Of a stretch of 52,025 nucleotides of DNA, positions 1 to 52,025 are shown piece by piece. How positions within the stretch are numbered: the first letter of the stretch is position 1; each line of letters begins with the position of its first letter. The translations under genes and the position numbers were made by a program. Origin of the DNA: Octopus bimaculoides (Eukaryota); assembly GCF_001194135.2 (NCBI RefSeq), contig NC_068994.1:28368549-28420573 (forward strand), in the 5' to 3' direction. The notes beneath the pieces were generated by a model. That model ran no database searches. It saw only the letters and a list, made by a program, of their open reading frames with translations, and was not told the DNA's origin.

Positions 1-190
1 GGTGACACGTAAAAGCACCCACTACACTCTCTGAGTGGTTGGCGTTAGGAAGGGCATCCAGCTGTAGAAACTCTGCCAAATTAGACTGGAGCCTGGTGTT
101 GCCATCCGGTTTCACCAGTCCTCAGTCAAATCGTCCAACCCATGCTAGCATGGAAAGCGGACGTTAAACGATGATGATGATGATGATGAT
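1..190 (+). mobile_element. 3' tail of an abundant retroposon family (GGAAGGGCATCCAGC core, (TGA)n tail)
   Basis: Sequence ...aggaagggcatccagctgtagaaactctgcc...ggaaagcggacgttaaacgatgatgatga recurs at about 690-843, 21931-22096 (-), 30694-30860 (-) and 38990-39125. Confidence 0.85.
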
Positions 191-208
191 ATACTTAATA
201 TGACCTGA

Positions 209-843
209 GATGAGGTGGTGAAGCACGACCTTCGAACATTAGGCCTCACCGAGGCAATGACTTCTGACCGAGACCTTTGGAAATTTGCTGTGCATGAGAA
301 GATCCGGCAAGCCAAGTGAGACCATAATCCGAGGCCTCTGCCAGGAGTGCAGCTAGCCCACTTATGTGTACCTTTCCTTCATTAGACACTAAACTCGGCT
401 TGTGAAGACCTGTTGGGGCAAGTGAAATCGTGATGGCACCTGTACCAGTGAAGCGCTAAGAGCACCATCCAAGCGTGATCATTGCCAGGGCAGCTGTCTG
501 GCTTCCGCGCCAGTGGCACGTAAATAGCACCATTTGAGCGTGATCATTACCAGCGTCGCTTTACTGGCACTTGTGCCGTTGGTACGTGAAAAAACATTCA
601 AGCGAGGTCGTTGCCAGTGCCGCTGGACTGGCTCCTGTGCAAGTGGCACATAAAATACACCATTTTGAGCGTGGCCATTGCCAGTACCACCTGAATGGAC
701 TTCGTGCCGGTGGCACATAAAAGCACCCACTACACTCTCGGAGTGGTTGGCATTAGAAAGAGCATCCAGCTGTAGAAACTCTGCCAAATCAGATTGGAGC
801 CTGGTGTAGCCATCTGGTTCGCCAGTCCTCAGTCAAATCGTCC
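209..843 (+). mobile_element. RTE-type LINE 3' end: ORF2 C-terminus, 3'UTR with ~65 bp tandem subrepeats, and the shared tail; cut by a gap
   Basis: 209-319 translates DEVVKHDLRTLGLTEAMTSDRDLWKFAVHEKIRQAK*, resembling the RTE C-terminal D..L..LGL....A.DR..W motif. It is followed by 4-5 imperfect units (gtggcac...aagcacca..tgagcgtg..attgccag) and the same tail as 1-190. Confidence 0.7.
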
Positions 844-1654
844 NNNNNNNNNNNNNNNNNNNNNNNNNNNNNNNNNNNNNNNNNNNNNNNNNNNNNNNNN
901 NNNNNNNNNNNNNNNNNNNNNNNNNNNNNNNNNNNNNNNNNNNNNNNNNNNNNNNNNNNNNNNNNNNNNNNNNNNNNNNNNNNNNNNNNNNNNNNNNNNN
1001 NNNNNNNNNNNNNNNNNNNNNNNNNNNNNNNNNNNNNNNNNNNNNNNNNNNNNNNNNNNNNNNNNNNNNNNNNNNNNNNNNNNNNNNNNNNNNNNNNNNN
1101 NNNNNNNNNNNNNNNNNNNNNNNNNNNNNNNNNNNNNNNNNNNNNNNNNNNNNNNNNNNNNNNNNNNNNNNNNNNNNNNNNNNNNNNNNNNNNNNNNNNN
1201 NNNNNNNNNNNNNNNNNNNNNNNNNNNNNNNNNNNNNNNNNNNNNNNNNNNNNNNNNNNNNNNNNNNNNNNNNNNNNNNNNNNNNNNNNNNNNNNNNNNN
1301 NNNNNNNNNNNNNNNNNNNNNNNNNNNNNNNNNNNNNNNNNNNNNNNNNNNNNNNNNNNNNNNNNNNNNNNNNNNNNNNNNNNNNNNNNNNNNNNNNNNN
1401 NNNNNNNNNNNNNNNNNNNNNNNNNNNNNNNNNNNNNNNNNNNNNNNNNNNNNNNNNNNNNNNNNNNNNNNNNNNNNNNNNNNNNNNNNNNNNNNNNNNN
1501 NNNNNNNNNNNNNNNNNNNNNNNNNNNNNNNNNNNNNNNNNNNNNNNNNNNNNNNNNNNNNNNNNNNNNNNNNNNNNNNNNNNNNNNNNNNNNNNNNNNN
1601 NNNNNNNNNNNNNNNNNNNNNNNNNNNNNNNNNNNNNNNNNNNNNNNNNNNNNN
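844..1654. other. Assembly gap (N run); further gaps at 14534-15447, 16259-16599, ~23085-23094, 37983-38544 and 41229-41238
   Basis: Runs of n. The X-rich ORFs in the track that span them are artefacts. Confidence 0.99.
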
Positions 1655-2131
1655 TCAGTCTTAATAGTTTCACTATGTATATATTATATACATAGTGAAC
1701 CTATTAATGGTGAAACTATTAAAACTGAAAGTATTATCTCATTACAATAGAGATGTTATTCTTTCACTTTTGACACGTAATACTGAAATAGTCTAAGTGA
1801 TAAGAAATTGCTCCAGGCTCGCATCAGGCAAGAAGTTGAAAATTGTTTTGGCTCATGACACTGCATAGACCCTAAAGGCATGTGTAAAATTTGAATGAAA
1901 TTGGTTGTGTAGCTCTGGAGTTTTAGTGATGCACAGACAGACAGAGTCTCAGTTTTATACATATGGATTATGTTTGCATAGTGAAGTACCACATACCTAC
2001 AAATCATTAATGTTTACATACCAGCCACTAGGAATGCATCTAATATGTAAATTGGTATACCCAATAACTTAACTCCGCTGTTTGCGGTGGCTATATAAGC
2101 AATGTGTTCAGAGACAATAGTGTGTTGAATA

Positions 2132-2177
2132 AGTGCTGATGAAGAGAAACAACCCCCTGAAATACGGTATATACACT
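2132..2177 (+). ncRNA. Minimal type I hammerhead ribozyme in a Penelope/retrozyme-like fragment
   Basis: AGTG-CTGATGA-AGAG aaacaacc CCCT-GAAA-TA cggta TA-TA-CACT. Core CUGAUGA (2136-2142) and GAAA (2159-2162) are intact. Stem I AGUG/CACU is 4 bp, stem II has one A-C mismatch, stem III is 3 bp, and the cleavage triplet is AUA. Confidence 0.7.
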
Positions 2178-5100
2178 CGTTACCCATTTTTGTCTTTGAT
2201 CACATTGTTTGCTTACATCTGATGTCTCAATACGAAATGTAGTAAAAACAGTGTTGGCTATAAATACTGTAGAATATCTGTAAAAATAACCTTAACAAAA
2301 TATTACCATATTGTTTTAACAGCCACACAGTCACATCCTCTCAAAACAGCCTTTAATACATTAACATCATACTAGCACTCAATTTATTTCATAAGAGAAT
2401 TTTGTAAAAAAAAGTGTCAGTTACCCAACAAACGATGGTACAAGAAGTACAGCTGTGGCCAATGCATAAATCAGATCACCTTGATGGCTATTGTTCAATT
2501 TTTTCTTCAAAAATATTGTACACACCTAAAAAAAATATATAATATCTGTAAATTTTTCATCATTATCATTCATTTAAGTCCATTTTCTCAAAAACACCTA
2601 CAAGGTTTTCATATATCATTTATGAGGACTTATTTTATAGTTTAATTTTAACTCCTGAGAACTATATGGTTGCATGATCTGCTAGAAATAGTAACCAAAT
2701 ATCCTTCAAATCATATCCTACTGTTTTAAAAAAAAAAAAGACAGAATAGTCACAGCAAGTCTGCTCAGTCAACACTGACCTGAAGTTGAACAATAATAAC
2801 ATACTTCTTTTAAATTCTAGAGCGCATTCTTTGATCCTTCATCTAACTAAGCTTCTCCAGAATTAACTTTCATTTTTCTTTTGTAATTATCTCACAAGAT
2901 TTTTCCAAATTTTTTTCTTATTTCCATGTAGCCCCTCTTGCAATGCAATGTTATCAGTTGTACCCTTTCATCTCCCATTACACTGTCGGAAAACTATTTA
3001 AAGTATTGTTGTGATAGGATAACATGTTCCTTGGTTTGTTGTAACTATCAAAGCTAAGGCTGTACTGAAGCACTGTCTTTAAAATATGGCTATTTATTGT
3101 ATTTTATTAACACTCATTTATTTTATAACAATCATAATAATCACACATTTTTCAGGAGCAAAACAGTTCCTTACTTCAAATGTGTTAACACAAACCTAAC
3201 TATCTAAATAACTTTCTGGCAAGCTACTGGCCTATTTGGATTATTTCTCTTAGCTCATTATTTCAATTATGCAAGTTAGTTATTACCAAAAATCTTCAGA
3301 ATTCTTCCAAAATGTATGCATGAATCTTGATGATCACAACTGTCTTGAGTAAATTATACAATGCTAATGAGGTCCAATAACACCGAAACATGTCCTCCCT
3401 TGGCTTATTTGAGTTATTATTTCTCTTAGCTCATTTTATTTTCTGTTTTTCTCTGATATATTTCTGTTGTGTCAAAGCTAAAGAAACAACTGAATAATTC
3501 AAGATTATGCCTCTAGTATAAGTTCCAACTGCTATTTTTTATACCAAGAGTTAAACCTTTGTTGTCATTAGGTCTATATATCACTTCTGTGTAACATTCT
3601 ACAAAACACAAACACAACCTACATTGGAGAAGTGCTCATGTATCACAAACAGAGCTGATGTACACACACAAACATCCTCAAATGCAGACAAAATAAAAGC
3701 CTGGTTAATTGACAAAGACTCCCATACCAATCTGGTATAACCATAAACCACATACTATTAACACACATCATCAACATCATCATCATTTTAACATCCACTT
3801 TTCCATGCTTGCATGGGTCTGATGGAATTTGTCAAGACAAATTTTCTATGACTCGATGCCCTTCCTGTTACCAACCCTCACTTGTTTCCAGAAAGTGATA
3901 TTTCTTATGGTCAGATATATTTTTCACAGAGAAGTAGAGATGAATAACACCACTTGCTTTCTGAACTATCATCTCTCTATTTTCAAGTAGTCATCTCAAT
4001 TTTGTTTCTCCGTTAGTAAACAATAATCCCAGTACTCCCTTCCTAATATTGCAGACCCTGAAACTCACTCCCTACCAACATCTTCCCACCTCACAGGTGA
4101 AGCTGAACATCAAAAGTACCCCCTGTCAGAGAACTTGTAGAGATCAAAGAAACTCATCTGTTTTCCTCTAACTAAATAGTAAATAAAACCCACTTCAAAT
4201 GACAGAGTAACACCAGTGAGCAGTAACAATGAAACTCCTGGTAAATTGCATCATTAGAAAGTAAATAGCTTTCCATCAGTTTCAACGATGAAGATTCAGT
4301 TGTTCAATCAACTGGATAACCTGCTTATTAAATTAGCATGAAAGTGGATGAGTATTCCACAGGCACATGTACCATTAACATAATTCTCAGCATGACAGTG
4401 TGTGACAAGGCTATACTTTTGAATACTTTTGACTGTACAGATATAGTCCATTCAACAGGCTTTCACATAGCTTCTGCCAACCCTACTTAGCTTACAAGGC
4501 TTGAATCAATCCAAGACAATGGTAAAAGACACTTAAGGTGTCATATAGTGGGATTGAGCCCAGCACTTCATCATTATGAAGCAAACTTCCTGACAATTCA
4601 GTTATGCTCTGTCCACATATTACATATAAATAGCAATAAACTCAACTCCAGTGGACTTAAAAGATACATTTTTCATCTTGTACATTTGTGGAACTGAAAC
4701 TTTTCAGAGAAATTTCAGTTTCCTTTCTTACCTTCTCTGTCTCATTCCAATTTTACTCAGAAAAGATGATCCCAGCCACAAACAATTATGTATAAACCTA
4801 TTTTTATTTCTGAGAGAATATCACATAATTTTAAACTAATATTACAAAGGGAAAATAACTTGAAATAGAATGATCAAGCATAATAAGAAATTCAGAAATT
4901 GGTTAGTATATAAAAGTGTTGTGTTATTTAATCTTAAAAGTCAAACAAGAGAGATTATAATATTTGGATTAAAACATACCATCAGCCACAAAGGAAGAAT
5001 AACTAAGATGATGCATAACAGTATCCAAAGCTTGATATCAGACCACATAATCTGAGAGTCAGGGAAGAAGAAATCAGGAAATAATTCCACCTAAAATAAA

Positions 5101-5194
5101 ATTTTAAAATCATGGATTAAAAGAAATTTTCAAAAAATGACTTTTCTCTGAAAATGCTATAATTTTTACACATTGTGTGTGTGTGTGTTTCTGT

Positions 5195-6090
5195 AATTCA
5201 TCATCATCAAGATCCCTTAACTGCTGCAGCCAGTTGTTGGAGTGCCACTTTAGATACTTTCATAGTCAGCCATTGCCACTGGTCTCTGTTCTCTGTCATG
5301 CATAACAGGTTCACAGTGCTGTGAACAGTCCAGTCCCTTGATGTTGCCAAACCAGAATTTTCTCTGCTTCTCTTTCGCCTTCCCTCAAGTTGTGGCAGGA
5401 TACATGACCACACTAGGTAAGCTTCCGTCTTTTTTACCTGCAGAAGGAGTGGCTCCTGTCTGCCAGCATATTTGTTGGCTTGCTGCCTGATAAAGCTGTT
5501 CAGTTTTGTGCTCTGTATACGGGATGTGTAATAGCCTTCTGAAATACTTATGCTCAAATATCTGGATACTTTGCTCCATGTCAGCTATAAGTGTCCAGCT
5601 CTCACATCTATACAGAAGGACTGAGGTCACTAGGGTCTTGTGCACTCTGAGTCTTGTTGGAAAACTAATGAAATTGCTTTTCCATATATTGTTCAGCTTT
5701 GTTGTGGCAGTAGAGGCTAAGCGGAGTCTTGTTATTATCTCCCTTTGAGATGCTCCAATTCTCCAGAAAGAAGTCAAAGGGGCAATGTACATGCTCAGAC
5801 ATAGGAAATCCCCTGGAGTGGATAACATCCCATCAGAGCTAAAACATGGAGGGCCAAAGCTTATCAAGGCACTAACAGTTACCTGTCAGAAGATATAGGA
5901 GAAAGCAGTGGCCAAAGGAGTGGACCCACTGATGATATCCATTCCCAAAAAGGCAACTTAAGACTCTATAAGAATTATAGAACCATCAGCCAAATTAGTC
6001 ACCCCAGCAAAGTATTGTTAAGAGTTTTGCTAAACAGACTTAAGGGGAAGACAGAAGAAATCTTTGACCAAAGCCAGCAGATCTCAAAAG
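5195..6090. mobile_element. Degenerate RTE-type LINE ORF2 with an inverted 5' segment
   Basis: Minus strand 5745->5200: EIITRLRLASTATTKLNNIWKS...VLLYRCESWTL... ending in a (GAT)n tail. Plus strand from ~5749: DAPILQKEVKGAMYMLRHRKSPGVDNIPSEL...NYRTISQISHPSKVLLRVLLNRL, which is the RT N-terminal part. Confidence 0.8.
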
Positions 6091-7158
6091 GAGGTGTCTG
6101 TGATTAGAGATATGTAAATATAGAAATTATTTCTATATAAATTTAGTAAGCTTTTGAGGAAATCGTTTCCAAAATTTTATTAAACCGAAAATCTTAATAA
6201 TCCCTTCGTAAATTTATTATATTTTACAGCAAAGAGATATAAGATCTGCACATAAATATGGTATGCTGTGCATGTCAATGGATATATTTATGTAAAGAAG
6301 CAGTTTTTAAAAATACCTCTTTACATTTTAATGACTATGAATTTCGTAATTAAAACGAAAAGTGAGAGTAAACTAAATTACGTTATAAGCTGCAAAATAG
6401 TGTTTCAAACTTTAGTACGAGGCCAGCAGTTTTAGGGGAAGGGGATACCACATAATACTTAACTAATATTTTATTTTATTAAACGTAAAGAGCCGAAAGA
6501 AATGCCGCCTAACATGCTAACGATTCTGCCAGAGAACCATTAACCAAATAGGGGACATGAATGGTAGTGTCTCAGAGAAATATTTGGCAAGTTAGAAGAA
6601 AACTGCTGTGGGTGAGACTCTAGAAAGTAAATCCTTCTCAAAATTTGAAGTCAGGTTGTGAGCTTTATTTCAGTGAGGTGGCAGATCATCACGGGCCCCG
6701 GCTCTAGCCATGACCACCTTGCCTCTTTTATATATCAGGAACTACATGATCCAATGTGTCCGGGTTTTTTTTTCTTTCTTTCTTTCTTTCTTTAGAGACT
6801 GTAGTGGTTGATTCGAAGATCATTTGGTTGCAACTTTTTGTAGATCAATCAACCATGCACATATTCCCTTAAGCATTCGTTTCTGGTAAATTTATCAACC
6901 AAGCTTAGATTGAACATAAACTAAGAATCTAGCGAGACTTAACTAAAGTACTGTAAGACTTGAAATATGACGCTCTACGGAGTCAGCTACCTTACGCTGT
7001 CCTGTAAAGAGTATTTTGCACATATCTCTTCACATTGACAGAAGAAACATAAATAAAGCAATTTTTGTCATCATTTTCTTTGTATTTCAATGAATAAATC
7101 TCATGATGCAAGTAGAAAAACAAACTGTCGCTGAATATAATGAAATATTTGAAGTTAC

Positions 7159-7239
7159 CTTGCTGAAGTCTATCATTGTGTTTTCTCCGCAACAACCGTA
7201 AAAGAGATATGCTGGAAGAGAGACGCCCGCAGACGCCAT
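7159..7239 (-). CDS. Putative first coding exon of an unidentified minus-strand gene (MASAGVSLPAYLFYGCCGENTMIDFSK)
   Basis: ATG at 7239 opens 27 codons ending at an AAG|GTAACT donor, inside a CpG-retaining region (~6100-7750). The protein is not recognised. Confidence 0.35.
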
Positions 7240-8639
7240 AACTGTCTAGCCTCGTTTTAGATACATAGAGGGTTTTTTTTGTTTTTGTTTTTTAAAATCG
7301 GACACAAGGGTTCGATTTCTACTAGAACACATTTTTATTTATATTCATGACATCACGGTGAAGGCATGAGACTAACGATTAGGGTGTACAGTTTACAATT
7401 ATATGCTTGTGAGGTTAATTCCTGAACAAGTTGACGCTCTGTCTTTGAGCAAGGCACTTCCCTGATTGCTCGTTGCTCCAGTACCGATGTAAACGAGCAA
7501 CAACCGGTTGCTAATACAGTCCTCTTTCCCTTTAGCTGTCACATCATTGATGTCCCACTGGGTGAAAGGGGTCGTGAGGGTATACGTTTCTGCTCGCGAC
7601 TGCATAAACGATTAGCAAGCGTATAGTACATAAGTTATACCCACTTGTGACACCTGGCTGTACTATAACTCCGTGACATTACGACTTCTAAGAAAGTTAC
7701 AGATTATTATGTCTACTGCAGTGTACGTCAAAACTATGAGAAATATTTATACAGTGAAGAAATTACATTATTAGTCCTATGGTTCTTAGTTTAATCAGAA
7801 CGATTCGGATGGGAAACAACTCTAGATAGGTGTCGGCCTTATTGTGTCTCCTCATCAACATAAATTTCATCATACTTACCAGGATAGTAATGAGAGAATC
7901 ACCAAATTTGTTTAAATAATATATTGGTAATTGAGCTTGTATCTTTTCTTCACCGCATAAATATTTCTAACTAGATTCTTAATGCTTAAACTTTTGTTTG
8001 TCGTTTGGATGGCATTTCTCAGTAATTAACTTCCACTATTATTCTTTAATATACAACATTTTTATGTCTGCTCAGGAATAATATTATACATATACCTAGT
8101 GATTCTCTCACCACTATTTCAACAAAAACAATGAAGTTTATATTTGCTGTATTTATTGCTATATTTGGGGGTGGACATCTTTTTTTTTTTTTTTCCATTT
8201 TTTAATTTATTTTGCCAAATAACCACACACACTATATACTCGTTTTTCACTTCAGCTTTATCATTATTCTTATTTTAGTGTCTTTTGTCAGAAATCTTTC
8301 GTCACACGTCCCATAACCTCAGTAGTTCTCTATCCCATATGTCTCCTTCTGTTCTGTTTAGTCTATTCTGTCTTTCTGTGATAGTTATCCTTATATGTGC
8401 ATACATCTGCATCTGTGTGTGTGCATATATGCGTGTGCATACGCGCATTTGTGTGCATGTGTCTATGTGTTTAGTACGTGTTTTGTGTGTATATGGGTTT
8501 GCTTAATACACTTTTTGTACTCGTGTCTTTTATATAGTATTTTATTATGTTTATTTACTTTTTTCTTATTCTGCCTTAAGTAGGTGTATGTATGCCTGGT
8601 GTGTGAGTATATGGGTTTATGCATTATACTGTTTATATC

Positions 8640-8805
8640 TGTGTCCATTGCAGGGTAACTCACTTTTTTGCCAGCTGAGTGGACAGGAGCAATGTGAAAT
8701 GAAGTGTTTTGCTCAAGAACACAATGCATCATCCAGTCTAGGAATCAAAACCACAATCTTTCAACCATGAGTGCAGTATCCTAACCAGTGAGCCACATGC
8801 CTCCA
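8640..8805 (-). mobile_element. Degraded tRNA-derived SINE
   Basis: Minus strand reads ggaggcatgtggctcactggttaggatactgcactcatggttgaaagattgtggttttgattcctagac (A/B-box-like head), then tgtgttcttgagcaaaacacttcattt (core). Confidence 0.6.
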
Positions 8806-10943
8806 TGGTTTGAGTGAATGTCAATGACAAATACAAAATATATTCTGTTCAGTATTTTTTACAGTGTAAAATCTCTTTTACAGAATAAAATATATATCAC
8901 CATGAATAACTATTTTCTGTAAAGTTATGAACATGACATAGTCTTGTTTTCTCTTTTGTGGATCTCTTGATAAATTAAGTATCAGCTAAGAATGAATTGC
9001 TGTTTCCTTCACCAGATAGATCTTGAAGCCTAATAATATTCTCAGATCATGTACATTTATGCATGATAACTTGATAATTCAGATTTTAACAGTTGCAGAT
9101 TTTATCCAGAAATGCAATGAAAATGCACCTGATGTGATACATGACCTCTAAGTTCCCCCTTACCTTATTTTTATTTTTTGCTTATTCATTCATTTATTTA
9201 TTTATATATTTCGTGATTTAATCAGGGGAGGATAAACAGCCTCAGTAACCTCTTTTGCAGATTCTCAAGAGCCAAGGGCAACGGATTAAGTTTACTGTTC
9301 AAGTAATGGTATGATAAACATAAACAACATTATGACTAATCACAAACATGAAAAAACTGAAAGCATTACATTATCCTTCCCACCAGTTGTAATCTGAGCT
9401 GCCCTGATTTCATGAACATTAATTTGCATTTAATAAAGCAGGTATCTAAGAGTAACTTAAATCATACTGTTGTTGTTGTTGTCATTCTGTTATTTTTTTC
9501 TAGTTTTCTTTTCTTACTTAAGAATATTAGTGACATACATGAAACAAATAACTACAACATGGCTAACAGTCCCTAGTAATGTAAGTATAGAAATATATGT
9601 AACCAAATCTCTACCTTTCCTTCCTCTCACTGTTTATCATACTTCTTCTTACAACAATTATGGGGGCTAATGTAATCAACTGTAGCAATCCCTAATATAA
9701 GAAATCATTGTTATTTATTCATGATTTGAAAGATACATTGTTTTCTTTCTTAGAACTCAAAGAATCTTAATAATGCTAAAACTCTAGGTGTTTGTTTGTT
9801 CCCGAAATATCTCAGAAACAGTATATTTTATCTTAATTTTCATACTTACTTTATGCAGTGCAGTATGAGGTTTTGTGATATATGGATCTCTATTTATTAA
9901 TAAAAACGGTTAAACACAATTTTTGTTTGTTATTTTTTGATGAGAAAACATGGCTTCCCTGACATCAACACACATACAGAATACACACACATATAATGAA
10001 CGTCATGGCATGTGAATCAACACAAACACACGTACACTATCTGTGACATATACACACACAGTCATTGCACTCTCTATCACTCTCTAAGGAAGAAAAAAAC
10101 GTTGACTTCACCCCTTCCTTTCTCATTCATATGTTGTGATGGAGAAAAAGAAAAGAGAAAGAACGTTTCTAGTTTTTCTTTTGTTAAACACAGCACAAAG
10201 TTTTGTCAGTGAACAGGTCACAGTTTCAAAGCGATGAAATTATTTTGACACAAATTAAATTTAAATGTTGAAGTGAAATTAACGGTTTTTGTATGTTCTT
10301 AAATGGCTTACAAACATCTTCCATGCTGCAATTGTTTTTGTTTCAGCACACGATCTCAAATCAAGTCACTTGCTAGGCAAGTACATCTCCATAATATTTT
10401 AATCATTTAGAAATATTTTTAAGTGAATGTGATTTCAAAAATATAAGTTGTTTGTACAGTAAGTATTTATATTTTAACTTTCTTTAAACAAAGAATATTT
10501 TTACGTTTTTTAAAATTATTTTCAAGTGAATATTATTACAAAAATTCTTTTTGGCATATTTAAGAAATATTTTAAAGTGAAAATGACTTTAAAAATACGG
10601 TAAATATTTTGTAAAAGACCTGTTCATAACTTCAGTGTGAAATAGTTATTTTCCATAGATTTTTTCTGAGTGCATTCAACATATTTCACCTCCAAAGATT
10701 TGGCTGCTATGTCTAGTATACCCTGCAACCACGTAACAGCTATTTGCAATAAAGGATCTGAAATACCTGTTATGTGGTAGCAGGGCGTGCAAGAAATAGC
10801 AGCCAAATCTTTCCTCTTGGGGGAAAGGATCCGTTTATGCATGATTTCGATATCACATTCTTTGACAAAATGGGAAATCACATTGAAAAGAAAAAAAATT
10901 AACCCATGAAACAAAACTCCATTGCTGGGAAACTCAGAGTTTT

Positions 10944-10975
10944 CCGGTGACCCAACGGGTCACGGGTAGTCTAGT
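10944..10975 (+). mobile_element. Helitron-like 3' terminus (hairpin followed by CTAG|T)
   Basis: GTGACCC-aac-GGGTCAC hairpin, then gggtagt-CTAG-T, the typical Helitron 3' signature. No 5' TC end was located. Confidence 0.4.
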
Positions 10976-11112
10976 TATGTCTATCTCGGGAGACATATAC
11001 GCAAATATTCAAATTTAACTAATGATTTTAGAAAATGTTCAAACAGTTTTTACAATCCCTAGTATTTGTATTTCATTGGACATATTTATGTTTGTATTTT
11101 AGATAACCCATC

Positions 11113-11290
11113 TGTGGTGTTATGACCCAGGCTGTGTTGTAGGGAAGGACCGGAAGTGAGGGAGTACGTATGTCCTGACGGAAGTGGGGCCTGTGGGTCC
11201 CACTGGAAGGGCTGCAGTGGGCATGCAGGGTCGGTGAGGCGCAAGCAGTCAGTTGGCTCTTTGATGAGTATAGAACCTTTGGACACATGA
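11113..11290 (+). mobile_element. Partial, more diverged copy of the LTR at 12563-12892
   Basis: tgtggtgttatgacccaggctgtgttgtagggaagg... aligns by eye with 12563-12685 over ~120 bp, then diverges. Confidence 0.65.
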
Positions 11291-11495
11291 AACAAGAATA
11301 TGTTCAAGTGATGTCAGTGGATTGTAAAATTTTCAATACACAAGCTTTCCCTAATGTTCCAAAATTCATGTCCTCACATATCTGAAGCTGGTTTTTGTTT
11401 GTTTTGTTTTTGGATGTTTCTTTCTTCCATTGATAACTGGGAGGTTTGTAATATTATTTGTTCAAAGAACATGTGTGTGTAGGTGTGTCATACAT

Positions 11496-11533
<38 letters not shown>

Positions 11534-11589
11534 TAGGATGAGAGGGAGGGAGAAAGAGAGAGAGAGAGAGAGAGCCTGTATGTGAATCA

Positions 11590-12030
11590 ACAAGTGTGAA
11601 CCCTGGAAGAGATAGTGGTAACTATGGTAATGTGAACTGGACACAAGGTGGAACTTGATCAACCTCACTGGGTCACCTAGTCTGATTGATTGTTGAAAGA
11701 TCCAAAACCTCAAATAACACTGATAATGTGACATTAATTTGACATCATGCACCTGTTCAGGTAATCTCAACTTGATGGAGTAAGTTAATGTACAACACAA
11801 ACATTTGATCACTGTAAACAAATCATTTGTGCAGGTTGCAAGACAAGAAATCACAGAACCAGCTTTCTTGGACTTGGGAGACTACCATACTACAATAAAA
11901 TGGTAAATATATGGAGGATGAGAACTTTTTTCCTGACAAGGGCATGGAAGAGTCTTTTTCGTGTGACCAGTGTGGTCATGTTTGCTTCTCAAAGGCAGGC
12001 CTATTCAATCACAAGTGTGGTCATGGAGGT
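11590..12030 (+). mobile_element. Degenerate LINE ORF2 C-terminal fragment with a C2H2-type finger (RTE-like)
   Basis: FSCDQCGHVCFSKAGLFNHKCGH in ORF 11911-12123. Upstream sequence is broken by stops and frameshifts, and there are no flanking splice signals. Confidence 0.45.
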
Positions 12031-12562
12031 GCTACCAATGTTATATCCGGTATGATCACTTGTGCACAAGAGTGTGTGTGTCAGCCAGTGGATGCACTTG
12101 GTATTGTAGGACCCAAGATCTAGATCTTTGGGTTACTGCTGGAAAGCTGAGTTGAAGTTTATGTGAAATGACCACTAAGTCCCTTGAAGGCCTTAGGAGC
12201 CATATGAGGCATCATCAGTGATGAGGAAACCAAACATAAGATGTTTTTTAGACTGAAATAGGTTTAGGAAGTGGTGTTACTCAGTCACAAGTCAGCTTCC
12301 ATATCAATAGTGCTGGTGACACAGAAAGAGCATTCGGTAACTACTGTAAAGTGATTGGGATTAGGAAGGGCATCCAGCCATAGAAACCATGCCAAAGCGG
12401 ACACTGGAGCTTAATGCAGTCCTTGATTCCTCAGATCCTTGTCAAACTATCCAACTCAAATAGTTTACATTATGAAGGATACCCAACCATAGATTCCAAG
12501 GCAAAACCAAGATATTGGAGTAAGATATGGTCATCCAGCCTGTTAGAACTTGTCAAACTGTC

Positions 12563-12892
12563 TGTGGTGTTATGAGCCAGGCTGTGTTATAGGGAAGGAT
12601 TGAAAGTGGGGGAGTAGGCATGTCCTGTCAGAAGTGAGGCCTGTAGGTCCCACCAGAAGTGCTGCGGTGGACTTGCGGCATCAGTGAAGCACAAGGGGCC
12701 AGTTAGCGGCGGACAGCACATCAGAGTGGACATGTGAAATGGTACAGCAACAGATAGCACACATGGACGTGAAGTGCACCTTGGAGATCGAGACAGCACC
12801 TGGATGTTGAAAGTGACCCTTTTTTCGAACTGACAGGTAAGACTACTGTAATTCTCTCTTCGCTTCTGTCCTTTTTCTTTTTTTACATCACA
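12563..12892 (+). mobile_element. Solo LTR (330 bp) with 5-bp target-site duplication
   Basis: Termini TGTGGTGT...ACATCACA (inverted repeat, 1 mismatch) flanked by CTGTC at 12558-12562 and 12893-12897. It interrupts a copy of the retroposon tail (gtcaaactgtc|caatcc...). Confidence 0.85.
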
Positions 12893-13010
12893 CTGTCCAA
12901 TCCAGGCGATCATGGAAGGCAGACGTAACAATTATGTGTAGTTGTGTGTGTGCGTGCACGTGTGTGTATATGTGTGTGCGTATGCACACGTATGTGAGAA
13001 TTTATCCCCC

Positions 13011-13059
<49 letters not shown>

Positions 13060-13241
13060 ACAAATTAAAAAGGTGGCTTATTAGCAATTAGAACCTAAAG
13101 GCAAAATCAAAAGAGGTCATAAAAGTGACAGAGGGTACTGATAAGCACCACTTTTGCTAAATATAAGAGTTAAAATTACTCAAAAGTTACAAAATCACTG
13201 TCTTAATGACTGAAAAAGGAAGGTAAGTCCCCAGTGTACAT

Positions 13242-13301
13242 AGTCAGATCGAGATTTCGGGTTTTGATGTACGTAGACCATCTTAATCCTCATCAGTGAC
13301 T
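13242..13301 (-). ncRNA. Type I hammerhead ribozyme, copy 1 (core intact)
   Basis: Minus strand: AGUCA-CUGAUGA-GGAUU aa GAUG gucuacgua CAUC aa AACCC-GAAA-U cucg A-UC|UGACU. Stem I is a perfect 5 bp; cleavage triplet AUC, predicted cut between 13247 and 13246. Confidence 0.85.
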
Positions 13302-13456
13302 CTTAACCCTTAGGGTTAAACTCAACTACCTCTGTCAGAAAAATCATTGAAAATATATGCTGATTTTCAAAATGGTAAAAGTGTAAACAACAAACTGAAA
13401 AGGATGGCTTATTAACAATTAAAACCTAATGGTTGACAAAAGGGAGGTAAGTCCCC

Positions 13457-13512
13457 AGCCTCTGATGAGAATTAAGATAGTCTACATCAGAATCCGAAAT
13501 CGTGATCTGGCT
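13457..13512 (+). ncRNA. Type I hammerhead ribozyme, copy 2 (core intact)
   Basis: AGCCU-CUGAUGA-GAAUU aa GAUA gucua CAUC ag AAUCC-GAAA-U cgug A-UC|UGGCU. One U-U mismatch in stem I and one A-C in stem II. Confidence 0.8.
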
Positions 13513-13790
13513 ATATATGCTGGGGACTTACCTCCCTTTGTCAGTCATTAAGACAGTGATTTTGATGCTTTTGAGGTATTTTAACTCTTATATTTAGCAA
13601 AAGTGGTGCTAGTGAGTACCCTCTGTCACTTTTGTGACCTCTGTTAATTTTGCCTTTAGGTTCTAATTGCTAATAAGCCACTCTTTTTAATTTGTTGTTT
13701 ACACTTTTATCATTCTGAAAATCAGCACGTTTTCAACAGTTTCTCTTATAAGACTAACAGAGGTAGTTGATATCAACCCTAGGCGTTGAA

Positions 13791-13845
13791 AGCTGCTGAT
13801 GAGGATTAAGATGTCTCCATCAAAATCCGAAATTGCTATGTACAT
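13791..13845 (+). ncRNA. Hammerhead copy 3 with stem III and cleavage site deleted (probably inactive)
   Basis: CUGAUGA-GGAUU aa GAUG ucuc CAUC aa AAUCC-GAAAU is followed directly by ugcuauguac; the ~8 nt containing AUC are missing. Confidence 0.7.
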
Positions 13846-13987
13846 TGGGGACTTACCCCCCTTTGTCAGTCATCAGGACAGTGATTTTGTGGCTTTTGAG
13901 TTATTTTAACTCTTATCTTTAGCAAAAGTGGTGCTAGTCAGTCTATCACTTTTGCGACTTCTATTAATATATATATATATATATATA

Positions 13988-16900
13988 GGGAGAATTCACC
14001 AAAAAAACAAAAGACGTAGACAGGTGGTGTAGACAACAAACAGATGTATTAGTTTAACACTCGGGAAGTGAAAAAGTCTTTAACGTTTCGAGCCTACGCT
14101 CTTTCACAGAAAGGAACACGGAAAGAAACAAGAAGAGAAAATAAAGAATGTGTAGTGGCTAGCGATCTATCATGGCGAATGCCAGACAGAGAGGTCACAC
14201 AGGAGAGCTAGGAAGAAGGGGAGGTAATAAAATAGTGGTGATCCCAAAACGAAAGTGCGCATGCGTGTCTATAAGAGAGTATGTATGTGCATGTGGAAGA
14301 GGGCTGGTGACTTTGACGTGTGTATGTGTAGGTGTGAAAATGTGGGGCTAGGAAGTAGTCAGTGCTAGTGTGTGCATCGTGGTGTGATGTGATGTGTTGT
14401 GTGGTATGGTGGTGTATGGTGTAGTGGTGAGTGGTGTGGTGTGGTGTGATGGTGTTGGGAGGTGGGGGAGGCGAGTATGGGGAAAGCAAGGGTGGAGTGT
14501 GGGTTAGGCTGTGGGTGGGGATAGAGGTGGGATNNNNNNNNNNNNNNNNNNNNNNNNNNNNNNNNNNNNNNNNNNNNNNNNNNNNNNNNNNNNNNNNNNN
14601 NNNNNNNNNNNNNNNNNNNNNNNNNNNNNNNNNNNNNNNNNNNNNNNNNNNNNNNNNNNNNNNNNNNNNNNNNNNNNNNNNNNNNNNNNNNNNNNNNNNN
14701 NNNNNNNNNNNNNNNNNNNNNNNNNNNNNNNNNNNNNNNNNNNNNNNNNNNNNNNNNNNNNNNNNNNNNNNNNNNNNNNNNNNNNNNNNNNNNNNNNNNN
14801 NNNNNNNNNNNNNNNNNNNNNNNNNNNNNNNNNNNNNNNNNNNNNNNNNNNNNNNNNNNNNNNNNNNNNNNNNNNNNNNNNNNNNNNNNNNNNNNNNNNN
14901 NNNNNNNNNNNNNNNNNNNNNNNNNNNNNNNNNNNNNNNNNNNNNNNNNNNNNNNNNNNNNNNNNNNNNNNNNNNNNNNNNNNNNNNNNNNNNNNNNNNN
15001 NNNNNNNNNNNNNNNNNNNNNNNNNNNNNNNNNNNNNNNNNNNNNNNNNNNNNNNNNNNNNNNNNNNNNNNNNNNNNNNNNNNNNNNNNNNNNNNNNNNN
15101 NNNNNNNNNNNNNNNNNNNNNNNNNNNNNNNNNNNNNNNNNNNNNNNNNNNNNNNNNNNNNNNNNNNNNNNNNNNNNNNNNNNNNNNNNNNNNNNNNNNN
15201 NNNNNNNNNNNNNNNNNNNNNNNNNNNNNNNNNNNNNNNNNNNNNNNNNNNNNNNNNNNNNNNNNNNNNNNNNNNNNNNNNNNNNNNNNNNNNNNNNNNN
15301 NNNNNNNNNNNNNNNNNNNNNNNNNNNNNNNNNNNNNNNNNNNNNNNNNNNNNNNNNNNNNNNNNNNNNNNNNNNNNNNNNNNNNNNNNNNNNNNNNNNN
15401 NNNNNNNNNNNNNNNNNNNNNNNNNNNNNNNNNNNNNNNNNNNNNNNGTGGTAGGTGAGGGGAAATGGGAGGTTGGAGATGGCGGGGTGGGTTCGGGGGA
15501 GAGAGCAGATGCACAGTCCACGGAATATGCTCTAGCAAGGACGGTGTGGATAGTGGTGAGGGAATATCCATGTAGGGTGAAGTGGCGAGCCATGGTTTTC
15601 ACTACAGAGCCTGCGTAGGCGGAGGAATTGGGAATAGGGGATGGAAAGCTTGGTGTGTTTAGGGTTGGAGGAGGAGAAGTTGAGGTATGAGTGTGAATCT
15701 GTGTGTTTGTAGTGGATGGAGGTGGTGAGAGTGGAGTGATGAATGCTGACCGAGATGTCAAGAAAGGAGACAGAAGTGTTAGAGATAGTGCAAGAGAAGT
15801 GGCGGGCAGGATGGAAAGATTTGACAAAAGAGAGGAAGGAGTCTAGATGTTCGCGAGAGAGTGAGGTCGAACCAATACAGTCGTCAATATAACGGCCGTA
15901 TAGTTCGGGAGTGGGACCAGTGAAACTTGAGAATATTTGATCCTCAACGTAGCCAACGAACAGGTTCACGTAGTTGGGAGATGAGGTCATGGATAGTGGA
16001 GGACACAGTCGGTTGGTAGCTGGGCGTGGGGTCAGAGCGCAGATGGCAGTAGAAGGAGGTGTCTTGAAGTTGGCGGAGAGGTCTGTGCGCCACACCACCA
16101 CGGCTCCACCCTTATCGGCTGGTTTTATGATGATGTTATTGCTGCATCGGAGACATCAAAGGGCTGAGAGTTCGGCTGGGGAGATGTTCAGATGATGGGG
16201 ACGCCTAGAAAAGTTAAACCGGTCCACAGCGCGCTGGCAGGCGCCCGCATAAAGAACANNNNNNNNNNNNNNNNNNNNNNNNNNNNNNNNNNNNNNNNNN
16301 NNNNNNNNNNNNNNNNNNNNNNNNNNNNNNNNNNNNNNNNNNNNNNNNNNNNNNNNNNNNNNNNNNNNNNNNNNNNNNNNNNNNNNNNNNNNNNNNNNNN
16401 NNNNNNNNNNNNNNNNNNNNNNNNNNNNNNNNNNNNNNNNNNNNNNNNNNNNNNNNNNNNNNNNNNNNNNNNNNNNNNNNNNNNNNNNNNNNNNNNNNNN
16501 NNNNNNNNNNNNNNNNNNNNNNNNNNNNNNNNNNNNNNNNNNNNNNNNNNNNNNNNNNNNNNNNNNNNNNNNNNNNNNNNNNNNNNNNNNNNNNNNNNNA
16601 GGAGAGGAAGCGTATCAGGAGGGGAAGGGTAGTGGAGGAGTTGGGGGTAGTGACATCGGGTATGATGGAATGGAGGTGTGAGTGGAGTTTATGTTGTTTG
16701 GTGTGAACGAGAAATTGATGAAAGAGATGATTTAAATGAATTATGTAACGTAACGTGGTGTTGGCATGGGAAGGCGACTGAGAGGAGAAGAAGATGGAAA
16801 AAGCAAGAGGGAGAAGACGGTCGATGGTGTGTATTTTGGAGAGATTAGAGCGAATGATGGCACGCATAAGGTGGTAGGATGTAGTACGGAGTATGGGTAG

Positions 16901-17460
16901 GATGGTTGTAGCAGAGTGGAGAGTCGGAAACCTTTAGGGATGAAGCGGTGATGTAAGCAGCGACTGAGAAATGAAATGTGACTAGAGAAACGAGTTGTTT
17001 TGAAAGTTAGTAGAGAAAGATTAATAGAAGGTTGAAAGCAGCGGAAAGGAAGTGTGCGAAGGTATTGCTTTAAACAGTTGTGGAGGTCGAGGAGGAAAGG
17101 TTTGTAATCGGGCATGATTGTAAAACGAGAAGAGAAGAGAAAGAAAGGAGAAAAAAGGGAAAAAGGGGTGGAGAGGAAAAATTCATAAGGTGTGGGGAGA
17201 AAAAAAGCAAAAGGCGTGAGGAGAAAAAATGCAAAAGGCGTGAGGAGAAAAAAATATATATGATTGGTGGGAGAAGAAAATAAAAAATAGGAAAAGAAAG
17301 GACGAAGATGGAAGAAACAGAGAGAAAAGGGGGAAAAGAAAAGACGACACACAGAGAAGAATAAGCACACACGGACATACAGACAAGAACAAGCACGCAC
17401 ACACAGACACACAAGCAAGAACAAGCACGCACGCACAACCCATTAGCTTTCATCTCCTCC
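13988..17460 (-). mobile_element. Penelope-like retroelement (PLE), degenerate, with two internal gaps
   Basis: RT: PNYVNLFVGYVEDQIF...YGRYIDDCIG...VSFLDISV...LTTSIHYKHTDSHSYLNFSSSNP...IPYSQFLRLRRLCS (ORF 15532-16101). N-terminus HISFLSRCLHHRFIPKGF (ATG ~17115). The GIY-YIG domain is expected in gap 14534-15447 and cannot be seen. Confidence 0.85.
14078..14113 (-). ncRNA. Degenerate minimal hammerhead in the PLE pseudo-LTR
   Basis: Minus strand: CUUU-CUGUGAA-A GAGC guag GCUC-GAAAC GUU A-AAAG. Stems I and II are present, but the core deviates from CUGANGA at two positions. Confidence 0.5.
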
Positions 17461-17915
17461 TCCCATTTTATCAGTTGTCACGGAGGACACAGCAGCTGTC
17501 ACGGAGGGTAAGAAGATATCCGAAGTGAATTATCGAGTTGTCACGGAAACAAGCGACTTTTTGTTTTGGTTTCGTCGAGTCAAAACGAAGGATTACCTAT
17601 ACACACGCACACACACACACATATATAAAACGAGAGAGAGTGTGTAGGGAGTGCCTGTGTGCTCTCATATATACATGCGTTTGGGGATGTATGTGTATAT
17701 GTATGCATGTGCGCACGGATAAATGTTATATCATATGCCCTATATACCTCTACAAAAATGTGATGTTCATTGCTGGAACGTACATTTCGATCAGAGTTGA
17801 GTTCGGGTAAAATAACCACAAAGCAATTGAAACTAATTGTTGATAACCAAATGTGAAATGTCAAAGGTTAGAGAAGCTTTCCAACTAAAACGAGGCTCGG
17901 GGTAAGAAAAGAAAC

Positions 17916-18004
17916 ATGGCAGCTGGGCGTTCAAATCCATTTGGATTTGTAAATCAACACAACAGTTCCATTAATTCTGCCTCATCAACGAATTTTGCTT
18001 ACGG
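17916..18004 (+). CDS. PEX13: Peroxisomal membrane protein PEX13, coding exon 1
   Basis: MAAGRSNPFGFVNQHNSSINSASSTNFAYG then a GG|GTCAGT donor, phase 2, matching the phase of exon 2. Exon 1 is assigned by phase and position rather than by recognisable homology. Confidence 0.75.
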
Positions 18005-21000
18005 GTCAGTATTAAGTTTGCTTTGTGTATTTTTGTATATATTTATCCTTGTGTCTGAATGTTTTAATATACTTACCTGTATGACTGTCCTGATCTGTAT
18101 ATAAAACTCAGGTTCTCGTAGTTAAGCCTCAAACTTCGTCTAATTTTGTTTCCAAATTTCGTGATTAATTTTTAATATGAGACATTGTATATCTATACAA
18201 AATCTGTCTCTCTTCATTGTTTTAGCATATGTGCGTATTTATGTGTATGCACGTAGTTTTTATTCTGTGTTAACATAGGTCTGACACGTAACTTGCAAGA
18301 GGGTCCTTGGAGTGGTTTCGATACGATGTTTTTAACTCTACTTATAAGAATATACTACTCTTTAATGTATATTTACTGACCACTAATCAGTTTCGGAATT
18401 TACCGTGTTACTTTGAGTGGGGTTGTTAATTAGTCATGGTTCGAGCGCTCGTAGGTATTTTAGTTACGTGCTGCCTTATTTGCAAAATTACCAAGCTTTA
18501 CGATATTAGTGACGCAAGTAAAATCATTAACGAGCTAGGAATAGTTAATAATTTTCCTTTTCTGTGCTCTCAATCCAAGTCTCCTGTTAGTGGTGTAAAA
18601 TTTAAAAATATTTCTATGTAACACTTCTATGTAATTCTAGGAATGCAGTCTGCCCCAAAGTTATGCACTTCAAAACCCCACACAACAACATCCAGTTTTG
18701 ATTAAAATAATCTAAATCGGTCTCATGTGTTCTTGTTGTTTAACCCTAGGCCCAATCTGATCAAACAAAACACATTAATGTGTTCGAGTTACAATTCTAG
18801 CTTATCTTCAGGTAGTCTCATTGTCTAATGTGTTAAGATGGAGAATGTCCCAGCAGAAGGAACAACTTAATGATTTCTTATCTCACAGTCCCATCTGCTG
18901 TATCCCACGGAATAATGACTTTACACCTTTCTTGGAAAATGTTCCCCAGTCTGAGATTTTATATTTCTTGTTACAAAAATATTTGTCGCTATCAATCATG
19001 TTCTGTAGTTTCACTCCTATTTATTGCTCCACTTGTTAAAAATAGCTGCCAAATTCTCTTAAAACATTACCGCTGAAAAAAAAAGTGGGGGTGGAGTGGG
19101 GGAAAGACATACTTAATGTAATTCTCGATATACAAAAAGATGGAATAGTCGTAGTCGTGGCTGGTAAGTCTTTGGTCATGAGTCTGTCAGAGTTGACTTC
19201 TATCTAAACACCAACTTATTCTGGAAGTGAAAGAATAAGCCATTAAAATATTGTGATTTTATTGCATTAACTCTTGCTTGACCAATTTCTAATGAAGTAC
19301 ACTATGTTTCATCATCATTTAAAATCTGTCTTCCGTACTGGCATGGATTGGATGATTCAATGAGCTGGAGGACTGCATCAAGCTCTCGCCATGCTTTCTG
19401 TAGCTGGATGTCCTTTCTAATGCCAACTACATTACAGAGTGTACTGGATGTTTTTTCTCCTGACACCAGCACTAGTGAGGTTGCCAAATAACTTGTAAGA
19501 CAAAGAAAAAGTAGTTGCCTCTTGACTGAGTGGGATTGTAGTAGAGGTGCAAGCAGCTTTATGCTAAATGTTAGAGGGACAGGCACTGCTATATTGCTCT
19601 ACAAGAGATACATGGTCTCCCTGCATTTTATAAGAGTGGATAGGATCACTGAAAAGATGATAAATTTTGCTTCAGTTATAGAGAATGAAGCCAAACAAAT
19701 ATTCTGCTATTATAATGTTGTCATAACTCATAAAAAGAAAACTTTATCTTTCTCATATTTAAGGTATATATGTTTGTGTGCTTTCACTTTTAGAGGAGCC
19801 TATTTATTGTGATCACATTGGGATGAAGGAATTTTCAATAACAATAACAACTTGATAAATTTAAGCAGAGCTTTGTTTCTAACAGGGAGTTAATCTTCAA
19901 TTCATTTTAACTAAAGAGTTTGACCAACTCATTTTGATAACATTTACCCCTACATAATATGTGTTTGTGCATGCACATGTGTGTGTGTGAACATACTCAT
20001 ATAATCATCAGTATGCAGCCAGCCACACCATCTTAACTCACAAACTTAGCTGCTTTTGATGAGCACTAGTATAACTTAAGTAAAGTGGTGCTGATGCTCA
20101 CATTCCTTGGTGTGAGTATGACTGGTTACTTTGTGAAATGAAAAGAAACATCCATTACTTGAAAAACAGGTAAAGATTGGCATTACGAAAAGTATCCATC
20201 CATAAAATCCTACCTCAAATATCTCTTGCAACCTGTGCTAGCTGAGAAAAAAATGGGTCTTAAACAAATAACTGAATCCACACACACAATTCAGTAATAC
20301 AAGTATTTGTGCGCAAAAATGAAACATAGCTTTAGTTTATGTAACTCACCTACTTTATAAGTAAGTGGGTAATGAATTGAATCAGTAACCAAAAAGAAAA
20401 TCACATTCAACCTTGCATAAAAGATAGGATTATGAATGTATTCTGTCTTCAGCGTTTGAAGTAACCAACATTTCAAATACTGTAACACCATTTAATTTTA
20501 TACCTTAAGTTTGAAAGAGTGCTTTTTCTTTTTTTCCTTTCTTATTTTGAGAAACTAACGTTTTAGTCCTATAATGTCACTTATAATGATAGTCCATTGA
20601 TAGTCATATGATGTCACTTATAATGTATCAGATATTGTTATCTGAATATAGACTGTAGTTTATCGGTTTCGTTCAGAGATGACATGCTCAGCTGTGGCCT
20701 TGTAAAGTATGTCATCTTACATGATTTAGTCTATATTTCCATTAACCCTTTTACTACCATATTTCTAATGAAATTCACTTCTTAAGTCTTTCAGTTATCT
20801 TTGAAAATAATTATCTGAATGGATGGGTTAGATATACTACTGGCCCACATTGTAATAAATGTTTGTCAAAGACCTCCTCTTCCCAACAATAAAAGCCAAT
20901 GTATTCTATCTAATTGCTTCAAATGCAACACAGACATGTTCCTACATACTAATACTGCATATCAGATCCAATGCATGAAACGCAGCAAATGTTACTTCAG

Positions 21001-21582
21001 CTTCTACATCTCTGAATTAAGAGGCATTTTATCATATGTATATCTTTTAAAGAACAGCTCAAAAAATGCAGAAACAAAGATGTTGTTGTTATCATTAAAG
21101 CTATAGATTGTAATATCATTAACCTATGGATAAAAGAAGCTGTTTTGATTTTGAAAAAGCCAAAAATTAACTGGCTTGACATGACGGCCAATAGAAACAG
21201 TGAACACAATGGCTCACAGTTCTTGACCCAATTCACCTTTTGCACATGTCTGTGTGCACTCTATCTGTGACACCTAAATCATGGAACTCAGTTTACAGCC
21301 TCCAAGTTCTTCACCTTTAAGCATATGGTGATACCATTATCTCACAGAAGGATCCAACATGCCATCAAAATGGACATGGGCATGTAATTTACCTTTGACA
21401 TTGAAATGGATTTTTTAATTAACTGCCACGTGTACCACCAGCAGTTCATCACATATTTCACATAACTACCATATGCACCACTGGTGGTTAATTTTCATAA
21501 TTCAAGAAAATATTTTATTCTGTATCTTTGACATAGTTTTGAAGATATTTAAATAACACGAGTGCTACATATTAAAGTTTAA

Positions 21583-21790
21583 TCCTTTAGCATTTAAACC
21601 AGCCATATTCGGCCAAAATATTCTGCCTCTTTTATGTTCAAACTGGTTAGATTCAACATCTCACACCTACCCTCATTGTAAAAGATAAACAATCACTTTA
21701 TCAAAATTCTGAAGCCATAAGACAATACATTGATTAATTCAAAATAATGCAAATAAATAAGCATTACAGAATAATCTGAATGCTAAAGGG
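21583..21790. mobile_element. piggyBac-type MITE with TTAA target duplication
   Basis: TTAA|tcctttagcatt ... aatgctaaaggg|TTAA. A related internal fragment lies at ~46436-46560. Confidence 0.7.
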
Positions 21791-21930
21791 TTAATTACAA
21801 AATATTGAAAAAACAAAAAAATTGCATTTCCTTGTAATTAAGCAGTATGCATTGCAACTGCAAGAAATACATGGTGTCATTGGTAAGTTCTAGTAACAGA
21901 TTGTGGCAGTTAACATATTAAATAACATTT

Positions 21931-22096
21931 TCATCATCATCATCGTTTAACGTCCGCTTTCCATGCTAGCATGGGTTGGACGATTTGACTGAGGACTGGT
22001 GAAACCGGATGGCAACACCAGGCTCCAGTCTGATTTGGCAGAGTTTCTACAGCTGGATGCCCTTCCTAACGCCAACCACTCAGAGAGTGTAGTGGA
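21931..22096 (-). mobile_element. Retroposon tail copy (same family as 1-190)
   Basis: Near-identical reverse complement of 15-190. Confidence 0.85.
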
Positions 22097-23502
22097 TATT
22101 ATTAATTAGTATTTGGAACAAGAATTTTATATTAAATTCGTGATGGAATTTTTAATGAAAGGTTTTATATCTTAGGATCAGATGCAATCTGAAGCAGGTT
22201 GTTATCAAAAGGGTTAATGATATGGAGATTTAATTTATATATTCACAAAATCTGTTTTATCTGTTGACTTATAACCTTGTTGCAAGGCTATATACTTTGC
22301 CTCAATTGTGCATTTTATCATCATCATTGTCATAGAATTTGTGCTTTCAAATTTTGTATGTAGTACAGATCTGTTTAGCAACATTTCTCTGTGCAATGTC
22401 ATCTATGAGGCACAATATTTTTAGTTGTGACCTAAGTCCTTCTATCTTGTTATTTTTGTGGTACTTCTTACAATGAACTACCACACATTTCCACCTAGTC
22501 AATAGCATCCATTTCAATTATATACTCACATCAATTCACTCATCTCTGTACACACTTCAGCTAGTACCTCATCATCATCATTTAATGTCCATTTTCCATG
22601 TTGGCATAGGTTGGATGGTTCCACTGCAACAGGCAAATCAGAAGACTGCACCAATCCTTGCTGTCTGCTTTGCCATGCTTTCTATAGCTTAATGCCTTTC
22701 CTAATGCCAACCAGCGGTTTTGAGGTCACCAAGTAACTTGCAAGACAAGACCTCTCAATTGAGGGACTGAAAAAAAAGAGGCTTGCATTGGATGGGGCAC
22801 CTGGCTGCCTCAGGTGGGGAGAGAGTGAGAGAAAGATGTTGGTGAAGGTTGGGGATTGGAGACGGTAATTAGGTGAGTTCACAAGATTATGAAAGGAGAG
22901 TGGTATTGGTTGTGGGGAAGAGATTCAATGGGGACATATTGTGTACTGGTAGGAATGTGTTGTAGAGTGGGATGAATGCAGTGGTTGGTGAGTATGGGTA
23001 GGGGGAGGGGAGAGATGTTGGGAAAATGGGTTGTAGAAGAGATTTATCAGGGACAGATTATGCATGTGTGTGTGTGTGGGGGGGNNNNNNNNNNGGGGGG
23101 TAATGAACATAAAGGATATGCCCTTTGTATCCTTGATTTTACTTAGCTAGGAGTATTTTCTCAAAGACAGCAAATTGCCAATTGTTTCACTCCTTTGTCA
23201 TCTCTTCTTAAAATCTGCCTTTCACTCTGAAAAAGAAGCCCTTAGAGTGAAAGGCAGTAGAACATTGTTTTGTTATGATTGTTATTGTTTTCTAGAATGA
23301 TATCCAGTGTTTAGCTATGTCATGAGGTAGGTCCCTAAGGTCTAACAACACAAGAGTTGCTTATCTCATGAAGTGTTGCTAACATATTTAATATAGCAAG
23401 TCTCTGCATTATGTCAACACCAACTTCCCTTTGTTTTTCATGCTGCAGGCATCCCTGTATATTTTCTCACCAGACATTATATGAGTATTTTTTTTTAAAC
23501 AG

Positions 23503-23706
23503 GCTACCAAGTGGCCCAGCTCTGCCTAGTGCATCAGCCATACCTCCACAGCTTCCACCCAGACCAAATCGGACACAAGGCAGCAGTTTACCATCATACC
23601 GCAGCAATCCATTTGGTTCTTATGCTTTATACAACACCAATAGTTATGGTGGCAATCCCTACATGCCTTACCATTCCAATTATGGTATGAACTATGGTTA
23701 CAGTGG
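23503..23706 (+). CDS. PEX13: PEX13 coding exon 2 (Pro-rich and YG-rich region)
   Basis: ttttaaacag|G LPSGPALPSASAIPPQLPPRP...YGGNPYMPYHSNYGMNYGYSG|gtaagt; 204 nt, phase 2-2. Confidence 0.85.
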
Positions 23707-24608
23707 GTAAGTCTTTCATTGTTGAAGTAATTGTTATTACTGTATAATAGTAAAATCTCAGTCTGTAACCTAGTTGATCTTTAGATCCTGTTGATCTAAA
23801 GATCAACAGGATTTTAAAAAAAATCTTAGTGACAGGAAGTTGGTTAACACAAGACAGAACTAAATTTACTGCTAAACTGGAATATTCCTGATAATATCCA
23901 CATATTAGTCACATGACCTACAAATGCACTTTGCAGAGCCTTTTTTGTTTTAAGTATTGGTGGAGTAGCACAGTTGGCAATACATTAAGGCAACTTCTAT
24001 GCAAGTCTCATTGGAGTTGAGTAATCTCATAGGAGTGTAATTTTAGTGTATTTTTGATAATGGCATCAACAATAACATCATCATCATTTTACATCTGCTT
24101 TCACCCTGGCATGGGTTGGACAGGTGATCACAGTCCAAGTCAGTTCTTGTTTGGAGTTATTGTCCTCTTAGATGGATCTTGCTTGTACATTTATTTTTGG
24201 CTTAGTTTCTCTGGCTAGGTTAACATTAACTAGCATAACAGCTATATCAGTGATAACAGAAAAATACTAGAAGTTAGTGTTTAATAAGCTGTTTGGGTCT
24301 ATTCTCTGTGTTTGTGTATGAAAATCCTCTGGTGCAAAGTGTTATGGATATATTTGTGTGTTTGTCTATGGATCTTCCTTAATACTTGTCTATAAAGCTA
24401 TACCTACTCTATGATGCTACTCAACTGTGCAAAGCTATTCCAGGGCATGGAGCCACTCTACTCTTTGGAAATACTCCAATATATGAAATTACTTTAGTAT
24501 TATTTTAATGAATGTTTGACATGATATTCTGCAATTCTAATTTACTTCATTCATATAAAATTTGAAATTTAATTTAGTTTAATAGTTAAATCTTCATTCT
24601 TTTCTCAG

Positions 24609-25069
24609 GTTTGGCACTTCAAATAGTGTCGTTGATGACTACAACAGCTTGTACCGACACGTGGAGGGGAGTTCACGGCAGGCATTCCAGTCAGTTGAAA
24701 GTATTGTTCAAGCCTTTACCTCAGTTAGTATGATGTTGGATTCAACATTCCAGGCCTTGTATAGTTCTTTCAGAGCTGTAGTAGGTGTAGCTGACAATCT
24801 TTCTCGTCTCCGTTCTCAGTTATACAGCATCCTGTCAGCTTTGGCCATCATGCGAACTCTGAAGTACATCATTCGTAAAATACTGGAGGTGTTCAGATTG
24901 CGACCAAAGGGCCATGCAGCAGCAGCTTGGCAAGAGGCTTCAGCTGGTTTATTACCCCAGCAATCCATTTTTTCTGCTGATTCAAAAGGGCTCAGTTCTT
25001 GGCCCATTTTAATGTTTTTTGGAATCATAGTTGGTGCTCCATGGTTGATTTGGAAATTAATCTCTCCAA
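24609..25069 (+). CDS. PEX13: PEX13 coding exon 3 (Peroxin-13_N domain and transmembrane segment)
   Basis: SSRQAFQSVESIVQAFTSVSMMLDSTFQALYSSFRAVVGVADNLSRL...SSWPILMFFGIIVGAPWLIWKL; tctcag| acceptor and |gtgagt donor, phase 2-1. Confidence 0.95.
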
Positions 25070-25282
25070 GTGAGTTTTGTTTTATATTTTTCCCTTTTGC
25101 CTTAATCTTCAGATATTTTTTTTTTCAGTTTAATCAATGAAAATGTACAATGTAGGGGTCAATAAAATGAGTATTAGTGAAGGACTGGGGTCAATATAAT
25201 TGACTGACCTACTCCCCTCAAAATAGCTGGCCTTGTGTCAAAAATTAGAAAGAATTATTATTATATTGTGTCTATATCAAAT

Positions 25283-25656
25283 ACTCTTTACTCTTTTCAG
25301 TCATTTGACTGTGGCCATGCTTGAGCACTGCCTTTAGTCAAGCAAATCGACCCCAGGACTTATTCTTTGTAAGCCTAGTACTTATTTTATCGGTCCCCTT
25401 TGCTGAACCGCTAAGTTACGGGGACGTAAACACACCAGCATCGGTTGTCAAGCGATGTTGGGGGGACAAACACACACACACACACATATATACGACAGGC
25501 TTCTTTCAGTTTCCATCTACCAAATCCACTCACAAGGCTTTGGTCGGCCTGAGGCTATAGTAGAAGATACTCGCCCAAGGTGTCACGCAGTGGGACTGAA
25601 CCCGGAGCCATGTGGTTTGTAAGCAAGTTACTTACCACACAGCCACTCCTGCGCCT
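25283..25656 (-). mobile_element. tRNA-derived CORE-type SINE with internal (CA)n
   Basis: Minus head aggcgcaggagtggctgtgtggtaag...gggttcagtccc, then accttgggcgagtatcttctactatagcc. A second copy lies at 45492-45812 (+). Confidence 0.85.
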
Positions 25657-26529
25657 ATCTTAATTTTTTTTACAGGAATGTTGGCTATTATGATTATGAA
25701 ATTTTTTTTCTCAGTTTTAATCTTTATATTTGGAAGTAAGATACTCAGATGTAAGTGAGACGTACATTTGACACAATAACTTCCTAGATAAAATACCTAC
25801 TTTCTGATGACTGTAGTGACTAAGTTCCCACTACAGACAGATACGAAGTGGACAATCCTTCCTCTCTTTTACTTTGTTTTCCTATGTGACCTACTATGGC
25901 TGTCATATTATAAGACTAGACAGCTACAGATTAATTTTATAGTTATTATTAGGTCCAGTCTTTTGTTACTAAAACTGGTCTTTCACAGAATGATATCCAA
26001 CTATACAGACATTTGTTCCAACAATATGAAATATCCTCCAATCCATATCAAGTTAACATGAGATTAGTCACCAATTGATATTGTTACAAAGGTGGGTCTG
26101 AAAAAGCAGTGGTGTGTCACAAACCCTCTTGGTCCTTTTACATTCTGTGTTCAAATTTGACAAGGTTAGATTTTCCTCCCACTCTTCCAGGGCCAATAAA
26201 ATAAAGTACAGTCATGTACTGAGGTTGATTTAATTGACTGTAACTCTTCCTCTTAAAAGTATGGTTTTGTAATTATTTATTATTTGCTAGATCTGAAGGA
26301 AGGTCTTCACAAGTCATCTGAAACTGGTGAGGTTAAGGTCTTTAATGCTCCAAGTCAATTCCTGTAGGGAGGGGAGATAAATCTGGAAAACTAACATTCT
26401 CGAAAAGAAGGAAGGCCAGGCTGTACTGGTTAATGTAGGACCTGGGTAGGGGTGTTGGATATAAAAGAAGTGATGAATAAATGCTATTCTACATTGTGAA
26501 AGCCTCCAATATTATAGTACAGCTGACAT

Positions 26530-26770
26530 TGTTGAGGATAGATAAAGAATACACTGTAACAGTGTTATAACTATACAAAATAGAAATAGCAGCAGTAACA
26601 AACACATAACGAATCAACAATCAATATTTCCAACACACTAACTTGAACTGTAAACTGTACCTGGACTTTGAAGACCAAACTACAAACTCCCACCTATGTC
26701 AGACCGCTACTATTTATATGTAGCGGTCCCATCTATTCTTGTCAGGTGGGTGTCATACTCTCACCAAACA
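26530..26770 (-). repeat. 3' LTR (241 bp) of the gypsy element, preceded by a polypurine tract
   Basis: On -: AAAAGGGGAGA (26781-26771) abuts TGTTTGG...CAACA, giving TGTT/AACA termini. Confidence 0.8.
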
Positions 26771-28212
26771 TCTCCCCTTTTGAGATTTTGAGTTCTGAAG
26801 GAATAAAGAAATTTTATTTATTATTATCATTTTTTTAGTATCTTTTTCGCTTGAGCCTTATCTCAAGGTGTTCAGTCTGCTTCTGTTTTCTCATGCTGGT
26901 TCTATGGGACTCCATTACTTTCAGTGTTGGGACATCGAATACATCTAAAAATACTTCCATAGGAATTTCTCTCCATTCTTTGGTATGTCTCTTCTTTAGC
27001 TGATTTATGTCTCTCTTTAATTGTGGTCTTTTAATTAGATACATCATACTTCCTATTTTTTGGCTACAAGGCCATCCTCCCAACCTTCTTTACCATTTCT
27101 GTAGGTTTTAGATGCACTTTATCTCCTACTTCGAAATATTTCGTTGCATCTTTTGTATTTCCTTTACATCTTTTTTTCTCTGGCAATAACTTATCAAAAA
27201 TCGATTTTATTCTTCTTGTGAACATCAACTCTGCAGATGACTTTCCTGAATTTGTACTTGACTTAGGGGTTATTTTATATACCCTTAATAATTTTGTTAG
27301 TGCTTCATTGTTACTTAATTTGTTCCTAGCTTTTCTTAATGCTCTTTTGAATGTGTTCCCGAATCTTTCTACCTGCCCATTTGACCTCGGATGGTAGGGT
27401 AGAGTGAAAATATGCTTTATTGCATGCATTTTACAGAAGTTCTTGAATTCATACCCCATGAATTGCGTTCCATTATCAGAAATTAAAGTGTCTGGAACAC
27501 TGTATCGCGCAAACAATTCATATAGGAACTTTATAGTTGTCATAGTGGTTGGTTTATTGCATCTGCATATCTCTGGCCACTTTGTATGGCTGTCTACCAT
27601 GATTAGATAGTAAGCGCCATTCACCAGTCCAGCATAGTCGATATATAACCTAGCCCATGGGTTTGCAGTCTCTAGCCATGATTGATAGTTTACCAGTAGG
27701 GCTGTGACTGCGAGTGTGCAACCTCAACAAGTTCTCACCAAATTTTTGATATCCCAGTCCATAGTCAGCCAATAGCTGTAGCTCCTCTTCAGAGCTTTCA
27801 TCCTTGACATAACTAGGTGTTTGCTGTGGGATTGCTGCAATACACGTTTTGGTAATGTAGTTGATACTACAACTCTTTGCGCATACATCAGAATATCGTC
27901 GCATATTGAGAAACTACCCGAATTTGTATTTTTTTTCTACTTATTTTTTAAAGCTTCTTTCATTTTTGTAATATACTCATTGCATACAGATTTCATTCTT
28001 ATATCCTGTGCAATTGCTGACAGTTCTTAGACAACATTAGTCATAATACTTTCTATTTGATTTTCTGCCTGCAGTGCGGCTATGACAGTATCTTCTAGTG
28101 GTTCTGTATTTTTGGGAATTAATCTTGATAGACAGTCTGCATGACCAATTTTTTGTGATGGAATATACTGCATTTTGAAATTGTTATTTAGTAATATTAT
28201 ACCCCAACACTG

Positions 28213-28584
28213 AGTGGAGGCGCAATGGCCCAGTGGTTAGGGCAGCGGACTCGCGGTTTCGATTCCCAGACCGGGCGTTGTGCGTGTTTATTGAGCGAAA
28301 ACACCTAAAGCTCCACGAGGCTCTGGCAAGGGATGGTGGCGATCCCTGCTGTACTCTTTCACCACAACTTTCTCTCACTCTTACTTCCTGTTTTTGTTGT
28401 GCCTGTAATTCAAAGGGTCAGCCTTGTCACACTGTGTCACGCTGAATATCCCCCAGAACTACGTTAAGGGTACACGTGTCTGTGGAGTGCTCAGCCACTT
28501 GCACGTTAATTTCACGAGCAGGCTGTTCCATTGATCAGATCAACTGGAACCCTTGACGTCGTAAGTGACGGAGTGCCAACAACA
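28213..28584 (+). mobile_element. Full-length tRNA-derived SINE nested in the gypsy pol gene, with 12-bp TSD
   Basis: Head tggcccagtggttagg...ggtttcgattccc, (CAA)n tail; ACCCCAACACTG at both 28201-28212 and 28585-28596. Confidence 0.9.
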
Positions 28585-30693
28585 ACCCCAACACTGTAGT
28601 CGGTTTGCTGTATTTGTAGGTAACCCTTTCTTTGACCCATAAATTGATAGCGATGTTCGATGATCTGTTTGTAACAGAAAACTTATACCATGTAAAAACT
28701 TGTGAAATGATTTTACAGCAAAGATAATTGACAGGGCTTCTTTTTCTATTTGACTGTATTTTTTTCTCTACCACTATCAGTGAACATGAACATAGATCCT
28801 ATTCTGTACTTCAAAGCATCAGATGCTACAACAATGTCCATTTCAGGATCTAAAAATGCACTAGAGACAAATCTGCGATTAGAATTTTTTTATTTTTTCA
28901 AATGCGTTATTGCATTTAACCGACCAATTCCACTTTACTTCCTCTTAATTTGTGCATGTTAGGAACGTAATTTTGGTAGTTGTTTGCCAGCCCAAGCAAC
29001 GCTTGTAATGTTGGTATATTTGTCGGAGCAGGCATATTCTTTATTGCGCCTGCCCTTGACGGGTCAAGTAGTCTACCATTTTTATCAATTATTTACCCTA
29101 AGTACTTAATTTTAGGCAAAAAGAATTTACATTTTTCTTTACTCAAAGTGAACCCATACTCTTTAATTTTCTTGAACACAGCTTTTATATGCTCCATATA
29201 CTCTACATGCAAATTACTCATAATATATCATCCAAATAAGGGATTGCAAATCCACAATCAGATAACATAGCATCTGTGATTTGCTAAAATATTGCCCAGT
29301 GTAACCTTTAATCCGATAACCAGATATATCTGTACAATCCTCTATGTATATTTATTGTCAGATACTTTGAGCATTTGTCATTTACTTTAATCTGTAAATA
29401 AGCATCAGACAGATCCAATTTGGAGAAAATTTTTCCACCATTTAATTTTGAGAAAATATCCTCTGGAGTCAGGAGTGGAAGGTGGCATGTCTTTAAGCAG
29501 TCATTCAAACCTATAGAGAAATTGGCACACAGCTTAATCTTATTTTTTCTTTTTAATACATGCCATGGGTGTCACCCACTTAGAGTAATCCACCCTTTTG
29601 ATGATTCCATTCTTTTCCAGTCTGTCCAACTCTTCATTTACGCTTTCAATTGCTGCGAACAATACATTTCTGTTAGATTTAAATACAGGCACAGCATTTT
29701 CACTTACTTGAAAGCAGACTTCAGTCTTTTTACATGGACCTAAGTTCTCGGATAGTACTTGAGGAAACATCTTTTTGAATTTCTCTTCAATTCCTCAGAC
29801 AATTTAGTTTTAATGGGACAACCATTTATGTTTTCGCAGTGGAGATTTATGGGGAGGTGCCATAAGTCAAATAACTCCAACCAATCTGTACCAAACAGAT
29901 TGATTGCATTCTCCACTATGAATATTTTTGCCTTGCACATTTCTCCTGGAAGTGTGATGTCTGTACACATTTCGCCCATGAAATGTAATTTATTGCCTGT
30001 CATGCCACACACAATTTTTGCTGTTTTACGTAATCTTGGTTTCTTGATTTTTCTCCATGTATCTGCATTTATGATTGAAATATAACTACCTGTATCCAAC
30101 TGTAATTTAATATTTACACCATTTATTTTTACGTGTACAAATTTCCTTGTTTTTGTGTTGTATTCAGTTTCTGCTGAAAACACCTTAGAACTTTTTTGCA
30201 TTCGACCCTTGTAATCTTGTCCTGTAGTGTGAGCTCTTGCGACCAAGTTTCTGACAACTATAGCATTTCCAGTTTTTAAATAGACACTCTTTTGTGAAGT
30301 GTAGGTCTCTACATCTGTAACATAGATTGGGGCCTGGCACTCTTCTATTATACTTTCCGGGTCGACATATCTGTATTTTTGCGGAATCTTTCTCTTGAAT
30401 ATTTTTCGCATCATGCTTCAGCTTTACTATTGTTTGACATTCTTCTGCAATGGTCTGTAGGGTTAAGTTTTGGTTCGCTTGCTCCATTTTTGAGGGAATC
30501 CTTGCCCAAATTTCTCTATCCTTGGTTGCCATAAGGCTTTGTACGAAGATAAGGGATTTAAACATATCCTGAGTGAATTCCTGGAGTTTAAAGTTGCAGC
30601 TAACTGGATTGATTGGGTGATGACTTATCTGTTTGTCTTAATGTTTATTGATTATTTATCAAGGTACTGTTTTATTTTTATTTTTCATTATCA

Positions 30694-31030
30694 CCATCAT
30701 CATCATCATCATTGTTTAACGTCTGCTTTCTATGCTGGCATGGGTTCGATGGTTTGACAGAGGACTGGCAAGCTAGGAGGCTGTACCAGGTTCCAATCTG
30801 ATCTGGCGAAGTTTCTACAGCTGCATGCCCTTCCTAATGCCAACCGCTCCAAGTGTGTAGTGAGTGCTTTTTACATGCCACTGGTACGGGAGCCAGTCAG
30901 GCGGCACTGGCATTGACCATGCATGAATAGTGCTTTTTACATACCACCTGCACGGTAGCGAGTCAGGCAGCACTGGCATCAACCATGCTCAAATGGTGCT
31001 TTTTACGTGCAACTGGCATCAGCCACGACT
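30694..31030 (-). mobile_element. Retroposon tail copy with subrepeats, at the truncated 5' end of the gypsy element
   Basis: Same family as 479-843 in reverse orientation. Confidence 0.8.
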
Positions 31031-31566
31031 ACGATTTTACTTGACTCAACAGATCTTCTCAAACGGAGCATATTGCCTGACAATTGAAGAGTCATTTTAA
31101 ATGGGCCAGTTATGCAACACTAGCATTGGCCCTGGCTACGATTCATTATCAATATAGTTTTTTTATTTATGCTTTGTTTACCATTTAGGTGACAGGCTGC
31201 CCACATTACCATCTGATGAGCCAATGAAAGTAGTCACTCGACCTGCTAGAAATAGCAACCAATCCTTACTGTCTTAAAAATGACAGAACATGAGATAATG
31301 CAGTCCAGCACACCTTAAAAAGACACGATGATCATGACTGGAAGCTCTTTAAATCCAGGGTCTACTCAGCCAGAGCTGACTTCAGGTTAAACACCATATG
31401 ATCTGTTGGCAACTTTAGCTGAGTTTAGCATTGCAAACATACACTGCAATGGTTTCTTAATTATCTCTTTTTACTGCAGATGTTCAGGCAGACCAGTTTT
31501 TTTACTCAATCAATATCAACTTAAAAAAAAAAAGCTAGCTATATAATTTTCTCTCTATTTATTTAG

Positions 31567-31692
31567 AGCTTCCTGGCTGGGTAACAAGTGATGATGACCA
31601 TTATGTTTCCTATGGCCTCTATAACTTTGTTGCTGAAAGCAATGATGAATTATCATTTGATGCAGGCCAGAAGATTATCATTGCACCCAAAG
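31567..31692 (+). CDS. PEX13: PEX13 coding exon 4 (N-half of SH3 domain)
   Basis: tttag|AG LPGWVTSDDDHYVSYGLYNFVAESNDELSFDAGQKIIIAPK G|gtaatt; 126 nt, phase 1-1. Confidence 0.92.
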
Positions 31693-33154
31693 GTAATTGT
31701 TGGATTAGCAGTATTATTGTTGTTATTAAAAATAGAGTAACAGAAAGAGGAGGGTGCTGTGGTAAATATTGTGTGATAGTTCCATCTCTTGATGGTTGGA
31801 CTTCAAATGAGACTAGGATGAAATTTTCCTGTCGTGTTTGTAGCCGTGATAAAATACTCGGAGTCAGTTAATTGATGTAATGGAGTGAGATGACTGAAAT
31901 ATAAACTATTGTAATAATTGATAATTTTGATCTTATTGGATATGTTAAGATATAAGAGAAAAATTATTATATTCTCAAAGATACCTTGAGAATAGTATGA
32001 ATTATTTAAGAGTATGTTGGATATATTGAATTCATTTAGAATAATTATCAGTTTCCAAATAAAAAACTTTTACATAATAGAGGGGTTATTATATCTTGGC
32101 CTAAAAATACAGTTGGCCAGCTCAGTAAAGCAGTTTTATTGATAGTTAATTCATATAACTATAGTCATTGGAAAGATCACATTTACCATTAAAATTTCCA
32201 GATTTTATGTTTTTGAGTATAGTTATTGTAAGAAGTAATCTTTTGATGAAGTTTCAGCTTTGTTGAGGTGTAACAATTTTACTTCATTTACATAGACAAG
32301 CATGGCTTTGTGGTTAAGAAGTCTGTTTTGAAACCACTCTTTTCAGTTCAGCCCCATTGCAACACATTGAACAACAGTCTTCTGCTATAGCCATATGCCA
32401 ATTAATGTCTTGTGCATGGAAACTGTGAGAGCCCATTATATATTATGTATATATGTCATCAACTGGCACAAAGCTACCTCCCCCTTCCAGTTGTCATAAC
32501 AGCAGGTGGTCAACTGGCACTAACTTTCCAGTAAACAGTGCCTGTAACCTTGAATGGTTATAACTGGCTTTTGTTCCCTCTTGAAACCACTCCACTTCCT
32601 TAGCTGTATCAAAGAGTTTCATATTTTACAACCTGGTGACTCCTTTGTGATATCACTTTAGACAACAATTCTACTTAGCAAACCCATTCCTATCTGAGCT
32701 ACATTCATTTTAAGTGCAGAGTGGACTGGTTGTCACACTGTGAAGACACTAAATAACATCATTTGAACTGTTGACAGTTTCTGCTTGTCCACTCAGCCCA
32801 TGTTTCATTACGTCTAAAACATTGTCACACTAAATGCTTAGTTTAGTAAACTATGTTTAGTATACATTTTAGTATATATATAAGCATACTATTGTTGCCA
32901 TAATAACTGATGTATACTGCCTTGACAGCAGTATGTATGTTCCATAGCATAGTCAAGTGTCAATGTTATGTCATTTTGACAAATGATGCAATTATTCTTT
33001 TATGAATAATTGTTGGTTATGGATCAATCACTGGCTCACTTTATAGTGTGAAATCAAACTTAACTGTACAGTTATCCTAGGACCTTTGTGTAATATATTT
33101 GATTGGCATTAGGCATAATTATATTTGATTAAAATATTTGTTTATTTTCTTTAG

Positions 33155-33414
33155 ATGAACAACCACGATTGAAAGGCTGGATTTTGGCTTCTGTTGACGG
33201 CAAAAAAATTGGCTTAGTTCCTGCAAACTATATCAAAGAACCTGTACGGTGTACTGGACGAAAGAATATTTTGGCTGAAAATACAATTAACCCTGTGCCA
33301 TCACGCTCATTTAGCTGTCCTACTGACTCTCAAGAAAATTATGGTAAAACAGTGTCGGACAAAAATATGGAAGATATATTTGAGTCGTGTCACTCTGCAC
33401 CAACAGTCACTTGA
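33155..33414 (+). CDS. PEX13: PEX13 coding exon 5 (C-half of SH3 domain and tail, stop codon)
   Basis: ctttag|AT EQPRLKGWILASVDGKKIGLVPANYIK...SAPTVT*. The spliced CDS is 1140 nt (379 aa). Confidence 0.93.
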
Positions 33415-34504
33415 AATACTTGATTATTTGCTAGGATTGTTGTGTAATTAATATTTTAATTCCTTGTATATAAATGTGTGAGAGAGAGAGAGAGAGAGAG
33501 AGAAAGAAAGAGAGAGATGCAATATATTTAGTCATTGTGACTGGTGATTATGATATAGACTAAGAGTTGGGAGCTAGTGTGTCAGCTTCTGGACTGAGGA
33601 ATATGCAGTTAATGCCAATTGCAATAAAACAGGGCTCCCATAGACCGTTTAAAGTCTCTTCCTTGCTCTCAAAGTGAATGTTTTGAGATAATGTATCGAA
33701 AGACAAAAATCAATGATTAAATATACTGCCCGTCCTGCAATGTGAATACCACTGAGAAGTGAGTTGAAGCACTGTTAAATTAACAATTGTTCGCAACTGT
33801 TTGAATCTCTTGAAATGGATGATTCATTCACACCTCAGTGTGTCACAGCTATCTAATATTTATGGTTTCTCTTAAATGTATTTCTTACAGTTTCTAAACC
33901 AATAATTACATATACAACAGCAATTTTAAACAATTGTTTTTATATTTATAAAAAAGAATAAAAACTAAATTCTTTATCTAAAAGGTGAAGGATTTTTTGT
34001 TAAAAGAAAATGGAAATACAAGTTTAAGTTATACCATTGGTCCTTTTGTTGTTATTCTCTAAAATTTCTAAGTACCATACAAGTTTTCTGATTGCAGTAA
34101 CAGGTTATCAGTGCAAAATTTTGGTAGATGAAAACTAACCATACGTTTTTATATCAATGTAGATTGAGGACCAGTATATTCTATCTTGCAGTGTCTCACC
34201 AGACAAAATAAGCCTCAAAGGATTCCAAGTCTCTAACAGACTTATCACTGATTCAGTACCATTTCTTTGTTTTTTTTTTGGCCAATTTACATAAATGATT
34301 TCTATTTTACTTGTGTGCCCCCCCTGTTTAAAAAATCCTATTGTATTTTTATAATTAGATATTATTAGGACTTGTATAAAAATTGTTAAATGTTAAATGT
34401 TTTGTGTATTGTAAATGTATAACCAATTTATTGCACATAAACTTTAACAACTAAGTAAATTCTATGGAAAATGAAAGTTGTAAAAATACAAGGACATTTA
34501 TTCC

Positions 34505-34720
34505 TTTCTACTGGAAGCACAAAGTCTCAAATTTGGGGACCAGGATTAAGTTGATTACATCGAGCCGAGCCCAGTGTGTAACTGGTACTTAATTTATTGA
34601 CGCCAAAAGGATGAAAGGCAGTCAACCCTGGCGGCATTTGAACTTGGAACATGAAAATAGACGAAATACCACTAAGCATTTTGCCCGGCTTGCTAAAGAT
34701 TCTGCCAGCTCACTGCCTTA
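34505..34720 (-). mobile_element. tRNA-derived SINE (same family as 50815-50975)
   Basis: Minus head aaggcagtgagctggcagaatctttagc..., tail ...ttgtgcttccagtagaaagg. Confidence 0.7.
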
Positions 34721-34768
34721 ATAGGGACATATTTATTACAAGAAGATAGTACTTTGGTGCTATTTTAT

Positions 34769-35800
34769 TTAATGCATGCCTTGCAGTTGATGCTGCTCTG
34801 CTAGTTTTGCAATATTGGGCTCCAGCCTTGTCAATGATAATTGACGATCACCCTTTTCTACAATGTCGATTTTGAATATGAGCTTTTGACAGTAAGTTAG
34901 TAACACAGCTGAAACCAGATTCAACAAGATAAGATGAAAGAAAAGCAGTAAAATACAGCTACGCTTCCCCACAGAGCAGTGTCATTACTTTTCCATACAT
35001 TATGTTCCCCATCTTTAAATCTTGCCTGAAATATTTCATCACTCTGCAATTAAACAAGATCTTCCTGCAAACAGATGTACAGCACCAGCAAGATTAACTT
35101 CAAAAGGAAGAAGTCACCCAATGCAGTATATTTAAATTAAGCAGGTCGCTAAACTTAGCTTGCAAGTTTTTCAAATGTTCAGCATATACAATCATCACGC
35201 AGATTACTAACTAGGAAATTGTAATGCATGACATTCAATATTCATTTTCTAAAGCTGTACTTTCCCCAGAAAAGCATTAATAGCTCCTTTGGAGGATATG
35301 AGATCAGAATTTTCTCCTTGAAGTTGTTTAAACAAATTTTATCAAATATATCACATTTAGCTGCAACCATTGTTGTTAGCCAGAAATGAGTGTTCCAAAG
35401 TGCAACAAAGCAATGCATACAATTGCCTTTTGAAAACCAACTTACCTTGTGCGAATTACAAGGTGTTCAAATGCTACATTTTGGTAATGAATTCATGAAA
35501 GATGTGGTCTAGTAAAGAATTTGATTCAATATAGTTGACTTTTATTACAATATTGAAGGCATCATGCAAACACCCACTTAATTGTTTTGGAAATAAGTGT
35601 ATCACACTGTATGCAAAATACTTCAGACAGCATTTTTTTAAATAGGCAATAATACCTCTGTCTGCCAGTCATGAATGGAATGCTGTCATCTTTTTGAGAG
35701 GAATATTTTCCTCCAAATAAGTTGTCTTTGAAAAATGTTTTGGCTTTAGCGTCTGTTTTAAGACAAAAAACATTTCCTTTTTGAATCCATTACCATCCAA
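34769..35800 (-). pseudogene. hAT (Charlie/ZBED5-type) transposase remnant
   Basis: Across frameshifts: LHDAFNIVIKVNYIESNSLLDHIFHEF...RT.VSWFSKG...QLQGENSDLISSKGAINAFLGKVQL...SYLVESGFSCV...LEPNIAKLAEQHQLQGMH*, the typical hAT dimerisation-domain C-terminus. Confidence 0.8.
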
Positions 35801-36949
35801 AAATCAAACATACACAAATAAAATAGCTTAGTTATCACTCAGGATAGATTCATCAGGTTGAAGAATAAATTTCTTTATTTGTAATTTGGTCACTGTATCT
35901 TTTTTTCTGTCTTAAACTGAGCACCAATCTTATACATCTTTTGTTGTTTTTGATTTGTGTGTATATGTATATACTATGATTGCTTTGGGTAGCACTGGCA
36001 ATGTTCTTTAATACCAACACTAAGTATGGGTATGTATTTCTATTTTATTGCTGCTGTCCTCAGTGTCTGTTTTTGCTCACTATTATTCCTCTCATCTTTC
36101 TAAGGAATTCTAGAACCAGTTTCACAGATGTTTTGGGGTTTTTTAAACTACTTTTTCTTTGTTCTTGTTTTGAAAAGTAGAGTAGTAAATAAATTAGTAA
36201 AAACAGGTTTTCTAGCAACATTTTTCATGCACAAGACTCCACATTGAAAACTACTGGTCTAAAGCACAATACTTTCATGATCCCTGAAAAAGTGTGGACC
36301 CCAGTTCTGGATGTTAGTGCTGTACAATGGAACAGAACAGAAGATGAAATAATTCTGAAGTAGACTTAATAAAAATCAAACAAATCCAGTCCCAAGCATT
36401 CCCCACATCTCTACGACACTTCTAGACTCACTTAATCAGAAATTGACACATACCTCCACTTTTCTTTCTGCTTTCAGTTACCTCTAATTTCTACCTCATC
36501 ATCACCATCAACTATTGCTTTCTCTTTGCCATATTGCCTCACTTATGTACCTCTACATCTCTCCCTTTCACGAGTCACCTACTCCCATCCACTTTTATAT
36601 TAGCCTCTTGACAGTCGAGGGAACCATTTTCATTTTCTCCAGTTGATTCTTGCCTTGCAAATTCCTTGGCAACAAGGGATGTTATATAGGATAACCCATG
36701 TCAATGTGTAACCATCTAAACCAGTTTTTCCTTTCACTCCAGAACAGAGGATTAGCAGGTATTTTGATAAGCTGAGATAATTCAGTAAAATCTCCTGTGA
36801 TATAGTTCACAATCACTAATCCAGCTAGAAAAATTTCAAATTTCCCAGGCTCCCACTACTTGCTGTACAAATATCATTTGCAAAGGCAGGCTTTTCCAGT
36901 TTGTCTTCTCCTTTATTATACATTTTCGACTTTTAGCCCCAGCCATGGT

Positions 36950-37210
36950 TCCAATGCATAAAGGAAGTACTTCACGTGGTGTAAAGCTTGAACACCAAAC
37001 ATTGTGCACAAGAGGAAAAATTTTGATGAAGTGATTTAGATTGCATGAAAGTGAAGGTGTCACACCATCAGATGATCTTGTGAAAGAACAAGCAAAAACG
37101 TTCCAAAGAACTCAGATTACAGTGAAGGCTGGCTGCAGCATTTCAAGGATCAACATGGGTTAAAGTTTCATGCTGTGTGTGATGAAAAACAATCAGCTGA
37201 AAATGCATCA
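36950..37210 (+). pseudogene. pogo/Tigger transposase remnant (CENP-B-type HTH)
   Basis: DLVKEQAK...DYSEGWLQHFKDQHGLKFHAVCDEKQSAE (from ~37115). Confidence 0.7.
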
Positions 37211-37859
37211 TTATTGCTAAGAAATTGTGCAGATGGTTGTAAATCCCTAGCAGCAAGACAGTGATGAAATTGAGGAAGATGTGAGTTTCTATTGATTGGT
37301 TAATTCGGCTAACAAATCTAAAACAACTCAGTTTTATAAGTGAGCAAGAAATAAGGAACATCTGTATGCTGCAAGATAAACTGATCAAAGAAAGGCCAAA
37401 AATGTACAACAGAGTCATCACTTGAAAATCCAGTGCCTTCAAACATAACCTCGTCCAGGTGTGCTGCCATCTTTAGTTCCTGATATTTCACTCACCTTAC
37501 AAGATGAGTCCTGGCAGCCCTTCACCTCAAGAAGATGCCAATCTTGATATCCTTTCACCACAGTGATGATCTTTGTGTATGTCAACAGAATCAACGTACC
37601 AGTACTTCACCACTCATTTTACCTGGGTTTTATTAGAATTTCATTTGATGTCTCCCTTTTCTTGATTTATAGGGTACCTTACCTACCATATTTAATCAAT
37701 TGATAATCCGGCACTCTCCAGGTCTCAACAATGCCAGTATTAGTGGTTGTGCACTGTATAGAAATAAACCCATCAAACATGTTTAAAACAATAAAAAAGA
37801 AAAAAATTTTTTATTTTCACTCAGGTCATTTATTTCAGCATTAGTCAATCCTGCTTTAA

Positions 37860-37937
37860 TTACAGAATATAATCAGGAAACTCAAATACAACTTCCTTCC
37901 CTGTCAATCTTTTGTAAACTGCTCGAAATACTTCAAG
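37860..37937 (-). CDS. RPS7: 40S ribosomal protein S7 (eS7), last exon
   Basis: poly-T ... tttcag|LEVFRAVYKRLTGKEVVFEFPDYIL*; AATAAA on - at 37834-37829 and 37815-37810. Confidence 0.93.
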   Translation of the reverse strand, partial: LEVFRAVYKRLTGKEVVFEFPDYIL

Positions 37938-37946
37938 CTGAAACAG

Positions 37947-37982
<36 letters not shown>

Positions 37983-38666
37983 NNNNNNNNNNNNNNNNNN
38001 NNNNNNNNNNNNNNNNNNNNNNNNNNNNNNNNNNNNNNNNNNNNNNNNNNNNNNNNNNNNNNNNNNNNNNNNNNNNNNNNNNNNNNNNNNNNNNNNNNNN
38101 NNNNNNNNNNNNNNNNNNNNNNNNNNNNNNNNNNNNNNNNNNNNNNNNNNNNNNNNNNNNNNNNNNNNNNNNNNNNNNNNNNNNNNNNNNNNNNNNNNNN
38201 NNNNNNNNNNNNNNNNNNNNNNNNNNNNNNNNNNNNNNNNNNNNNNNNNNNNNNNNNNNNNNNNNNNNNNNNNNNNNNNNNNNNNNNNNNNNNNNNNNNN
38301 NNNNNNNNNNNNNNNNNNNNNNNNNNNNNNNNNNNNNNNNNNNNNNNNNNNNNNNNNNNNNNNNNNNNNNNNNNNNNNNNNNNNNNNNNNNNNNNNNNNN
38401 NNNNNNNNNNNNNNNNNNNNNNNNNNNNNNNNNNNNNNNNNNNNNNNNNNNNNNNNNNNNNNNNNNNNNNNNNNNNNNNNNNNNNNNNNNNNNNNNNNNN
38501 NNNNNNNNNNNNNNNNNNNNNNNNNNNNNNNNNNNNNNNNNNNNTTTAGAGATTTGGAATTTATCGTTTGACTTGTAAAATTTTTGGTTTCATCTGGATT
38601 ATCGCAACATTCTGTTTCTCTAGTTTCATAATTTTTTTAGTTCAGTAAAAGTAACAGTATCATATT

Positions 38667-38930
38667 TTAATTCAGCTCATATTCCCCATTTTCTAAATTC
38701 AATCTAACTTCTGTTTTTTTTCTATGCAAATCTTCACTCATTGAGTTCTGTATTTGTAGACCTGAATTTTTCCAGCAATTTACAATTGTCTTTTTTACAA
38801 CTGAATCCCATGCCTGGACTGACCAAAAAATACCATCCAATAATGATTCCTCTTGAATTGACACTTTCACATCTTTATTAATCAAATTTTTAATAAAAAT
38901 CATATTGTGTAGTTGTACCTGAATGACCAA
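38667..38930 (-). pseudogene. pogo/Tigger DDE-domain remnant
   Basis: LLDGIFWSVQAWDSVVKKTIVNCWKNSG resembles the Tigger LLDAI....AW..V...TI.NCW..G motif. Confidence 0.6.
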
Positions 38931-39663
38931 ATTAATACACCATTTTGAGCGTGGCTGTTGCCAGTACCGCCTGACTGGCCTTCGTGCCGGTGGCATGTAA
39001 AAGCACCCAGCTGTAGAAACTCTGCCAAATCAGATTGGAGCCTGGTGTAGCCATCTGGTTCACCAGACCTCAGTCAAATCGTCCAACCCATGCTAGCATG
39101 GAAAGCAGACGTTAAACGATGATGATTTGTTTTACTTTTTATTTACTTGTAATTGTAATCTACCTGCAAGGTGAGTGATAAGTTTTGATTTAATTTCTAT
39201 TGTAAATCTTTATATATGTTCCTGTGTATTCACGTATGCGTGAGTATATTTCATTTAGTTGATGTATTTATTTTCTAGTTGCCTTCAAAAACAAATTCCA
39301 ATGCTTCAGTTTATTTCACGTTTATGGTACACCTGTTCTTCTGTGCATTAAATTCAACTGATAATCTAGTGATGTGCACAATTCTTCTATATCAAAATTT
39401 TGTTGTATACCCAATTGAACATTAACTGATGATTCATTTTCTATGGTGATGTTTAAACAAAATCTTAATATTTTTACATTTTGTTCAGTTTACCTGGATT
39501 TACCTGTAATTAGAGTCACTTTGAGACAAAAGTTATGCAATAGAATTGAGAACCTTTTCTTTAAATTCCTTTAATTTTGTATTATCATTGTTAGGAAAAA
39601 CGTAACTTTTAGTCTGCAATATTTTGTAGAACAGTCTTTTCTGCATTACATTCAAGTTTGTCT

Positions 39664-41210
39664 TTAACCATTTCAATACTAACCCGACCGAGAGTACCCA
39701 TTGTTATTTAAATGTAAATTTGAACACAAATCTTGTTAGTACATTCATGAAAACGTGATTTCACTTTGGCATGATATTTGAACTTGGTAAATTTTGGAAG
39801 ATTTTCCCCCACATTTTTTGTGGCATTGATTTTTTTCAACTTTGAAAATGGAGTGGAGTTTCATGCTGTCAAGCAGTGATTCCGAATTTGAAGGCTTTTC
39901 AACAGAAGATATAGAGAAAAAGAATGAATGAGGTACATGGTGAGTGAAAATGAATTGTCTATTTCTGCATCCGAAACCAGCGATTCTGAAGAAACTGAAA
40001 GCGGTGACAGCGACAGCGAGGACGATTTTACACCAGAATGAAGTAAAAACTTCCAAGGAGATAGGGTCTACTCAGTCTTTCCCAGAAAGTGAAACCATAT
40101 ACTTTTTATTATTTTTTTCCAGTATGCTTGCTTGAAGCGATTACTGCAGGCTTGTGGTTTCCCCACAACCGTAGAAGAAATACGAGCATTTTTTGCCATA
40201 AATATTATTATGGGTATTAGACAGTTACCCAGAATAACAAATTACTGGAGTGATCAGGAACCTTTTGGCGATGAATATATTTCCAGTATTATGAACGAGT
40301 ACGATTCGTGAAGCTGAACCAATATTTACATGCGAGAGACACTAGCAGTACCCCAGTACGTAGAGAACCAAACTTTGATCCCTTATTTAAAATAAGACCC
40401 CTCATTGACTGCATTCAAAATGCATATAAAACAGTTTACAACCACGAGAGATACTTATCCATCGATGAGGGCATGGTGGGGTATAAAGGAAGGGTACGCT
40501 TCCAACAGTATATGCCAGGAAAGCCTATGAAATGGGGGATCAAAGTTTGGAAAATTTGTGAAGCAAATACTGGGTACTGCTGTGGATTTAGTTTTTATAC
40601 AGGGAAAAGAGACAATAATGTTAGTCAGTATGGTCTAGGGTATGATGTGGTCTGGAATTTATCACTTCCATCAGGGCTGTAAATTATTTTTTGACCAATC
40701 TTTTAGTCCAGTCAAACTTGCAGTGGATTTAGAAGCTGTAGCAACGTATACATATGCAACAGTAATTGCTAGTAGAAAAAAGGCTGCCGTTAGATATAAA
40801 AAAAGCAAAATTGAAAAGGGTAAAATAATCCAATAGCAGAAAGGAAATCTGCTAGCAACCGCATACAGAGATAGGCAAATAAATAAACCTGGGGTTTGCA
40901 AAAGGCAGTGCCTTGAATGCCTACATCAAAAAAGAAAAACTAACAGTGGACGGCCAGTTAAAACATCCCTCCAATGTGCATTCTGCAAGGTTGCAGTATG
41001 GAGAGTGGGATTCAGAATCACAGCTTGATAGCATGAAACTCCAATCCATTTTCAAAGTTGGAAAAAAAAACCGATGCTGAAAAAATGTGGCAAAAAATCT
41101 CCCAAAATTCACTGAGCTCAGATATCACGCCAAACAATAACAATGGACACTTTCGGCCGGCTGCCTCTCACGAACTAAAGGATGTTTTGGCTGGCCATGT
41201 CCAGGTTGGT
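39664..41210 (+). mobile_element. piggyBac DNA transposon, degenerate, in RPS7 intron 6
   Basis: DPLFKIRPLID...LSIDEGMVGYKGRVRFQQYMPGKPMKWGIKVWKICEANTGY (DDE_Tnp_1_7-type). ~110 bp subterminal inverted repeats at ~39785-39900 and ~41005-41115. Left end TTAA|CCATTT at 39664. Confidence 0.85.
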
Positions 41211-41856
41211 ATTCCCACTGTTCTTATTNNNNNNNNNNAAAAAAAAAAAACGAAAATCTGCAAACTTTTCTTTGGAGTTTGTTATTCAGAGAAAACCCAA
41301 TATCGACAGGTTAGACTGAACTACTGAAATCAACACTTGCAGGAGTACACCCATTGTAAAATCGAAGTCCACTCACAATGTCCCTTTTACCTCACCAAAG
41401 GGACTATTTCTACTTTGTGATTGTAAATCTCCTGAAAGGTAACCGGTGTATAAATAACCCCTGCTCTTACACAATACCAAATACTAGTCACGACCAGCAC
41501 CAGATTAAGGCATGAGCTTCAAGGATCTCTATGTTAGAAAATATCACTGGGGAGCCGCAAAAGGGTCTACAAAATTTTAACCTAGCTCTCTAGCGACATC
41601 GCTCTTATAACATGATTAAGAAATTTGCATGGATGATCTTTCTTCTTGGTATAACCGGTTACACAATCAACACCACCTAACCAATGGGTGCTTTTAATGG
41701 AACCCAGACTCTTGCAGGCATTTGAGACAAGTCGCCAGCTTGAGACCCTGAAAAAACTCATGGGCACTATCATTACTCCCTTATTCCAAAAAATCCAAAC
41801 ATTCACATCATACAAGAAGTCAGACCAGCAATGTAAGAGCCAAAAACCAAACATAC

Positions 41857-42007
41857 CTTATGTTCAATGTTAGTTTGTTGATTCTTGTCTAAATGCACCT
41901 TTATTAGCTTAGAGCCATCCATCTTTACACGTATCCTCTTGCCAACGATCTCAGCAGGGAAACATAAGTCTTCTAAGATTGCTTCATGGACAGAGGTCAA
42001 AGTTCGA
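41857..42007 (-). CDS. RPS7: RPS7 coding exon 5
   Basis: ttttag|[51 protein letters not shown]|gtatgt; 151 nt. Confidence 0.96.
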
Positions 42008-42215
42008 CTAAAATGAATGAGAAACAGGAATATCAATCAAGGAAAATGTGTGTACAAACACATCACATATAAACTGCTTATGAACATATTCTACTAAACG
42101 AGATTAACTCTATTAGCAATTACAATCACAATGCAAAATAAAGATAATAATATTCATCTTTATTACAAACAGATGAATCATGTATACACACACATTATAG
42201 AATTTGATAACACAC

Positions 42216-42280
42216 CTGATAGGTCTCTTTTGCTTTTGCTTGTTCTTGATCTTTCTATTGGGCTTTGGCAAAATTCGCCT
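42216..42280 (-). CDS. RPS7: RPS7 coding exon 4
   Basis: tttacag|RRILPKPNRKIKNKQKQKRPI AG|gtgtgt; 65 nt. Confidence 0.95.
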
Positions 42281-43569
42281 CTGTAAAAAGAAAAATATAC
42301 AGAAATAGGTAATACGAGCACAGATCAACCCATTTGTGACATTTCTAATGAAATACGTATTACATGCAATTTCTCTCAAATAAGTACTTAAATAAATTGA
42401 AATAAAATAACCTTCTCAGTAAGTTGATGTTATGAATATAACATTGGGAAACAGACGTGGTTTCTTGGATTGCTTGCTCCCAGGCTGAAACCAGCAAATG
42501 CCTACTTTGATCACTACTCTGAAGAACAACCTCCTCCATACTAAACTATTTTTCACAGCCAATTTGACTTCACTGACCAAGACAAATTGGTATAACAAAA
42601 GAGGTCAGCAAAAAACTATATGATATGCCTACACATCCATTCACTTCATTAACTATACATTTTTCTTATTCTCTATACATCTTTGCAAAGTTGCAAACAC
42701 CAAACAGTTTTAATAGCATTGGAAGTGCCAAAAACAAACCACTTCAGTATTCCCACTGTTCTTATTGCAGTCAGCAACATAACATCTGCCAAAAGACTTC
42801 AGCAAGACAACCCACTTGAACAGCTCCTCTTTGCATTAGCTGTTCACTAAATTATTCCACTGTCTTATATGGTCAAGTGAATGGCATTGAAGAGCCTATC
42901 AGCCCTATTGCTTTTTGGACTTGAAATAATTTGAAACAAGCCAGACATGACAAATATGAATGACAAGGAGCCAACTTTGTAACTGTTTGCAATATTTGAT
43001 TTAAGCTGGCCTAAGTGTGACAAACTGAGGTATGGTGCCTACATTCAGTTCATCAATTCTTTTGAAAACTCTCTGCAATCAAATTAAAAGTTACACACCA
43101 CCTAAAAGAGTGTACAGAGGACCAAGACCAAAAAAAATTAAAAAAGAATCTTCTTAAACCATAAACACAAAGTTTTTCAATGACTGGGTCAGGTCAAACT
43201 TACAGAAAACTTCAAGAATGTAGCAACTAGTATCATACTAAACATTGAAAGCCACTTTATCCTCAACTTTCTAATTTAGCTCTATGTGGCAAATGATAAA
43301 TTCTGTCTAATGATTATTAATGAATATTTTCCTCACATACTGGTGTTCATGCTTCCTTTCTAACCTCTATGTACACTAGTTTTGTACATACCCAATATTA
43401 AAATTGAAAACCCAGTAACATACCCAACTATGTTCCACTGTCTTATACTACAATTAGTACTACTGAAGTTATCCATTCCTCAACTGAAAAATGGATAACT
43501 TCACTGTATATGATATTAGTAGAGATACTCAGCACTGCTCAGGGTAGAAAATGGCATAGCTTTTATTGT

Positions 43570-44070
43570 TTTGTTTTTAAAGTTCAGAGGATCCATCCAG
43601 CTAGCCAACTGCATTTTATTACCAAATTGGTAATATACACTTGAAAACATGCATTACTGCTCATGTCAATGCCCAGATCATGCACTGATTTTGATTCTGG
43701 GACTTGAATTCCTCCTGGGCCAGTGTATCCGGTCTGCATGTCATTTAGCTCTGTGTTGGTAGCATAGGGCCTGGAATTTTCCTGCATGTAGTTGTCTTCA
43801 GCCCACCTATATATTGCTTCCAACTCCCATTGCAGATGTGCAATATTTTCAGGATTTTGTATTGTCTGAGAGACTGTTGTGGCATCTGCATAGCTAGCAT
43901 GGGTGGCTATCTGAGCAGCCGAGGACATGTCTGAGAGGGCCACTATGAATAGCAGTGGCTCTAAGACAGTGCCCTGTGGAACACCACTTGCTATTTGTTT
44001 CCTTGGAGGTGGCCCCATTGGCCACCACTGCCTTTCTTTTGGAAAGTTGTGCAGCCACTCTCCAAGTTTT
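43570..44070 (-). mobile_element. CR1/L2-type LINE RT fragment in RPS7 intron 4
   Basis: SGVPQGTVLEPLLF...YADA...LQWELEAIYRWAEDNYMQ. Confidence 0.8.
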
Positions 44071-44173
44071 CCGCCTACAAAATATTACATGTTCTAGTTC
44101 TACTAATTAAACAATTTACTTTTAATGATGTTAAACAGCACTTAAAAGATACACAGAATTCTTTTTTACTCAC

Positions 44174-44314
44174 CTGTGCAATGAAAACGACATGTTTCCC
44201 ACTGAACTTCTTTTCTAATTCTCTTACTAAACGGATCTGTATCTTCTGGTAGGACCTCAGCTGAGGTACAGGGACAAAAATAATGATGGCTTTTTTGCCA
44301 CGGATGTCAATTTC
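44174..44314 (-). CDS. RPS7: RPS7 coding exon 3
   Basis: cag|[47 protein letters not shown]|gtgagt; 141 nt. Confidence 0.97.
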
Positions 44315-44349
44315 CTGATGCAAAAAAGAAAAAAAATGTCACGAACCCT

Positions 44350-45000
44350 TCCATTACAAAATTTCAGTCAATATTACTAAACCGTCCCAAACCAGCCATA
44401 ATGATTTATTCCTATTTTAATGAGAATTTCAACACAAATCTCATTAGTAAATTTTCACTAAGGATGGAAAAGGGATACCAGTTTCATGCTGTCAAGCAGC
44501 AACTTTGAATTTGAAGTATTTTGGAAAGACAGAAAATCTCAGAGCATATACGTGATAACAAAAATCAGATATTTATACTTCCGAAAGTGAATTTGCACCT
44601 GAATATAGTAGGAATTAAAAAACTGATTTTGTTAGTCACCTTCGAGGATGCAGAAGGGCTGGCATGGGACTACCAGTGATGGAGAACACTGGTGGACCTG
44701 GTTGGCTCTACGCATGATGATGCTTCTGAGACCACTCACTTGAAATGACTCCAGCCCCATCAACCAAGAGCATGAAGCCAAGCCTATGTGCATTAAGTTG
44801 AACTAATAAATAATTAGTAATTTGCAAAATTCTTCTGTCTCAAAATCTTGTATACCCATTGAATTAGCTAATAACTCATTTTCTATGCAGATGATTAAAC
44901 AAAATTTAAATAATTTTATATATTGTTGAATTTACCTGTAATTAGATTCACTGAGATGAAAAATTTATGAAATATTTGGTTAAGAACCTATTGTGTTCCA
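44350..45000 (+). mobile_element. Non-coding remnant of the same piggyBac-related family, in RPS7 intron 3
   Basis: Shares aacacaaatct..ttagta and gtttcatgctgtcaagcag with 39720-39890; 44815-45000 matches 39365-39555. Confidence 0.6.
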
Positions 45001-45180
45001 AAAATCACAATATGTTGATAAATAAACAAGGAGTTGTTTTATTAAACCAGTATAAATTTTCGATTATTTTAGAATTTAATTGAAACATTAGTTAGAAATA
45101 TACTAACAAAAGGGTTAAATATAATCAAAGCACAACAAACTGCAGAATTTGATGAAGATGTATAAAATCAACCAACCAAC

Positions 45181-45252
45181 CTTTGCTCCAGTAATGTACA
45201 GCTCTCTCAACTGGTTCTTTAAATCACTACTAATTTCCAACTCCAAAAGAGC
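45181..45252 (-). CDS. RPS7: RPS7 coding exon 2
   Basis: ttttgcag|ALLELEISSDLKNQLRELYITGAK|gttggt; 72 nt. Confidence 0.96.
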
Positions 45253-45491
45253 CTGCAAAAGTATGGAGATGTACACAAATTGAAAACCAAACACACACAT
45301 ACATACTGCACTACAGAATATACGAATAGATTTTATTCACCATTACCTAAGTGTAAACTATGCCTATTTTTTAAAAAACTATTTAATCAAAGAGAGGACA
45401 GTGCCCAGGAGCTTGTGTGTATATATATACATCTATATATATATGTGTGTGTGTATACTGATACACACATACAAACATATGAAGGTACATA

Positions 45492-45812
45492 CGTGGCTGT
45501 GGTAAGAAGCTTGCTTCTCAACCACATGGCCGTAGGTTCAGTCCCACTGCATAGCATGTTGAGCAAGTGTCTTCTGCTAAAGCCTCAGGCTGACCAAAGC
45601 CTTGCAACTGAAAGAAACCCCCCTTCATATGTACATTATGTATTTGTCCCCACTTGACAACCGGTGTTGGCATGTTTACATCCCCATAACTTAGTGATTC
45701 GCCAAAAGAGAACGATAGAGTAAGTACTAGGCTTAAAAAGAAGTCTAGAGTCAATTTGTTTGACTAAAACTCAAGGTAGTACTCCAGCATGGTTGCAGTC
45801 AAAATGACAAAC
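45492..45812 (+). mobile_element. CORE-type SINE copy in RPS7 intron 2
   Basis: Similar to 25283-25656 in opposite orientation. Confidence 0.8.
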
Positions 45813-46189
45813 GTGTGTATATACACACACATATATACAATGAAAAGGCAAATGACTGGCATCAGTTTACATCATAGCATTTATATAAACATAATTTGCA
45901 AGTTACAACAGAGTAGGGGGAAAAAATGAAGGTGTGCAAATGATGCATTTCCCTGCAAACAAAGATAAGCTAGATCCTTAGTAGGGGATAATAGCAACCA
46001 CTTCCATAATTAGAGATAGCGTCTATCCCTGGTGGTGGAATAGACTGCTACTGTATGAACAGCTTATCTTCATTTACAGGGAAATGCACCATACAAGAGA
46101 CTATTTGTACATCTCACTTCTTTTTCTACTATGCCATAACTTAAACCAATACCAGTAGTTTGCCTGTTCATTACCATTGTAAATAACCA

Positions 46190-47180
46190 TATTTATCCGT
46201 TTTGATACCAAACTGCCTGAATGTGTCAGAATTTCAATTCAGCTCTAACTGGTCAAAATTACCTAGCCATATTTAAACAAGAATTTCAGCATCAATCTCA
46301 TTAGTCCATTTATGAAAACACAATTTCACTACATAAAGAATGAGTTACAGTATCTGACATTATTTGGTGTGATATCTGACCTCTAAATCTTTGGACAGTT
46401 TGTTCTATATTGATTTTTTGAAAAGTTTATAATCATTAGCATTTAAGCTAGCCATATCCGACCAAAATACTCATGCTCAAACTTTTCACACCTGCTCTAC
46501 AATGTCATGCAAAAATTATACAATCACATCAAAATCTCAAAGCAATGAGTAGTGTGTGAGAATGAAAGTTATTCTGACAACAACTGTTTGTCTTACTGAT
46601 TTTTTTGCAGAGACTGGACCTAGCCACAATCTTTTCCAGGAAGTAAAACCATCAGACTAGTTCTACCTCCTAATTTCTTCAAAGCAATTACTGTGGCAAC
46701 TAATTGCTACACAATGTAAACAAAATGATAGAAAAGACCATGTTTGGTCTCCCACATGCTTAGGTAAAAATCTGAGCACTTTTTGCAATCTATATATAAT
46801 TATGGGTGTAAGGAAAGCTACGAACCTTTTGAAGATCAAGGTCTCCAGTATTATGACAGAGACAAGATTTAAAAAACTATCACAGTTCCTATGAGACAGC
46901 AGAGTACACCAATGTGTGGAGATCCAAATTTTAATCCCTTATTAACTGCGATCCAAATTTTAATCCCTCATTGACTGCGACCAAAATGCTTATAAAATAT
47001 TCTATAAACCAGGGAGATACCTATCTCTCAATGAGCATATGGTGGAATACAAAGGCAGAGCACGTTTCTAACAGTATATGCCCGAAAAACCCACAAGATG
47101 AAAGATTTGTGAAGCCAATACTGGGTATTGTTGTAGGTTAAATTTCTATACGGAGGAAAAGGGAGAATAATGTAAGCCAG
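46190..47180 (+). mobile_element. Third piggyBac-family copy with transposase fragment, in RPS7 intron 2
   Basis: 46830-47180 aligns with 40300-40630 (atccctcattgactgc...cagtatatgcccgaaaaaccc...atttgtgaagccaatactggg). It contains a local ~27 bp tandem duplication at ~46920-46980. Confidence 0.75.
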
Positions 47181-48474
47181 TGTAGCAAACTCATAAGAGG
47201 TGAAGAGAGAACATAGGTTTGTTTGCCTGAACAGGAGAAATTATTGATATCTCATTGGTTAAAAATTACCGCCCATATACGAATTCTGAACTTTGTTGAA
47301 GAAGTCTTTCACTAAATACAGTTCTAGAATTCGCGTATGAGCAGTTATAAAAACCCTGATTTTCGGGAAACACTCCAGTGATCGTTGGACCGCCACTCAC
47401 CCTCTTGAGTATCAGCTAATATTTATGCCATGTTCAATACTCAATTCCAACAATACTGAATTGTTGTGAACTCTTGTAGTTAGAATGAAAGATTAGTTAG
47501 TGTAAATTTTAAGTCGTAATTCTCTACGACAAAATGACTTTATTTGTAATGGTTCCATAAATGCCAAATGTACATAATAAACTCATGTAGAAATTTAATT
47601 CTTTTTACTTGTTTCTTTCAACTTGTTGAATTTATTTCTGTATTAATGAAACTGTATTTTTTATGTAACGGTTAAAAGAATACGAATCCATATCTTCAAC
47701 CTACATGCATGTATTGAACGCACGTTCAGCGTCTTGGTATGTATAATTCATTATAACCTTTACGCAGCCTAAACCAAGAGGTATGCTTAGTGATAAATAC
47801 TTATAATTAAGTTATAAGTAACAAGATTATCATTATAGCTTTTAATTAACAAGTAATAATATTTGTTATAACTTATGATCAAAAACATTTAAAATAAGAT
47901 GTAGTATTCACTCCCCGACCTTAACACATAAAACCAGCATGACCTAGAGTACTATGTGATCTGGAATTTATCACTATCATACCATAACCAAGGTCACATA
48001 TAATTATTTTGTCCAGTTTTTTCATTTCAGTCTAACTTGAGTGGATTCACAAACTGTGGTAGCATACATATGTGCTACAGTAGTTGCAAGTAGGAAAGAG
48101 ATGCCATTGTATATATAAAAAGCGAAGCTCTGATCCACAACTTTGTCTTGTCCGGGAAATGAAAAACACGATGTAATTTAAAGGCACAAAGGGATTAATG
48201 AAATTTGAAGAACATGGAGCGGGTGGCGATGGTGTTAAAACCATGGTGGCATCTCGAAAGACATTTTATTCGCGATAGCTATTTCAGAATTTTGTATCAC
48301 CAAAAGCAGAGTTAATCTCAGGTAGGTTTGTACCAGAAGTGCTAAATACTAGTGAACTATGGAATATGTTTATACAAATGACGAAACAAAATTATATGTG
48401 TGTGTATATATATACACACCCACACATATGCACAAGTGATTGTAACAATAAAACCACAGTAATCGGAAACTAAC

Positions 48475-48549
48475 CTGAGAAATTTGTGATTCAAAATCAT
48501 CAGGCTTCTCACCCGGAGGTTTAACAATCTTAGCGCAACTGGAATACAT
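48475..48549 (-). CDS. RPS7: RPS7 coding exon 1
   Basis: tttgtag|[27 protein letters not shown]|gttagt; 75 nt. The acceptor lies directly before the ATG. Full protein is 193 aa. Confidence 0.95.
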
Positions 48550-49580
48550 CTACAAATATAAAATTGATACAAAATTAGTACATTTTAGGATATACATACA
48601 GGTTATGGAAAATATTTTCATACCTACGTCACTGAAATTTATGTAGTAGGCAGGGAATCTCTTATGACATACCAAGTTATTGGAAATTATTCAGTTTACG
48701 TAAGAAAAAAAAAAAAGTAAAAAGGACACAAGTAAATACACCAGAGTATGTTGTCTGATACTTTACTCACTCTTGTCACCCCTCACCATCTTTATCTGTT
48801 ATTTACAACTGATTTCTAGCTTTGCTTTGGAGAAAATGATTATTTACTCGACTAACAATTTGTATCTGTATTTTTTGACTGGTTGTCTAGCTATTATTTC
48901 TTACTGCTTTCTTCCTTTTCATAAAACAGACTTGAAGTTAAAAGTACGCCTCAAAAAAGAAATAAAATAAACAAAAACTGAGAAAAAACAAAAACAACTG
49001 AAATTAAAATTGAAGTTATGAATATTGTCAACAATACGTTTTGATTTCATGAACGTAAATTGAACAATTACACAAGTTATTTTACCAATATTACAGATTT
49101 CACAAACAAACCAATCAATCCAAAAATTACATCCAATAAAAAGAACAGTGAAGTAATGTTTAAGTCGGACAGAAGTCTGCTAAATCAGGGGCCGCTCAGT
49201 TAGATAACAACCACTTATACATGTCAAAGGACGCGGTAGAAATAGTAGCTAAATTTCCTTCAAATCACACGGTATTGCGTTAAATGGAAGGATATAGTGT
49301 GATAAGACAATGGGTTTACTTGTTCGTGATTGACTTAGGCCATACCTCTCCACACACCAATACATTCTTGTTTCCTGCCTATCTGAAAAGAGTACAGGGT
49401 ATTCAGACTAAATCTGAAAGTTTGCATAAAAGGAAAAAACAATATCCCATCCAAAAAATAAAGTATATATTTTTTTTTCAATCAAAAATTACCAACTAGA
49501 TTATGGCCAGAAAATAAGTTTAATTTTGGCCCGAACACCCTGTTTAAAGCATAAATAACACTTCTGTATGGGAAAAAATA

Positions 49581-49706
49581 TGGTAAATTTTCAGATTAAC
49601 ACCCGCACGATCTTCACTAGGGTGTTAGGGTTAGGGACGGAATCCCCTAACCGTAATCCTCACACCCTAGTGAAAATCGTGCGGGTGTTAATCTGAAAAT
49701 TTACCA
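49581..49706. repeat. 126 bp near-perfect palindrome (45 bp arms, 1 mismatch) with TTAGGG units in the spacer
   Basis: tggtaaattttcagattaacacccgcacgatcttcactagggtgt / acaccctagtgaaaatcgtgcgggtgttaatctgaaaatttacca. Confidence 0.9.
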
Positions 49707-50634
49707 ATAATCTAAAGGGCAACAAACGAAAATCGGCCCCAAAATCATTAATGGTAACATAGCTCACTGTCATAAGATTAATATCTCGTGGATTATTTTT
49801 TTAATGATAGCAACACAATTGCTCCGAACTAAAATCGCCTCGCCACGATATTCCAGTTGAACAAATCCGACAGAAACCTAATCTTTTTCCATCGAGGTGT
49901 AAATTGGACATCATTCAATACACTACGATTTGGGGGCGACGGATTCGCTGTCTATAGAAGACCAAGCGACTTCGGAGATGCCCCTTATCCATTCGTTCTT
50001 TTAGCACTAGGTCAACAGCTACCGAGAAAACCTATAATTTCAGTCGTACTTGGCGTGACTATCCTGCCTTTTAACTTTAAGGACTAAATATTAATGTTTA
50101 AAGATATCAGTAATGAATGAAGAAGATTTGTCTGTCATAAACTACCCTACTACAACTAACATACATTGGACACATGCTCTAACATAACTTGCATTACAAA
50201 TAAAATTTAAACGGAAAGACAGGTTGACTATGTGACTGAGATATCGAAATACAATGCTCCACATGAGGGAAGGCGTAAAAGATAACCAGATGAATCAATG
50301 TATTAATTCTACAGTTGAACTGAAAACTAGAATATATATATTTAGTAAATTTCTGTTATTACCATAATCATTATTAAAATGCATCTCAGTGATTATGTTA
50401 AACAAATATAAAAACAATAGCATGTAATATATGTCGCTGTCACGCTGAGAGCCGATCAGCAATGTTTATCAGTGGATAATTCGTAGTTAAATTAAAGCAT
50501 CTAAAAACAAAAATCTATATGAAGGAAAGAATAATATATTAAATTTATATCTATATCGATATTTTAACACACAACGCTATATTAGAAGGAAAAATTTAGT
50601 TAATTCATGAAGACAATCAAGAATTTAGACATAC

Positions 50635-50662
50635 CTCAGATAACGGCGCTAGCGGAAGAGAA
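50635..50662 (-). promoter_or_regulatory. RPS7: RPS7 non-coding exon 1 with 5'TOP/TCT-type pyrimidine start
   Basis: Minus strand ttCTCTTCCgctagcgccgttatctgag|GTATGT. The exact TSS is inferred (~50660). Confidence 0.75.
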
Positions 50663-50707
50663 CGAATCTCGTTGTGGATTACTGAAGTCTCGTTACAACA
50701 AAACAAA

Positions 50708-50715
50708 CCGGAAGT
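50708..50715 (+). promoter_or_regulatory. ETS/GABP-type motif CCGGAAGT in the RPS7-RNASEH1 divergent promoter
   Basis: Exact consensus ~50 bp upstream of the inferred RPS7 TSS. It is a short motif and function is not shown. Confidence 0.45.
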
Positions 50716-50814
50716 TGGTTACAACGTGCGCCGGTAATAAACAATTTTTTATTTATTGTTTTAAAGAAGTTTTTTTTTTTTAAACAAAACAATGCTTTGT
50801 CAATTATAATTTAT

Positions 50815-50975
50815 TATAAGGTGGCGAGCTGGCAGAAACGTTTAGCGGTATTTCGTCTGTTCTGAGTTCAAATTCTGCCGAAGTCGACAAATTAAGTACC
50901 AGTTGCGTACTGAGTCGACTTAATCGACTGGCCCCCTCCCCAAAAATTTCGGTCTTGTGCCTAGAGTAGGAAAAG
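50815..50975 (+). mobile_element. Internally shortened SINE with 13-bp TSD inside the divergent promoter
   Basis: Head aaggtggcgagctggcagaa...gagttcaaattctgcc; AATTATAATTTAT at 50802-50814 and 50976-50988. Confidence 0.75.
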
Positions 50976-51215
50976 AATTATAATTTATGAAGTTTTAGAT
51001 TATAAGTGAAATTAAATTACTCAAAACTAGAAGTCGAAACGTGGCTTCGTTGCCCCCTGCCACCACCTTGTTCCGTTAGATTTCTTTGTTTAGTGTTACG
51101 AATGGCTTGTGTAGAAATCTTATATTTACCACGCCCTGTATTCAGACACCCACACATTTTCCGTTTTATATTCCTAGAAAACCGTTAACTGTTGCAGATA
51201 CTGTTCTATTTTTGT

Positions 51216-51358
51216 ATGACATCAGTAGCTGCTAGCCTCTTAAGACGACCGACCAGTACTTTGAATACACTCAAGTTTGCTTGCTGCTTAGATAATTTTA
51301 TCGTCATGCCTTTCTATGCTGTGAAAAAAGGACGTGTACCCGGCGTATATGAGACATG
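51216..51358 (+). CDS. RNASEH1: Ribonuclease H1, first coding exon (two in-frame AUGs at 51216 and 51306)
   Basis: MTSVAASLLRRPTSTLNTLKFACCLDNFIV-MPFYAVKKGRVPGVYET(W)|gtgaga. FYAV.KGR.PGVY.TW is the RNase H1 hybrid-binding-domain start. The rest of the gene is outside the window. Confidence 0.85.
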
Positions 51359-52025
51359 GTGAGACAATATTATTATTAATTATTATTTGCCATTAATTGC
51401 CGACGAGAATGTATCATAGCTCTCCACTCCAACATTCGAAACTCTGAGTACTATAATAACTTTTTACTGTTTGTTCTAAATTATAATATATATATATATT
51501 TATATATAGGTAGTGTGGGGAGATGTTAACTTTCCAACTCATGAAGTACTTGGTACTAAAAAAAATAACAATTTAATCTTAAAAAATTCAAAACCTTTGC
51601 GGTTTCATTTATTATTTATATCCCATACAGGTGTAAATAATGAAATTATTCGAACGATGGATTGCTTGGCATTATTCAGACTTGGCGGACTTTTCCAAAA
51701 CTCAGTCGGACTTTACTGTCATTTAAACACCGGTAGATTTCCGAAACACCGGAGATCAACAGGCGAGTGAAGTGGTGTCGAGATTCCATTTGTTTTCTAG
51801 TCTGTCAAATTTTCTTATATTGATGGTAAAAGACCAGATTGTATGATTTTTTTCACCCGTTAGCAAAAAAAAACAAACCCTAACCAGCTGGGTGTTAACA
51901 ACTGTGTAGAAAACGAATATGACAAAAGAAAAAAAAATTGCGCAAACGAACCGGCAGAGGACTTTCGGATAATTCATAAGATCCGATTTTCCCGTCATAA
52001 CTTTCGGGAAAATGTGTATATATAT

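Follow-up and report, generated by a model that had tools for sequence, protein, structure and literature searches.

Introduction

The systems closest to the locus described here are the hammerhead ribozymes of Penelope-like elements (PLEs) and of retrozymes, together with the insertions that PLEs leave in genomes. PLE hammerheads combine a short helix I with a long helix II and occur as opposite-strand pairs 100–700 bp apart (Cervera & de la Pena 2014, PMC4209133), while a helix III of 2–3 bp has been described by Cervera and de la Pena for invertebrate retrozymes. The core rule given by the retrozyme authors is CUGANGA / GAAAY / RUH (PMC7229834), which the motif studied here fits. Descent of animal retrozymes from PLE pseudo-LTRs has been argued for in a 2026 preprint.

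PLE insertions themselves are known as partial tandems, often with an adjacent inverted copy and with an optional extension of 30–40 bp at one of the ends (Craig et al. 2021, PMC8557442). The same work reports that PLEs favour microsatellites as targets, with (TA)n favoured in the Naiad clade. In experiments with a purified PLE protein, AT-rich DNA was nicked and reverse transcription started at two internal RNA sites, the optional tail being the stretch between them (Frangieh et al. 2024, PMC11167929).

Here we analyse a repeat lying in a window of 52 kb (the whole stretch of DNA under analysis, 52,025 nucleotides). Positions 13059–13968 are probably one old composite insertion of a non-coding hammerhead element of about 334 bp, either of the PLE-mobilised non-LTR retrozyme type or a non-autonomous PLE derivative, which is now decayed. 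A first-pass annotation of the window had called this region a retrozyme-like repeat; we retain this as the best reading, supported by the context of the locus, although a hammerhead score was obtained for the minus-strand copy only.

Results

Four partial units arranged head to head

Repeat analysis and pairwise alignment resolve positions 13059–13968 into four partial copies of a unit of about 334 bp, set head to head inside a (TA)n microsatellite. This layout is not a simple tandem array of three copies; the 334-bp period that the first-pass annotation gave for the plus-strand copies was confirmed by repeat alignment. The unit measures 332 bp (period 334 bp), has a GC content of 36% and is present as 1.6 units in direct orientation. 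It is non-coding, as had been claimed, with no stop-free stretch above 56 codons.

On the left, the locus is flanked by (CT)n followed by (TA)n microsatellite (13011–13058), read directly and from its repeat family. The inverted copy comes next and, tail included, spans 13059–13436 on the minus strand, a length made up of a full unit and some 48 nt more at the outer end. The tail (13059–13105, minus strand) lies beyond the usual 3' end of the unit and is equivalent to 13649–13696 of the plus copy: in the alignment of the copy carrying hammerhead M1 with those carrying P1 and P2, P2 ends at the equivalent of 13648 and M1 extends 47–48 nt beyond that point. The remainder (the M copy, 13106–13436, minus strand) is a full-length inverted unit, recognised by its inverted repeats and by 83–88% identity to the plus copies, and its inner start is equivalent to 13648–13652.

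At the head-to-head junction, the inverted repeat and the alignments reveal a 26-nt inverted snap-back fragment (13434–13459, minus strand), 21 nt of which are perfectly complementary to 13519–13539. The plus arm begins with the P1 part (13459–13648), a 5'-truncated unit whose first base falls at the hammerhead, as delimited by the alignments. It continues as the P2 part (13649–13968), which repeat analysis and alignments identify as a full-length unit in direct tandem, with a terminal TTAAT at the (TA)n. The right flank (13967–13988), read directly, is (TA)n microsatellite. No further copy of the unit was found in the 52-kb window.

The inner start of the M copy falls within about 4 nt of the equivalent of 13648, where the P arm ends, a coincidence with a chance of about 2% for a 334-bp unit. 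Two alternative 3' ends are present, about 48 nt apart, and both outer ends lie in (TA)n. The termini of the locus are not the terminal inverted repeats of a DNA transposon, being different points of one and the same unit. The inverted arms are complementary over 210 nt (88%), 107 nt (89%), 75 nt (88%) and 60 nt (82%). Since the unit copies share only 83–88% pairwise identity, the insertion must be old, and the palindrome is not an artefact of the assembly.

Anatomy of the hammerhead motifs

The pattern CTGATGA...GAAA occurs at 13296–13255 on the minus strand and at 13462–13499 and 13796–13832 on the plus strand; direct reading of the sequence thus recovers the three CUGAUGA...GAAA units of the first-pass annotation where it had placed them. 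The minus-strand hammerhead, M1 (13242–13301), appears to be the only copy with the core, three helices and a cut site, C17 being position 13247, as judged from its sequence, a relaxed descriptor, a covariance model (R1) and a constrained fold. It reads AGUCA-CUGAUGA-GGAUUAAGAUG-GUCUACGUA-CAUCAAAACCC-GAAA-UCUCGA-UC-UGACU. Helix I (AGUCA/UGACU) forms five of five pairs and is open, which defines type I. Helix II has 8 pairs in 11 positions, running from two G-C pairs through an A.C mismatch, two U-A pairs and a 2x2 A.A loop to a 4-bp distal stem. Helix III is 2–3 bp long, with A-U and U-A (C-G), and the geometry of this helix and the cut site (A + 6 nt + U + C17) is that of mussel Mg353 (GAAACGCGCGUC). 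Because helix I stops at 5 bp with no further pairing, loop 1 is undefinable and tertiary contacts between loop 1 and loop 2 were not found in these hammerheads; the same is reported for the PLE-type and mussel hammerhead variants.

On the plus strand, sequence and relaxed descriptor show that P1 (13457–13512) keeps an intact core, with U.U at 1.1-2.1, A.C at 10.2-11.2 and a weakened distal helix II. P2 (13791–13845) is a hammerhead relic, placed by alignment and scoring 6.3 bits with R1; it has the best helix II (GGAUU/AAUCC plus GAUG/CAUC), and a deletion of 7–8 nt has taken the 3' half of its helix III together with C17. CUGAUGA, GAAAU and AUC are all present in M1 and P1, and P2 has no RUH owing to this deletion.

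Several details of the first-pass annotation are borne out by this anatomy, namely the predicted cuts after C13247 (minus strand) and C13507 (plus strand) and the deleted cleavage site of the third copy. Its description of the stems holds in part. The pairing given for stem I is complete in copy 1 (5/5) and reaches just 4/5 in copy 2, where U.U stands at 1.1-2.1. What had been called a bulged stem II extension is a 2x2 A.A internal loop (A.G in P1), beyond which the distal GAU(G)/(C)AUC stem does exist.

In the majority consensus of the three copies, the proximal helix II runs through 5 bp without interruption (GGAUU/AAUCC), and the hammerhead is cleaner than in any single copy. Relative to this consensus, M1 has changed U11.3 to C, P1 has changed G10.2 to A and also a distal G to A, and P2 carries its deletion. 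As each copy departs from the consensus by a lesion of its own, the pattern is one of decay from a better ancestor.

Covariation and conservation among the copies

A compensatory change from U-A to C-G in stem I was noted in the first-pass annotation. The change is there, at the third pair of helix I (U-A in M1, C-G in P1), and the double substitution is real; it is, however, a single event located at the inversion junction. The C of P1 (13459) is the last base of the 21-nt perfect inverted repeat (13439–13459 / 13519–13539), and the homology of P1 to the other copies ends at this same position. In P2 the 5' base is a C as well, and its partner lies in or beside the deletion, where it is not unambiguously readable.

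Seven stem differences separate the copies: four, all in helix I, keep pairing, and three, all in helix II, break it. This ratio is about the neutral expectation, as transitions give by chance. Formal pair counting was dropped, with MAFFT misplacing the P2 deletion and n = 3. Columns invariant in all three copies make up 0.86 of the hammerhead segment and 0.79–0.85 of the rest of the unit. Conservation within the locus is thus no higher in the hammerhead segment than elsewhere in the unit. There is no sign of selection on the ribozyme at this locus.

A hammerhead or a chance motif

These observations have to be weighed against the idea that the motif arose by chance in an unrelated inverted or tandem repeat (foldback/MITE-like, or a local duplication-inversion in a microsatellite) with no ribozyme ancestry, an explanation we consider unlikely. 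One argument for it comes from the standard models. The hammerhead families of Rfam (Hammerhead_1 and relatives) gave no match in the 52 kb, in 1.2 kb or in 306 nt, whether the cut-off was the gathering threshold or E ≤ 10, so that the check with type I hammerhead models proposed in the first-pass annotation came back silent. A strict descriptor, under which helix II must start from the junction with three contiguous pairs and which is expected to match 0.02 times per window, matched none of the copies in the 52-kb window. A relaxed descriptor (4/5 pairs in helix I and in helix II, A15.1-U16.1 with one further pair, H17 not G) matched M1 and P1 only; 0.08 matches are expected per 52 kb, which leaves an 8% chance of one match per window. 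The conservation of the motif, no higher than that of the rest of the unit, and the TA flanks, compatible with TA-targeting DNA elements, would also suit a chance origin. It is the silence of Rfam, along with the absence of a second observed locus, that keeps some probability on this explanation.

Against it stands the covariance model R1, which was built exclusively from validated retrozyme ribozymes: the three experimentally cleaving hammerheads of coral Amil224, mussel Mg353 and axolotl Ax353 (PMC7229834, supplementary Table 2). Over the whole window, M1 is the top match of R1 at 22.4 bits, with an E-value of about 3e-4 that is rough, the calibration having been shortened. The second match (12171–12225, 12.6 bits) has no GAAA, and its score therefore represents the chance level. 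With the filters off, P1 reaches 12.0 bits, which is background and similar to that chance match, and P2 the 6.3 bits given above. Two canonical hammerheads of an unrelated animal contig (L122), taken as a control, reached 22.1 and 17.9 bits with R1, the higher of these scores being on a par with that of M1.

Folding gives a similar ranking. Constrained to the hammerhead fold, M1 has an energy of -3.0 kcal/mol, 7.3 above its MFE, the corresponding difference for the validated mussel ribozyme being 7.4; P1 has +1.4 kcal/mol, 16.2 above its MFE. On the basis of these models, M1 is a credible hammerhead and the sole copy that scores as one, and P1 is probably inactive; the hammerhead of P2, to judge from its deletion, is dead.

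The surroundings of the motif also argue against chance. The hammerhead sits in the one segment of the window, of ~0.9 kb, that has a PLE-style architecture, and this segment lies beside a PLE remnant, the joint chance being about 0.08 x 0.02. Also against chance are the consensus of the three copies, cleaner than each of them, and the outer ends, which are different points of one unit rather than DNA-transposon terminal inverted repeats.

A Penelope-like element in the same microsatellite

A degenerate reverse transcriptase (RT) remnant of a PLE (IIIKPADKGGAVVVW ... YGRYIDD) was located by its motifs and homologues at 15448–17100 on the minus strand, interrupted by assembly gaps. It has 471 homologues at E ≤ 1e-5. 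Over 129 aa it shares 66% identity with an RT of another animal contig (L123), downstream of which an ORF carries a GIY-YIG domain scoring above the Pfam cut-off. An RT joined to a C-terminal GIY-YIG domain is the Penelope-like architecture. The DKG motif of the remnant is unmodified, which places it among the canonical, hammerhead-carrying clades and not in Naiad (DKA). The remnant lies about 1.5 kb from the 334-bp repeat, so the co-occurrence with Penelope-like elements that characterises non-LTR retrozymes is found at this locus.

Downstream of the PLE ORF, in the same sense and about 90 nt from the (TA)n, the sequence contains a dead minimal hammerhead of the PLE type (14077–14114, minus strand; CCUUU CUGUGAA A GAGC GUAG GCUC GAAA CGU U AAAG). 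This relic shares 21 of 30 positions with the minimal hammerheads of contig L122 (CUGACGA-A-GGGC-UAAC-GCUC-GAAACGUC), which flank a PLE homologue in inverted orientation, and its essential core positions A6 and G8 are mutated. One microsatellite has received two elements, the 334-bp one and a PLE with a dead hammerhead of its own.

With the two so close, the repeat might be part of the neighbouring PLE, either as its pseudo-LTR or as rearranged 3' terminal copies from a single insertion event. The 3' end of the PLE abuts the same (TA)n, PLE pseudo-LTRs do carry hammerheads, tandem or inverted, and an assembly gap of 914 nt (14534–15447) conceals part of the element. We nevertheless judge this quite improbable, given that the unit has no similarity to the visible PLE or to the sequence upstream of its ORF, that the PLE possesses a different, minimal-type relic of its own, and that the 334-bp period describes a short, self-contained unit. 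Similarity to the 3' end of an autonomous PLE, as would be expected of a non-autonomous unit, was found neither in the neighbouring remnant nor in PLE loci of other organisms, and an inverted PLE end sought on the left flank scored within the range of shuffled sequences. As the region is rich in other transposons and the unit shares no sequence with the visible PLE, their adjacency could be a coincidence.

Folding of the whole locus

The 924-nt segment folds as a single hairpin of ~400 bp, with an energy of -451 kcal/mol (z = -30), and the structure of the monomer RNA is modest (z = -1.66). We treat the ~400-bp hairpin that a read-through transcript would form as a by-product of the inversion. 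It could alternatively be the present function of the locus: as a long inverted repeat, it would give, on read-through, a hairpin RNA (about 400 bp) serving as a substrate for small-RNA pathways. This would make use of the strong fold and of the 21-bp perfect stem flanking the P1 motif, a stem that also accounts for a weak match to the plant miRNA family MIR529. We find such a role very improbable, since the divergence of the arms (12–17%) is what neutral decay would give, the loop of 59 nt does not resemble those of animal pre-miRNAs, and the segment is indistinguishable from any other inverted transposon pair.

A C/D-box snoRNA in the P1 region, in which CUGAUGA would be the C box and the 21-nt inverted repeat would supply the terminal stem, is hardly credible: its SNORD74 match (14.8 bits, E 1.3–5) is far under the gathering score of 41, the P1 3' stem has no CUGA D box beside it (it reads CUGG), and that stem arose as a side effect of the inversion junction. 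Both readings, snoRNA and miRNA, were rejected, their only matches being the weak ones to SNORD74 and MIR529.

Searches for relatives

A metagenome scan with CTGATGAGRATTAAGAT returned at least 120 matches, none of which BLAST could relate to the unit. The most conserved block and the full helix II pattern, sought in viral contigs and prokaryote genomes, had no match there, and a concatenated six-frame pseudo-protein of the unit had none at E ≤ 10 among 5.8 billion proteins. Animal contigs fetched via the PLE homologues (L121–L125) share no repeats with the window, and hence come from other organisms. An orthologous locus was sought through a PEX13 exon, whose best match had only 75% identity, so that neither such a locus nor a close relative was retrieved, and no tRNA-derived SINE head was found. 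Literature pairing the hammerhead ribozyme with a cephalopod included nothing on cephalopod retrozymes among the matches listed, weak evidence that the family is undescribed. With no second copy in the window and none retrieved by these searches, a multi-copy family is hypothetical.

Discussion

Taken globally, the features of the locus fit a PLE-type insertion made by a non-coding passenger. It shows the partial tandem, the adjacent inverted copy, the optional tail and the AT-rich, microsatellite target of such insertions, and its unit falls among the short (150–450 bp), low-GC, non-coding direct repeats of retrozymes. The published biology of these elements suggests how the composite insertion could have formed. 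Tandem copies would be transcribed, and the hammerheads would cleave the RNA after C17, the monomers then being circularised by a host tRNA-type ligase. The RT and GIY-YIG endonuclease of a PLE would nick AT-rich DNA and copy more than one unit length. Depending on which of two internal sites the RT started from, the optional tail would be included or not, and an inverted copy would often be added. A single ancient insertion of this kind, consisting of a tandem of more than unit length and its inverted partner, has probably been decaying ever since.

Today the system would appear dead or nearly so at this locus, all the required parts being kept, as far as can be read from the DNA, only by the minus-strand hammerhead (cut 13247|13246). 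The two or more hammerheads in direct orientation that retrozymes need for monomer excision are not found. With a weak site (13507) and a deleted one on the plus strand and a single site (13247) on the minus strand, no monomer can be excised. The linear or circular RNA of ~330 nt that the first-pass annotation expected can accordingly not arise from the locus in its present state, there being at most one usable cut site per strand.

A more ambitious reading, which we regard as rather doubtful, is that the locus belongs to an undescribed retrozyme family whose ribozyme is a transitional form, joining two PLE-type traits, an open helix I that is short and a helix II that is long and interrupted, to a helix III of the retrozyme type, and that intact tandem copies elsewhere might make abundant circular RNAs of ~330 nt. 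If true, such a transitional ribozyme would support the origin of invertebrate retrozymes from PLE pseudo-LTRs. Were the family multi-copy and active, the range of retrozymes would also come to include another lineage of molluscs. As for the locus, it is a neutral relic, of use mainly as a seed for a genome-wide search, besides giving a compact illustration of the insertion architecture of PLEs, left here by a passenger element without coding capacity.

Comparison with known systems

Among the described retrozymes, that of the mussel Mytilus galloprovincialis (Mg353; Cervera & de la Pena 2020, PMC7229834) shares the most detail with the unit. Both are non-coding, of ~330–390 bp and low GC, and form direct repeats; both have a single type I hammerhead in each unit, built on a CUGAUGA / GAAAY / RUH core and with a helix III of A + 6 nt + U + C17. 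The junction of helix I is nearly the same (GUCA-CUGAUGA ... UC-UG), and PLEs are present in the same genome. The differences lie in helix II, which has 13 nt in Mg353 (4 bp and a 5-nt loop) and 26–31 nt with an internal loop here, and in helix I, which is limited to 5 bp with an undefinable loop 1. The present locus, moreover, consists of 1.6 direct units and an inverted copy, all decayed. Retrozyme circles have been described as highly self-paired, whereas the unit found here is modestly structured.

The amphibian satellite 2 and axolotl retrozymes likewise have a type I hammerhead with a weak helix III in repeats of ~330–350 bp. Their hammerheads, however, have a helix III of 1–2 bp with a palindromic loop, are active as dimers, make conserved loop 1-loop 2 contacts and lie in very large tandem arrays.

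With the minimal hammerheads of PLEs (PMC4209133), the unit shares a helix I of 4–5 bp, a longer helix II, opposite-strand pairs and the association with PLE insertions. M1 and P1 lie on opposite strands at a distance of about 165–215 bp, as has been reported of hammerheads in truncated PLE insertions. Minimal PLE hammerheads, on the other hand, have no helix III and carry an unpaired base at the 5' end of helix II, while the unit has a helix III of 2–3 bp and no such base. PLE hammerheads also stand beside the RT ORF, whereas those studied here lie within a 334-bp unit, the true minimal type being present only as the relic at 14077–14114.

As for the insertions, the extension of PLE copies measures 30–40 bp and the tail found here about 48 nt; in addition, the unit has no ORF and the locus contains an extra, perfectly inverted junction fragment of 26 nt. 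A parallel to the locus as a whole is offered by contig L122, where positions 2429–2837 form a 96–99% palindrome with a hammerhead on each arm.

Sequence elements around the hammerhead repeat

Within the ~334-bp unit, the highest conservation lies outside the hammerhead, in the block TTTTAACTCTTAT.TTTAGCAAAAGTGGTGCT (window 13581-13612, 13906-13937 and, on the minus strand, 13172-13141), which is identical in all three unit copies save at one position. This block could be a candidate recognition site for the reverse transcriptase (RT) or the endonuclease, or else its conservation could be due to chance.

Upstream, a covariance model built from three experimentally cleaving retrozyme hammerheads scored window 12171-12225 (-), a CUGAUGA followed by a UGCC...GGCU hairpin, at 12.6 bits. 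No GAAA follows these elements in that segment and, given this absence and the score, we regard it as a chance partial match.

Genes, transposon debris and assembly gaps

On the plus strand, the window also carries an exon for the Peroxin-13 N-terminal region (24649-25140, Pfam E 1.2e-45), whose nearest protein in a collection of 5.8 billion sequences is only 75% identical. Immediately downstream lies a SCARNA8 small Cajal-body RNA gene (25731-25857 (+)), which reaches 71.5 bits where the gathering score is 53 and is probably intronic.

Further transposon debris was found at 27064-27624 (-), 29740-30414 (-), 40308-40682 (+), 5385-5867 (-) and 43584-44018 (-), comprising LTR-element remains (integrase core, rve, E 6e-12, and aspartyl protease), part of a piggyBac-type transposase (DDE_Tnp_1_7, E 1e-23) and two pieces of non-LTR RT. 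Runs of N at 844-1654, 14534-15447, 16259-16599 and 37983-38544, together with two 10-nt gaps, mark the sequence as a draft scaffold.

A Penelope-like element and its hammerhead

Beside the unit, window 15448-17100 (-) encodes the degenerate RT of a Penelope-like element (PLE), interrupted by the gaps 14534-15447 and 16259-16599. Two gaps inside the PLE are to be expected, since repeats break short-read assemblies. The RT keeps an unmodified DKG motif, and it carries frameshifts and an internal deletion of its core. No endonuclease part is visible in this interrupted stretch; a gap may hold it.

In the same sense as the PLE ORF, and ~90 nt from the (TA)n microsatellite flanking the unit (13967-13988), lies a dead Penelope-type minimal hammerhead (14077-14114 (-), CUGUGAA-A-GAGC-GUAG-GCUC-GAAACGUU).

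Comparison with a PLE contig from another organism

An unrelated animal contig with a PLE homologue, L122, carries hammerheads of two kinds. At 2429-2837, a near-perfect palindrome (~410 bp, 96-99%) bears one canonical type I hammerhead per arm (2770-2811 (+) and 2455-2496 (-), the latter with a G8-to-A change). It resembles a recent insertion, in head-to-head form, of a hammerhead element that is truncated. Elsewhere in L122, two identical minimal hammerheads (9793-9820 (-) and 11185-11212 (+)), sharing a 3' terminal block of ~190 nt, flank a PLE ORF fragment in inverted orientation, and are a textbook inverted pseudo-LTR pair. The octopus relic is position-homologous to these minimal hammerheads around the PLE, but in L122 they are intact.
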